A model generated the notes under the pieces. The model saw only the letters and a list, made by a program, of their open reading frames with translations, was not told the origin of the DNA and did not search any database. From assembly GCF_041886205.1 (NCBI RefSeq), contig NZ_CP169029.1: a DNA stretch of 64,000 nucleotides; one strand, written 5' to 3'. The position numbers and the translations under genes were made by a program. Within the stretch, counting starts at the first letter, position 1; each line of letters opens with the position of its first letter. Positions 1 through 64,000 of the stretch are shown here, piece by piece. The DNA is from Escherichia coli. GTDB lineage: Bacteria > Pseudomonadota > Gammaproteobacteria > Enterobacterales > Enterobacteriaceae.

Positions 1-113
1 CATGAGCAGAAATGGGCAATGAAACACGGGCGACTATTTTGCGGCAAAAGAGGCCAGCCGCAAAAGCAGTGCGTGCTTTAAGAGATAAAAAAAACGTGAC
101 ACTGTAACCTATT

Positions 114-150
114 ATTGCCGGATTGCGCGTAATCGTCACCATCCGGCAAT
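114..150. repeat. 10-bp perfect inverted repeat (ATTGCCGGAT / ATCCGGCAAT) with 17-nt spacer, downstream of dmsD; possible terminator or REP-like element
   Basis: Arms at 114-123 and 141-150 are exact reverse complements; a T8 run follows on the minus strand about 20 nt further on. Confidence 0.3.
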
Positions 151-162
151 ATTACGGTGATC

Positions 163-777
163 CTATCGAAACAGCGGTTTAACCGCGACAGGAATTAACA
201 GTTGTGATTGCCATTGCGCCAGCGTTAAGCGAGCCAGTTCACCCAGTGCACGGTAGAAAGGGTGTTCTGCTTTTTCGATAAAAACCTCAAGAAAACGTGT
301 TGACCACGGAAAAAGGTGCCATGCCAGCAATTCTTCGCATTCTGTCTGGCGACCATTCTCCGCCAACCACGCAGCCATCAACAGCAGTGAACCAAAATGA
401 TCTTCCGGTTCGTTTTGCTTCATTTCAAACTGAATGCCTTTCTCGCGCATCCACTGACGAAGTGCCAATGTTGAATCGCCAAACAGCACAGATTCGCGAT
501 CCAGCCAGACCGACCCCCACGGCGGAGACGGCAGTGCCCACGGGCCGACAAACAAACGCTGCCAGGCCTGGGCGTGAGTCTCTTCACACTGTGTCTGAAA
601 AGCCGTCACCAGCGGCGCTAATGACGCTTCTGGTAGAGGCCACTGAGTTTCCCAGCCGTCACTGGTGAGTACCGCAACCAGAGGTGCGGCTTCCGCACTC
701 TCTGGAGCGTAATAAAACAGCGCGCCCAACACGCGCGCCGCGACAGAAAAATTATCTTGCTGTGAAAAATGGGTCAT
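163..777 (-). CDS. dmsD: Tat proofreading chaperone DmsD
   Basis: Track ORF 163..786; protein from MTHFSQQDNF... is 204 aa, matching DmsD length and position after ynfH; start placed at the fourth codon. Confidence 0.85.
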   Translation of the reverse strand: MTHFSQQDNFSVAARVLGALFYYAPESAEAAPLVAVLTSDGWETQWPLPEASLAPLVTAFQTQCEETHAQAWQRLFVGPWALPSPPWGSVWLDRESVLFGDSTLALRQWMREKGIQFEMKQNEPEDHFGSLLLMAAWLAENGRQTECEELLAWHLFPWSTRFLEVFIEKAEHPFYRALGELARLTLAQWQSQLLIPVAVKPLFR

Positions 778-819
778 TCCTAACATCCTGAAATGTGCGG
801 GTTGCCCCGCACCAATTTG

Positions 820-1674
820 TTAACCTGCAATAGCCATTCCTACTGTCATGTGCAGGCCATAAAAGAGCACACGCCCGATCATCTCACCGCCAAGTATGAG
901 GATTAGCCCCAGAATAAGTCCGGCAACGTGAGGTTCACGGCGACGAATGAGCGGGCAAAGCCAGCATCCAAGACCTGCGCATAACAATACCACACGCCAG
1001 ACCTGTAAGGAGGCGTAATCTGGTACCAGTGCGCTGGCTTGTTGCACGGATGAGTGAATAGACGCCAGAGACAAACCTTGCAGCACAATCACCCCGGCAC
1101 AAGCGATCAGCGCCAGAACGCTAATGATGGCAAATGGTGTGGTATTAAATGTAACGCGAGCTGCCCGCAGAATTGCGGCAGCAAGTATTGGACCGCTCAA
1201 CAATACCGTCAGGAAGAAAGCCAGCGTAGTGTAACCGTTATGCCAGGTTGGCACGGTGTCGATTTGATACACGCAGGTCATCATCCAGACGAAAATGACG
1301 CCGAGCGCCATGCTGAAAAGTAACCAGAGTTTCCCCAACGCTTGCGGCATTTTACCGATGACTGCCACCAGCCACCATAATCCGCCAACGGCAAAAAATA
1401 TGGAACCGGCAGCAATCTCGTTACTCAGACCAGAAGCTCCGATTCGATTCAGCGAGTTAAACGCCCGCAGTGGCGATCCCAGGTGCATGACAGAGGCAAT
1501 AAACCCGACGCCCATCAACAGCCAGAGGAAAAACATGCCACGGACAATACGCTGACGGTCTGCGTCATTTTTGGCGGCGAACCAGCCAATTCCGCTAACA
1601 ATCAGCGCGCCTACTACGCATTGACCCAATACGGTAAAGATAACCAGTGGCCACTCATGCCATCCATTTCCCAT
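820..1674 (-). CDS. ynfH: DMSO-reductase-type membrane anchor subunit (DmsC family)
   Basis: Multi-TM hydrophobic protein; track ORF runs to 1914 but ATG at 1674 (MGNGWHEWPLV..., 284 aa) sits 2 nt after the ynfG stop; upstream extension would overlap ynfG. Confidence 0.8.
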   Translation of the reverse strand: MGNGWHEWPLVIFTVLGQCVVGALIVSGIGWFAAKNDADRQRIVRGMFFLWLLMGVGFIASVMHLGSPLRAFNSLNRIGASGLSNEIAAGSIFFAVGGLWWLVAVIGKMPQALGKLWLLFSMALGVIFVWMMTCVYQIDTVPTWHNGYTTLAFFLTVLLSGPILAAAILRAARVTFNTTPFAIISVLALIACAGVIVLQGLSLASIHSSVQQASALVPDYASLQVWRVVLLCAGLGCWLCPLIRRREPHVAGLILGLILILGGEMIGRVLFYGLHMTVGMAIAG

Positions 1675-1675
1675 T

Positions 1676-2293
1676 TTACACTTCCTCCGGATTAGCCAGA
1701 TAACCAGTGGTATCGCCGGTCGGGCGGCTGTTGGCGTTAGGTTTGATAACGATATTGGGTTTTGTGAAATGCGCGCGCGGCAGTGGCGCGACGGCAGCAA
1801 GAGTGCCGTGCTTCTGGCGCAGCTCTTCAATTGGACCGAACTCAAGTGCACGCAGCGGGCAGGATTCGACACATATGGGTTGTTTCCCCTCGGCGACGCG
1901 CGAATAACAACCATCGCACTTCGTCATGTGCCCTTTTTCAGCATTGTACTGTGGCGCGCCGTACGGACAAGCCATGTGGCAGTAGCGGCAGCCGATACAA
2001 ACATCTTCATCAACCACCACAAAGCCATCTTCACGCTTATGCATTGCGCCGCTGGGGCAGACTTTTGTACATGCGGGGTCATCGCAATGGTTACAGGAGA
2101 TGGAGAGATAATAAGCGAACACGTTCTGGTGCCAGACGCCATTATCTTCCTGCCAGTCGCCGCCAGCGTATTCATAAATACGGCGGAAACTGACTTCCGG
2201 GCCAAGATCTTTAAAATCTTTGCACGCCAGTTCGCAGGTTTTACAGCCAGTACAGCGGCTGGAATCGATAAAAAATCCATATTGTGTGGTCAT
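1676..2293 (-). CDS. ynfG: 4Fe-4S ferredoxin-type electron-transfer subunit (DmsB family)
   Basis: 205 aa with four Cys-rich Fe-S cluster motifs (CTGCKTCELAC, CNHCDDPAC, CIGCRYCHMAC, CDGC...C). Confidence 0.9.
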   Translation of the reverse strand: MTTQYGFFIDSSRCTGCKTCELACKDFKDLGPEVSFRRIYEYAGGDWQEDNGVWHQNVFAYYLSISCNHCDDPACTKVCPSGAMHKREDGFVVVDEDVCIGCRYCHMACPYGAPQYNAEKGHMTKCDGCYSRVAEGKQPICVESCPLRALEFGPIEELRQKHGTLAAVAPLPRAHFTKPNIVIKPNANSRPTGDTTGYLANPEEV

Positions 2294-2303
2294 GGGCTAC
2301 TCC

Positions 2304-4727
2304 TTAAACCTTTTCGATCTGGACAAGATTGCTGTGCGACGGGTTTCCCTTTGCCAGCGGTGAAGGGCGGTGAGAGGTCAGAATATTGATACTGCCGCCG
2401 TGATCGACCCGGTCACCAAACATATCCGCTTTAAGCCACGCACCTTGCCCGATGGCGGTAACGCCAGGCAGAATACGCGGAGTCACTTTTGCGGCAATCA
2501 GCATTTCTCCATTATTGTTAAATACCCGCACGGTATCGCCATGACGGATACCGCGTGCCTGAGCATCAATGGGGTTGATCCACACCTCTTGTGGGCAGGC
2601 CTGCTGTAACACATCAATATTGCCGTAGCTGGAGTGGGTACGCGCTTTGTAATGGAAGCCCGTTAACTGCAGTGGATAGGTTTTCCGCAGGGGATCGTCC
2701 CAGCCATCAAAACCTGGGGTATACGCAGGAAGGGGATGAATAATTTCATCTTTTTTCAATTCCCAGGTATCTGCAATCTTCGCCAGTCGTTCAGAATAAA
2801 TTTCGATTTTCCCCGAAGGTGTTTTCAACGGGTTTGCCTGTGGATCTTCACGGAATGCGCGGAAAGCGACGTAGTGTTCTTCCGGGCATTTTTTCTTAAA
2901 GATCCCGGTCGTTTTCATCTCCTCGTAGTCGGGCATCTCAGGGTTACGTTCCTTCGTTTTCGCATGGAGATATTTGATCCATTCATGCTGACTGCGACCT
3001 TCAGTAAAGGTTTGATAAACGTCTGGTCCTAAGCGTTTGGCGACTTCACTCAGCATCCAGTAGATGGGTTTGCGTTCAAATTTTGCTGAGGTTGCGGGTT
3101 GGGCGAGGATCACATAGCCCATATTCCCTGCAGATTCATGAGAGATAAGGTCTTCTTGCTCTGTTGGCATCAGGTCGGGCAACAGGATATCGCAATACTT
3201 AGCCGAGGCCGTCATGAAGTGGTCAATGCCAACAATCATCTCGCACTTGCTGTCATCCTGAAGCACCTCATGGGTGTGATTGATGTCGCCATGTTGATTG
3301 ATCAATGTGTTACTGGCGTAGCACCATAAAAACTTGATGGGGACATCCAGTTTTTCTTTTCCACGAACACCATCACGGGTCGCGGTCATTTCCGTACCAT
3401 GGTCGATGGCATCTGTCCATGTAAAGACGGAAATCTGCGTTTTAACAGGATTCTCGAGCATCGGGAACCATTCTACCCCCAGATCCCAGCTACCTTCGCG
3501 TACGCCTGAGTTGCCGCCGTTTATGCCGACGTTGCCGGTGAGAACGGAAAGCATGGCAATAGCGCGGGATGTTTGCTCGCCGTTGGAATGTCGTTGTGGC
3601 CCCCAACCCTGACAAATATAAGCAGGTTTTGCTGAACCGATCTCTCGTGCCAACTGGATAATTTTTTCTGCCGGGATGCTGGTGATTTTTGCTGCCCATT
3701 CCGGCGTTTTAGCTATGCCGTCAGGCCCTTCGCCCAGAATATAGGCTTTATAATGCGCGTTACGTGGTGCGTTGGCGGGCAGCGTTTTTTCATCGTAACC
3801 AACACAATATTTGTCGAGAAATGGCTGATCGACCATGTTTTCAGTAATCAGTACCCAGGCAATCGCACAGGCCAGTGCGCCATCGGTGCCAGGGCGAATG
3901 GGCAGCCATTCATCTTCACGCCCGGCAGCAGTGTCGTTATAACGTGGATCGATGACGATCATGCGTGCGTTTGAACGTTCGCGGGCTTGCTCGACGTAGT
4001 AAGTGACACCACCGCCGCTCATCCGCGTTTCTGCCGGGTTATTTCCGAACATAACGACCAGTTTCGTATTGGCGATATCATCCGGGCTGTTGCCATCATT
4101 GGCACCGAACATATAACTCATTGCGGCACTGATCTGTGCGGTACTGTAGCTGCCATAGCGACTGAGAAAACCACCGCAAGAGTTCATCAGACGGTACGGG
4201 ACGTTTGAGTTGGTGATGTTTCCGCCATCTACACCTGTTCCGTACAGGACATGTACAGCCTCATTGCCGTAATCTTTTAGGATCCGCCGAAGATTATCAC
4301 TGATGGTATCCAGGGCTTCGTCCCAACTTATCCGTTCAAATTTACCTTCACCGCGCTTGCCGACGCGCTTCATGGGATATTTCAACCTATCAGGATGATT
4401 CATCCGTCGGCGGATAGAGCGCCCGCGTAAACACGCGCGAACCTGATGATTACCGTAGACGTCGTCACCTGTCGTATCAGACTCCACCCAGTACACGGTG
4501 TCATCTTTCACATGCAAACGTAACAGACAGCGGCTCCCGCAGTTAACGGTGCAGGAACTCCAGACCGCTTTCTCTTCTACCGGAACCTCTGCCGCCCGAA
4601 CCATTTGGGAAAATGGCAGAGTGAAAGCACTGCTTGCCAGCGCGAGACTGCCAAGTGCGGAGGTTTTCATCAGACTTCTACGGCTGATTTCAGCCTTCAT
4701 GAGCGCCTCTGTGGTATGGATTTTCAT
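2304..4727 (-). CDS. ynfF: Tat-exported molybdopterin oxidoreductase catalytic subunit (DmsA paralogue)
   Basis: 807 aa; twin-arginine signal SRRSLMK; N-terminal Cys cluster CTVNCGSRC; large MopB-type protein. Confidence 0.9.
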   Translation of the reverse strand: MKIHTTEALMKAEISRRSLMKTSALGSLALASSAFTLPFSQMVRAAEVPVEEKAVWSSCTVNCGSRCLLRLHVKDDTVYWVESDTTGDDVYGNHQVRACLRGRSIRRRMNHPDRLKYPMKRVGKRGEGKFERISWDEALDTISDNLRRILKDYGNEAVHVLYGTGVDGGNITNSNVPYRLMNSCGGFLSRYGSYSTAQISAAMSYMFGANDGNSPDDIANTKLVVMFGNNPAETRMSGGGVTYYVEQARERSNARMIVIDPRYNDTAAGREDEWLPIRPGTDGALACAIAWVLITENMVDQPFLDKYCVGYDEKTLPANAPRNAHYKAYILGEGPDGIAKTPEWAAKITSIPAEKIIQLAREIGSAKPAYICQGWGPQRHSNGEQTSRAIAMLSVLTGNVGINGGNSGVREGSWDLGVEWFPMLENPVKTQISVFTWTDAIDHGTEMTATRDGVRGKEKLDVPIKFLWCYASNTLINQHGDINHTHEVLQDDSKCEMIVGIDHFMTASAKYCDILLPDLMPTEQEDLISHESAGNMGYVILAQPATSAKFERKPIYWMLSEVAKRLGPDVYQTFTEGRSQHEWIKYLHAKTKERNPEMPDYEEMKTTGIFKKKCPEEHYVAFRAFREDPQANPLKTPSGKIEIYSERLAKIADTWELKKDEIIHPLPAYTPGFDGWDDPLRKTYPLQLTGFHYKARTHSSYGNIDVLQQACPQEVWINPIDAQARGIRHGDTVRVFNNNGEMLIAAKVTPRILPGVTAIGQGAWLKADMFGDRVDHGGSINILTSHRPSPLAKGNPSHSNLVQIEKV

Positions 4728-4787
4728 CATTACTCACTTATTGCTTTTCAAACAAAATGTCATGCCAGAATTTATGGTTGTAGTGGG

Positions 4788-7214
4788 TTATATTTTTTCG
4801 ATCTCGACCAGATTAGTGTGCTGCGGGTTTCCCTTCGCCAGTGGTGAAGGGCGCAGAGTGGTTAGCGTATTCACACAGCCGCCATGGTCGATTTTATCGC
4901 CAGACATATTGGCCTCGTGCCAGGCTCCCTGGCCCATAGCGCTAACTCCAGGGAGAATACGTGGTGTCACTTTGGCTGGTAGCCGAACTTCGCCACGATG
5001 GTTAAACACCCGCACCATATCGCCGTTGGCAATCCCACGTTTCTGCGCATCTATAGGGTTGATCCACACCTCCTGACGGCAGGCTGCTTTCAGGACATCA
5101 ATGTTGCCGTAGGTCGAGTGAGTACGGGATTTGTAATGGAAACCAAACAGTTGCAGTGGGAAGGTTCTACGTTCAGGGGAGTCCCAGCCTTCAAAGGTAG
5201 AGGCATAAACTGGCAGTGGGCTTATCACTTCATCTTTTTCCAGTTCCCAGGTACGGGCAATTTCCGCCAGCTTGCTGGAATAAATTTCAATCTTACCGGA
5301 AGGTGTTTTAAGTGGATTTGCCTCGGGGTCGTCACGAAATGCTTTGTAGGCGACAAAATGACCATTGGGATCTTTACGCTTATAGATACCCATTTTTTTC
5401 AGTTCGTCGTAAGACGGTAACGCCGGATCTTTGGCAAGCATTTTGGCGTACAGATGTTGTAACCATTGTTCCTGCGTGCGACCTTCAGTGAACTTTTGAT
5501 AGACGTCAGGTCCAAGACGTTTCGCGACTTCACTCAGGATCCAGTAAATCGGTTTGCGTTCGAATTTTTCGCTGGTGACAGGCTGGAGGAAAATGAGATA
5601 TCCCATGTTACCGGCGTAGTCGTTAGGAATAATATCTTCCTGCTCAACGGTCATCAGGTCTGGCAGCAGAATGTCGGCATATTTTGCCGATGAGGTCATA
5701 AAGTTTTCGATGACCACAATCATTTCGCATTTCGATTCGTCCTGCAGAATTTCATGCGTTTTGTTGATGTCAGAATGCTGATTAACGAGGGTATTTCCCG
5801 CGTAGTTCCAGATGAACTTAATGGGCACATCCAGTTTATCTTTGCCCCGGACGCCGTCGCGGATTGCCGTCATTTTGGGGCCATGATCGATAGCATCTGT
5901 CCAGCTGAAGCAGGAAATTGACGTTTTGACCGGATTATCCAGCACCGGCAGGCGCTCTATGGTAATGGTATAGGTCGATTCACGCGCGCCACTATTTCCG
6001 CCGCTGATGCCGACATTGCCCGTCAAAATAGGTAACATAGCAATAGCGCGTGCAGTCAGTTCGCCGTTTGCCTGGCGTTGTGGCCCCCAGCCCTGGCAGA
6101 TATAAGCGGGTTTTGCTGTGCCAATTTCACGCGCCAGTTTGATGATACGGTCCTCCGGGATACCGGTAATTTGCGAAGCCCACTGCGGCGTTTTCGCTGT
6201 TTTATCGTCACCTTCACCAAGAATATAGGCTTTATAGTGACCATTTTTGGGTGCATCTGCGGGTAAGGTTTTTTCGTCATAGCCGACGCAGTATTTATCG
6301 AGAAAAGGTTGATCAACGAGATTTTCGTTAATCAATACCCAGGCAATACCCGCAACCAGCGCGGCATCGGTGCCCGGGCGAATAGGGAGCCATTCGTCTT
6401 CACGACCGGCAGCCGTATCGGTATATCGCGGATCGATAACAATCATTTTGGCGTTCGATTTCTCGCGCGCTTTTTCAAGAAGATAAGTGATGCCACCACC
6501 GCTCATGCGGGTTTCTGCCGGGTTGTTACCAAACATCACGACCAGCTTGCTGTTTTCAATATCCGTGGTGCTGTTGCCATCATTACTGCCGTAGGTGTAG
6601 GGCATGGCACAGGAAATTTGCGCAGTGCTGTAGGAGCCATACTGGTTGAGTGAACCGCCGTAGCAGTTCATCAGGCGTTTGACCGCCGAGGCTGATGGCG
6701 AAGAGCGGGTCATATTGCCGCCAACGATCCCCGAAGAGTACTGAATATATACAGCCTCATTGCCATATTGTTCGACGGTTTTCTTCAGGCTACTGGCGAT
6801 AGTATCCAGGGCTTCATCCCAGCTAATCCGTTCGAATTTGCCTTCGCCGCGTTTGCCCACGCGTTTCATTGGGTAATTCAAGCGATCGGGATGATTAATA
6901 CGCCGGCGGATGGAGCGACCGCGCAAACAGGCGCGTACCTGATGGTTGCCGTACTCATCGCTGCCGGTATTGTCAGTTTCCACCCAGGTCACTTCATTAT
7001 CTTTAACATGTAGACGAAGTGCACAGCGGCTACCACAGTTGACGGAACAGGCACCCCAGACCACTTTTTCGCGGGCCTGTTGTACCGATGCTGCTGCATT
7101 GCGCAGGGTAAACGGCAAAGAAAAACCGCCTGCAGCCAGCGCCAGAGAACCTATCGCGGTAGATTTAACGAGTGTTCTGCGGCTGATGCCCACCATTCGT
7201 TCATTTTTGGACAT
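4788..7214 (-). CDS. ynfE: Tat-exported molybdopterin oxidoreductase catalytic subunit (DmsA paralogue)
   Basis: 808 aa; twin-arginine signal SRRTLVK; CSVNCGSRC motif; colinear paralogue of ynfF directly upstream in the same operon. Confidence 0.9.
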   Translation of the reverse strand: MSKNERMVGISRRTLVKSTAIGSLALAAGGFSLPFTLRNAAASVQQAREKVVWGACSVNCGSRCALRLHVKDNEVTWVETDNTGSDEYGNHQVRACLRGRSIRRRINHPDRLNYPMKRVGKRGEGKFERISWDEALDTIASSLKKTVEQYGNEAVYIQYSSGIVGGNMTRSSPSASAVKRLMNCYGGSLNQYGSYSTAQISCAMPYTYGSNDGNSTTDIENSKLVVMFGNNPAETRMSGGGITYLLEKAREKSNAKMIVIDPRYTDTAAGREDEWLPIRPGTDAALVAGIAWVLINENLVDQPFLDKYCVGYDEKTLPADAPKNGHYKAYILGEGDDKTAKTPQWASQITGIPEDRIIKLAREIGTAKPAYICQGWGPQRQANGELTARAIAMLPILTGNVGISGGNSGARESTYTITIERLPVLDNPVKTSISCFSWTDAIDHGPKMTAIRDGVRGKDKLDVPIKFIWNYAGNTLVNQHSDINKTHEILQDESKCEMIVVIENFMTSSAKYADILLPDLMTVEQEDIIPNDYAGNMGYLIFLQPVTSEKFERKPIYWILSEVAKRLGPDVYQKFTEGRTQEQWLQHLYAKMLAKDPALPSYDELKKMGIYKRKDPNGHFVAYKAFRDDPEANPLKTPSGKIEIYSSKLAEIARTWELEKDEVISPLPVYASTFEGWDSPERRTFPLQLFGFHYKSRTHSTYGNIDVLKAACRQEVWINPIDAQKRGIANGDMVRVFNHRGEVRLPAKVTPRILPGVSAMGQGAWHEANMSGDKIDHGGCVNTLTTLRPSPLAKGNPQHTNLVEIEKI

Positions 7215-7313
7215 AACTCACTCCCTGTTCTTTATCGTTATATAAAAGTTTATATATTGAATATTTAGCGCGCTAACAATAGAGGGAGTCTACCCATTTT
7301 GGGTTAAGAATTA

Positions 7314-7327
7314 TTAATCCATATCAA
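7314..7327 (-). promoter_or_regulatory. candidate FNR site (TTGAT-N4-ATTAA on operon strand) about 105 bp upstream of ynfE
   Basis: Near-consensus FNR half-sites at the right distance for an anaerobic operon; only one half-site is perfect. Confidence 0.3.
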
Positions 7328-7412
7328 TAGAAGGGTATGAGTAATAAGGTGGGATTATGTTGTATGTTCAAATCGCCGGATTTGTCATATCCGGCGTTCA
7401 GTCGATAATGTG

Positions 7413-7718
7413 TTACTGCGGTTCGGCAGGCGCGCCATCCTGGCTAGACTGCGCGGGAGCAGAGACGTTACCGCTGGTGGTGCGGGTATAGAGAATTTTA
7501 TGCGTATCATTAGCGCAATGGCCGACGACCTGGGAATCAGGCTGATCAACCTGGTCATTGGGTACAATACTTAACGTGAAGCTGCTTTCGGGTACGCCAT
7601 TATTGATAATGCGCTGTGATATATCGCTCTGTATGCGCTCACAGGATCCCGGCGCGGCGAGTACCGCGGGTGAGGCGAGGGCGAGCAGAAGCGCGGCACA
7701 GCAGGTTGAGAGTTTCAT
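7413..7718 (-). CDS. ynfD: small secreted protein YnfD
   Basis: Track ORF 115 aa; start placed at MKLSTCCAALLLALASPAVLAAP (signal peptide), giving 101 aa. Confidence 0.7.
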   Translation of the reverse strand: MKLSTCCAALLLALASPAVLAAPGSCERIQSDISQRIINNGVPESSFTLSIVPNDQVDQPDSQVVGHCANDTHKILYTRTTSGNVSAPAQSSQDGAPAEPQ

Positions 7719-7825
7719 CATAAGCTCCTTACGCGAAGATAACTTCTTTAAGCATAGCATTTAACGTGTAAAGTACTGTATTTGCTACTATGATTGAGAA
7801 TCATCTCTACTCTCTGGTGACTGTT

Positions 7826-8536
7826 GTGAAATACAAATTACTACCATGCTTACTCGCGATATTCCTCACAGGATGTGACCGCACAGAGGTAACACTTTCA
7901 TTTACCCCTGAGATGGCCAGTTTCTCTAATGAATTCGATTTTGATCCGCTGCGTGGTCCGGTAAAAGATTTCACTCAGACATTAATGGATGAGCAAGGTG
8001 AAGTGACGAAACGTGTTTCTGGGACTTTGTCGGAAGAAGGCTGTTTTGATTCACTCGAATTACTGGATCTGGAAAATAATACCGTGGTCGCTCTGGTACT
8101 GGACGCCAATTATTACCGTGATGCCGAGACGCTGGAGAAGAGAGTACGTTTACAGGGAAAATGCCAGCTAGCAGAATTACCTTCTGCCGGGGTGAGTTGG
8201 GAAACCGATGATAATGGCTTCGTGATTAAAGCCAGCAGCAAACAAATGCAGATGGAATATCGCTATGATGATCAGGGTTATCCGCTGGGTAAAACCACGA
8301 AAAGTAACGACAAAACATTATCTGTCAGCGCCACGCCATCAACGGATCCGATCAAAAAATTAGATTACACAGCGGTTACTTTACTGAATAATCAACGGGT
8401 TGGTAATGTAAAACAGAGCTGTGAATATGACAGTCACGCTAATCCGGTGGACTGTCAGCTAATCATTGTTGATGAAGGAGTAAAACCCGCCGTCGAACGG
8501 GTTTACACCATCAAAAATACGATCGATTATTATTAA
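7826..8536 (+). CDS. ynfC: lipoprotein YnfC
   Basis: Lipobox LTGC near N-terminus; GTG at 7826 gives 236 aa; the ATG at 7790 is an alternative start. Confidence 0.7.
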   Translation: MKYKLLPCLLAIFLTGCDRTEVTLSFTPEMASFSNEFDFDPLRGPVKDFTQTLMDEQGEVTKRVSGTLSEEGCFDSLELLDLENNTVVALVLDANYYRDAETLEKRVRLQGKCQLAELPSAGVSWETDDNGFVIKASSKQMQMEYRYDDQGYPLGKTTKSNDKTLSVSATPSTDPIKKLDYTAVTLLNNQRVGNVKQSCEYDSHANPVDCQLIIVDEGVKPAVERVYTIKNTIDYY

Positions 8537-8538
8537 TG

Positions 8539-9099
8539 CTATTGTGCGGTCGGCTTCAGGAGAGTCTGACCCGGTGTTTTGTGCTCTGCCAGATACTGAT
8601 GCTGGAATATACACATGCGAATGGCATTACGATATTGACCATTAATAAAGAACTCGTGCATCAATTCACCTTCAACCGAAAAGCCAAGCTTGCGGTAAAT
8701 GTGAATCGCTTTTTCATTCTCTTTATCAACGATCAGATACAGCTTATAGAGATTGAGAACGGTGAAGCCATAGTCCATTGCTAATTTGGCGGCACGGGTT
8801 GCCAGACCTTTCCCCTGATACTCCGGGGAGATAATTATCTGAAATTCTGCGCGGCGATGAACATGGTTAATTTCCACCAGCTCCACCAGACCGGCTTTTT
8901 CGCCGTCACATTCCACCACAAAGCGCCGTTCGCTCTGATCGTGAATATGCTTATCATACAGATCAGAGAGTTCAACAAAGGCTTCGTAGGGTTCCTCAAA
9001 CCAGTAACGCATCACACTGGCGTTATTGTCGAGTTGATGTACATAGCGTAAATCTTCACGCTCCAGCGGGCGTAGCTTAACACTGTGGGCGCTTGGCAT
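8539..9099 (-). CDS. speG: spermidine N1-acetyltransferase
   Basis: 186 aa GNAT-family protein ([26 protein letters not shown]...), recognised as SpeG. Confidence 0.9.
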
Positions 9100-9133
9100 A
9101 ACGTGTCCTTACATTCCTTAAATCAATAACAGG

Positions 9134-9475
9134 TTAGGGGGTAATAACGCGGCCAGTTCGACGGTCCAGGCAGCGCAAAGTATTTGGCTCCCAGTAGGCA
9201 TTGATGTTGGCGCTTTGCTCGCATTTATCGCGGTTATCAAAAGCGGCGTCGGCTTTATCCCACTCTTTTTCAGTGCGTTTATTCACTTTCTGGCGCAGAT
9301 TGCGCGTGTCATTCCATTGCTCTTTTTCCATAGCGGCGTGCTGGCGACTTTGTGCACTGTCGCCAGACTCAATCACCAGTTTGTTAGTTTCGGCATGAAC
9401 AGTTGTGCTCAATGCCAGTGCGCAAGGCAGCAGAAAAGCGAGCAGGCCGATTCGTTTGCTGAGAGTGATTTTCAT
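9134..9475 (-). CDS. ynfB: secreted/membrane protein YnfB
   Basis: 113 aa with N-terminal signal peptide; position between speG and ynfA. Confidence 0.7.
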
Positions 9476-9609
9476 AATTCATTCCCTGTATGAATGATTA
9501 AAGGTGATTCTACACCATCCACTGCGAACGCAAAACGTACCAGGTGGGTGTTTATATTGATGATATTATGTCGCCCTATAACTATACATGATGTCAATAA
9601 GTGACAAAG

Positions 9610-9936
9610 ATGATTAAAACAACGTTACTATTTTTTGCTACTGCGCTGTGTGAAATTATTGGATGCTTTCTGCCCTGGTTGTGGTTAAAACGAAACGCCA
9701 GTATCTGGCTGTTGCTTCCGGCGGGGATTTCACTGGCGCTGTTTGTCTGGTTGTTAACGTTGCATCCAGCGGCGAGTGGGCGTGTTTACGCGGCTTATGG
9801 TGGCGTTTATGTCTGCACGGCGTTGATGTGGCTGCGCGTTGTGGATGGCGTGAAACTGACTCTTTATGACTGGACGGGTGCGTTGATTGCGCTTTGCGGC
9901 ATGTTGATCATTGTTGCGGGCTGGGGGCGCACGTAG
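9610..9936 (+). CDS. ynfA: small inner-membrane protein YnfA
   Basis: 108 aa from MIKTTLLFF...; four predicted TM segments. Confidence 0.75.
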
Positions 9937-10043
9937 GAACATAAATCCATTTTATCAATAAGATAAGAGGAAGTGTCAGCTGACAAAAGGTATTCTATTT
10001 CATCTTTTGTCAACCATTCACAGCGCAAATATACGCTTTTTTT

Positions 10044-10051
10044 GTGATCAC
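10044..10051. promoter_or_regulatory. palindrome GTGATCAC about 90 bp upstream of rspA; candidate GntR-family (YdfH) operator
   Basis: Perfect 8-bp palindrome of GT-N4-AC type in the rspA promoter region; the GntR-family gene ydfH lies nearby. Confidence 0.25.
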
Positions 10052-10140
10052 TCCGGCTTTTTTCAATCTTCATACTTGTATGGTAGTAGCTCAGATGCGT
10101 AGATTTCATGCATCACGACAAGCGATGCAAGGAATCGAAC

Positions 10141-11355
10141 ATGAAGATCGTAAAGGCTGAAGTTTTTGTTACCTGTCCGGGGCGTAATTTCGTCACATTA
10201 AAAATCACCACTGAGGACGGTATTACGGGCCTTGGGGATGCCACCCTCAATGGACGTGAGCTTTCCGTGGCCTCTTATTTGCAGGATCACCTTTGTCCGC
10301 AGCTTATTGGTCGCGATGCGCACCGTATCGAAGATATCTGGCAGTTTTTCTATAAAGGTGCTTACTGGCGTCGCGGTCCGGTTACGATGTCGGCCATTTC
10401 AGCGGTTGATATGGCGCTGTGGGATATTAAAGCCAAAGCTGCCAACATGCCGCTTTACCAGTTACTCGGCGGCGCGTCTCGTGAAGGGGTGATGGTTTAT
10501 TGCCATACCACCGGTCACAGTATTGATGAAGCTCTGGATGATTATGCCCGTCATCAGGAGCTGGGATTCAAAGCCATCCGCGTGCAGTGCGGAATCCCTG
10601 GTATGAAAACCACCTACGGCATGTCGAAAGGTAAAGGTCTGGCTTATGAACCCGCAACCAAAGGACAGTGGCCGGAAGAGCAGCTGTGGTCGACGGAGAA
10701 ATACCTCGATTTCATGCCGAAATTGTTTGACGCGGTACGTAACAAGTTTGGTTTTAATGAACATTTGCTGCATGACATGCACCATCGCTTAACGCCTATT
10801 GAAGCGGCGCGCTTTGGTAAAAGCATTGAAGATTATCGCATGTTCTGGATGGAAGACCCGACGCCTGCGGAAAACCAGGAATGCTTCCGTCTCATTCGCC
10901 AACATACCGTCACACCCATCGCAGTGGGTGAAGTCTTCAACAGCATCTGGGACTGCAAACAACTGATTGAAGAGCAACTCATCGATTATATCCGCACCAC
11001 GCTGACCCATGCAGGCGGAATTACCGGTATGCGCCGGATTGCCGATTTTGCTTCGCTGTATCAGGTACGTACTGGCTCACACGGTCCTTCCGATTTGTCA
11101 CCAGTCTGCATGGCTGCGGCGCTGCACTTTGATCTGTGGGTCCCCAATTTCGGTGTCCAGGAATACATGGGTTATTCCGAACAAATGCTCGAAGTCTTCC
11201 CGCACAACTGGACTTTCGATAACGGCTATATGCATCCGGGAGACAAACCGGGTCTTGGTATCGAATTCGATGAAAAGCTGGCGGCGAAATATCCCTATGA
11301 ACCTGCTTATCTACCAGTCGCACGTCTGGAAGATGGCACGCTGTGGAACTGGTAA
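10141..11355 (+). CDS. rspA: enolase-superfamily mannonate dehydratase / starvation-sensing protein
   Basis: 404 aa from [24 protein letters not shown]...; RBS AAGGAA upstream. Confidence 0.85.
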
Positions 11356-11366
11356 GGAGTAAGATA

Positions 11367-12386
11367 ATGAAAAGCATATTAATTGAAAAACCGAATCAAC
11401 TGGCGATTGTCGAACGTGAAATACCCACCCCGTCAGCGGGTGAAGTACGAGTAAAAGTGAAACTTGCCGGAATTTGTGGTTCAGATAGCCATATTTATCG
11501 TGGGCATAATCCTTTTGCGAAATATCCGCGCGTCATTGGTCATGAATTCTTTGGCGTCATTGATGCAGTGGGTGAAGGCGTGGAAAGCGCCAGAGTCGGT
11601 GAACGTGTTGCTGTCGATCCGGTGGTCAGCTGTGGGCATTGCTATCCGTGCTCTATAGGTAAACCGAACGTTTGTACGACACTGGCTGTATTAGGTGTGC
11701 ACGCTGACGGTGGTTTCAGTGAATATGCCGTGGTTCCGGCAAAAAATGCGTGGAAAATTCCTGAAGCAGTGGCCGATCAATATGCGGTAATGATCGAACC
11801 TTTTACCATTGCGGCTAACGTAACCGGACATGGTCAACCGACTGAAAATGATACCGTTCTGGTTTATGGTGCCGGTCCAATCGGCCTGACGATCGTTCAG
11901 GTATTAAAAGGCGTCTATAACGTTAAAAATGTGATTGTTGCCGATCGCATTGATGAACGACTGGAAAAAGCGAAAGAGAGCGGGGCTGACTGGGCGATTA
12001 ATAACAGCCAGACACCGCTTGGCGAGATTTTCACTGAAAAAGACATCAAGCCGACATTAATTATCGATGCGGCTTGTCATCCTTCTATCCTGAAAGAGGC
12101 CGTAACGCTGGCTTCTCCAGCGGCACGTATTGTATTGATGGGCTTCTCCAGTGAACCGTCTGAAGTGATTCAGCAAGGAATTACCGGAAAAGAACTCTCT
12201 ATTTTCTCTTCACGCTTAAATGCAAATAAATTCCCGGTCGTTATCGACTGGTTAAGTAAAGGGTTAATTAAACCAGAAAAATTAATTACCCATACGTTTG
12301 ATTTCCAGCATGTTGCTGATGCCATTAGTTTATTTGAACAGGATCAAAAGCATTGCTGCAAAGTCTTACTCACTTTTTCTGAATAA
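11367..12386 (+). CDS. rspB: Zn-dependent alcohol dehydrogenase-family oxidoreductase
   Basis: 339 aa from MKSILIEKPNQL...; GHEFFG and GAGPIG motifs; RBS GGTAAGGAG. Confidence 0.85.
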   Translation: MKSILIEKPNQLAIVEREIPTPSAGEVRVKVKLAGICGSDSHIYRGHNPFAKYPRVIGHEFFGVIDAVGEGVESARVGERVAVDPVVSCGHCYPCSIGKPNVCTTLAVLGVHADGGFSEYAVVPAKNAWKIPEAVADQYAVMIEPFTIAANVTGHGQPTENDTVLVYGAGPIGLTIVQVLKGVYNVKNVIVADRIDERLEKAKESGADWAINNSQTPLGEIFTEKDIKPTLIIDAACHPSILKEAVTLASPAARIVLMGFSSEPSEVIQQGITGKELSIFSSRLNANKFPVVIDWLSKGLIKPEKLITHTFDFQHVADAISLFEQDQKHCCKVLLTFSE

Positions 12387-12443
12387 TACTAATAACGGCG
12401 AGTAAGTAGTACGCATCTTACCTCTTTTTTAGAGATAACCATT

Positions 12444-12536
12444 ATGACAATAGAAAAACACGAAAGAAGCACTAAGGATTTGGTGAAAGCAGCAGTATCG
12501 GGATGGCTGGGCACTGCGCTTGAATTTATGGATTTC
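12444..12536 (+). pseudogene. ydfJ: 5' fragment of ydfJ (MFS transporter) cut by prophage insertion
   Basis: MTIEKHERSTKDLVKAAVSGWLGTALEFMDF then diverges; the rest of the protein resumes in frame at 36643 (MDFQLYSLGAA...). Confidence 0.7.
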
Positions 12537-12573
12537 AAGAGTCATACGTGTCAACTATTTGATAAATATTAAA

Positions 12574-13869
12574 TTAATTTTTCATTGCTTCGTTATGGGG
12601 CATGGTTGGGGCAAACTCGCTTAACTGTGTATTTAACAAAGCTACCTGTGCATTATTGTTTTCAGACATCCATTTTCCGTATACCTGAAATACCATTTGC
12701 GCATCTGCATGGCCCATCTGGTTTGCTATAAATGCCGGGTTAGCACCAGCTGTCAGCGACCAGCAGGCATAAGTATGTCTCGACTGATATGATTTTCGAT
12801 GGCGGAGTCCGGCACGTTTTATCGCTGCGTCCCACATCTGCCTTATTGAGTCAACGGTAAAATGGTCACCATAATTTTTTACTCTCGCTGACACTTCAGG
12901 TTGAAAAACAAAGGTGCATTTATGTTTTTCTGTTCTGCCATACTCTCTGAGGTGAACATCAATGATATGCTCTTTGCTCAGTCTCGTTAATGTCATCTGA
13001 CTCCGGAGAGCGTCGATTGCTGGCTTAATAAGATGAATGACCCGATTGGTTCCCGCCTGTGTTTTTGGGACCGTGAAACGGTCTTTTGCTAAATTTCTCC
13101 TGATCATCATTGTTCCATTTTTCAGATCTATGTCCTCCCATCCAAGTGCACACAGCTCACCAGGGCGAACGCCAGTATAAACAGAAACACACCATAAATT
13201 TTTGGCTTGCTGATTTCTGCACGCATCGATAAGACGGATGAATTCCTCCCGCGAAAGAGGATCCGGAATGGTTCTTGATTCCTTTAATGGCGAGATCCCC
13301 TTAAACGGGTTATCTGCCAGGTAACCGTTATCAACACCAAACTGGAACACGGCGTTAAGATTTGTCATGTAATTATTTACAGTTACAGCCGATCTCCCTG
13401 GTTGTGTAACAATATAGTTACTTTTGGGGATCTGGTATCCAGTCAGTAGCTCTTTACGAACCTCCAGTAATTTTTCTTTATTAATCGATGAGGCAAGATT
13501 TTTTTCACCGATTATGCTCAGGATATTTTTGATGACGGCACGGTATGTGTTGAGTGATGTTTTGGCGACTTCAGTTTCTTTCAGTGCCAGAAATTTTTCA
13601 GCCAGTTCTTTTATGGTTAAATCTTGTCGGGCCTCACCAAATTTTTCCAGATTGCGTGAGGAGGGAAACTGTTTTGCATAGTCGAAAACACCAGTTTTTA
13701 TTGCGTAACAAACAGAGGAGCGTAGTTCACCTGCAACGCGCCTGTTTTTTGCTGTGTCAGGAACCCCCAGATTTTCCCTGACTCTTACGCCTTTATAAAC
13801 AAACCAGATACGTAATTTCCCTCCATGGTTTTCCACGCCTGTCGGATATTTCATTTCAACTTCTCTCAT
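12574..13869 (-). CDS. phage tyrosine integrase
   Basis: 431 aa; C-terminal catalytic region with R...HxxR...Y signature (RHTYACWSL...); located at the att junction. Confidence 0.9.
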   Translation of the reverse strand: MREVEMKYPTGVENHGGKLRIWFVYKGVRVRENLGVPDTAKNRRVAGELRSSVCYAIKTGVFDYAKQFPSSRNLEKFGEARQDLTIKELAEKFLALKETEVAKTSLNTYRAVIKNILSIIGEKNLASSINKEKLLEVRKELLTGYQIPKSNYIVTQPGRSAVTVNNYMTNLNAVFQFGVDNGYLADNPFKGISPLKESRTIPDPLSREEFIRLIDACRNQQAKNLWCVSVYTGVRPGELCALGWEDIDLKNGTMMIRRNLAKDRFTVPKTQAGTNRVIHLIKPAIDALRSQMTLTRLSKEHIIDVHLREYGRTEKHKCTFVFQPEVSARVKNYGDHFTVDSIRQMWDAAIKRAGLRHRKSYQSRHTYACWSLTAGANPAFIANQMGHADAQMVFQVYGKWMSENNNAQVALLNTQLSEFAPTMPHNEAMKN

Positions 13870-13888
13870 TAGTTAGTGTGGCTTTTAG

Positions 13889-14140
13889 TCAAGTAAGATG
13901 ACGTCTTGGTCTTGCTGATGCCTGGCGCTCAATCCAGCGATCAATTTCTTCCAGGTTGTAAAAGCATGGACTGTTATCCCATGGCATACCGTCATGAGCG
14001 ACATGCTTATATTCCCTTCCTTCCATAAACGATTTTTCCCGGGCCTTTTTTAACGTACCTTTTTTTATTCCTTTCAGCGCAATTAACTGCTCTTCGGATA
14101 CCCATTTGCCGGGAGAGACAATCATGATTACTTCGCTCAT
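13889..14140 (-). CDS. excisionase-like protein
   Basis: 83 aa; KWVSEEQLIALKGIKKGTL...GREYKHV pattern typical of lambdoid excisionase-like proteins; directly upstream of int. Confidence 0.6.
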   Translation of the reverse strand: MSEVIMIVSPGKWVSEEQLIALKGIKKGTLKKAREKSFMEGREYKHVAHDGMPWDNSPCFYNLEEIDRWIERQASARPRRHLT

Positions 14141-15989
14141 CGATTTCTTTATCTCTTACATCAGACGAGCGCCGGTTGCAGAATACCAGTCACAACCGGC
14201 GACAGTTGAACATTAAGAATCAGCCTGACTCGGGATCAGTTTTTGCCAGATAGCTGAAACGTATTTTGCCTGGTAACGGGCGTCATCAAGTGCATTATGG
14301 CGCTCACCTTCGAATGGAATAGCCGTTCTGGCATCGAAGTCTATGGCTTTCCCCAGCTCAACGATTGTGCGTACATCGCGATCGTTGTAGTAACGCCACG
14401 GGCAGGGGATCCCCTGCCGTTCGTATGAACGGCGCAAAATCGTGTTGTCGAAGTTGGCTCCATTTCCCCAGACATGAACAAAAAATTCACCGGAGTTTTC
14501 GTCGATAAATTCCCGCAATTGTAACAGTGCATCATCTAACGGGATTTCATCGGTCATAATGGCAGATTGCGCTTCGCGTGATTGTTTAAGCCACCATTTA
14601 ATGGTGTCCCGATCAATGACTCCGCCAGCAGTTTCCAGATCGATAGTCTTACTAAATTCCGGTCCCATATCTCCGGTTTGCGGATCGAAAAATATTGCAC
14701 CTATTGAGATAATCGGGGCATCGGGATTTTTTCCCATGGTTTCAAGGTCGATCATCAGATGAATCCCCGCTCTGCTGGTGGATGTGAGATTATGATGACC
14801 GTTTGCCTTAATTAAGGGATCTGACGCCTCGCCAGTTTCACTATCGCTGGCATGATGCTGATTGCCGCCAGTGTTCTCCTTGTGCTGATGCGCAGTGCCT
14901 TCTATTTCCTCCGGATCATTTTCCTGAACTTCAGGCTGATTCTCTCCATCGAATATTTCCTGGTATGTTGCGTCACCCATCACCGCACCACAATCAGGGC
15001 AGTTGCCGCCACCGCTCTGACCGCAGGCGGTGCAGATCTTTTCCGGTTCCTGTTGCACTACTGGTTCAGGTTGTTTCGTTTCTGGCTCGTTTTGTTGCAT
15101 ATTTGGGCTGTTTTGTTCCGCTTTCTGGTCGTTCTGTTCCGTTTCTTGCTGGTTCTGGTTCACAGAATCGCGGGTCTGGATCCCCTTAATCCATTTCGGA
15201 TCATTCGGGTCGCTAATCCCTTCAACAAATTCACCACGTGATACTGCAAGCAGTTCATCGGCGTCAGGCTGGCTGATATTGGCTGCCTGCATAATTTTGT
15301 TTACTTCGTCAGCGGTAACTTTTACTGACCCTGGTTGTGCGGTCGTGTCAGATGCACCAGTATTTTGTTGTGAACCTGAGTATGTACCGTTTTTGCGGGC
15401 GAAATATTCTTCTTTCGTGATTTCAGTAGCCCCAGCAGACAGCGCCTTATCCAGACCAGAAAGTTTATTTGCGCGACCGTATTTTTCGCCATCCTTGTCG
15501 GTGAAGAGGAAGTAGAACGGCCCCTCACGTTCTACAGATGGTTCGACTTCCACTTTGCATTCGGTTTTTTCGTTGTCTGGAATTGCCGTTTCCACTGCAT
15601 CAGTTTCTGGTACTGGCGACGAGAGAGTATCAGTTGCGCTCTGATTTGTTCCTTCATCTTCAAACACGCCCTTTGTAGTCAGGTATTCAGTAATGTATTT
15701 GTTCAGTGCCACAGGGTCTTTGTGAATGTCGATCGGACGTTCACGGACAAGGCCAAAAATAGTCTGGCGGTCGTAGCGAAGGGCATCAGGCTGTTTGCGC
15801 ATTGATGCCGAGATACGCTTCCAGTCTTCGCGGTCGTTGTCGATAACTTCATTTTTTGCCCAGCGATGGATGCTGCCGTCAATGTTTCCGGCATCCACAT
15901 CACCAGGCCAGAGAGCGTAGGCCAGTTCGTCATCCTGAACCGCCCCGGGAATCCTGGAGACTAAACTTCCTGAGAAAGAGGTAAACAGG

Positions 15990-16316
15990 ATGACTAAAAA
16001 TACTCGTTTTTCCCCCGAAGTCCGTCAACGGGCAGTCCGTATGGTTCTGGAAAGTCAGAGCGAATATGACTCACAATGGGCGACAATTTGTTCCATTGCT
16101 CCAAAGATTGGCTGTACGCCGGAGACTCTGCGTGTCTGGGTTCGCCAGCATGAGCGGGATACCGGGGGCGGTGATGGAGGGCTCACCACCGCTGAACGTC
16201 AGCGTCTGAAAGAGCTGGAACGTGAAAATCGTGAACTGCGCCGCAGTAACGATATCCTTCGCCAGGCTTCCGCTTATTTTGCGAAGGCGGAGTTCGACCG
16301 CCTCTGGAAAAAATGA
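15990..16316 (+). CDS. IS3-family transposase OrfA (HTH)
   Basis: 108 aa [21 protein letters not shown]...; leucine-zipper-like C-terminus. Confidence 0.85.
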
Positions 16317-17203
16317 TGCCACTGCTGGATAAGCTGCGTGAGCAGTACGGGGTCGGACCGCTATGCAGCGAACTGCATATTGCCCCGTCAACGTATTACC
16401 ACTGTCAGCAACAGCGACATCATCCGGATAAACGCAGTGCCCGTGCGCAGCGCGATGACTGGCTGAAGAAAGAGATACAGCGCGTATACGATGAAAATCA
16501 CAAGGTATACGGTGTGCGTAAAGTCTGGCGTCAGTTGTTACGGGAAGGTATCAGAGTGGCCAGATGCACTGTGGCACGTCTCATGGCGGTTATGGGACTT
16601 GCCGGTGTTCTCCGGGGTAAAAAGGTCCGTACGACCATCAGCCGGAAAGCCGTTGCCGCAGGCGACCGCGTAAACCGTCAGTTCGTGGCAGAACGACCTG
16701 ACCAGCTGTGGGTGGCTGATTTTACTTACGTCAGCACATGGCGGGGCTTCGTCTATGTGGCGTTCATCATTGATGTGTTTGCCGGATACATCGTGGGGTG
16801 GCGGGTCTCATCGTCCATGGAAACGACATTCGTGCTGGATGCACTGGAGCAGGCGTTATGGGCCCGTCGACCGTCCGGCACGGTCCATCACAGTGATAAA
16901 GGTTCTCAGTATGTATCGCTGGCCTACACACAGCGGCTTAAGGAAGCCGGATTACTGGCATCAACAGGAAGTACAGGCGACTCGTATGACAACGCGATGG
17001 CGGAGAGCATCAATGGTCTTTACAAAGCGGAGGTAATACACCGTAAGAGCTGGAAAAACCGTGCAGAAGTGGAACTGGCCACACTCACGTGGGTGGACTG
17101 GTATAACAATCGACGATTGCTGGAAAGGCTGGGCCATACTCCTCCGGCAGAAGCAGAAAAAGCTTATTATGCTTCCATCGGAAACGATGATCTGGCAGCC
17201 TGA
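16313..17203 (+). CDS. IS3-family transposase OrfB (DDE integrase core)
   Basis: 296 aa with rve-type DDE domain; overlaps orfA in -1 frame. Confidence 0.85.
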
Positions 17204-18017
17204 GTTCACAGATAAAACACTCTCCAGGAAACCCGGGGCGGTTCATCCAGTGTTTTCCATGTCTGCTTGTATTCGCGATGAATGGCAGCAATGACCGGGT
17301 TGATTTTTCCTGTTGAATTTTCAGTGTGCTGTTGATTGGCTCTGGCACGGGCGAGATCAACAACAGACGTGTATTTTCCGGCTTCCTTGCGTTCACCTTC
17401 GCGACGTTTTTTCCAGATGCGCATCTCTGCCTGAATTTCGGGCCATTTGGCACCAGGCTTACATTTATGCTTAACCCACCCGATGGCATGCAGCTTAAGC
17501 TCCGGATACATAGCGTTAACTTCTGGCATTTTCATCAACGCTTCAACGATATGGCCGTCGAATGTTGCCATGTCTTCCTGCAACAATTCCTGTGCGCTAA
17601 TCACCATATCAACAGTGATGTTTTCACATGTGTCGAACTTAACCATGACAGCGTTCTGTACTTCAGGGGCTAGGTTGTCAAAAGTGACGTTCATCGGATC
17701 GGATTCAGTCTCGACCGGGACAAAGGAAGCAGACGCCTCATCCCAGCGGTTTTCCTGCATATATTCAGCATCCCAGGAATCGAGGGCAGGGCGGGGTATA
17801 CCGGGTTTATCCTCGCAAACAAGAAATTTATAAGCGCAGTCCTGAGCAGCCGGATAATGTTCCAGGAATTGCCAGTGAAATTTTGCGCGGGCGCGACGTT
17901 CATCACCGGCTTCAATGGCAGTGGCTACAGTGAGACGAACTTCGCCGTGCGCTTTCGTGTTGTGTGCCTGCTTTTAACCACGTCAGGCGAGGTGGTATCC
18001 TTAAAATCACCACAGTT

Positions 18018-18593
18018 TTAAGGATTCATTAAGCAATGTCGCAACCACCAATAAATCCGCTTAAGAACATGAAAATTGATTACTGGTATAAAGCGCTTAC
18101 AGTTGTTGGCGCTGCGTTGTTTGTCTTTAATGGAACGTCTTTTTTTGACAGATATCCCGTTGTTCCATTGGATTTTTTGTCCTCCGGCATCTTTTTTATT
18201 GGTTTGGGGGAGTGGATTAATCACCCTCTCAAAGTGAGATTTATTGGTCCTGGAGTTTGGACTCGTGGATATAATCGTTCTTAGTGCGCACTCGGTATCA
18301 TCTTCGACATACTTGGTTGTTTCCTGATTGTTACAGGAGTCGTCAAGTTCTTCTGATGTAAAACCGCAAATGGGGCACGTAACGGGAATTTTGAAAAGCG
18401 TTTCTCCGGGTTCCAGAACAAAATTTTCTGCGGTCTGATTTTGCTTCTCATATTTGTGCTCCGCGTCATTGTGAGAGCACATTCTTATTCTGAGTGCCTG
18501 TTTAAACTCACTGAAGCTGAGAGCTTCTTCGCCTTCGGCAAGACCTTCGAAGTATTCTTCGTAAGCCTTTTCCATGATTGTGTCGAAATCCAT
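18018..18593 (-). CDS. hypothetical phage early protein; C-terminal half doubtful
   Basis: Start at MDFDTIMEKAYEEYF...; first ~110 aa look protein-like, the rest is K/R-rich low complexity and overlaps a plausible plus-strand ORF. Confidence 0.35.
   Translation of the reverse strand: MDFDTIMEKAYEEYFEGLAEGEEALSFSEFKQALRIRMCSHNDAEHKYEKQNQTAENFVLEPGETLFKIPVTCPICGFTSEELDDSCNNQETTKYVEDDTECALRTIISTSPNSRTNKSHFERVINPLPQTNKKDAGGQKIQWNNGISVKKRRSIKDKQRSANNCKRFIPVINFHVLKRIYWWLRHCLMNP
18036..18284 (+). CDS. hypothetical small membrane protein (two predicted TM helices)
   Basis: 82 aa with hydrophobic segments ALTVVGAALFVF and SGIFFIGLGEWI; RBS AAGGA upstream; lies antisense within the 18018-18593 ORF. 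Confidence 0.3.
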   Translation: MSQPPINPLKNMKIDYWYKALTVVGAALFVFNGTSFFDRYPVVPLDFLSSGIFFIGLGEWINHPLKVRFIGPGVWTRGYNRS

Positions 18594-18594
18594 A

Positions 18595-18831
18595 TCACTC
18601 ACCTGAGTTTCTTTCCAGCCAGCGACGGGCACCATTTTCGGTTTTAAACGTTTTGCTTTTGGTATACGTCATCGCGGTGAACGTACCGTCCTGGTTGGGG
18701 AACACGCCACATACCGGAGATTCGCTGTTGCCAAGATCGATAGTATCCATGCTGACCTCATTTCCCCTTAACGCCGGGGTAGCGGAACAAAAACCTGCTG
18801 CATAGTTATTAAAGTTGAACCCTGCCGTCAT
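18595..18831 (-). CDS. hypothetical phage early protein
   Basis: 78 aa ORF; stop overlaps next start (TGAtATG arrangement), suggesting translational coupling. Confidence 0.4.
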   Translation of the reverse strand: MTAGFNFNNYAAGFCSATPALRGNEVSMDTIDLGNSESPVCGVFPNQDGTFTAMTYTKSKTFKTENGARRWLERNSGE

Positions 18832-19047
18832 GTTCTTACGCCTCGGGCTGGCTACTTAACCCCTGACCACTGCCTGGTAACTCGAAGTATTGCCCTGCAT
18901 TCTGTGGGGCGGGGTGGGTGGCAGGCATATAATGTACTTTGCGTTCATTGTTGTAAAGTACTTTTAGTACATTTTGTGTGTAAAAAAATGAGATGGGATA
19001 AAGTGAAGCACAAACCCGGAGGAAGGCGCTACCGGATTTATGCTGGT

Positions 19048-19467
19048 TTAAGAGGCTTTTTGTTTTTTCTTTCGTGCTAACTCTTCGTAAATTGCATTGT
19101 ACTTCTGTTTTTTCTCTTCAAGAGTTTTTAAAAGTTCATCTGTCTCACTGTCAGGGAGCTCGTCCAGAAGGTCAATGATGATTTTTTGTCTTGGATTTAA
19201 CTCCTGATAGAAACGTACCTGTCCACTTTCTTCTGTATCCTCTCCCAAAAGATAGGTTGGTGTTGTTCCTATTAGTGTTGCTAATTCCCTTAATTTCTCC
19301 CGGCGAGGAATTGTTTCGCCATTAAACCATTTGCTAACCGCTTTTGGTGTTAATTTCATTCGACGGGCAATTTCTGCCTGCCTTCCATGTTGTTCATAAC
19401 CAGCGTTTTCACAGGCTAGCGCAAGCCTACTGGCGAACTCTTTACGCGCTTTATCTTCATGAACCAT
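19048..19467 (-). CDS. prophage repressor, XRE-family HTH (RacR/DicA-like)
   Basis: 139 aa; HTH QAEIARRMKLTPKAVSKWFNGETIP; divergent from a Cro-like gene. Confidence 0.7.
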   Translation of the reverse strand: MVHEDKARKEFASRLALACENAGYEQHGRQAEIARRMKLTPKAVSKWFNGETIPRREKLRELATLIGTTPTYLLGEDTEESGQVRFYQELNPRQKIIIDLLDELPDSETDELLKTLEEKKQKYNAIYEELARKKKQKAS

Positions 19468-19546
19468 AAGTTCAATGATATTCGCTCTTGAATGTACTGT
19501 CAGTTCTGTTATAGCATGTACTCAAAGTTCACACTGTGAGGGTGAT
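19468..19546. promoter_or_regulatory. divergent immunity promoter/operator region
   Basis: 79-bp intergenic region between repressor and Cro-like gene; direct repeats TGTACT at 19493-19498 and 19517-19522. Confidence 0.4.
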
Positions 19547-19801
19547 ATGAACCAGAAAACACTTGAAGATGTAATCAAAACTGTTCGCGTTGCTGTTGTG
19601 GCCGACGTTTGTGGTGTCAGCCAAAGAGCAATCTATAAATGGATGGATAACGGAAAATTGCCTCGCACAGAATATACCGGCGAAACAAATTACGCTGAAA
19701 AAATCGCTCTTGCATCAAACGGATTATTTTCTGCCGATGCAATTTTAACTATTGGCAGGAATAAAACTACTACGAAAAAGCTGATGGGAGTTGATTCATG
19801 A
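19547..19801 (+). CDS. Cro-like / YdaS-like small DNA-binding protein
   Basis: 84 aa from MNQKTLEDVIKT...; RBS GAGGG; position opposite the repressor. Confidence 0.55.
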   Translation: MNQKTLEDVIKTVRVAVVADVCGVSQRAIYKWMDNGKLPRTEYTGETNYAEKIALASNGLFSADAILTIGRNKTTTKKLMGVDS

Positions 19802-20223
19802 AAATCAAGCATGAACACATCCGCATGGCGATGAATGCCTGGGCGCATCCGGACGGCGAAAAAGTACCGGCTGCGAAAATTACCAAAGCGTATTTCGAGC
19901 TGGGAATGACGTTCCCGGAACTGTATGACGACAGCCATCCGGAAGCCCTGGCTCGCAATACTCAGAAAATTTTCCGCTGGGTGGAGAAAGACACCCCTGA
20001 TGCGGTTAAAAAAATTCAGGCGTTGTTACCAGCTATCGAAAAAGCAATGCCACCTCTGCTGGTGGCCCGAATGCGCAGTCATAGCTCAGCCTATTTTCGG
20101 GAACTAGTGGAGACGCGGGAACGACTGGTGAGAGACGCTGATGATTTTGTCGCAGTGGCGATCGCTGGTTTCAACCAGATGAATCGTGGTGGCCCTGCAG
20201 GAAATATTGTGGTTGTGCATTGA
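19798..20223 (+). CDS. YdaT-like protein
   Basis: 141 aa starting MKIKHEHI..., third gene of a RacR-YdaS-YdaT-type module; overlaps upstream stop. Confidence 0.5.
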   Translation: MKIKHEHIRMAMNAWAHPDGEKVPAAKITKAYFELGMTFPELYDDSHPEALARNTQKIFRWVEKDTPDAVKKIQALLPAIEKAMPPLLVARMRSHSSAYFRELVETRERLVRDADDFVAVAIAGFNQMNRGGPAGNIVVVH

Positions 20224-20288
20224 CTCGCAATATTCATACCGGATCACTTCCGGCAATTTGTGAGTAAAAAGATTCGGTATCAAAAGAG

Positions 20289-21365
20289 GTGAGTATGGCT
20301 AACGCCTGGCTCAGATTATGGCATGACATGCCAAATGACCCTAAGTGGCGAACAATTGCCAGGGTGTCAGGGCAGCCAATTGCAACAGTGATGGCAGTGT
20401 ATATCCACCTCTTGGTGAGCGCGTCACGAAATGTCACGCGAGGTCACATTGATGTCACGACAGAAGATTTGGCAAGTGCGCTCGACGTGACAGAAGAGGT
20501 AATTGATTCAATTTTGCAGACGATGCAGGGGCGGGTACTTGATGGTGATTTAATCACTGGATGGGAAAAACGCCAGGTGCTTAAAGAGGACAACGGCAAT
20601 ATTTCGCAAACCGCAAAATCTCCTGCAGAGCGCAAGAGGGCGCAGCGAGAGAGGGAAAGAAAGCGGGAACAAAATGGCGATTGTCACGGCGCGTCACGAA
20701 ATGTCACGCACATGTCACGACGAGTCACGACAGATAAAGATACAGATAAAGATACAGATCAAGAAGATCAAAACACTATGGTCCATGGCGTAAAAAACGC
20801 CACGAACCAGGCAGGGGATGTTCAGACCGTCAATCTTGGTCAGCCAGCAGGCACGACACCGGAAGCCGATTCAGCGTATGCGCTGAAAGCCGATTCGGGC
20901 GCTGTGCAGCAGGTGATGACCGCAAGGCCGGAGCAATCACACCAACTGCAGCAGCCCGAAGCCGATTCCGCCATTCAGCGGGAAGCCGATCGGGTAGTCC
21001 CGGAAAACACCGGGCAGTCTGTGGGACGAGTGGATTATCCGGATGTGTTCGAACAGGTCTGGCGGGAGTACCCGTTGCGTGCCGGAGCAAACCCGAAGAA
21101 ATCCGCTTTCAGTGCCTGGAAGGCCAGATTACGCGAGGGGGTGCCACCAGAGGCCATGCTGGATGGCGTGAGGCGTTACGCAAGATACTTGGCGGCTACC
21201 GGGAAAACGGGAACGGAATTTGTTCAGCGAGCGACGACGTTTTTTGGACCGGACCGGAATTTTGAGAACTCCTGGTTGCTCCCGGTAAGCGGCACGAACA
21301 ACCAGCGTTGTGTGAATCATATTTCTGAACCGGATAACGAAATTCCGCCGGGCTTCAGGGGGTAA
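20289..21365 (+). CDS. phage replication initiator / replisome organiser, O-like
   Basis: 358 aa; N-terminal WLRLWHDMPNDPKW motif; the coding sequence contains iterons; GTG start with RBS. Confidence 0.6.
   Translation: MSMANAWLRLWHDMPNDPKWRTIARVSGQPIATVMAVYIHLLVSASRNVTRGHIDVTTEDLASALDVTEEVIDSILQTMQGRVLDGDLITGWEKRQVLKEDNGNISQTAKSPAERKRAQRERERKREQNGDCHGASRNVTHMSRRVTTDKDTDKDTDQEDQNTMVHGVKNATNQAGDVQTVNLGQPAGTTPEADSAYALKADSGAVQQVMTARPEQSHQLQQPEADSAIQREADRVVPENTGQSVGRVDYPDVFEQVWREYPLRAGANPKKSAFSAWKARLREGVPPEAMLDGVRRYARYLAATGKTGTEFVQRATTFFGPDRNFENSWLLPVSGTNNQRCVNHISEPDNEIPPGFRG
20423..20765 (+). repeat. putative replication origin: nine GTCAC(G/A) iterons in two clusters plus an AT-rich tandem repeat
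   Basis: Iterons at 20423, 20433, 20443, 20454 and 20683, 20693, 20703, 20714, 20724 (10-11 bp spacing); then GATACAGATAAA x2.5. Confidence 0.5.
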
Positions 21366-21405
21366 GTGTTAATTTCTGGTCATGAGGTAATTTTCAGGAG
21401 GGCTT

Positions 21406-21828
21406 GTGGCAAAAGTTTTTACACAAGAAGAGCGGGAAAAAATTAAAGGGCAGGTTGTTGAACTCGTACGCCAGAGTGGGCGCGAGACGTTAAGACAACT
21501 GGAAACTAAAACTGGGGCAACAAAATATATGATGAACGTTCTGGCCAGAGAGCTGGTTGCCAGTGGCGATGTATACAACTCTGGTTACGGGTTATTCCCG
21601 TCTGAACAGGCGCGTAAGGACTGGCAAAATGCCCGTAAAAAGCTCTCAAGGGCAAAGCTGAAGAAACCATCTGCGGTTGATCCGGACCTTATCTGGTCAT
21701 TACCTGATGGAGAAATACGTCGTTACGACAGGCGTCATAATATGATTTGTACTGAGTGTCGTAAAAGCGAAGTTATGCAGCGCATATTGTCGTTTTATCA
21801 GGGGGATGTTCGGTATTTATTGAAGTGA
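21406..21828 (+). CDS. hypothetical phage protein
   Basis: 140 aa; GTG start 6 nt after AGGAGG; contains C-x2-C. Confidence 0.45.
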   Translation: MAKVFTQEEREKIKGQVVELVRQSGRETLRQLETKTGATKYMMNVLARELVASGDVYNSGYGLFPSEQARKDWQNARKKLSRAKLKKPSAVDPDLIWSLPDGEIRRYDRRHNMICTECRKSEVMQRILSFYQGDVRYLLK

Positions 21829-22223
21829 CGAGATTAAAGTGCATTAGTTCAGATGCAAATTGACATTTTGTGGCACAGGGTAGAGCTAGCGTGGTTGTCC
21901 GCTTTGTGCCAACAGCGGACATTATGGAAGGTCAGAGTTAAAGATTAAAATGGGATGCTGTGTGTTTTCTCCAGGTTTTGCTCTATACCTTTCGGGATAC
22001 TCCACCGACAGAATACGAAAATCAACATTATCAACGGCTCGAAGTGTCTAGATTATCCATGGCAATTCATGGGAAATCCCATCCAACGGCTTATGCTTCA
22101 TGTTGCTTTTTGAGATCGCTTCTAGCATAGCTCCACTCAATAATGTTGTCGGGTCGTTGCTGATCGAAAAGGATACGGGATTCAATACCATTACCTAAAA
22201 AGCTGGTACCGGAACTCGGGCTG

Positions 22224-23228
22224 GTGGTCGTTAAGCCGGGCCGTGAATCCATGCCGGTATTCCACAATACCCGGGTACTGGTGGAGCCGGAACCGAAAAG
22301 CATGCGTAATCTGCCGTCCGGGGTCGTTCCTGCCGTTCGCCAGCCGCTGGTGGAAGACAAAACATTGCTGCCGTTTTTCAGTAACGCACGGGTAATTCGT
22401 GCTGCTGGTGGTGCTGGTGCATTGTCTGACTGGCTGTTGCGCCATATTAAATCCTGCCAGTGGCCACACGGCGATTATCATCACAGCGAAACCGTTATTC
22501 ACCGATATGGTACCGGCGCAATGGTGTTGTGCTGGCACTGCGACAACCAGCTGCGTGACCAGACATCCGAATCACTCGAGCAACTTGCTCATCAAAACCT
22601 GTCAGCATGGATGATTGACGTCATCGGTCACGCAATAAGCGGTACGCAGGAGCGTGAATTATCTCTGGCTGAATTATCCTGGTGGGCGGTCCGCAATCAG
22701 CTGGCGGACGCGCTACCGGAAGCGGTATTACGTCGCTCGCTGGGATTACCAGCGGAAAAAATCTGCTCGGTGTACCGCGAAAGCGACATCGTACCGGGAG
22801 AGCAGACCGCCACCAGCATATTGAAACAGCGCACAAAAAATCTTGCACCGTTGCCTCACGCCCACCAGCAACAAAACCCATCACAGGAAAAGACGGTGGT
22901 AAGCATCACCGTTGATCCAGAGTCTCCGGAATCTTTCATGAAGCTGCCTAAACGTCACCGGTGGGTTAAGGAGAAATACACACGCTGGGTTAAGACACAG
23001 CCGTGTGCTTGCTGCGGTATGCCAGCCGACGATCCGCATCATCTGATTGGTCACGGGCAGGGCGGAATGGGAACCAAAGCACATGATCTCTTTGTTTTGC
23101 CTTTGTGCAGAAAGCATCACGACGAGTTGCATACGGATACCGTGGCATTTGAAGAGAAGTATGGCTCCCAACTGGAGCTGATTTTTCGATTTATCGATCG
23201 CGCGCTGGCAATTGGTGTGCTGGCCTAA
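22224..23228 (+). CDS. DUF968-type protein with C-terminal HNH-like motif (YdfU/NinG-like)
   Basis: 334 aa; C-terminus [21 protein letters not shown]...[10 protein letters not shown]; directly upstream of Q. Confidence 0.6.
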
Positions 23229-23245
23229 TTTTGTGGAGTAAGTTG

Positions 23246-23623
23246 ATGCGTGATATTCAGATGGTTCTTGAGCGTTGGGGGGCATGGGCGGCTAATAATC
23301 ATGAAGATGTGACCTGGTCGTCCATTGCCGCCGGTTTTAAGGGATTAATTCCTTCAAAAGTAAGATCTCGTCCGCAATGCTGTGACGATGACGCGATGAT
23401 CATTTGTGAATGTATGGCTCGCCTGAAAAAAAACAACAGCGATTTACATGATTTATTGGTGGACTATTATGTCGGCGGCATGACTTTTATGGCGCTTGCA
23501 CATAAGCATGGGCGATCTGATTGTTGGGTTGGCAGGATGCTCCAGAAAGCTGAGGGCGTAGTGGAGGGCATGCTGATGGTGTTGGATCTCCGATTGGAGA
23601 TGGATGCTGATTGTTCGAAATAA
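23246..23623 (+). CDS. quuQ: late-gene antiterminator Q
   Basis: 125 aa [24 protein letters not shown]...; recognised from memory as near-identical to the Qin antiterminator. Confidence 0.75.
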
Positions 23624-23635
23624 TTAAAGGAAAAG

Positions 23636-23664
23636 TTGCTGTCTGATTTTCATTAGTCTAACAT
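23636..23664 (+). promoter_or_regulatory. candidate late promoter PR' (-35 TTGCTG, 17-bp spacer, -10 TAACAT)
   Basis: Sigma70-like elements just downstream of Q and upstream of a terminator, the classic PR'/qut/tR' arrangement. Confidence 0.4.
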
Positions 23665-23721
23665 TTTAAATGTTGGAATCGCAACGTAGTTATTATCATA
23701 TAACAGCTTGTTTCCTGATTT

Positions 23722-23750
23722 AGCCAGCCTCCCCAAAGGCTGGTTTTTTT
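23722..23750 (+). terminator. Rho-independent terminator (tR'-like)
   Basis: Stem CCAGCC/GGCTGG with 8-nt loop followed by T7. Confidence 0.6.
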
Positions 23751-23778
23751 CTAATAAGTATCATTTCGGGTGGGGATT

Positions 23779-24303
23779 TTATTGTTTAACCCATAATAGT
23801 TCATTGACATTGAATCCCAACTTTTGAGCGGTACGCACATAGTCTGCTTTTACATTATCTGGAATAGTTTGGGTCCTTGCCAGAATCCATAGGTATTCTC
23901 TGTTCGGACCACTGACAAGAGCATACTTATACTCATCATCCAGTTTGATTACATTATAGCCACCATAGAAGGGGCCAAAAAACGAAACTTTCAACGCTGC
24001 AGTTTTAGTATCTCCAGTAAAGTATGCTTTACCTTCGCTCTCGCTCCATTTGTTTTTCGTTGGATCGTATCCACGGTTAAGTACGCGAATCCCTCCGTCG
24101 TTCCGTTTTTCATAAGTAGCGCTGACCTGTTCCAGACCACGTTCGAACCAGTTCTCGAGGCGAGCTATTTCATACCATTTTCCGAGGTAGCGGTTGGCGT
24201 CAAAATTTGTAATCGGCTGCACACCTTTAGGTGGTGTCGGGGCCTTACATGCTATAAGAGTGAAAGAGAGTGCAATGCCAGTCAACACAGGCCATAACTT
24301 CAT
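23779..24303 (-). CDS. bacterial lipocalin (Blc-like outer-membrane lipoprotein)
   Basis: 174 aa; lipobox LIAC; lipocalin motifs NFDANRYLGKWYEIARL and YKYALVSGPNREYLWILAR. Confidence 0.8.
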   Translation of the reverse strand: MKLWPVLTGIALSFTLIACKAPTPPKGVQPITNFDANRYLGKWYEIARLENWFERGLEQVSATYEKRNDGGIRVLNRGYDPTKNKWSESEGKAYFTGDTKTAALKVSFFGPFYGGYNVIKLDDEYKYALVSGPNREYLWILARTQTIPDNVKADYVRTAQKLGFNVNELLWVKQ

Positions 24304-24495
24304 AATAAATCCTGTACTTTTGATAGTTGAGAGTAAGTATGAAAGATAGATGAGTACGACCGATCACTTAAAGAACTTTCCTACTATATTAGGAATAGTC
24401 AATAACAGAAAAATTGTCAGTGATGAAGCCAGAAAGGCAATTTAGTCCGTGCACTACAAAGTTTATGTGTTAATGAATTAGTCAAGGGGGAGGAA

Positions 24496-25455
24496 ATGAT
24501 AAAAAAACCTGTGATTGGGATCAGCGGTTGTTTGGGCGGTTCTGCTGTTCGTTTTGATGGTGGTCACAAAAGAGATGACTTTTTAATGGACAAATTAGTG
24601 GAATGGGTAACATTCAGACCAGTATGTCCGGAAATGGCTATAGGGCTGCCAGTTCCGCGTCCTGCTCTACGACTTGTGCGCTCGAAGCAAGGAAATATAC
24701 GGATGTGTTTCAGCCACGACCAGAATGAGGATGTGACAGAGAGAATGACAGAGTTTAGTCGTTCTTATATGGACAAATTAAAGGATGTATCGGGGTTTGT
24801 GGTTTGTGCTAAATCTCCCAGCTGTGGCATGGAGCGCGTGCGTGTCTATGATGAAAATGGTAATCGAGGTCGTAAAGATGGAGTGGGACTATTTACGAGC
24901 ACTTTGATGGAAAAGTTTTCCTGGCTACCGGTTGAAGAGGATGGGCGATTACATGATCCAGTGCTTCGTGAGAATTTTATTGAAAGAGTTTTTGCTTTGC
25001 ATGAGCTCAATCACCTTTACAAGGAGAAATTATCAAGAAGAGAGTTATTAGCTTTTCATAGTCGTTATAAGCTTCAGTTGTTGGCGCATAGCCAGGCAGG
25101 CTATAAAGATATGGGACCATTTGTGGCTGCAATACACGAGTGGGCGGACCTTGAATCATACTTTGAGGTGTATCGTGATAATCTGATGGCGATTCTCAGA
25201 AAACCAGCATCACGTAAAAATCACACGAATGTGCTGATGCATATACAGGGGTATTTTAGTAATTACTTAAGTACACGCCAGCGTAAAGAGTTGAGCGAGG
25301 TTATACTTAACTATCGCTTTGGCACATTGCCTCTTCTTGCGCCGTTGACTCTGCTGAAGCATTATCTGGGTGAGTATCCTAATGATTACTTGCTTACACA
25401 GAATTACTTCGATCCCTATCCGGAAGAACTGGCTCTAAGACTGATGGTGAATTAA
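24496..25455 (+). CDS. DUF523-DUF1722 fusion protein (TudS/YbgA-like)
   Basis: 319 aa; N-terminal Cys-containing DUF523-like region (GISGCLGGSAVRFDGG, CPE, SPSCG); C-terminal YbgA-like region. Confidence 0.65.
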   Translation: MIKKPVIGISGCLGGSAVRFDGGHKRDDFLMDKLVEWVTFRPVCPEMAIGLPVPRPALRLVRSKQGNIRMCFSHDQNEDVTERMTEFSRSYMDKLKDVSGFVVCAKSPSCGMERVRVYDENGNRGRKDGVGLFTSTLMEKFSWLPVEEDGRLHDPVLRENFIERVFALHELNHLYKEKLSRRELLAFHSRYKLQLLAHSQAGYKDMGPFVAAIHEWADLESYFEVYRDNLMAILRKPASRKNHTNVLMHIQGYFSNYLSTRQRKELSEVILNYRFGTLPLLAPLTLLKHYLGEYPNDYLLTQNYFDPYPEELALRLMVN

Positions 25456-25852
25456 CTGTATGCGATATCATCTGAAAGTGATGAGTTCCTGTATGCAGGA
25501 TATTTACAATCGTAAAAACTACGCTATGATGCTCATAGTGTCAGTTTTTATAAAAATCCTGTTCACGCTAAAGAAAACATTGAGATGCAATTTAATGTTG
25601 GTAAACATACCAACCCCAAAAGATTTTATTCAATCTGTTTTTATATGAAGATATTTCAAGTGAATATAAAGAGCATATAATATTATTATTGCACGCAGCT
25701 ATTATAATATAACAGATTAGTTTAATGATTTGTTTTTTGTGAGTTAAACACATGGTTTTATAGTTGTGATGCAATGAGATTTTCCTTATTGTTGAACTGG
25801 CGAATATTGATTTTCCACCTATACTTACCTGGTGTAACCCCAATGATATCAG

Positions 25853-26575
25853 GTGGATAATATGTCATACATATGTTCTATCATTTTGGTGTTGAACTCG
25901 TTTGGTGTCCGAATTGGTAAAGAAGATATTTTGTTTAAAAAAGGAAATGCTGTCCTCATTGAATACAATTTAAAAGATCTTTTTTCGTCAAATACAGATC
26001 ATCTAATGATCGTAGATGTTGAGGAGAAAACAGTTAATGATTTCTTTAAAAACTACACACTCTCACCTTTTTCTGTAAGAAGGTTTTATCCGTCATACTT
26101 GATAGTAGAATGTGAAGATTTTTCATTGTTAAAGAACTTGGTTGCATGCTTGAATTGTGATAGCAAAACCGTGGATGTAGTTAGAAATCAAATATCACTT
26201 GCATGTCTTGCTGTCTTATCTTCAGAGAAAATAGTGCAAAGTTTTTTGTTCGGAAGTCTTAATAGCTTAGGTTGTAAAGTTAAGGCTATTATTCACTCGG
26301 ATATCTCAGCGTCATGGAGACTTTGTGATATATCTTCAAGATTATATATGAGCGAGAGTTTGTTAAAAAGAAAATTAAAAGACGAAGGATTATCGTTTAG
26401 TAAATTAATTCTTGAAGAACGAATGATGATGGCGCAAAGATTATTGATCTACAGTAACCATACTGTCGGCAAGGTGGCGGGAATATGCGGGTATGACAAT
26501 GCATCATATTTTGTAAGTGTTTTTAGAGGATATTTTGGTGTGCCTCCGCACCAATATTTATCAAGATTTTCTTAG
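25853..26575 (+). CDS. AraC/XylS-family transcriptional regulator (AppY/YdeO/GadX-like)
   Basis: 240 aa; C-terminal AraC HTH (GICGYDNASYFVSVFRGYFGVPPHQY); AT-rich gene and flanks. Confidence 0.75.
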   Translation: MDNMSYICSIILVLNSFGVRIGKEDILFKKGNAVLIEYNLKDLFSSNTDHLMIVDVEEKTVNDFFKNYTLSPFSVRRFYPSYLIVECEDFSLLKNLVACLNCDSKTVDVVRNQISLACLAVLSSEKIVQSFLFGSLNSLGCKVKAIIHSDISASWRLCDISSRLYMSESLLKRKLKDEGLSFSKLILEERMMMAQRLLIYSNHTVGKVAGICGYDNASYFVSVFRGYFGVPPHQYLSRFS

Positions 26576-26765
26576 AAGATATGATGTGATGGCATTTTAT
26601 AAAGTTATTTTTTGAAGTGTAAGATTATACGATATTTTTAGCTACGCCAGAATAATTGCTGGCGTTTTTCTTTTTGAATAGATGTTCGGGCCTTACGCTA
26701 ATGTAACTTCTTTCCTTCTTCGAACCAAACCGTGTACACCATCCGTTATCTGCGGAGGTGAGGCT

Positions 26766-26981
26766 ATGAAATCCATGGATAAGTTAACAACGGGCATCGC
26801 CTACAGCACCTCTGCAGGCAGTGCTGGCTACTGGTTTTTACAGTTGCTCGATAAAGTCACGCCCTCACAGTGGGCGGCAATAGGTGTATTGGGTAGTCTG
26901 GTATTTGGCATGCTGACGTATCTGACAAATCTTTATTTCAAGATTAAAGAAGACAGGCGTAAGGCTGCGAGAGGAGAGTAA
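26766..26981 (+). CDS. essQ: phage holin
   Basis: 71 aa [29 protein letters not shown]...; one TM segment and charged C-terminus; first gene of lysis cassette. Confidence 0.8.
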
Positions 26982-26985
26982 TCCA

Positions 26986-27297
26986 ATGACTCAAGACTAT
27001 GAACTGGTTGTGAAAGGAGTCCGTAATTTTGAGAATAAAGTTACGGTAACTGTAGCCTTACAGGACAAAGAACGCTTTGACGGTGAAATTTTTGGCCTGG
27101 ATGTCGCCATGGACCGTGTTGAAGGAGCTGCGCTGGAGTTTTATGAGGCAGCAGCCAGAATGAGCGTCCGGCAAGTCTTCCTGGAAGTAGCAGAAAAATT
27201 GTCAGAAAAAGTTGAGTCTTATCTGCAGCATCAGTACTCCTTTAAGATTGAAAATCCTGACAATAAGCACGAGCGTCCTCATCATAAATATCTATGA
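26986..27297 (+). CDS. ydfR: YdfR-like phage protein
   Basis: 103 aa between holin and endolysin. Confidence 0.55.
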   Translation: MTQDYELVVKGVRNFENKVTVTVALQDKERFDGEIFGLDVAMDRVEGAALEFYEAAARMSVRQVFLEVAEKLSEKVESYLQHQYSFKIENPDNKHERPHHKYL

Positions 27298-27823
27298 ACA
27301 CAAAAATCAGATACGGCCTGTCGGCTGCCGTTCTGGCGCTGATTGGTGCTGGCGCATCTGCTCCTCAGATACTTGACCAGTTTCTGGACGAAAAAGAAGG
27401 TAACCACACAATGGCATACCGCGATGGTTCTGGCATATGGACCATCTGTCGGGGTGCCACAGTGGTGGATGGAAAAAACGTTTTTCCCAATATGAAACTG
27501 TCGAAGGAAAAATGCGACCAGGTCAACGCCATTGAGCGTGATAAGGCGCTGGCATGGGTGGAGCGCAATATAAAAGTTCCACTGACCGAGCCACAGAAAG
27601 CCGGTATCGCGTCATTCTGTCCCTATAACATTGGCCCTGGTAAGTGTTTTCCGTCGACGTTTTATAAGCGGCTTAATGCCGGTGATCGTAAAGGCGCATG
27701 CGAGGCGATTCGCTGGTGGATAAAGGACGGTGGACGTGATTGCCGCATTCGTTCAAATAATTGTTACGGTCAGGTTATTCGTCGTGACCAGGAGAGTGCA
27801 TTAACCTGCTGGGGGATAGAACA

Positions 27824-27827
<4 letters not shown>
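27294..27827 (+). CDS. rrrQ: phage endolysin (lysozyme) with N-terminal signal-anchor
   Basis: 177 aa; hydrophobic N-terminus; lysozyme-like core; overlaps neighbours in a lysis cassette. Confidence 0.8.
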
Positions 27828-28320
<493 letters not shown>

Positions 28321-28683
28321 GGTAATATTAAATCGGAACATTTACATCGCGGAATGTAAAATTTAAATAAAAAGGACTCTTCCATGAGCCAAAATTCCTG
28401 AAATCTTAAGGGTAAGATAAAAGGTCTTAATCAGAATGACACGTTATTATTAATAAATAAAGCTATTCTTTCATTGCTGTGTTTTTCTTTACAAAAGTAA
28501 TCCTTGCTATGGGTGGTTAATCATGCGTTAATGGTGTTCTGGTTTGTTACAAATTTATCTGAAGCAGTCATTGTTATAATTTTATTATTTGTACCTCTTG
28601 AGATTTCCTTGTTGGTTTTTCTCTCTGATATTTTTTTTCGGACCATTCTGCCCAAGGGCTAATTTCTTCAAAAGGTAATAATT

Positions 28684-28896
28684 ATGTCTAACAAAATGAC
28701 TGGTTTAGTGAAATGGTTTAACCCTGAAAAAGGTTTTGGTTTCATCACGCCGAAAGATGGCAGCAAAGATGTGTTTGTCCATTTCTCAGCAATTCAGAGC
28801 AACGATTTCAAAACATTAACTGAGAATCAGGAAGTTGAATTTGGTATTGAGAACGGACCTAAAGGTCCTGCCGCTGTTCATGTAGTGGCGCTTTGA
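28684..28896 (+). CDS. cspI: cold-shock protein (CspA family)
   Basis: 70 aa [23 protein letters not shown]...; long upstream leader typical of csp genes. Confidence 0.9.
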
Positions 28897-29167
28897 GGTA
28901 GACAATATTACAAACCATATTCACTTTAGATGCCCGTGTTGTCATGGTTCCCAGTATAGAACATCATCTTTTGATGTTTCTGACATGAATCCTTTCGGGG
29001 CAAAATGTATCTTTTGTAAATCAATGATGATTACATTTGATAATATTTCACAATACTTAAATGCCAGCCGTCTGTCGTTGGATTTAAAAAAGTGAAAATG
29101 AAGGCTCCTTCGGGAGTTTTTTTGCTTGGTATCTATTCGATGGATACTCACATACTACGGTAACATC

Positions 29168-29398
29168 ATGAAAAAAATCATAGTTTTTTTTAACTCTGAA
29201 CCAGCAGTGGTAGTGCCAGCGATGACTGGAGTTAACACCATCATGCGTGAATATCCAAATGGCGAAAAAACACACCTTACTGTAATGGCCGCAGGGTTTC
29301 CATCTCTGACCGGAGATCATAAAGTCATTTATGTAGCAGCGGATCGACATGTAACTTCAGAAGAAATTCTGGAAGCAGCAATGAGACTCTTGAATTGA
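29168..29398 (+). CDS. hypothetical small phage protein
   Basis: 76 aa from MKKIIVFFNSEPAVVV...; the track ORF starts at an upstream TTG. Confidence 0.45.
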   Translation: MKKIIVFFNSEPAVVVPAMTGVNTIMREYPNGEKTHLTVMAAGFPSLTGDHKVIYVAADRHVTSEEILEAAMRLLN

Positions 29399-29570
29399 TT
29401 TGATTCTAATGCATTGATAATAAATGATAATCATCTTTATCTGTTTGTGTGAAATTTAGACCGTCGTATGTTGATTATTGCGATGTTTCATCTTATCTTT
29501 TATACGTTTGCTCCATATAATTGACACTACTGTGTACCAGGACAGTCATAACAGACTAAAAGAGGAAATG

Positions 29571-29744
29571 ATGAACATTGAAGAGTTAAAAACAAAAACA
29601 GAAGCAGATATTTCTGAATATATAACAAAAAAAATCATTGAGCTTAAGAAAAAGACCGGGAAAGAAGTTACCAGTATCCAGTTTACTGCACGGGAAAAAA
29701 TGACTGGTCTTGAAAGCTATGATATCAAGATTGATTTAATCTAG
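29571..29744 (+). CDS. gnsB: GnsA/GnsB-family small protein
   Basis: 57 aa MNIEELKTKTEADISEYITKKIIELKKKTGKEV...; RBS AGAGGAAATG. Confidence 0.75.
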   Translation: MNIEELKTKTEADISEYITKKIIELKKKTGKEVTSIQFTAREKMTGLESYDIKIDLI

Positions 29745-30039
29745 CATGTTTATAGTATTAGCATCAATTTCTCATCAGATGCTATTCAACAATACAAATT
29801 ACCCATAAACCTCGTTTTTACGGGGTTTTGTTATATTTAAACATTACCGAATAGATATAAATCTCGATTGTCGATGGTATTGGTTATGTGACAATACCTA
29901 GTCTTTCCGGTATGCCTGAAGAGAATACAAACGACAGATTATGTAAGGGAAACGCGCTGAAACTTTCACTCTTTCATGCTGAGTGATTTGACGTTATATT
30001 TTTAGCCGCAAGTGAAGAGCAAACGAATGGAGCGACAAA

Positions 30040-30246
30040 ATGCATAAAGATCAATACACTGATGCCCCCTCCCAGGAGCAGGTTCGTGTAAAAACTATGC
30101 TTAATAGCACCATTTCGATGGGTTACCCGGATGTTGTAATTGCATGTATAGAACATCAAGTATCTCTGGAAGCATTCAGGGCAATTGAGGCCGCGTTAGT
30201 AAAGCACGATAAGAATACGAAGGATTATTCCCTGGTGGTTGACTGA
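30040..30246 (+). CDS. hypothetical protein
   Basis: 68 aa with GGAG RBS 11 nt upstream; no recognisable family. Confidence 0.3.
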
Positions 30247-30469
30247 TCACCATAACTGCTAACCATTCTGACCATTTCACAAGTGACAGAGTCAATATCG
30301 TATTCTGTCACTGTAAGGCTAATACAGTACTGCAATTCAACTACAGCAATGCCTCGTATTTAGGTGAATTTACAATATCGTCCAGTTCGGATGCCGGCTG
30401 CATTTCTGAAGATAAGGCATTTCGGTTCGCGTATTTTCCCCTCATGCTCGTCAGTCCTGCGCGTAGTAA

Positions 30470-30838
30470 GAAACACCAAACGGGACGGTTACAGTCACCA
30501 TAAGCGATGATCATAACTTTGACCGTCAAATCATTATTCCGCCCATTATCTTTAACGGAATAGCGTATAGCGATCCGGGAAGTGGTAATAACCCGGGAGG
30601 TACAAGATACACGGGTTATGGTTTTGAAGTTCGCAAAAACGGTGTATTAATCGCATCCAGAGAAACTAAAGGGGCCATTCCCGGTAGCTACAGTGCGGTT
30701 ATTGATATGCCGAGTGGCAGGGGAAGCGTCACTCTGGAGTTTAAGGTTTTCCATAAAGGCAATCAGTGGGCAGGTAATATCACCGACTGTACGGTGATTG
30801 TGACCAAAAAAGCCGCTTCCGGCATCAGTATTCGTTGA
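30470..30838 (+). pseudogene. start-less 3' gene remnant (about 122 codons) ending at a terminator; possibly a tail-gene relic
   Basis: Open frame with no ATG/GTG/TTG for the first ~77 codons; upstream frames suggest a frameshifted longer gene; synteny position upstream of lom. Confidence 0.3.
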
Positions 30839-30859
30839 AATTGTTATAACCCATATAAG

Positions 30860-30883
30860 GGCACCAGAAATGGTGCCTTTTTT
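30860..30883 (+). terminator. Rho-independent terminator
   Basis: Stem GGCACC/GGTGCC, loop AGAAAT, then T6. Confidence 0.55.
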
Positions 30884-30907
30884 ATTGCAGAAAAGCGAGA
30901 GGTAATT

Positions 30908-31507
30908 ATGCGTAAACTTTATGCCGCCATTTTGTCCGCAGCCATTTGTCTGGCCGTATCCGGTGCGCCTGCATGGGCATCTGAACATCAGTCCACGCTG
31001 AGCGCGGGGTATCTTCATGCCTCGACGAACGTTCCCGGCAGCGATGATCTTAACGGGATTAACGTGAAATACCGTTATGAGTTTACGGACACACTGGGGC
31101 TGGTGACGTCATTCAGCTATGCAGGAGACAAGAATCGCCAGCTTACCCGTTACAGCGATACCCGCTGGCATGAAGATTCCGTGCGTAACCGCTGGTTCAG
31201 CGTGATGGTGGGGCCGTCTGTGCGCGTGAATGAATGGTTCAGCGCGTATGCGATGGCGGGTGTGGCTTACAGCCGTGTGTCGACTTTCTCCGGGGATTAT
31301 CTCCGCGTAACTGACAACAAGGGGAAAACGCACGACGTGCTGACCGGAAGTGATGACGGTCGCCACAGCAACACGTCTCTGGCGTGGGGAGCTGGCGTGC
31401 AGTTTAACCCGACCGAATCCGTGGCCATTGATATTGCTTATGAAGGCTCCGGCAGTGGCGACTGGCGCACTGACGGTTTCATCGTGGGTGTCGGTTATAA
31501 GTTCTGA
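30908..31507 (+). CDS. lom: Ail/Lom-family outer-membrane beta-barrel protein
   Basis: 199 aa; signal peptide; alternating beta-strand pattern ending ...GVGYKF; sits before stf as in lambda. Confidence 0.8.
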
Positions 31508-31533
31508 TTAGCCAGGTAACACAGTGTTATGAC

Positions 31534-31560
31534 AGCCCGCCTGTTCAGGCGGGCTTTTTT
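31534..31560 (+). terminator. Rho-independent terminator after lom
   Basis: Stem AGCCCGCC/GGCGGGCT, loop TGTTCA, then T6. Confidence 0.65.
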
Positions 31561-31565
31561 GTGGG

Positions 31566-34043
31566 GTGAATATGGCAGTAAAGATTTCAGGTGTACTGAA
31601 AGACGGCACAGGAAAACCGGTACAGAACTGCACAATCCAGCTGAAAGCAAAACGTAACAGCACCGCGGTGGTGGTGAACACGCTGGCCTCAGAAAATCCG
31701 GATGAAGCCGGGCGTTACAGCATGGACGTTGAGTACGGTCAGTACAGCGTTATTCTGTTGGTGGAAGGATTCCCGCCGTCACATGCCGGGACCATCACCG
31801 TGTATGAAGATTCCCGACCCGGTACGCTGAATGATTTTCTCGGTGCCATGACGGAGGATGATGCCCGTCCGGAGGCTCTGCGACGTTTTGAACTGATGGT
31901 GGAAGAGGTGGCGCGTAACGCGTCCGCAGTGGCACAGAACACGGCAGCCGCGAAGAAGTCAGCCAGTGATGCCAGCACATCTGCCCGTGAGGCGGCAACT
32001 CATACAACCGATGCTGCAGGCTCAGCTCGTGCCGCCAGCACGTCAGCCGGACAGGCTGCATCATCTGCTCAGTCAGCATCTTCCAGCGCAGGAACGGCAT
32101 CAACAAAGGCCAGTGAAGCATCGAAAAGTGCTGCTGCTGCAGAGTCCTCAAAAAGCGCGGCGGCCACCAGTGCCGCTGCGGCGAAAACGTCAGAAACGAA
32201 TGCGGCAGCGTCACAACAATCAGCAGCCACTTCTGCATCCGCCGCGACCACGAAGGCGTCAGAAGCTGCCACCTCAGCCCGGGATGCGGCGGCCTCAAAA
32301 GAGGCGGCAAAATCATCAGAAACGAGCGCAGCCTCGAGCGCCAGTAGTGCAGCCTCCTCGGCAACAGCGGCAGGAAATTCCGCGAAGGCGGCAAAAACGT
32401 CCGAGACGAACGCTAAGTCTTCTGAGACGGCAGCAGCACAGAGTGCCTCCGCAGCAGCAGACTCAAAAACAGCGGCTGCCTCATCTGCCAGCGCCGCGTC
32501 AACAAATGCCGGGCAGGCCTCAGCCAGTGCCACCGCCGCCGGAAAATCGGCAGAAAGTGCTGCATCGTCCGCTTCAACAGCCACAACGAAGGCTGGCGAA
32601 GCCGCTGTACAGGCCAGCGCAGCAGCGAGGTCTGCTTCCGCAGCGAAGACATCCGAGACGAACGCGAAAGCGTCGGAAACCAGCGCAGAATCCTCAAAAA
32701 CGGCTGCCGCATCGTCCGCCAGTTCGGCGGCGTCATCGGCATCATCGGCGTCTGCTTCAAAAGATGAGGCGACCAGACAGGCGTCAGCAGCAAAGGGCAG
32801 CGCCACGACGGCATCCACGAAGGCGACAGAGGCAGCTGGCAGTGCGACGGCGGCAGCTCAGAGCAAAAGTACGGCGGAATCCGCGGCAACGCGCGCCGAG
32901 ACAGCGGCAAAACGGGCAGAGGATATTGCATCCGCCGTGGTGCTTGAGGATGCGAGCACGACGAAAAAGGGGATAACCATGCCACAGGCGAGTTCTGTTG
33001 TTTCAATTACGTTGATTGGTGGTGCGGGATTTAACGTGGGGTCACCTCAACAGGCAGGTATATCTGAACTTGTTTTGCGTGCAGGTAATGGTAATCCGAA
33101 GGGGATTACTGGTGCTTTATGGCAGCGCACATCGACAGGGTTTACAAATTTTGCCTGGGTCAATACATCTGGTGATACTTACGATATTTACGTTGCAATC
33201 GGAAATTATGCGACTGGTGTAAATATTCAATGGGATTATACCAGTAATGCCAGCGTGACGATTCATACGTCACCAGCATATTCTGCTAATAAGCCGGAAG
33301 GGTTAACGGACGGTACAGTTTATTCACTCTATACGCCATCAGAGCAGTTTTATCCGCCTGGCGCACCAATCCCGTGGCCATCAGATACCGTTCCGTCTGG
33401 CTATGCCCTGATGCAGGGGCAGACTTTTGACAAATCTGCATACCCGAAACTTGCAGCCGCTTATCCGTCAGGCGTGATCCCTGATATGCGTGGCTGGACG
33501 ATTAAGGGCAAACCCGCCAGTGGTCGTGCCGTATTGTCTCAGGAACAGGACGGCATTAAATCGCACACCCACAGCGCCAGCGCATCCAGTACGGATTTGG
33601 GGACGAAAAACACATCGTCGTTTGATTACGGAACCAAATCCACGAATAACACCGGGGCGCATACCCATAGTATTAGCGGGACTGCAAATAGTGCCGGTGC
33701 GCACCAACACAAGAGTTCCGGTGCATTTGGTGGCACGAACACGAGCATTTTCCCTAATGGTTATACCGCGATTTCAAATCTAAGCGCGGGGATTATGAGC
33801 ACAACAAGCGGTAGTGGCCAGACTCGTAATGCAGGGAAGACATCATCAGATGGTGCTCATACCCACTCGCTGTCCGGCACTGCTGCAAGCGCAGGCGCAC
33901 ATGCACATACTGTCGGTATTGGTGCTCATACGCACTCCGTTGCGATTGGTTCACATGGACACACCATCACCGTTAACGCTGCTGGTAACGCGGAAAACAC
34001 CGTCAAAAACATCGCATTTAACTATATTGTGAGGCTTGCATAA
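31566..34043 (+). CDS. side tail fibre protein Stf
   Basis: 825 aa; conserved N-terminus [20 protein letters not shown]; long Ala/Ser-rich repeats with KTSETNA units; C-terminal GAHTHS repeats; ATG at 31572 is the likely true start. Confidence 0.85.
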
Positions 34044-34618
34044 TGGCATTCAGAATGAGTGAACAACCACAGACCATAAAAATTTATAATCTGCTGGCCG
34101 GAACTAATGAATTTATTGGTGAAGGTGACGCATATATTCCGCCTCATACAGGTCTGCCAGCAAACAGTACCGATATTGCACCGCCAGATATTCCGGCAGG
34201 CTTCGTGGCTGTTTTCAACAGTGATGAGGCATCGTGGCATCTCGTTGAAGATCATCGGGGAAAAACCGTCTATGACGTGGCTTCCGGCGACGCGTTATTT
34301 ATTTCTGAACTCGGTCCGTTACCGGAAAATGTTACCTGGTTATCGCCGGAAGGGGAGTTTCAGAAGTGGAACGGCACAGCCTGGGTGAAGGATACGGAAG
34401 CAGAAAAACTGTTCCGGATCCGGGAGGCGGAAGAAACAAAAAACAACCTGATGCAGGTAGCCAGTGAGCATATTGCGCCGCTTCAGGATGCTGCAGATCT
34501 GGAAATTGCAACGGAGGAAGAAATCTCGTTGCTGGAAGCATGGAAAAAGTATCGGGTATTGCTGAACCGTGTTGATACGTCAACTGCACAGGATATTGAA
34601 TGGCCAGCACTGCCGTAG
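34043..34618 (+). CDS. tail fibre assembly protein Tfa
   Basis: 191 aa; start overlaps the stf stop; typical Tfa N-terminus ([21 protein letters not shown]). Confidence 0.8.
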
Positions 34619-34715
34619 GGTAAAACATATAAATTCTATAATTAGATGTATCTTTCCATTTACGGCAAGGAAGGGGGCTTGGAACACGTAAAGCATCTCA
34701 CACCGAGATTATTTT

Positions 34716-35306
34716 TTATATGTCAGGTGTCTGAAGTTTTGCTTTGGCTCTTAAAATGGTTTGCCGCGAGGTTTTGAATTCCCGGGCAATGGCACTTATA
34801 CTTACACCTGACTTAATTCGTTCGAATACCACCTGTTTCTGTTCTTCATTTAACACAGGTGGTCGACCAAAACGTTTCCCTGCGCCGCGGGCTCTTACTA
34901 TCCCGGAATGAGTGCGTTCAAGTAAAAGGTCTCGTTCAAATTCAGCGACTGCTGAAATTACTTGCATCATCATTTTTCCTGTTGGACTGGTCAGGTCAAT
35001 GCCACCCAATGCTAAGCAATGCACTCTGATACCTGTTTCGGTCAGTTGTTCCACTGTTTTCCTGATATCCATTGCATTACAACCAAGGCGATCCAGTTTT
35101 GTCACAATCAATTGATCACCACATTTCAGGCGAGCAAGCAACCGGTTAAAACCAGGACGCTCACTGGTTGCTGCTGAGCCGCTAATGTGTTCTTCGATTA
35201 TTTGCTGAGGTTTGATTTTAAAACCTGCACTTTCGATTTCCCGGCGTTGATTTTCGGTGGTCTGATCCAGCGTTGATATCCGACAGTAAGCAAAAATTCG
35301 AGACAT
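34716..35306 (-). CDS. serine recombinase / DNA invertase (Pin/Gin/Hin family)
   Basis: 196 aa [20 protein letters not shown]... with catalytic Ser and C-terminal HTH. Confidence 0.9.
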
Positions 35307-35623
35307 AGTGAGACTCTATTCGAAATTGGTGTTCATATCATAATGCATCTCAGAAAATAATTATGATTATTTTTGTGCATATTTGTATGTACACGTTCGA
35401 AAATAAACGAATGCGTATGCAACCCCGTAATTTTTGGTGAGACCCAAAATCGATTTTGTGAAAAATGGCTTTAACTTGGTTTGTTTTTCGAGTTCCGGGC
35501 GGGCTCAAGGAAGAAGAATAGTGTTGCGTGTTATTTTAACCAGATTTCAAGTTGTTTGGACGTGGAAAAGTGGAGCAAAATGTTGTTAAAGTGGAAAAAT
35601 GATAAAAAAGTAAGTTTATTATA

Positions 35624-35857
35624 TTACATTTTACCATTTAAATTTTGGTTGTCTTTAAGAACTGATATCGCTGTTTGTAATAATTCTTTGTTATCCAGCC
35701 ATGATTTTTTCTTTATGTTTCCTTCAATGTAATCAAGCAATGTTCTGGTATTAATAGGTCTTCCCTGTTTTGCTACTTCCACTACAGCATCCCCTAGGAT
35801 AATTCTTACTTCAGGAAGCTGCGCAGGGAACCACTTAAGGGTGTCTTTTGATTTCAT
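35624..35857 (-). CDS. ydfK: YdfK/YnaE-family small protein
   Basis: 77 aa from MKSKDTLKWFPAQLPEVRIILGD...; last gene before the right junction. Confidence 0.75.
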   Translation of the reverse strand: MKSKDTLKWFPAQLPEVRIILGDAVVEVAKQGRPINTRTLLDYIEGNIKKKSWLDNKELLQTAISVLKDNQNLNGKM

Positions 35858-36642
35858 GAAGATATTCCTTAAAATATTATTGATTTTCATTGCGATATTG
35901 TATGTCTGATTCAGGATATGTTGACTTATACATCGGTTTTGTCTGGGTTATTGGATATGCCAATCCCTAATTTTATTAGGGCATGACTAAAAATGCTGAA
36001 TATGATAAGGAGAGAAGTGATTATCAGTATGCTGTTCATATAGCCTCGAATTAGTAATGTGTTATATATGATATAGTTGACAATTTTTATCTTGGGTGTT
36101 TTTAAAGTTCGTAGATAAACATTGTCGTTTCAGGTATACAGGAATGCTAGCAGGTGGCAGCAAAAATCAGGCGGTTTATGGCGCAAGCTGAAGCGGCAAC
36201 TGCAAACTATCTTATGCAGAGACTCTACACGGATTGGGTTTAAAAGTATACATAGATAACAGTTTTTATCTGAAAAAGAAAAATATCAAGGTGATATAGC
36301 CTATATGCCTTTGATGCGGAGGAATGACTGTGATGGGAGTGATGTATCTGAATAGTTGAAAAAACGCAGACACGCCTTATGCAAGAACGTGCTGCGGTTG
36401 GCTGGTAAATTTTTCGATAGTGTGAGTATTGAATGATTTCCAGCCGTTCTTGATTTTACGCATAAATCCATGAAAAAACTACTTATCTGTTGGGGAGTTT
36501 TTTTGGGGCATATATGGGACAGAAATAGGCCCCAGATAGACACTGAGATCGAACTTAGGATGCTTTTTAAAAAATGCAACTATCTGAAAAAACCTAGAAA
36601 ACGCCAAGGAAACCACAGGATGGGAAAAAACACCTGTGAATT

Positions 36643-37926
36643 ATGGATTTCCAGTTATATTCGCTCGGCGCAGCGTTAGTGTTTCATGAAATATTTTTTC
36701 CTGAATCATCAACGGCAATGGCGTTAATTCTGGCAATGGGAACCTACGGTGCAGGTTATGTGGCGCGTATTGTCGGAGCATTTATTTTCGGCAAAATGGG
36801 CGACAGAATAGGGCGTAAAAAAGTGCTCTTTATTACCATCACCATGATGGGGATCTGTACTACCTTAATTGGTGTGCTGCCGACCTATGCACAAATTGGT
36901 GTTTTTGCACCCATCTTGCTGGTGACGCTGCGTATTATTCAGGGGTTGGGTGCAGGTGCGGAAATTTCCGGTGCCGGTACGATGCTGGCGGAATATGCGC
37001 CAAAAGGTAAGCGCGGAATTATCTCCTCATTTGTGGCTATGGGAACTAACTGCGGAACCTTGAGCGCAACGGCAATCTGGGCCTTTATGTTCTTCATTCT
37101 CAGTAAAGAGGAACTGCTGGCGTGGGGATGGCGTATACCGTTCCTGGCGAGCGTTGTCGTGATGGTCTTTGCTATCTCGTTACGTATGAATCTGAAAGAA
37201 AGCCCGGTCTTTGAGAAGGTTAATGACAGCAACCAACCGACAGCAAAACCTGCACCTGCTGGTAGCATGTTCCAGAGCAAATCCTTCTGGCTGGCAACAG
37301 GGCTGCGTTTTGGTCAGGCGGGTAACTCCGGGTTAATTCAGACTTTCCTTGCAGGCTATTTAGTGCAGACGTTATTGTTTAACAAAGCAATTCCAACAGA
37401 TGCATTGATGATTAGTTCGATTCTCGGCTTTATGACCATTCCGTTCCTTGGTTGGTTATCCGATAAAATTGGTCGCCGGATCCCGTATATTATTATGAAT
37501 ACCTCCGCGATTGTGCTGGCATGGCCAATGCTTTCTATCATCGTAGATAAAAGCTATGCCCCGAGCACCATTATGGTTGCACTGATTGTGATTCATAACT
37601 GTGCGGTGCTGGGATTATTTGCTCTGGAAAACATTACCATGGCAGAAATGTTCGGCTGTAAAAACCGCTTTACCCGGATGGCTATTTCTAAAGAAATTGG
37701 TGGTCTTATCGCTTCCGGTTTTGGTCCTATCCTGGCGGGTATTTTCTGCACCATGACGGAATCCTGGTATCCGATCGCCATTATGATCATGGCATATTCA
37801 GTGATTGGTTTAATCTCTGCGCTGAAAATGCCAGAGGTGAAAGACCGTGATTTAAGTGCGCTGGAAGACGCTGCGGAAGATCAACCGCGTGTTGTAAGAG
37901 CTGCGCAACCTTCCAGAAGTCTGTAA
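36643..37926 (+). pseudogene. ydfJ: 3' portion of ydfJ (MFS transporter), 5'-truncated by the prophage
   Basis: 427 aa MFS protein lacking about the first 30 aa and first TM helix, which are at 12444-12536. Confidence 0.7.
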
Positions 37927-37935
37927 ACCCTCAAT

Positions 37936-37965
37936 CCCTTCTCTTACCGGAGAGGGGATTTTTAT
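37936..37965 (+). terminator. Rho-independent terminator after ydfJ
   Basis: Stem CCCTTCTC/GAGAGGGG with one G-U pair, then ATTTTTATT. Confidence 0.5.
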
Positions 37966-38013
37966 TCATATAACAAAACATGTAGCTTGCATATTTAAAT
38001 TTAAGGAATTGTT

Positions 38014-39474
38014 ATGGGAAATAATTTGTTATCAGCAAAAGCGACGCTCCCTGTTTATGATCGTAATAACCTAGCTCCAAGAATTGTTCATTTAGGCTTT
38101 GGTGCATTTCACCGTGCGCATCAGGGTGTGTATGCCGATATTCTTGCTACGGAACATTTCAGTGACTGGGGATATTATGAGGTCAACTTAATCGGCGGCG
38201 AACAGCAAATTGCCGATTTACAACAGCAAGATAATCTTTATACCGTTGCGGAAATGTCGGCCGATGTGTGGACGGCTCGCGTTGTTGGCGTCGTTAAAAA
38301 AGCCTTGCACGTACAGATAGATGGCTTAGAAACCGTGTTGGCAGCGATGTGTGAACCGCAAATCGCGATTGTCTCTCTGACAATCACCGAAAAAGGGTAT
38401 TTCCACTCTCCGGCGACCGGACAGTTAATGCTCGATCACCCGATGGTAGCTGCCGACGTGCAAAATCCCCACCAGCCGAAAACAGCAACAGGGGTGATTG
38501 TTGAGGCGCTGGCTCGCCGTAAAGCGGCAGGACTTCCCGCATTTACCGTCATGTCATGTGACAACATGCCAGAAAACGGTCATGTTATGCGTGACGTTGT
38601 CACTTCCTACGCACAAGCCGTTGATGTAAAACTGGCACAATGGATCGAAGATAACGTGACTTTCCCATCAACAATGGTGGACCGTATTGTGCCCGCAGTG
38701 ACAGAGGATACGCTGGCGAAAATCGAACAACTTACCGGTGTGCGCGATCCTGCGGGCGTTGCCTGTGAACCTTTCCGCCAGTGGGTAATAGAAGATAACT
38801 TTGTTGCCGGACGTCCGGAATGGGAAAAAGCGGGAGCCGAACTGGTTAGCGATGTGCTGCCTTATGAAGAGATGAAGTTGCGCATGCTCAACGGCAGTCA
38901 TTCATTCCTGGCGTATCTGGGGTATCTTGCAGGATATCAGCACATTAATGACTGTATGGAAGATGAACATTATCGTTATGCGGCGTATGGCTTGATGTTG
39001 CAGGAACAAGCGCCGACGTTGAAAGTGCAGGGCGTTGATTTGCAAGATTACGCTAACCGATTAATTGCACGCTATAGCAACCCGGCGTTACGTCATCGAA
39101 CCTGGCAGATTGCGATGGATGGTAGCCAGAAATTGCCACAGCGGATGTTGGATTCTGTTCGCTGGCATCTGGCGCATGACAGCAAGTTCGATCTGCTGGC
39201 GCTGGGCGTCGCGGGTTGGATGCGTTATGTCAGTGGTGTTGATGAACAGGGAAATCCGATAGAAATCAGTGACCCACTGTTACCTGTTATTCAGAAGGCT
39301 GTACAAAGTAGTGCCGAAGGGAAAGCGCGCGTCCAGTCATTGCTGGCGATTAAGGCGATCTTTGGTGATGATTTGCCAGACAATAGTTTGTTTACTGCAA
39401 GAGTGACGGAAACGTACTTGTCTTTATTAGCGCATGGCGCGAAAGCGACCGTGGCAAAATATTCCGTGAAGTAA
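38014..39474 (+). CDS. ydfI: mannitol-dehydrogenase-family oxidoreductase
   Basis: 486 aa with N-terminal Rossmann motif ([12 protein letters not shown]). Confidence 0.85.
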
Positions 39475-39508
39475 AAAAGCAATGCCGCCATCGGCGGCAT
39501 TCACACGC

Positions 39509-39712
39509 TTAGTTCATGCCGAGACGAATCAGGTCCAGTGGTGCCAGTTTCTCTTCACAACCTTCAACAACTACGGTTTTTCCGCGGCGGATTTGCTCAG
39601 CGGTCAGACCTTCAGTATCAATCGACAGGATCTTGCCAGTGTGACCGGTGCCGCTAACCATAACACGGCTGCCAGTGGTGATTGCGTTACGGTTACGATC
39701 GTAGGTCGTCAT
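39509..39712 (-). CDS. ydfZ: small protein YdfZ
   Basis: 67 aa [28 protein letters not shown]... Confidence 0.7.
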
Positions 39713-39888
39713 AGGTGTTTTCTCCTTTCTGATTTACAGTCGAAGCCCACGTAACGGGCGCAATATAAATACTCCTGTCGAGTGAAATATTTTTTGTTTT
39801 TGATCAAGCTCACATCTTTTTTGATGCATGCATGAGCCATAAGGCGGGGGAAAAGACTCTCACCCCGGATGGGATGAGAGGAAATGAA

Positions 39889-40575
39889 TTACTCTTCGCT
39901 AAACCAGTCGCTGTTTTCCTGGCGGATCTGGCGCACGGATTCGCTGATTTCCTGCAAATGTTGCGTCATTGCACGTTCTACCGCATCGCCATCACGTTTT
40001 TGCAGGGCAGAGAAAATATCAAGATGCTGGCGTAACAGCATTTCTGGTGGAGAAACGTGGTCGAAACTCATATAGCGCACGCGATCAACGGTCGCTTTCA
40101 GGTTCTCAATGGTATCCCACGCCAGTTGACAGTCGGCAATCTGCGTCAGGAGTTGATGGAAGTTGTCATCAAGTTCAAAAAAATCATCCAGTTGCTTGCG
40201 CTCAATGGCAATGCGTTGCTGGTGAAGATTTTGTTCCAGTTGATAGCACTGGCTTTCGGTAATCATGCTCGCCGCCCGACGCGCCACCGCGCACTCAATG
40301 GCCTGACGGATAAAACTGCCGTTGCGCACCTGGGCCATGGAAATTTTGTTGACGTAGCTGCCACGTTGCGGACGAATTTGAATCAGGCCGTTTTCCGCCA
40401 GTTTAATAAAGGCTTCACGAACCGGCTGGCGTGACACATTGAAACGAACAGAAACTTCTTTTTCCGACAACGGTGTGCCTGGAGCAATCAGGCAATGGAC
40501 AATGTCGCGACGAAGAATACGATAAATCTGCTGATTGACAGGCTGTGTGGGATTAAGTTGCGTTTCGACGGTCAT
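39889..40575 (-). CDS. ydfH: GntR/FadR-family transcriptional regulator
   Basis: 228 aa; N-terminal winged-HTH, C-terminal FCD-type domain. Confidence 0.8.
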
Positions 40576-40663
40576 TCGTTCTTGCTTGTGAGTGAGTTAA
40601 CTGCATGAGTCTACCACTTTTTTGTGACAAGCAATAACCCGGCAGTTACGCCGGGTATAAAAA

Positions 40664-41410
40664 TTACTGACGGTGGATATTCAGTCCGGCATAGCTTTGG
40701 GTAACCGGCATCATTTCCAGGGTATTGATATTGACGTGAGCAGGCAGCGTTGACACCCACCAGACGGCTTCGCTGACATCTTCTGGCGTCAATGCAACGG
40801 TATTTTGATAGGTTTTTTCTGCTTTACCGTCATCGCCTTTAAAGCGGACATTGGAAAACTCGGTACCACCCACCAGACCCGGTTCGATGTCGGTGACGCG
40901 CACCGCCGTACCATGCAGATCCGTACGCAGATTCAGGCTAAACTGACGAACAAACGCTTTCGTCGCACCGTAAACGTTACCACCGGCATACGGCCAGCTA
41001 CCTGCCGTTGAGCCAATGTTAATAATATGACCATGATTACGTTCAACCATACCCGGTAAGACGGCGCGCGTCATATATACCAAGCCTTTGTTGTTGGTAT
41101 CAATCATCGTTTCCCAGTCTTCAACGCTGGCTTTATGCGCAGGCTCCATGCCCAACGCTAGGCCGGCATTATTTACCAGGATATCAATATTGCACCACTC
41201 GGCAGGAAGCGATGCCAGCATCTCTTCAATAGCGGCGCGGTTGCGAACGTCCAGTTGGGCGATATACAGATTATCTCCCAGTTCGTCTTTTAACTCCTGC
41301 AACCGTTCCTGGCGACGGCCAGTGGCGATAACTTTATGCCCTTGTTGAATAAAACGACGAGTAATGCATTCACCAAAACCTGCCGTTGCTCCAGTTACTA
41401 AAACGATCAT
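40664..41410 (-). CDS. ydfG: NADP-dependent short-chain dehydrogenase
   Basis: 248 aa from MIVLVTGATAGFGE...; SDR motifs TGxxxGxG and YxxxK; RBS GAGGA. Confidence 0.85.
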   Translation of the reverse strand: MIVLVTGATAGFGECITRRFIQQGHKVIATGRRQERLQELKDELGDNLYIAQLDVRNRAAIEEMLASLPAEWCNIDILVNNAGLALGMEPAHKASVEDWETMIDTNNKGLVYMTRAVLPGMVERNHGHIINIGSTAGSWPYAGGNVYGATKAFVRQFSLNLRTDLHGTAVRVTDIEPGLVGGTEFSNVRFKGDDGKAEKTYQNTVALTPEDVSEAVWWVSTLPAHVNINTLEMMPVTQSYAGLNIHRQ

Positions 41411-41546
41411 CTCACTGTTCCTCAACGCTTTTGTGTGTCAATAACATAGCACGGGATGCTTAAGAGCGGGTAATACTGGATTGCAAGATTGCACTCCGTT
41501 ATCAGTAAGCCTACGCTATGGAACACCTCGCGTTCAGGAGAAGAAA

Positions 41547-43592
41547 ATGACAACAATGAATCCTTTCCTTGTGCAAAGCACACTGCCGTATCTGGCTCCC
41601 CATTTTGATCAAATTGCCAATCATCACTATCGCCCGGCATTCGATGAGGGAATGCAGCAAAAGCGGGCAGAAATTGCTGCCATCGCGCTTAACCCGCAAA
41701 TGCCTGATTTCAACAATACTATTCTGGCACTGGAACAAAGCGGAGAATTACTTACCCGCGTTACCAGCGTCTTTTTTGCGATGACTGCGGCGCATACCAA
41801 TGATGAATTACAGCGTCTTGACGAGCAGTTTTCCGCTGAACTGGCGGAACTGGCTAATGATATCTATCTGAACGGTGAATTATTCGCGCGGGTAGATGCT
41901 GTCTGGCAGCGCCGTGAATCCCTGGGGCTTGATAGTGAATCCATCCGCCTGGTGGAGGTGATTCATCAACGTTTTGTCCTTGCCGGAGCCAAACTTGCGC
42001 AAGCTGATAAAGCAAAATTAAAAGTACTGAATACAGAAGCTGCGACCCTGACCAGCCAGTTTAACCAGCGATTACTGGCAGCAAATAAATCCGGCGGTCT
42101 GGTTGTGAACGATATCGCGCAGCTGGCAGGAATGAGTGAGCAAGAGATTGCGCTGGCGGCAGAGGCGGCTCGCGAGAAAGGTCTGGATAACAAATGGCTG
42201 ATTCCGCTGCTGAATACCACCCAACAACCGGCGCTTGCCGAAATGCGCGATCGTGCGACGCGTGAAAAACTGTTTATTGCGGGCTGGACGCGAGCGGAAA
42301 AAAATGATGCCAATGATACCCGCGCTATCATTCAACGTCTGGTGGAGATCCGTGCACAACAGGCAACACTACTTGGTTTTCCTCATTATGCCGCATGGAA
42401 AATCGCCGATCAGATGGCAAAAACACCCGAAGCAGCACTCAACTTTATGCGGGAAATTGTTCCAGCGGCGCGTCAACGTGCGAGCGATGAATTAGCCTCC
42501 ATACAGGCGGTTATCGATAAGCAGCAGGGCGGGTTTAGCGCGCAGCCGTGGGACTGGGCATTTTATGCCGAACAGGTCCGGCGGGAGAAATTTGATCTTG
42601 ATGAGGCGCAGCTCAAGCCATATTTTGAATTAAACACGGTGTTGAATGAAGGTGTATTCTGGACCGCGAATCAGCTCTTCGGTATTAAGTTTGTCGAACG
42701 TTTTGATATTCCTGTCTACCATCCTGACGTTCGAGTGTGGGAAATTTTTGATCATAATGGCGTGGGACTGGCGTTATTTTACGGTGATTTCTTCGCCCGT
42801 GATTCAAAAAGCGGCGGTGCATGGATGGGCAATTTTGTTGAGCAATCAACACTTAATGAAACGCGTCCGGTAATTTATAACGTCTGCAATTATCAGAAAC
42901 CCGCTGCCGGTGAGCCTGCGTTGTTACTCTGGGATGATGTCATAACCTTATTCCATGAATTTGGTCATACGCTGCACGGCCTCTTTGCCCGCCAGCGTTA
43001 TGCCACGCTTTCCGGCACCAACACGCCGCGTGATTTTGTCGAATTTCCGTCGCAAATCAACGAACACTGGGCAACGCATCCGCAGGTATTCGCTCGCTAC
43101 GCCCGGCATTATCAGAGCGGGGCAGCAATGCCTGACGAACTGCAACAGAAAATGCGTAATGCCAGCCTGTTCAACAAAGGGTATGAGATGAGCGAACTGC
43201 TTAGCGCCGCACTTCTCGATATGCGCTGGCATTGCCTGGAAGAAAACGAAGCAATGCAGGATGTCGATGATTTTGAATTGCGGGCGCTGGTGGCGGAAAA
43301 TATGGATCTTCCTGCTATACCGCCACGCTATCGCAGCAGTTATTTCGCCCATATTTTTGGTGGCGGATATGCCGCAGGTTATTACGCTTATCTGTGGACA
43401 CAAATGTTGGCCGATGATGGTTATCAGTGGTTTGTTGAGCAGGGCGGATTAACGCGTGAAAATGGGCTGCGTTTTCGCGAGGCGATCCTTTCCAGAGGTA
43501 ACAGCGAAGATCTGGAACGCCTGTATCGACAATGGCGCGGTAAGGCTCCTCAGATTATGCCGATGCTGCAACATCGTGGCTTGAACATATAA
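41547..43592 (+). CDS. dcp: dipeptidyl carboxypeptidase (M3-family Zn metallopeptidase)
   Basis: 681 aa from MTTMNPFLVQ...; HEFGH zinc-binding motif. Confidence 0.9.
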   Translation: MTTMNPFLVQSTLPYLAPHFDQIANHHYRPAFDEGMQQKRAEIAAIALNPQMPDFNNTILALEQSGELLTRVTSVFFAMTAAHTNDELQRLDEQFSAELAELANDIYLNGELFARVDAVWQRRESLGLDSESIRLVEVIHQRFVLAGAKLAQADKAKLKVLNTEAATLTSQFNQRLLAANKSGGLVVNDIAQLAGMSEQEIALAAEAAREKGLDNKWLIPLLNTTQQPALAEMRDRATREKLFIAGWTRAEKNDANDTRAIIQRLVEIRAQQATLLGFPHYAAWKIADQMAKTPEAALNFMREIVPAARQRASDELASIQAVIDKQQGGFSAQPWDWAFYAEQVRREKFDLDEAQLKPYFELNTVLNEGVFWTANQLFGIKFVERFDIPVYHPDVRVWEIFDHNGVGLALFYGDFFARDSKSGGAWMGNFVEQSTLNETRPVIYNVCNYQKPAAGEPALLLWDDVITLFHEFGHTLHGLFARQRYATLSGTNTPRDFVEFPSQINEHWATHPQVFARYARHYQSGAAMPDELQQKMRNASLFNKGYEMSELLSAALLDMRWHCLEENEAMQDVDDFELRALVAENMDLPAIPPRYRSSYFAHIFGGGYAAGYYAYLWTQMLADDGYQWFVEQGGLTRENGLRFREAILSRGNSEDLERLYRQWRGKAPQIMPMLQHRGLNI

Positions 43593-43636
43593 ACACCACC
43601 AATGGCTGTCCTGGAGATATCGCCAGGCCAGCCTGG

Positions 43637-44155
43637 TTATAGCAGTAATTGCAGCAGCTGGGCGAGGGCAAACCTCACCGCTAAAGCTAATACCGTTTCG
43701 CAGTCGCCAGCAAAATGCATAACCGCAGTATAGGTCTGGCCTTTAATATGCCACGCGAACCAGACGGTACCCGCTGGCGTACCATCTTCACCGCCCTCCG
43801 GTCCGCCGTAGCCGGTAATGGCAATACTGACATCAGCATCCGCACGCTCTATGGCACCGGTTGCCATTTCTGCTGCCACTTTCTCACTCACCGCAGAATA
43901 TCGTTCAAGAGATTGCTGGCTTACGCTGAGGATTTTCATCTTTGCCTGATCGGTGAAAGTAACAAAGCCTGCACCGTAAAATTTGGGTGTATCTTCAGCT
44001 GCACACAGGGCGCTAGCCAACTTACCGCCGGTGCATGATTCGGCGGTAGTTAAGCGTAATTGATCCGCGATTAGTCTTTGACTCAACGCGGATGTCAGGT
44101 TTTCAATAGTGTCGGTATCTGCAAGTTGTACAATTTTATCGCTATTAATGTTCAC
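43637..44155 (-). CDS. ydeJ: CinA C-terminal-domain (PncC-like) protein
   Basis: 172 aa with CinA-C type sequence. Confidence 0.8.
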   Translation of the reverse strand: MNINSDKIVQLADTDTIENLTSALSQRLIADQLRLTTAESCTGGKLASALCAAEDTPKFYGAGFVTFTDQAKMKILSVSQQSLERYSAVSEKVAAEMATGAIERADADVSIAITGYGGPEGGEDGTPAGTVWFAWHIKGQTYTAVMHFAGDCETVLALAVRFALAQLLQLLL

Positions 44156-44430
44156 TGTTTTTTGTCCACGCTTTTATATGTAAAGGTGATTTGCTTTTTC
44201 TGTATGCTCGTCCAATATAATAATTTTCAAACATATAAATCCGATTATTCTGAAAATATATTTAAGACTATTTGATCTTCTTAACTTTAGTGAGTTAAAT
44301 TCTCTGAATATTTGACAGCTAGTTGCCTGATTTTAAATGCCTTATAACAATTGGCAGTATTCTTATTTGGCAATTATAAAAATAGCAACCAGACTTAATA
44401 AGTCAAACCAAACGCAATTAAGGAGTCAGT

Positions 44431-44823
44431 ATGAAATTTCAGGCCATTGTATTAGCAAGTTTTCTTGTCATGCCTTATGCGTTGGCAGATGACCAGGGCG
44501 GTTTAAAACAGGATGCAGCGCCACCGCCGCCTCATGCAATAGAAGATGGCTATCGCGGAACCGATGATGCAAAAAAAATGACCGTTGATTTCGCAAATAC
44601 CATGCACGATGGCGCTTCGGTTTCACTACGCGGTAATTTGATTTCTCACAAAGGAGAGGACCGTTACGTTTTTCGCGATAAGAGCGGTGAAATTAATGTC
44701 GTTATTCCTGCGGCCGTCTTTGATGGACGAGAAGTTCAGCCGGACCAGATGATCAACATTAGCGGCAGTCTGGATAAGAAAAGCGCGCCGGCCGTCGTTC
44801 GGGTCACTCATTTGCAGAAATAA
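44431..44823 (+). CDS. ydeI: periplasmic OB-fold stress protein (YgiW/BOF family)
   Basis: 130 aa with signal peptide. Confidence 0.75.
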
Positions 44824-45077
44824 AAATAAATTAGCCTGATGGCCTGAACTACTGGGCCATTAGGGTATTGGGTTATGCTATTTGTCATCCTTTTATTTAC
44901 GATAATGCAGAGGTAATTTACAGAATTAAACACTTTTTTATCCGCTGATTTTGTTTTAAATCACAATGTTATCTCAGAGATGACTCATAACTTCGGATTT
45001 CTATGAAAATATTGACGTAATTTTGCTTTTCTCTCGTTAGAATAGCGCGCACAAGGAACTGTGAAAAAGGAGTGGCA

Positions 45078-45968
45078 ATGATCAAGAAGACAACGGAAAT
45101 TGATGCCATCTTGTTAAATCTCAATAAGGCTATCGATGCCCACTACCAGTGGCTGGTGAGTATGTTTCACAGCGTGGTCGCGAGAGATGCCAGTAAGCCA
45201 GAAATAACGGATAACCATTCTTATGGACTGTGCCAGTTTGGTCGGTGGATTGATCATCTGGGGCCACTCGATAACGATGAATTACCTTACGTTCGGCTAA
45301 TGGATTCTGCCCATCAACATATGCATAACTGTGGTCGGGAATTAATGCTGGCTATTGTTGAAAATCACTGGCAGGACGCGCATTTCGACGCCTTTCAGGA
45401 GGGGTTGCTTTCTTTTACTGCGGCATTAACCGATTACAAAATTTATTTGCTGACGATCCGTAGCAATATGGATGTTTTGACGGGATTGCCGGGGCGTCGG
45501 GTTCTTGATGAATCCTTTGATCATCAGTTACGCAACGCTGAGCCTCTGAATCTTTATTTAATGTTGTTGGATATTGACCGATTTAAATTGGTTAATGATA
45601 CCTACGGGCATTTAATCGGCGATGTAGTATTACGCACCCTGGCAACTTACTTAGCCAGTTGGACGCGTGATTACGAAACGGTTTATCGCTACGGGGGCGA
45701 AGAATTTATCATTATTGTCAAAGCGGCTAATGATGAAGAAGCATGTCGTGCAGGTGTCAGAATTTGCCAGTTAGTCGATAACCATGCCATCACGCATTCT
45801 GAAGGGCATATCAACATTACCGTGACAGCAGGTGTCAGTCGCGCATTTCCTGAAGAGCCTCTGGATGTGGTCATTGGAAGAGCAGACCGGGCAATGTATG
45901 AGGGTAAGCAAACCGGAAGAAATCGCTGCATGTTTATTGATGAACAAAATGTGATTAACCGAGTTTAA
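45078..45968 (+). CDS. dgcZ: zinc-sensing diguanylate cyclase
   Basis: 296 aa; N-terminal zinc-binding domain; GGDEF domain with RYGGEEF; RBS AAGGAG. Confidence 0.85.
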   Translation: MIKKTTEIDAILLNLNKAIDAHYQWLVSMFHSVVARDASKPEITDNHSYGLCQFGRWIDHLGPLDNDELPYVRLMDSAHQHMHNCGRELMLAIVENHWQDAHFDAFQEGLLSFTAALTDYKIYLLTIRSNMDVLTGLPGRRVLDESFDHQLRNAEPLNLYLMLLDIDRFKLVNDTYGHLIGDVVLRTLATYLASWTRDYETVYRYGGEEFIIIVKAANDEEACRAGVRICQLVDNHAITHSEGHINITVTAGVSRAFPEEPLDVVIGRADRAMYEGKQTGRNRCMFIDEQNVINRV

Positions 45969-45978
45969 GCTCCGTTTA
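45962..45978 (+). promoter_or_regulatory. PhoP box-like direct repeat (AGTTTA-N5-CGTTTA)
   Basis: Two hexamers matching the (T/G)GTTTA consensus with 5-nt spacer, overlapping the dgcZ stop, about 30-40 bp upstream of the proposed mgrR start. Confidence 0.45.
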
Positions 45979-46007
45979 ACATTCATTGAGAAAACTGATG
46001 CTACTGT

Positions 46008-46111
46008 GTCAACGATCCGTTATCAGTGCAGGAAAATGCCTGTTAGCGTAAAAGCAAAACACAAATCTATCCATGCAAGCATTCACCGCCGGTTTACTGG
46101 CGGTTTTTTTT
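46008..46111 (+). ncRNA. mgrR: MgrR-like small RNA; 5' end approximate
   Basis: About 100-nt unit between the PhoP-like box and a strong terminator (stem GCCGG/CCGGC then T8 at 46085-46111); K-12 context recalled from memory. Confidence 0.5.
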
Positions 46112-46186
46112 CGCCGTCATAAAAATCAGGCCCCTTGTACACAACTGTAACAAGGGGCCGGTTAGGTGAGGGATTATCTCCGTTCA

Positions 46187-46282
46187 TTAGTCATCCCATT
46201 TGTGGCTGAAATACGCGGCCAGAAAACCAGAAAATAAAATTATTCCCAGTACGGCCATAAAAACATTCATATTACCCAGCAT
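46187..46282 (-). CDS. mgtS: small membrane protein MgtS (YneM), 31 aa
   Basis: Below the track's 60-aa cutoff; translation MLGNMNVFMAVLGIILFSGFLAAYFSHKWDD; followed on the minus strand by a hairpin terminator. Confidence 0.7.
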   Translation of the reverse strand: MLGNMNVFMAVLGIILFSGFLAAYFSHKWDD

Positions 46283-46408
46283 TATTTGCCTCCGTTTATG
46301 GTGTGGTGTGTTTCCTCGCTTACCTTAATTTTCATCTCAATGAGAAAGATATTAGCAGAGGTAACCTAAACGAAGGCTGAATTAAATTTTTATTGTGTTC
46401 GACTTAAA

Positions 46409-47596
46409 TCAACAAAGCGCGGGCTGCCCCCACGGTTTTGCACGAATCCCTTTTAACATCAGCACCCACGCAGCAATGATCACCAACGCTAAGATGATAA
46501 ACAGCGAGGAAGGCGGCAGGCTGGTTAGCACTACGCCACTCACTAATGGGTTAATTGCAGCACCAAGCCAGCCTAAAGACTGGGCGGAAAAATAGCTGGC
46601 TTTCATTCCTGGCGGCGCAATATGGTCAATCAACATATACTCGCCCGGCGCATAAATGATTTCACCGACAGTAAATACCGCAGCTGACATACCCCACAAT
46701 AGCAGGCTGTTGCCGGAAAAAATAAAACCAACCAGACCGATGACGAAACAGAGGGTGCCTGCTGTCATCAGCGCGCGGATGTTAACCGGGTTAAGGCGGC
46801 GGCCCACGGAATATTGCAACGTAACTACCATGGCAGCATTAACCGGAAGAACAACCGCGACCACCTTTTCGGCAAAATCCCCATCAGCAATCACCATCAC
46901 ATATTGTGAAATGCATGAAGCAAATGCGCCGCTAACAAAGGAAGCCAGAAAACCAGAGCAGGTAAACCACAACAGTGCTTTATCTTGTAATAAAACTTTC
47001 GGCGACCAGACACTGCCTGTTTCCGTGGCGATGATTTTCTCGCTGCGCTTTACCCAAATTTGAATGAAAAGCATGGGAAACGCGGAACAGATAGCTGCCA
47101 GCCAAAAGGGCAGATTGATGCTCTGCATCACCAACAGCGTGCCGAGCGGCGGACCGATGGTCCAGCCAATGTTTAGCATGGTGTAGTTGATTGAGAAGAT
47201 TTTCGTTTTGCTGGTGGACGAAAGATTGTCGGCAAACCAGGCTTTCAACACGGTAGCAAAAACGGAATAGGCGCAGTTAATAAGGGCAAAAAAGAGCACC
47301 ACCAGCGTCACGTTATTCACTAAAGGAATGGCAATAAAACCGCTGGCGAAGGCGGTAATTGCCAGTAACATATAGCGTTTCTTGTCGAACTTATCCGCCA
47401 GGATACCAAAACCGAGGCTAAAAACGACGCCAATAGTGAGCGCAATTGTCATCGCATAACCGATTAGATCGACACTCAGGCTGTACTGGCGACTCAAGTA
47501 AATGGTCATAAATGGCAGCGTAGCGCCGCGTCCGATGGTTAATAACAACGACGAGGCAAGAAGGGCGCTGGTAGAGCGTCGTAGGGATAAGTTCAT
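46409..47596 (-). CDS. ydeE: MFS transporter
   Basis: 395 aa, 12-TM MFS architecture. Confidence 0.8.
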   Translation of the reverse strand: MNLSLRRSTSALLASSLLLTIGRGATLPFMTIYLSRQYSLSVDLIGYAMTIALTIGVVFSLGFGILADKFDKKRYMLLAITAFASGFIAIPLVNNVTLVVLFFALINCAYSVFATVLKAWFADNLSSTSKTKIFSINYTMLNIGWTIGPPLGTLLVMQSINLPFWLAAICSAFPMLFIQIWVKRSEKIIATETGSVWSPKVLLQDKALLWFTCSGFLASFVSGAFASCISQYVMVIADGDFAEKVVAVVLPVNAAMVVTLQYSVGRRLNPVNIRALMTAGTLCFVIGLVGFIFSGNSLLLWGMSAAVFTVGEIIYAPGEYMLIDHIAPPGMKASYFSAQSLGWLGAAINPLVSGVVLTSLPPSSLFIILALVIIAAWVLMLKGIRAKPWGQPALC

Positions 47597-47790
47597 TTGT
47601 CTGTCCGGCAGTGCGTTTCGTTATGTTTTGTTTTAGAGATGTAAAGAAATAGCATGGCAAAAATCCGAAGTATAGCGACTTATTTGCGCATTAATGCCGT
47701 CGTAACCGGCGACTAACGAATCAACTGTTAAAGAAAAGTAAATTCAGCTAAGTTGATTGCTTACAAAAGATGAAATTCAGAGGCGGTAGA

Positions 47791-48690
47791 ATGTCGCGAA
47801 AAGATGGGGTGTTGGCGCTACTGGTAGTGGTCGTATGGGGGCTAAATTTTGTGGTCATCAAAGTGGGGCTTCATAACATGCCACCGCTGATGCTGGCCGG
47901 TTTGCGCTTTATGCTGGTCGCTTTTCCGGCTATCTTTTTTGTCGCACGACCGAAAGTACCACTGAATTTGCTGCTGGGGTATGGATTAACCATCAGTTTT
48001 GCGCAGTTTGCCTTTCTGTTCTGCGCCATTAATTTTGGTATGCCTGCTGGACTGGCTTCGCTGGTGTTACAGGCACAGGCGTTTTTTACTATCGTGCTTG
48101 GCGCGTTTACTTTCGGGGAGCGCCTGCATGGCAAACAATTGGCGGGGATCGCCTTAGCGATTTTTAGCGTACTGGTGTTAATCGAAGATAGTCTGAACGG
48201 TCAGCATGTGGCGATGCTCGGCTTTATGTTGACCCTGGCGGCAGCATTTAGTTGGGCGTGTGGCAACATCTTCAATAAAAAGATCATGTCGCACTCAACG
48301 CGTCCGGCGGTGATGTCGCTGGTAATCTGGAGCGCATTAATCCCAATCATTCCCTTCTTTGTTGCCTCGCTGATTCTCGATGGTTCCGCAACCATGATTC
48401 ACAGTCTGGTTACTATCGATATGACCACCATTTTGTCTCTGATGTATCTGGCGTTTGTGGCGACAATTGTTGGTTATGGGATCTGGGGAACACTACTTGG
48501 ACGCTATGAAACCTGGCGGGTTGCACCGTTATCGTTACTGGTGCCCGTAGTCGGACTGGCAAGTGCGGCACTATTGTTGGATGAACGCTTAACGGGTCTA
48601 CAATTTTTCGGTGCGGTGCTCATTATGACCGGGCTGTATATCAATGTATTTGGCTTGCGGTGGCGTAAAGCGGTAAAGGTGGGAAGTTAA
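47791..48690 (+). CDS. eamA: DMT-superfamily exporter (cysteine/O-acetylserine efflux)
   Basis: 299 aa from MSRKDGVLALLVVVVWGLNFVVIKVG...; duplicated EamA domains. Confidence 0.85.
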   Translation: MSRKDGVLALLVVVVWGLNFVVIKVGLHNMPPLMLAGLRFMLVAFPAIFFVARPKVPLNLLLGYGLTISFAQFAFLFCAINFGMPAGLASLVLQAQAFFTIVLGAFTFGERLHGKQLAGIALAIFSVLVLIEDSLNGQHVAMLGFMLTLAAAFSWACGNIFNKKIMSHSTRPAVMSLVIWSALIPIIPFFVASLILDGSATMIHSLVTIDMTTILSLMYLAFVATIVGYGIWGTLLGRYETWRVAPLSLLVPVVGLASAALLLDERLTGLQFFGAVLIMTGLYINVFGLRWRKAVKVGS

Positions 48691-48720
48691 TAAGCCCCGA
48701 GATGTCGGGGCCAGAACAAA

Positions 48721-48939
48721 CTACATAGCGTGTTGATTATAATAGGGCACGCCGAGCGCATCCGACTTATCACTGCCAGTACCCATGTGATTTAAATCAA
48801 ACGGTGGTTGTTCCTGCGATGGGGGAACAACCACGACATTGGCACAAGAAGTAACAACTGGCTGCGTGGTTTGTTCCGCAACGCCCTGCGCGGAAAAGAG
48901 AATAAGCGCAGCTGCTATTGCGGATAAAAGTGGTTTCAT
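48721..48939 (-). CDS. marB: multiple antibiotic resistance protein MarB
   Basis: 72 aa with signal peptide; directly after marA. Confidence 0.8.
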   Translation of the reverse strand: MKPLLSAIAAALILFSAQGVAEQTTQPVVTSCANVVVVPPSQEQPPFDLNHMGTGSDKSDALGVPYYNQHAM

Positions 48940-48970
48940 GATTGCCTCAGTGACGTTGTCACGTTATCAA

Positions 48971-49354
48971 CTAGCTGTTGTAATGATTTAATGGATGTAA
49001 AAAGCGCGATTCGCCCTGCATATTGGTCATCCGGTATTTATGCGGCGGAACATCAAAGTAATTTTTGAAGGTTCGGGTCAGAGTTTGTTGCGACTCGAAG
49101 CCATATCGTTCTGCCAGATAGAGTATCGGCTCGTTACTTTCCTTCAGCTTTTGCGCGATTTCCGTCATCTTACGGCTGCGGATGTATTGGCCTAATGAAT
49201 GACCGGTTTCTTTTTTAAACATCCGTTGCAGGTGCCATTTGGAGTAACCCGAACGCTCTGACACTTTCTCCAGTGACAGTGGCGATTCCAGGTTGTCCTC
49301 GATCCAGTCCAAAATGCTATGAATGGTAATAGCGTCAGTATTGCGTCTGGACAT
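48971..49354 (-). CDS. marA: AraC-family transcriptional activator MarA
   Basis: 127 aa from [31 protein letters not shown]...; the track extension overlaps marR. Confidence 0.9.
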
Positions 49355-49373
49355 CGTCATACCTCTTTTTTGT

Positions 49374-49808
49374 TTACGGCAGGACTTTCTTAAGCAAATG
49401 CTCAAGTGTTGCCACTTCGTCCGCCGTCAGGTTTTTTGTTAATTCTTGATGCAGGTCCTGGCCAACTAATTGATGGCATTGTTCGCATATTGCCGCGCCG
49501 CTGGTGGTAAGTTTTACCAGTACGCCGCGCTTATCATTCGGGTTCGGCAACCGTTCAACCCAGCCTTTACAGACCAGGCGATCCAGCATACGGGTCAGTG
49601 CTCCCAGGTCGACCGACAACACTTTTTTCAGTTCAACCGGAGTAATACACGCCGCGCAGCGGATAGAGCAGAGCACCTTAAACTGTGCCGCAGTAATATC
49701 CAGCGGAGACAGATACTCGTTAAGCAGACGATCTTTCTTCTGATTAACCATATGGATTAAGCGACCCAATGGAATAATTTCATTGAACAGATCGCTGGTA
49801 CTTTTCAC
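49374..49808 (-). CDS. marR: MarR repressor
   Basis: 144 aa, GTG start; winged-helix MarR sequence. Confidence 0.9.
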
Positions 49809-49810
49809 AT

Positions 49811-49906
49811 TAGTTGCCCTGGCAAGTAATTAGTTGCAGGGGATAATATTGCCCAGGCAAGTATAAGTCAAATGAATGAATGACCGATGCCACGTTTTGC
49901 TAAATC
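49811..49906 (-). promoter_or_regulatory. marO: two MarR operator palindromes, mar promoter and marbox
   Basis: TTGCCCTGGCAA at 49814-49825 and TTGCCCAGGCAA at 49849-49860; -35 TTGACT (rc) at 49866-49871; marbox GATTTAGCAAAACGTGGCATCGGTC (rc) at 49882-49906. Confidence 0.75.
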
Positions 49907-49985
49907 GGTTCAAGTTTTGGTCAATGCGATGCAAGGCAATGATACTAATCTGTATGGGAACGGAAAATATAATCTTTGCGTTATT

Positions 49986-50001
49986 ATAACTGATAAGTTA
50001 T
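49986..50001 (+). promoter_or_regulatory. perfect palindrome ATAACT-GATA-AGTTAT; candidate operator of the TA operon
   Basis: 6-bp inverted repeat with 4-bp spacer, 26 bp upstream of the toxin ATG, in an AT-rich promoter-like stretch. Confidence 0.4.
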
Positions 50002-50027
50002 ATTCAAGTATAAACAGGGGGGAAGCT

Positions 50028-50348
50028 ATGTATGAGCTACTATTTCACCCCGAAGCGGAAAGCGAAATTTATGACCTCGAACCTATTATGCAAGCAAAGG
50101 TACTTAAGGGACTAGAAAAGCTGGAAGCGAAAGGGCCGGAACTCCGCTATCCAGATACAGGCATTATCCAGGATGGTTTGTTTGAGTTGCGCGTAGGAAG
50201 AAAAGACATTTCAAGAACATTTTTTGCTTACGCTAAAGGTCGAAAGATCTATATTTTAAGAACGTTTATTAAGAAGACCCCTAAGACTCCGAAGGCCGAA
50301 ATTGCTCTGGCGACGTCAAGATGGGAGGAACTGAAAGATGGCTGTTAA
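50028..50348 (+). CDS. type II toxin, RelE/ParE superfamily (Gp49/HigB-like)
   Basis: 106 aa from MYELLFHPEAESEIYDL...; RBS GGGGGGAAG; overlaps the downstream XRE gene by 11 nt; the track start at 49887 lies in the marbox and is rejected. Confidence 0.65.
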   Translation: MYELLFHPEAESEIYDLEPIMQAKVLKGLEKLEAKGPELRYPDTGIIQDGLFELRVGRKDISRTFFAYAKGRKIYILRTFIKKTPKTPKAEIALATSRWEELKDGC

Positions 50349-50622
50349 AGGTATCAAGTTTTCTGAAGTCAAAGCAAAAGCACTTGCCAATCCTGACGTT
50401 AAAAAGGCTTACGATGAAGCCACGCAGGAAGAAGAACTCCGTGCAGTCCTCATTGAAATGAAGAAGAGAGCCGGATTAACCAGCACCGAGATTGCAGCTC
50501 GCATGGGAGTTAGCCAACCAGCTGTCAGCCGTCTTGAGAGGAATGTATCAAGTGCCAGCCTTACAACGTTACAACGTTATGCTGCAGCTTGTGGTATGCA
50601 CATTAAGTTGTCTCTTCAATAA
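50338..50622 (+). CDS. XRE-family HTH antitoxin (HigA-like)
   Basis: 94 aa; HTH LTSTEIAARMGVSQPAVSRLE; translationally coupled to the upstream toxin-like gene. Confidence 0.65.
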   Translation: MAVKGIKFSEVKAKALANPDVKKAYDEATQEEELRAVLIEMKKRAGLTSTEIAARMGVSQPAVSRLERNVSSASLTTLQRYAAACGMHIKLSLQ

Positions 50623-50653
50623 AATCGACACACTCGGATAGCTACCAGCCACA

Positions 50654-50690
50654 GGTCTGGAGTCGACTCTCAGCGAACCCAGACCTTTTC
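50654..50690 (+). terminator. hairpin terminator after the TA operon
   Basis: Stem GGTCTGG/CCAGACC with 18-nt loop followed by TTTT. Confidence 0.4.
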
Positions 50691-50742
50691 ATTTCGAACA
50701 ACACAATTGCCTTAATTGAGGCATACAGGATAACAACCACCA

Positions 50743-51408
50743 ATGTTAGATTTGTTTAAAGCAATTGGCCTGGGGCTGGTGGTGTTGCTGCCGTTAGCTA
50801 ACCCATTAACAACTGTCGCGCTATTTCTTGGTCTGGCAGGCAACATGAACAGTGCTGAACGTAATCGTCAGTCGTTGATGGCCTCGGTGTACGTATTTGC
50901 CATCATGATGGTGGCGTATTACGCCGGGCAACTGGTGATGGATACATTTGGCATTTCGATTCCCGGTCTGCGAATTGCAGGCGGCTTAATCGTCGCGTTT
51001 ATCGGTTTTCGGATGCTCTTTCCGCAACAGAAAGCGATTGATTCACCGGAGGCGAAAAGCAAGTCGGAAGAGCTGGAAGATGAACCCAGTGCCAATATTG
51101 CTTTTGTACCACTGGCAATGCCAAGTACCGCCGGTCCGGGAACCATTGCGATGATTATTAGCTCGGCGTCCACAGTGCGTCAGAGTTCAACCTTCGCTGA
51201 TTGGGTACTGATGGTTGCGCCGCCGCTGATCTTTTTCCTGGTGGCGGTTATTTTGTGGGGAAGTCTACGCAGCTCTGGCGCAATTATGCGGCTGGTGGGC
51301 AAGGGTGGCATTGAAGCGATCTCCCGCCTGATGGGGTTCCTGCTGGTATGTATGGGTGTGCAGTTTATTATTAACGGCATCCTGGAAATCATTAAAACGT
51401 ACCATTAA
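50743..51408 (+). CDS. marC: MarC-family inner-membrane protein
   Basis: 221 aa, six TM segments. Confidence 0.85.
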
Positions 51409-51430
51409 AAAAGGCCCGAATGGGCCTTTC
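51409..51430. terminator. bidirectional Rho-independent terminator between marC and sotB
   Basis: AAAA-AGGCCC-gaat-GGGCCT-TT between convergent genes. Confidence 0.55.
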
Positions 51431-51432
51431 AA

Positions 51433-52623
51433 CTATTGCGTCTGTTCTTCGAGTGTCACTGGCCAGCGGCGAAATATAATGATTGACCATATTAACGCGG
51501 CAAAAGCAGGCACCGCGCCCACATAACCAATCATCGACATTGACCAGTGCAAACTCACCTGATTACCTACCAACGCACCCGCCCCGATTCCAATATTAAA
51601 TATCCCGGAGAATAGCGCCATCGCGACGTCGGTTGCATCTGGTGCCAGCGCCAGCACTTTAACCTGCATACCAAGCCCGATGATCATCATGGCGATCCCC
51701 CAGAAAATACTCAGCACCCCGAGGTGTATTTCACTGTTCGCCGCAGGTAGCAGCAGTGCCAGGCACACCAGCAACAGCGCAATCGCCGTACTTACCAACG
51801 CAGACGCATACTGATTACCCAGTTTACCGAAAATTACGCTGCCAATAATGCCCGCACCACCGAGTAATAACAGTAATGCCGTGGCAAAGTTGGCGCTGAA
51901 TCCCGCAATGTTTTGCACAAAAGGCTCGATATAGCTGTATGCCGTGTAATGGGCGGTGACAACCACCACAGTTAACAAATAAATGCTCATCAATGCCGGG
52001 CGGCGGAACAATAGCGGGAGGCTTTTCAATGAACCGGAATGCTCACTGGGCAGTAAGGGAAGTAACTTAATCAGGCACAAAAGGGTGATAAGCGCCCCTA
52101 TACCAATCGCGAAGAAGGTCATTCGCCAACCGAAATACTGCCCCACAATGCGCCCGAGAGGTAAACCTAAGACCATCGCCAGTGCTGTACCGGTGGCAAT
52201 TAAACTCAAGGCCTGTGCCCGCTTCCCGGCCGGAGCCATACGGATCGCCAGAGACGCCGTAATCGACCAGAAAATCGCATGTGCAAAAGCCACACCAATG
52301 CGACTGATCACCAGAACGGTAAAGCTCCACGATAAAAACGACAGTACGTGGCTGGCAATAAACACCACAAACAGGCAGATCAGTAATTTGCGCCGTTCAA
52401 CCTGACTGGTCATTAACATAAAAGGCAATGACATTAGCGCTACTACCCATGCGTAAATGGTCAACATAATGCCGACCTGAGCGGTTTGCATGTGAAAACT
52501 TTGCGCAATGTCAGAGAGCAGGCCAACAGGGACAAATTCGGTGGTGTTGAAGATGAAGGCGGCGACTGCCAGCGTAACGACCCGTAGCCACGCCACTTTG
52601 CGGGAAACAGTGTTTGTTGTCAT
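51433..52623 (-). CDS. sotB: MFS sugar efflux transporter
   Basis: 396 aa, 12-TM MFS protein. Confidence 0.85.
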
Positions 52624-52772
52624 AACAGATTATCGGGTGAGTTGCGAAAAAGTGATGAAATGATCTTAAAACGGTTAATGATGTGAATACAATGCATTTG
52701 TGATCTGGATCGCGTTTTCCGTTTCTCTGATGCTGATTCTGTTCCGCGTCAGAGAGTCGGTAACATCACGGT

Positions 52773-53888
52773 TTAATGACGTTCAGGGAGGTCTGGCGTT
52801 TTGGCGGTTGCGGGTATAGTTGGTCTGACAGGGGAGCGAGGCCTGTTTTTCACCAGGTCTTCGTGAGTAACTTTTGGCGGTGTTTCATTTTTTACAAACA
52901 GTTTGAGGGTCCTGCGCGCCATATGTTTGATAATTTTATCATCACTTAATGATGCTGGCATCAACACGTCATTCAAATCACTTTCATTGGGATTCATAAA
53001 TTGGTGATAGTGCAATAACATATTGGCGAAAAATAAAAACAAGTTCTGAAAATGAGGAGATTCTTGTTCTGCTAAAAGGGATAAAAAGCAGATGCAGACT
53101 TCGGGTAGTACATGTTTGTTAGAACCTAATGAATCCATCAGGCTTTGCAACAAATCCTCTTTTAATTCGCTGTCCGTTATGTCGAGAATGGCGGTGATCA
53201 AGTTAGGATCTTTATTGACGAACCATCTGTGAACCTCAGAGTCATTCCATAATCGGGGGAGTATGACAAAATTACCGCGAGAGATAAAATTCAGGACAAG
53301 CAAATCAAACTGGCGTAAGTAATCTGCAGCGGTATGGTGATCCGGAGGCAGGGGTTCAATATGTGGTGTATGCGCTCTTTTGATGGGAACACCAGGGTTG
53401 ATCATTGGAAATTGTTCAATAAAATCATTCAGAAACAGAAAGAGTACACGCTCGACGCCGGTCTGAAATACGCGCCCCATAGTGACAGGCTTTGGGTTGG
53501 GAGCGCAAAAAATATTAATTTCTCCATCATGGCGAAAATTATCTAAATAAATAGGGCTTAAATTTATTACTACCTGAAATTCAATATTTTCTTTGTGTCT
53601 TCCATTCCTGGCGGGATAAGTGAGTTTAAACTGAACCTTTTCATTGTATAGCGTGTCGTTACCCCGAAAAGAAGTCCTCTGAATATATGATAAGTTGTCA
53701 AGGTTATTAAATATCTTTTTTGTGACTGAGTTGATGTTTAAAGACGTGCGCCACTCTTCATCACATATTATTGTACTAAGTGCATCAATAAAATCCTTTA
53801 AAGCTTCTTTTACCTGAGGTGCAATATTACGTACGGGAAAATCATCAGGAAGAGATATGTAATTGCTGATGCTTACTGGCGTAACCAT
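52773..53888 (-). CDS. yneK: uncharacterised protein YneK
   Basis: 371 aa; no recognisable motifs; named by synteny. Confidence 0.55.
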   Translation of the reverse strand: MVTPVSISNYISLPDDFPVRNIAPQVKEALKDFIDALSTIICDEEWRTSLNINSVTKKIFNNLDNLSYIQRTSFRGNDTLYNEKVQFKLTYPARNGRHKENIEFQVVINLSPIYLDNFRHDGEINIFCAPNPKPVTMGRVFQTGVERVLFLFLNDFIEQFPMINPGVPIKRAHTPHIEPLPPDHHTAADYLRQFDLLVLNFISRGNFVILPRLWNDSEVHRWFVNKDPNLITAILDITDSELKEDLLQSLMDSLGSNKHVLPEVCICFLSLLAEQESPHFQNLFLFFANMLLHYHQFMNPNESDLNDVLMPASLSDDKIIKHMARRTLKLFVKNETPPKVTHEDLVKNRPRSPVRPTIPATAKTPDLPERH

Positions 53889-53965
53889 ATTTGCCCCATA
53901 TAGTCATAAGTCATCGGAACATCACTATATAGAGCATATTAGCCGCAAGAACTATCAAAAATAGC

Positions 53966-54847
53966 TCATTGATAACCCTGTTTTGCCGAGTCAGGCACAT
54001 CCAGCAGTTGAATAAATGCCTCAAGCGGACGCGTTTTCGCACCACGACGCCAGACCAGCCAGGTTGTTAACCAACGCCATTGCTCAGCTAACGGCCACGC
54101 TTCAACCTGGTGATGCCCCGGCATACTTTCCAGCATAGAGCGTGGAATAAGCGCAATGCCTGCTCCTGCGACCACACAGGCCAACATTCCGTGATAAGAC
54201 TCCATCTCATGGATAGTTCCCGGAGCGGCACCGTCAGCATGAAACCAGCTCTCGAAGTGGCGACGATACGAACAATTGGCGCGGAAGGCATAAATGTTAC
54301 TGCCGTTAACCTGACTGGCGCGGATTACTGGCGCATGACCTTGTGGCGTGACGATCATCAGCTCCTCGCGGTATACCGGTATCCCGTCAATGGCAGTATG
54401 GTTAATGGGCCCATCAATAAATGCCGCATTCAGTTTTCCCTCCAGCACCCCTTCCAGCATAGTGCCGGAAGGGCCGGTGGAAAGTGAAAACTGAATTTTG
54501 GGATAACGACGGTTGAATTCCGCCAGCGTGGCCGGAATGCGCACTGCTGCGGTGCTTTCCAGCGAACCAAGAGAAAATAAACCTTGCGGCTCATCGCCAG
54601 CGACAACGCTCCGCGCTTCATCCACTAACGCGAGAATTTGTTGGCTATAGCGTAAAAAGTTATGCCCGGCAGGAGAGAGACGTAAACGCTGATTCTCGCG
54701 AATAAACAGATCAACCCCCAGTTCTGTTTCCAGCTGGCGCAGACGGGTAGTGAGATTCGACGGCACGCGATGCACTTTTGCTGCAGCCTGGGTTATGCTG
54801 CCAGCTTCGGCAACCGCGTTGAACATCTCCAGTTGGGTCAGATCCAT
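53966..54847 (-). CDS. yneJ: LysR-family transcriptional regulator
   Basis: 293 aa; N-terminal LysR HTH; divergent from sad. Confidence 0.8.
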
Positions 54848-54947
54848 AGCATTCTCGATTCGTGAATAAGTGGCTTAATATTATTCATTTTAAAGCAAGA
54901 GTAAATCTGCGTATCTTCATACCATGACTCATAAAGGAGATACCCCG

Positions 54948-56336
54948 ATGACCATTACTCCGGCAACTCATGCAATTTCGATAAATCCTGCCACGGGTGA
55001 ACAACTTTCTGTGCTGCCGTGGACTGGCGCTGACGATATCGAAAACGCACTTCAGCTGGCGGCAGCAGGCTTTCGCGACTGGCGCGAGACAAATATAGAT
55101 TATCGTGCTGAAAAACTGCGTGATATCGGTAAGGCTCTGCGCGCTCGTAGCGAAGAAATGGCGCAAATGATCACCCGCGAAATGGGCAAACCAATCAACC
55201 AGGCGCGCGCTGAAGTGGCGAAATCGGCGAATTTGTGTGACTGGTATGCAGAACATGGTCCGGCAATGCTGAAGGCGGAACCTACGCTGGTGGAAAATCA
55301 GCAGGCGGTTATTGAGTATCGACCGTTGGGGACGATTCTGGCGATTATGCCGTGGAATTTTCCGTTATGGCAGGTGATGCGTGGCGCTGTTCCCATCATT
55401 CTTGCAGGTAACGGCTACTTACTTAAACATGCGCCGAATGTGATGGGCTGTGCACAGCTCATTGCCCAGGTGTTTAAAGATGCGGGTATCCCACAAGGCG
55501 TATATGGCTGGCTGAATGCCGACAACGACGGTGTCAGTCAGATGATTAAAGACTCGCGCATTGCTGCTGTCACGGTGACCGGAAGTGTTCGTGCGGGAGC
55601 GGCTATTGGCGCACAGGCTGGAGCGGCACTGAAAAAATGCGTACTGGAACTGGGCGGTTCGGATCCGTTTATTGTGCTTAACGATGCCGATCTGGAACTG
55701 GCGGTGAAAGCGGCGGTAGCCGGACGTTATCAGAATACCGGACAGGTATGTGCAGCGGCAAAACGCTTTATTATCGAAGAGGGAATTGCTTCGGCATTTA
55801 CCGAACGTTTTGTGGCAGCTGCGGCAGCCTTGAAAATGGGCGATCCCCGTGACGAAGAGAACGCTCTCGGACCAATGGCTCGTTTTGATTTACGTGATGA
55901 GCTGCATCATCAGGTGGAGAAAACCCTGGCGCAGGGTGCGCGTTTGTTACTGGGCGGGGAAAAGATGGCTGGGGCAGGTAACTACTATCCGCCAACGGTT
56001 CTGGCGAATGTTACCCCAGAAATGACCGCGTTTCGGGAAGAAATGTTTGGCCCCGTTGCGGCAATCACCATTGCGAAAGATGCAGAACATGCACTGGAAC
56101 TGGCTAATGATAGTGAGTTCGGCCTTTCAGCGACCATTTTTACCACTGACGAAACACAGGCCAGACAGATGGCGGCACGTCTGGAATGCGGTGGGGTGTT
56201 TATCAATGGTTATTGTGCCAGCGACGCGCGAGTGGCCTTTGGTGGCGTGAAAAAGAGTGGCTTTGGTCGTGAGCTTTCCCATTTCGGCTTACACGAATTC
56301 TGTAATATCCAGACGGTGTGGAAAGACCGGATCTGA
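54948..56336 (+). CDS. sad: NAD-dependent succinate-semialdehyde dehydrogenase
   Basis: 462 aa from [18 protein letters not shown]...; aldehyde dehydrogenase motifs (ELGGSDP, catalytic Cys); RBS AAGGAGA. Confidence 0.85.
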
Positions 56337-56399
56337 CGCGACATATTCAGCTCTGATATACTCGCAGGTCTTTTCAGACCTGCGGTCCAGGAGTAGAAA

Positions 56400-57326
56400 G
56401 TGGCAGTCGCCATGGATAATGCAATTTTAGAAAACATCTTGCGGCAAGTGCGGCCGCTCATTGGTCAGGGTAAAGTCGCGGATTATATTCCGGCGCTGGC
56501 TACAGTAGACGGTTCCCGATTGGGGATTGCTATCTGTACCGTTGACGGACAGCTTTTTCAGGCCGGAGACGCGCAAGAACGTTTTTCCATTCAGTCTATT
56601 TCCAAAGTGCTGAGTCTCGTTGTCGCCATGCGTCATTACTCCGAAGAGGAAATCTGGCAACGCGTCGGCAAAGATCCGTCTGGATCACCGTTCAATTCCT
56701 TAGTGCAACTGGAAATGGAGCAGGGTATACCGCGTAATCCGTTCATTAATGCCGGTGCGCTGGTGGTCTGCGATATGTTGCAAGGGCGATTAAGCGCACC
56801 ACGGCAACGTATGCTGGAAGTCGTGCGCGGCTTAAGCGGTGTGTCTGATATTTCCTACGATACGGTGGTAGCGCGTTCCGAATTTGAACATTCCGCGCGA
56901 AATGCGGCTATCGCCTGGCTGATGAAGTCGTTTGGCAATTTCCATCATGACGTGACAACCGTTCTGCAAAACTACTTTCATTACTGCGCTCTGAAAATGA
57001 GCTGTGTAGAGCTGGCCCGGACGTTTGTCTTTCTGGCTAATCAGGGGAAAGCTATTCATATTGATGAACCAGTGGTGACGCCAATGCAGGCGCGGCAAAT
57101 TAACGCGCTGATGGCGACCAGTGGTATGTACCAGAACGCGGGGGAGTTTGCCTGGCGGGTGGGGCTACCGGCGAAATCTGGCGTTGGTGGCGGTATTGTG
57201 GCGATTGTTCCGCATGAAATGGCCATCGCTGTCTGGAGTCCGGAACTGGATGATGCAGGTAACTCGCTTGCGGGTATTGCCGTCCTTGAACAATTGACGA
57301 AACAGTTAGGGCGTTCGGTTTATTAA
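56400..57326 (+). CDS. glsB: glutaminase 2
   Basis: 308 aa; serine-dependent glutaminase motifs (SISKV, KSGVGGG). Confidence 0.9.
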
Positions 57327-57685
57327 TGCAGTCTCTCGATCCACTCTTCGCGCGTTTATCCCGTTCAAAATTTCGCTCTCGCTTTCGTCTGGGCATGAAA
57401 GAGCGTCAGTATTGCCTGGAGAAAGGCGCGCCAGTCATCGAACAACATGCGGCGGATTTTGTCGCTAAACGTCTTGCTCCGGCATTACCGGCTAATGACG
57501 GTAAGCAAACCCCCATGCGCGGGCATCCGGTGTTTATCGCTCAGCACGCCACCGCGACCTGCTGTCGCGGTTGTCTGGCTAAGTGGCATAACATTCCGCA
57601 GGGTGTTTCGTTAAGCGAAGAACAACAACGTTATATCGTGGCGGTAATCTATCACTGGCTGGTTGTACAGATGAATCAGCCATGA
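57326..57685 (+). CDS. yneG: DUF4186-family protein YneG
   Basis: 119 aa; start overlaps the glsB stop. Confidence 0.6.
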   Translation: MQSLDPLFARLSRSKFRSRFRLGMKERQYCLEKGAPVIEQHAADFVAKRLAPALPANDGKQTPMRGHPVFIAQHATATCCRGCLAKWHNIPQGVSLSEEQQRYIVAVIYHWLVVQMNQP

Positions 57686-57853
57686 GAATTGCGGAAAACG
57701 ACAAAATAGCATTCCCAAGGTACCTTTATTTGCCGCCGCTGTCAGCGAACATGCTATCCTTTATGAGAATTTACTTATTACGTTGAGATAATTGCCACCC
57801 GCAATTGTATGGACAGATAATTAATACATGTACACCCCATTTCAACTTTCCGT

Positions 57854-59242
57854 TTGTTCCAGGAAGGTCATCTGCTACGTAATAGCATCGCTATTTTTGC
57901 GCTAACCACGCTGTTCTATTTTATTGGTGCAGAGTTACGGCTGGTTCACGAACTTTCTCTTTTCTGGCCGCTGAATGGCGTAATGGCGGGGGTGTTTGCC
58001 CGCTATGTCTGGCTTAATCGACTGCATTACTATGCGATCAGTTATGTGGCGATGCTGGTTTATGATGCCATAACCACCGAATGGGGACTGGTTTCACTGG
58101 TTATCAATTTCTCCAATATGATGTTTATTGTTACCGTCGCCTTACTGGTCGTGCGGGATAAGCGTCTGGGGAAAAATAAGTATGAGCCAGTAAGTGCCTT
58201 ACGGCTATTTAATTACTGTCTCATTGCCGCATTATTATGCGCTATTGTCGGGGCGATTGGTTCGGTCAGTATTGATAGTCTGGATTTCTGGCCTTTGCTT
58301 GCGGACTGGTTCAGTGAGCAATTCTCAACGGGCGTGTTGATCGTGCCTTGTATGCTGACGTTGGCTATTCCTGGAGTGCTGCCGCGCTTTAAAGCAGAAC
58401 AGATGATGCCCGCCATCGCGCTTATTGTGTCGGTTATTGCCTCGGTAGTCATTGGCGGAGCGGGGAGTCTGGCGTTTCCGCTGCCTGCATTAATCTGGTG
58501 TGCAGTGCGCTATACGCCGCAGGTAACATGTCTGTTGACCTTTGTCACCGGTGCGGTGGAAATCGTACTGATAGCAAATTCGGTGATTGATGTCTCGGTC
58601 GGTTCGCCGTTCTCCATTCCGGAAATGTTCTCCGCACGTCTCGGTATTGCCACGATGGCGATATGCCCAATTATGGTTTCTTTTAGCGTGGCAGCGATCA
58701 ATTCGCTAATGAAGCAAGTTGCGCTGCGAGCCGACTTTGATTTTCTGACTCAGGTTTACTCACGGTCCGGTCTTTATGAGGCGCTGAAAAGTCCATCGCT
58801 GAAACAGACACAACATCTGACTGTCATGCTGCTTGATATCGACTATTTCAAAAGTATTAACGATAACTATGGACATGAATGTGGCGATAAAGTGTTAAGC
58901 GTGTTTGCAAGGCATATTCAGAAGATTGTCGGTGATAAGGGGCTGGTGGCACGAATGGGCGGCGAAGAATTTGCTGTTGCAGTGCCGTCGGTGAATCCTG
59001 TCGATGGTCTGCTAATGGCGGAAAAAATCCGTAAAGGCGTTGAACTGCAACCATTCACCTGGCAACAAAAAACGCTTTATCTCACGGTAAGTATTGGCGT
59101 CGGTAGTGGTTGCGCATCGTACCGAACGCTGACCGATGACTTTAATAAATTGATGGTCGAAGCCGATACGTGTCTGTATCGCTCGAAGAAAGATGGGCGC
59201 AACCGTACCAGCACTATGCGTTACGGTGAGGAAGTTGTCTGA
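57854..59242 (+). CDS. dgcF: membrane-anchored diguanylate cyclase (GGDEF)
   Basis: 462 aa; N-terminal multi-TM domain; C-terminal GGDEF with RMGGEEF. Confidence 0.7.
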   Translation: MFQEGHLLRNSIAIFALTTLFYFIGAELRLVHELSLFWPLNGVMAGVFARYVWLNRLHYYAISYVAMLVYDAITTEWGLVSLVINFSNMMFIVTVALLVVRDKRLGKNKYEPVSALRLFNYCLIAALLCAIVGAIGSVSIDSLDFWPLLADWFSEQFSTGVLIVPCMLTLAIPGVLPRFKAEQMMPAIALIVSVIASVVIGGAGSLAFPLPALIWCAVRYTPQVTCLLTFVTGAVEIVLIANSVIDVSVGSPFSIPEMFSARLGIATMAICPIMVSFSVAAINSLMKQVALRADFDFLTQVYSRSGLYEALKSPSLKQTQHLTVMLLDIDYFKSINDNYGHECGDKVLSVFARHIQKIVGDKGLVARMGGEEFAVAVPSVNPVDGLLMAEKIRKGVELQPFTWQQKTLYLTVSIGVGSGCASYRTLTDDFNKLMVEADTCLYRSKKDGRNRTSTMRYGEEVV

Positions 59243-59468
59243 TATCTTTATTCATTCCGCGCGATTTGAATGCAATGTGTTCTACCACTTTATGATCCAG
59301 GAAAAGGCGTATTTCCTCGATTAAACCATGATCCGCGCCACACTTTTCTCATAAAACTGCTCATTAATCATCAGGAGTTGATCAAAACAGGGGTTCAGCG
59401 TATTAAAGTTTGCTAACCTGTCGTACCAATTCAAACAGGTTGTATGACTAATCAGAAGGGAACCCATT

Positions 59469-60920
59469 GTGAAAACACTAAATCGTCGCGATTTTCCCGG
59501 TGCACAGTATCCAGAACGTATCATTCAGTTTGGTGAAGGTAACTTCCTGCGCGCCTTTGTTGACTGGCAAATCGATCTCCTGAATGAGCACACCGATCTG
59601 AATTCTGGCGTGGTCGTTGTTCGTCCGATTGAAACTTCATTCCCGCCGTCACTGAGCACGCAGGATGGTCTGTATACCACCATTATCCGTGGCCTGAATG
59701 AGAAGGGGGAAGCGGTCAGCGACGCGCGTCTGATTCGCTCGGTTAATCGTGAAATCAGCGTCTACAGTGAATACGATGAATTCCTGAAACTGGCTCACAA
59801 CCCGGAAATGCGCTTTGTTTTCTCTAACACCACCGAAGCGGGTATCAGCTACCATGCGGGCGATAAATTCGATGACGCGCCAGCGGTAAGCTATCCGGCA
59901 AAACTGACCCGTCTGCTGTTCGAACGCTTTAGCCATTTCAACGGTGCGCTGGATAAAGGTTGGATCATCATCCCGTGTGAGTTGATCGACTACAATGGCG
60001 ACGCGTTGCGTGAACTGGTGCTGCGCTATGCGCAAGAGTGGGCACTGCCAGAAGCATTTATTCAATGGCTGGATCAGGCTAACAGCTTCTGTTCTACACT
60101 GGTGGACCGTATCGTTACCGGCTATCCGCGTGATGAAGTGGCTAAACTGGAAGAAGAACTGGGTTATCACGATGGTTTCCTCGACACCGCTGAACACTTT
60201 TACCTGTTTGTGATTCAGGGGCCGAAATCCTTAGCGACTGAACTGCGTCTGGACAAATATCCGCTCAACGTGCTGATTGTTGACGATATTAAACCGTACA
60301 AAGAACGCAAAGTGGCAATCCTCAACGGTGCGCACACCGCGCTGGTGCCGGTGGCGTTCCAGGCAGGGTTGGATACCGTAGGTGAAGCGATGAACGATGC
60401 TGAAATTTGCGCATTCGTTGAAAAAGCCATCTACGAAGAAATTATTCCGGTTCTGGATTTGCCTCGCGATGAACTGGAGTCTTTCGCCAGTGCAGTCACC
60501 GGGCGTTTCCGTAACCCGTACATCAAGCATCAGCTGCTGTCTATCGCGCTCAACGGTATGACCAAGTTCCGCACCCGCATCCTGCCGCAGCTGCTGGCAG
60601 GGCAGAAGGCAAAAGGCACGCTTCCGGCGCGCCTTACTTTCGCATTAGCGGCATTGATTGCCTTCTATCGCGGTGAGCGTAACGGAGAAACATATCCGGT
60701 ACAGGACGATGCACACTGGCTGGAACGTTATCAGCAACTCTGGAACCAGCATCGTGACCGTGTCATCGGCACCCAGGAACTGGTAGCGATTGTTTTGGCA
60801 GAAAAAGACCACTGGGAGCAGGACCTGACGCAAGTGCCTGGTCTGGTCGAGCAGGTTGCTAATGACCTGGATGCGATTCTTGAAAAAGGGATGCGCGAAG
60901 CTGTACGTCCGTTGTGCTAA
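59469..60920 (+). CDS. uxaB: altronate oxidoreductase (tagaturonate reductase)
   Basis: 483 aa mannitol-dehydrogenase-family protein. Confidence 0.85.
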
Positions 60921-60938
60921 TAACACCGTTACTTCTGA

Positions 60939-60966
60939 ACCCGGTTTCGACCGGGTTTCTTCTTTC
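60939..60966 (+). terminator. Rho-independent terminator after uxaB
   Basis: Stem ACCCGGT/ACCGGGT, loop TTCG, then TTCTTCTTTC. Confidence 0.55.
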
Positions 60967-61126
60967 ACCATATTAGTTACAACATCCTATGTGCCTTTAT
61001 CATTAACAGGTGCCACATGCAGCGCCTGTTAATGTTGTAAGCTTATAGGTAATTTGTAAGTAGCGTCTTGAGAATGTGATCGTAATCACGTTTAATAGGG
61101 CGACTTTTCCACGCCTGAAGATAACC

Positions 61127-62041
61127 ATGATTGTTCGTCCACAACAACACTGGCTGCGCCGTATTTTTGTCTGGCACGGCTCAGTATTATCCAAGATATC
61201 CTCGCGCTTACTACTCAATTTTCTCTTTTCTATCGCTGTTATTTTCATGCTGCCCTGGTACACGCATCTGGGCATCAAATTCACCCTCGCACCGTTCAGC
61301 ATTCTCGGTGTTGCCATCGCCATTTTTCTTGGTTTTCGTAATAATGCCGGTTACGCCCGTTACGTTGAAGCGCGAAAACTTTGGGGGCAGTTGATGATTG
61401 CCTCACGGTCGTTACTACGTGAGGTAAAAACGACATTGCCGGATTCGGCAAGTGTAAGGGAGTTTGCCAGGCTGCAAATCGCCTTCGCTCACTGTTTACG
61501 CATGACATTACGCAAACAGCCACAGGCGGAAGTGCTGGCACATTATCTCAAGACTGAAGATCTTCAGCGTGTACTGGCTTCGAACTCTCCAGCTAACCGT
61601 ATCTTGTTAATAATGGGGGAGTGGTTGGCGGTTCAGCGCCGCAATGGGCAGCTTTCAGATATCCTGTTTATTAGCCTCAACGATCGGCTTAACGATATTT
61701 CAGCGGTTCTGGCAGGCTGTGAGCGCATTGCCTACACGCCAATTCCCTTTGCCTACACCCTGATTTTGCATCGTACCGTTTATCTGTTTTGTATCATGCT
61801 GCCGTTCGCGCTAGTCGTGGACCTGCATTACATGACGCCTTTTATCTCTGTGCTGATTTCCTATACTTTTATTTCGCTGGATTGTCTGGCGGAAGAACTG
61901 GAAGATCCGTTCGGTACTGAAAACAATGATTTACCGCTGGATGCCATCTGCAACGCTATTGAAATTGACCTGTTACAGATGAACGATGAAGCCGAAATTC
62001 CAGCAAAAATTCTTCCCGATCGTCATTACCAGCTGACGTGA
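61127..62041 (+). CDS. yneE: bestrophin-family membrane protein
   Basis: 304 aa from MIVRPQQHWLRRIFVWHGSVLSKI...; multi-TM. Confidence 0.7.
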   Translation: MIVRPQQHWLRRIFVWHGSVLSKISSRLLLNFLFSIAVIFMLPWYTHLGIKFTLAPFSILGVAIAIFLGFRNNAGYARYVEARKLWGQLMIASRSLLREVKTTLPDSASVREFARLQIAFAHCLRMTLRKQPQAEVLAHYLKTEDLQRVLASNSPANRILLIMGEWLAVQRRNGQLSDILFISLNDRLNDISAVLAGCERIAYTPIPFAYTLILHRTVYLFCIMLPFALVVDLHYMTPFISVLISYTFISLDCLAEELEDPFGTENNDLPLDAICNAIEIDLLQMNDEAEIPAKILPDRHYQLT

Positions 62042-62044
62042 TAA

Positions 62045-62803
62045 TTACTCCGTACGGCGGGCAACAATAAAAAGACGCGGAAATGCCAGCAGTATCTGTC
62101 CGTTCTCTTGCAGTGGATACTGCTCTTCCAGCATCTGATGGTAGCGCGTAAGAAAAAGCTGCTGTTCGCTCTCGGTCAGATCCTGTAACCACGGACGTAA
62201 TCCAGTGGCGGTCACCCAATCGATAATCGCCTGGTGCGACGGCATCTGGTGATAGTAGGTGGTTCGCCAGATATCGACCTCACATCCGGCTTCGCTCAAA
62301 ATATCGTAGTAAGCATGAACGCCAGCCAACGGCTCACGCCCGCGATCCGGGTAGTTTTGTTCCCAGGCAACTTCGCGCATGAGCACATGGGTCGGCTCCA
62401 GCCAGTTATCTGGCATCTGTACTGCCAGCACGCCCTGCGGATTAAGTAAAGAAACCAAGTGAGGAAACAATTCGTAGTGGTCGGGCAGCCATTGCAGTGA
62501 GGCATTAGCAAAAATCAGATCGAGTGCCTGTTCCGGTTGCCAGTTGCGGATGTCTGCTTCCACGAACTGGCAGTCTGGCAAAGCACTGCGCGCTTCAGCA
62601 ATCATCGCCGGAGACGAGTCGATGCCTGTTATCCTGGCCGCAGGCCAACGTTGATGCAGCAGGGCGGTGCTGTTACCTGGGCCACAGCCAAGATCGGCAA
62701 CGTATTTGATATTCTCCAGCGGCACTCTGGCAAGCAGCTCCACCGCCGGACGCGATCGTTCAGCGGCAAAGTGCAGATATAAAGAGGGGTTCCAGTCAGA
62801 CAT
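62045..62803 (-). CDS. tam: trans-aconitate 2-methyltransferase
   Basis: 252 aa SAM-dependent methyltransferase ([10 protein letters not shown]); RBS GGGAG. Confidence 0.85.
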
Positions 62804-62890
62804 TTATTTACTCCCGTCAGCGCGTTACCCCAATTGTAGATAAAACTGTTGACATCCTCCACGCCCTGAATGACGAGGATCCTGCTACGT

Positions 62891-64000
62891 TCAGGCTGTC
62901 GCCTGAATCATTTCGGTGGGTTCCTGCTTCAACGGGCGGCCTGACTGCACCATCCCTCCACAGGCAAGAACGGCGTGCCCCGCCGCTAAAATGTTACGAG
63001 CGCCATTTACATCGGCGTTCGCTGTATATCCACATACCTGGCATCTGAATTTACTTTGTGACAGGCGGTTCTCTTTCGCTGTATGACCACAGTACGCGCA
63101 ACGCTGGCTTGTATACGCTGGCGGAACAGCAAGCACCTGACCGCCACGCCAGAGCTGCTTGTACTCAAGCTGGCGGCGCATTTCATACCAGCCCTGATCC
63201 AGTATCGAACGGTTTAAACCTGATTTTGCCCGGACATTGCGCCCCGGCTGGCTGACCGTACCCGCTGCTGACTTTGACATGTTGCTGACCTTCAAATCCT
63301 CAATGACTATCATTGCGTGGTTTTTGCTGACGGTCGTTGTGACTTTGTGAAGGTAGTCCCTGCGGATATTTGCGATACGGGAATGCAGTCGCTGTATTTT
63401 GCGTTTCTGCTTCTGCCAGTTGTTGCTGAATTTGACCTTGCGGCTTAACTGTCGCTGAAGTCTCGCCAGCTTCTTCTGGTTTTTCTGAAAACTGTTTACA
63501 GGCTCAAAGACTGTACCATCTGACAGCGTGGCGAGTTTAGCCACGCCAGCATCCAGCCCGATCATTGATGCTGAAGGGTGAACCGGAGTTGATACTTCAC
63601 TTTCTGTCTGAATACTGATGTGCCACTTACCGCAGGACTGGCTGACCGTGACATTTTTCACAACACCCGTGACCTGACGGCTATTCCGGTAGCGCATCCA
63701 GCCCAGTTTCGGCAGAAAAATACGGCTGTTTTCCTGATCGAGCTTAACGCCCTGCGGGTAGCGGAATGCATCATTCTGTCCCCGCTTTTTGAATCGGGGA
63801 AAAGCAGCCCGCTTCTGGAAGAAGTTTTTGTAAGCCCGCTCAAGGTCTTTCAGTGACTGTTGCAATGGCTGTGACGGGGCATCTTTAAGCCATTGCGTTT
63901 CAGTGGCATTTTTCCACTCAACCAGCCAGGAAGCCATTTTCCCGTAAGGGATGTATTTATTACCGGCCTCATGATTCTCATTCTGACGTGCCAGAGCACG
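62891..64000 (-). CDS. tnpB: IS200/IS605-family TnpB (OrfB) protein, 5' end beyond the window
   Basis: C-terminal zinc finger CAYCGH...CQVCG and RuvC-like region; frame stays open upstream of the track's Met to position 64000; an 18-bp hairpin overlaps the stop. Confidence 0.8.

Follow-up and report, generated by a model that had tools for sequence, protein, structure and literature searches.

The end of the window, a term used here for the whole stretch of 64,000 nucleotides of Escherichia coli DNA that was analyzed (contig NZ_CP169029.1), carries the gene tam and, upstream of it, a minus-strand open reading frame (ORF) that has its stop codon at 62891-62893 and stays open to position 64000. 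At the nucleotide level, positions 62000-64000 match the genome of E. coli strain wlxctx60 (NZ_AP045833) with 100% identity. In this strain, the region can be followed beyond the window edge and shows the gene order tam, an ORF of 402 aa, a divergently oriented IS200/IS605 tnpA, lsrG, lsrF, lsrB and other lsr genes. PGAP names the ORF of wlxctx60 “RNA-guided endonuclease InsQ/TnpB family protein” and also annotates, in the interval from tam to lsrG, a tnpA of the IS200/IS605 type. The ORF is the insQ/tnpB gene of IS609, an ordinary, catalogued mobile element that is found here at a rare site just upstream of tam (Table 1).

Table 1. Features of the IS609 copy and its tam-side flank, given in window positions
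Feature	Position	Strand	Basis or remark
tam (trans-aconitate 2-methyltransferase)	62045-62803, ATG at 62803	-	downstream neighbor, co-oriented with tnpB
Putative 16-20-nt guide, CAGTTTTATCTACAATTGGG	62829..62848	-	flank directly 3' of the right end; also tam leader
IS609, right-hand 1152 bp	62849..64000	-	alignment of copies at three sites; K-12 RefSeq IS609 annotation
Right-end terminal tetranucleotide TCAA, putative right-end cleavage site	62849..62852	-	common to copies at three chromosomal sites; divergence right after
Putative ωRNA scaffold	62849..62993	-	overlaps the last 34 tnpB codons and runs to the right end; RNAalifold covariation; 5' limit approximate
Right-end subterminal imperfect hairpin, TTCA loop	62858..62879	-	helix 6; three pairs with compensatory change; TnpA-type
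Internal scaffold helix 5 around the 62890-62907 hairpin	62887..62911	-	10 pairs, 97.9% of cells paired; spans the stop codon
tnpB/insQ, codons 34-402 and stop	62891..64000	-	complete 402-aa gene in wlxctx60 (L001 8892-10100)
RAGATH-18-core-like stem-loop, CCUGUGGAG...GUUGAAGCAGGAA	62921..62964	-	Rfam alignment; helices 2 and 3
RuvC catalytic D363 codon (NADVNG)	63011..63013	-	aligns to the aspartate of ISDra2 DRDENA
Zinc-ribbon C334/C337/C353/C356 (two CxxC pairs)	~63032-63100	-	just upstream of D363; conserved relative to ISDra2
RuvC catalytic E267 codon (VIEDLK)	63299..63301	-	aligns to the glutamate of ISDra2 GTEHLK
RuvC catalytic D183 codon (GLDAGV)	63551..63553	-	aligns to ISDra2 D191; window atc = GAT on the minus strand

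An IS609 copy in the lsrG-tam spacer

The ends of the element were set by aligning copies from three chromosomal sites: lsrG-tam, gltX-yfeD and ydcL-ydcO of K-12. The three copies have CCGGTGCGCC...GGAGGATGTCAA in common and diverge directly outside these sequences, and the termini CCGGTGCGCC...GGATGTCAA are identical to the limits of the mobile_genetic_element feature “insertion sequence:IS609” in the K-12 RefSeq annotation. The copy has a total length of 1747 bp, and the part outside the window corresponds to window-equivalent positions 64001-64595. In dozens of related loci on viral contigs, nucleotide homology extends no further than the counterpart of position 62849, beyond which lie unrelated flanks; the TCAA terminus is also found in most of these relatives. 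An alternative boundary, ...GTCAAC with a left flank of TTTATC, was rejected, since both the alignment of the three sites and the annotation of K-12 give ...GTCAA and TTTAT. The termini CCGGTG... and ...GTCAA form no inverted repeat, which is a membership feature of IS200/IS605 elements. Every testable defining feature of the IS200/IS605 family, IS605 group, is present in the element, and nothing was found that contradicts its identification as IS609.

In each of the three chromosomal copies, the flank adjoining the left end reads TTTAT. When the viral-contig relatives are included, nine distinct left flanks can be compared, eight of which read TTAT and one TTAC, and from knowledge of the family TTAT would also be the target-adjacent motif (TAM) of the associated nuclease. 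In K-12, lsrG and tam are separated by 56 bp; therefore, the element represents an insertion into this spacer and not a gene replacement. The initial annotation had described it as lying next to tam where K-12 has a different gene. The adjacency was correct, and the gene next to tam in K-12 is lsrG, but replacement did not take place: lsrG has been displaced and is retained beyond the other end of the element in wlxctx60. The joined flanks of the tam-site copy, ...GAATTTAT/CAGTTTTATCTACAATTGGGG..., occur in O157:H7 and further genomes (H71-H73) as an empty site that matches at 100% over 256 bp, and the O157:H7 joint reads TTTAT/CAGTTTTATC.... The existence of this exact empty joint confirms both boundaries to the base and establishes that no target duplication occurred. 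IS609 was thus inserted into the 56-bp lsrG-tam spacer, 3' of TTAT, without target duplication. The K-12 spacer exhibits an A instead of a G at the third base after the joint (window position 62846; region of L002:4317), while G is present here and in the O157:H7 empty sites. This difference was considered as a possible boundary problem and dismissed as a single-nucleotide polymorphism, since the G allele occurs as an empty site.

IS609, its InsQ/TnpB and this particular insertion, which is annotated in RefSeq in 30 genomes, are already known. At a coverage of at least 80%, IS609 is found in 4858 of 5426 complete E. coli genomes (~90%), whereas the lsrG-tam insertion is restricted to 30 of them. 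Most copies reside at fixed sites, for example gltX-yfeD and ydcL-ydcO, where tnpA is broken and insQ is intact (402 aa) with a dN/dS below 1. Five tam-site copies from different strains (L001 and L056-L059) differ by 11-51 nt of 1747, a divergence that equals the one among copies from different sites. Consequently, the lsrG-tam insertion is either old or has been spread by recombination. The tnpB gene is intact, with 402 aa, in the window strain and in four of the five tam-site copies checked. One of these copies (L056) combines an intact, K-12-like right-end hairpin with a frameshifted tnpA, while another (L057) carries a frameshifted insQ in an element that is 11 bp shorter.

The two co-oriented genes tnpB and tam are separated by 87 nt between the tnpB stop codon and tam, and 45 nt lie between the end of the element and the tam start codon. 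A consensus scan of the minus strand from the tnpB stop codon to the tam ATG (62804-62890) identified neither promoter-like nor terminator-like sites, and tam is therefore probably reached by read-through from the element. In K-12, tam sits at the end of the AI-2 (lsr) gene cluster. The insertion places 1.75 kb of element between tam and the lsr genes, and expression of tam could be changed in the few carrier strains. As a separate observation, lsrA, encoding the AI-2 transporter ATPase, is annotated as frameshifted in wlxctx60 (L001:14871-16396, outside the window), so that in this strain the cluster located upstream of the insertion may not function.

TnpB and TnpA of the element

The translation of 62894-63997 comprises 368 aa without a stop codon, and in wlxctx60 the gene begins with a GTG codon at window-equivalent position 64099. 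In the part inside the window, Pfam searches detected OrfB_IS605 at E=2e-34 and a Cas12f1-like TNB zinc ribbon at E=7.5e-24, and the complete protein contains HTH_OrfB_IS605, OrfB_IS605 and Cas12f1-like_TNB. It scores 384 bits against the NCBIfam model guided_TnpB, the cut-off of which is 100, and its residues 3-376 align with the ISDra2 TnpB structures 8bf8, 8exa and 8h1j (E=6.5e-57). The initial annotation of an IS200/IS605-family TnpB at the window edge agrees with Pfam, NCBIfam and the IS609 identity, and the ORF listing and translation likewise bear out a minus-strand frame that is open to 64000. It had further recognized a TnpB-like C-terminus with a RuvC-like region and a zinc finger. 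Both domains are present, but far more than the C-terminus is contained in the window, namely 368 of the 402 residues. As it had anticipated, the 5' end and tnpA lie outside; they were found, together with both ends of the insertion sequence, when the window was extended in the identical strain wlxctx60.

The aspartate, glutamate and aspartate residues of the RuvC site (D183/E267/D363) are present, and the concern that the ORF might be a truncated pseudogene lacking them is thereby removed. Selection analysis by the Nei-Gojobori method gave tnpB dN/dS values of 0.07-0.13 relative to relatives with 84-95% protein identity and values of mostly 0.1-0.33 among the E. coli copies, where substitution counts are small; L035 was left out of this set because of an indel that puts its frame out of register with the other sequences. 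By analogy with characterized members of the family, the protein is predicted to be an RNA-guided RuvC nuclease, and nuclease activity would be expected of it. An IS609 TnpB is among the proteins that were purified and tested in a study of candidate RNA-guided nucleases, the text consulted giving no result for it (PMC12781874). A literature search for TAM or cleavage data on IS609 returned none.

The tnpA gene corresponds to an uninterrupted ORF at L001 10123-10689 in wlxctx60. Its product aligns with positions 2-121 of the 121 in the Y1_Tnp profile (E=1e-40) and with positions 2-126 of the 126 in transpos_IS200, and it carries the motifs HVH and YIEQQ. However, the stop codon has been lost, and the frame reads through the left end of the element into the lsrG flank to give 188 aa instead of ~137. 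This read-through accounts for the PGAP label of the wlxctx60 gene as a pseudogene or incomplete. In the relatives L029-L031, TnpA is intact, with ~137 aa and the ending ...EQQETPS*, whereas the K-12 and yfeD-site copies of tnpA exhibit internal stop codons or frameshifts. The single IS609 of K-12 underwent zero transposition events in mutation-accumulation lines (PMC5009759). Among the viral-contig relatives, several loci (L006-L011, L016, L036, L049) have an IS609-type left end only ~84 nt upstream of tnpB (locus position 1117, with the tnpB start at 1201). These are tnpA-less derivatives that consist of tnpB and the RNA only.

Hairpins and the predicted guide RNA

A hairpin, TTCAGGCTGTCGCCTGAA (TTCAGGC-TGTC-GCCTGAA), with a 7-bp stem and a 4-nt loop is located at 62890-62907 across the tnpB stop codon, exactly as first described. 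Perfect 7-bp stems with loops of 3-8 nt occur 46 times in the window vs. ~23 times in shuffled sequences, and taken alone this hairpin is unremarkable. Similarly, single-sequence folding of a 165-nt region yielded no extra stability compared to shuffles (z=-0.95), for which reason comparative evidence alone was used. The significance of the hairpin derives solely from comparison among relatives: the helix that holds it (helix 5) is kept in 19 distinct relatives and shows compensatory changes at two pairs, AU to GC in four sequences and GC to AU in two.

The relatives were obtained from a scan of viral contigs, which provided 51 loci with TnpB proteins 64-100% identical over the best matched segment, some of these loci holding a short gene fragment. 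RNAalifold analysis of 20 sequences revealed a multi-stem structure of 44 pairs, seven of them with compensatory changes. In a 39-pair version, 97.6% of the cells are paired, as opposed to 37-48% when the partners are slid, and changes on both sides occur at seven pairs compared to a shuffle mean of 3.2, with none of 500 shuffles reaching seven. This conserved, covarying RNA structure ends at the right end of the element and would represent the ωRNA scaffold. Its transcription would be in keeping with what is known of the family. The initial annotation had likewise sought the guide-RNA region at this place. It had, however, taken the 62890-62907 hairpin for the terminal right-end structure, which is not the case: the hairpin belongs to the interior of the RNA scaffold, where it forms a stem 38 nt upstream of the end of the element, and is not a terminal hairpin of the TnpA type.

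The structure at the right end proper is the imperfect hairpin at 62858-62879, located 10 nt from the TCAA terminus. Compared to CCACGTCC-TTCA-GGGCGTGG of K-12, it contains two mismatched pairs and an adjacent 1-nt deletion. A similar hairpin, CCCCGTCC-TTCA-GGGCGGGG, is found 16 nt inside the left end, and the right-end structure is a subterminal hairpin of the kind recognized by TnpA Y1 transposases. The end-hairpin positions of IS609 match the geometry established for IS608. The adjoining flank would provide the guide, a placement that follows the architecture of TnpB ωRNAs (PMC8612924).

A covariance-model search for a guide-RNA scaffold, which had been proposed as a check, gave sub-threshold matches. 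An Rfam scan of 61000-64000 with permissive thresholds matched HgcC (RF00062) at 62836-62958 on the minus strand (E=0.012; 23.6 bits vs. a gathering score of 50) and RAGATH-18 (RF03064) at 62921-62964 on the minus strand (E=0.02; 28.1 bits vs. 44.9). Both matches are below their gathering scores, and no match to a curated ωRNA family was obtained in this region. HgcC is described as having the right-end-like UUCA tetraloop of RNAs overlapping tnpB 3' ends (PMC4615843), and RAGATH-18 as the guide-RNA scaffold of IS607 TnpBs (PMC11061315).

Right ends vary among the relatives in two further respects. Four loci (L016:2307-2463, L043:2323-2479, L045:2322-2478 and L044:1357-1513) have the upstream part of the RNA and the last 12 nt (GGAGGATGTCAA) in common with IS609, while their middle RNA module differs and is 11 nt longer; right ends and guide-RNA scaffolds are therefore mosaic. 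In six others (L050, L020, L046, L022, L018 and L047), the right end reads GTCAC instead of GTCAA. Since the flank GCTGCCTCTTTAA is identical in all of them, this group probably represents one insertion site in related prophages in which the terminal base was changed.

Present-day mobility, which might be presumed from knowledge of the family, is doubtful for this copy of IS609, since its right-end hairpin is weakened, its TnpA has lost the stop codon and the K-12 element did not transpose (PMC5009759). The sub-gathering Rfam scores and a single-sequence fold that is no better than shuffles add to the doubt about its present-day activity.

Proposed mode of action, alternative explanations and relation to known systems

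Taken together, these findings are very probably best explained by an IS609 copy in the lsrG-tam spacer with divergent tnpA and tnpB genes, a peel-and-paste mode of transposition and an RNA-guided TnpB with its ωRNA. In this model, TnpA would bind the left and right subterminal imperfect hairpins, and the single-strand “peel and paste” reaction would move, or would once have moved, the element. TnpA would excise and insert the top strand, cutting after TTAT at the left end and after TCAA at the right end, and no target duplication would be generated. The ωRNA would be transcribed across the last part of tnpB and on through the right end (~62993 down to 62849) and would fold into the multi-stem scaffold, while its 3' guide would consist of the first 16-20 nt of the flank, from 62848 to ~62829. 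The TnpB-ωRNA complex would then cut the empty lsrG/tam joint flanked by TTAT, and repair by recombination from an occupied copy would restore the element. The O157:H7-type allele offers a perfect match to the presumed TAM (TTAT) together with the target CAGTTTTATCTACAAT, and the K-12 allele mismatches the predicted guide at position 3, in its TAM-proximal part. The tam-site allele is thus a clean natural example of the “homing” design of TnpB, in which the guide matches an unoccupied E. coli allele beside TTAT.

A different view of the same locus would be that of an immobile relic, in which TnpA is dead and TnpB and its RNA are kept for host use or simply since nuclease action protects the locus from being lost. 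Such a state would fit the presence of IS609 in most E. coli genomes at mostly fixed sites, where tnpA is interrupted next to an intact tnpB, as well as the low dN/dS of tnpB, the lack of transposition events in K-12 (PMC5009759) and the weakened right-end hairpin of the tam-site copy. However, the dN/dS values within E. coli are based on small substitution counts, and no result indicates a host function. In addition, the tnpA ORF of this particular copy is uninterrupted and retains the HUH and Tyr motifs, and the close relatives L029-L031 have an intact TnpA of 137 aa. The insertion is also polymorphic and rare, and its exact empty allele occurs in other genomes, which is what a mobile element should show. 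Overall, a relic is considered unlikely. A further and improbable reading is that the insertion has rewired tam, which would be transcribed by read-through of a tnpB/ωRNA transcript whose guide is the tam leader. Together with an intact TnpB beside a dead tnpA in ~90% of E. coli, this could point to a host-level role of the TnpB-RNA pair of IS609 beyond selfish retention, for example in regulation or locus maintenance.

Two further explanations were rejected. The putative guide falls within the 45 nt between the end of the element and the tam start codon and hence in the tam leader, and domesticated TnpB repressors exist in enterobacteria (bioRxiv 10.1101/2023.11.30.569447); one might therefore think of a TldR-like, nuclease-dead TnpB that acts as an RNA-guided repressor of tam, with the guide placed in the tam leader for regulation. 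Yet the protein is full-length, its RuvC triad and zinc ribbon are complete, and the element retains tnpA and both of its ends. The guide is just the sequence that happens to flank the right end, and it varies by insertion site. Moreover, its own locus has no TAM beside the target, as the element sits between the two. Intact catalytic residues, the loss of which defines TldRs, render this possibility exceedingly improbable. Equally, the ORF might be seen as a decaying, functionless pseudogene fragment and the hairpin as a chance inverted repeat, given that 7-bp hairpins are common by chance, that the insQ gene of one tam-site copy (L057) is frameshifted and that PGAP marks tnpA as a pseudogene. 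The catalytic residues, the integrity of the tnpB ORF in this strain and in all but one of the five tam-site copies checked, a dN/dS below 1 and the compensatory substitutions that accompany conservation of the hairpin in relatives argue against such decay, which is judged highly improbable.

The closest known counterpart is IS609 of K-12 (insQ/ydcM, b1432, and the pseudogene yncK; NC_000913.3 1503161-1504908), which has the same termini, the same TTTAT left flank and divergent tnpA and tnpB genes. The two copies have lengths of 1747 bp here and 1748 bp in K-12 and differ at 32 positions (~98% identity), and TnpB comprises 402 aa in both. They are found at different sites, lsrG-tam here and ydcL-ydcO in K-12. 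The tnpA gene is uninterrupted in the copy described here (stop-loss, 188 aa) but contains an internal stop codon in yncK, whereas the right-end hairpin, with two mismatched pairs and the neighboring 1-nt deletion here, is intact in K-12.

Neither hallmark of TldRs, i.e., loss of RuvC residues or truncation of the C-terminus on the one hand and missing transposon ends on the other, applies to the element, as the triad is intact, the protein full-length and both ends present. The Rfam families HgcC and RAGATH-18 correspond to the tnpB 3' region in part, the RAGATH-18 match retaining the outer stem only, and the UUCA tetraloop of HgcC/sotRNAs also caps the hairpins at both ends of IS609.

Homology to TnpB of ISDra2 from Deinococcus radiodurans extends over the full length, and the RuvC D/E/D residues and the CxxC...CxxC zinc ribbon are found in both proteins. 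The TnpB-ωRNA complex of ISDra2 is an experimentally and structurally characterized RNA-guided nuclease of the IS200/IS605 family (PDB 8bf8, 8exa, 8h1j; PMC8612924). According to the literature, the ISDra2 RNA is encoded over the last part of tnpB and the adjoining right end and takes its guide from the flank, and the IS609 copy would share this arrangement. The systems differ in their target and TAM, which is TTGAT in ISDra2 and, judging from the flanks, would be TTAT here, and in the orientation of tnpA, which is co-oriented in ISDra2 and divergent here.

IS608, IS605 and IS606 of Helicobacter pylori belong to the IS605 group and provide the paradigm for peel-and-paste transposition. Like these elements, the IS609 copy encodes a Y1 HUH TnpA, has subterminal imperfect hairpins and is inserted 3' of a tetranucleotide without duplication. 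Its target is TTAT and not TTAC, and host and sequence differ. Its right end is TCAA as in IS608, the details of which are established in the literature, and its tnpA is divergent as in IS605 and IS606.
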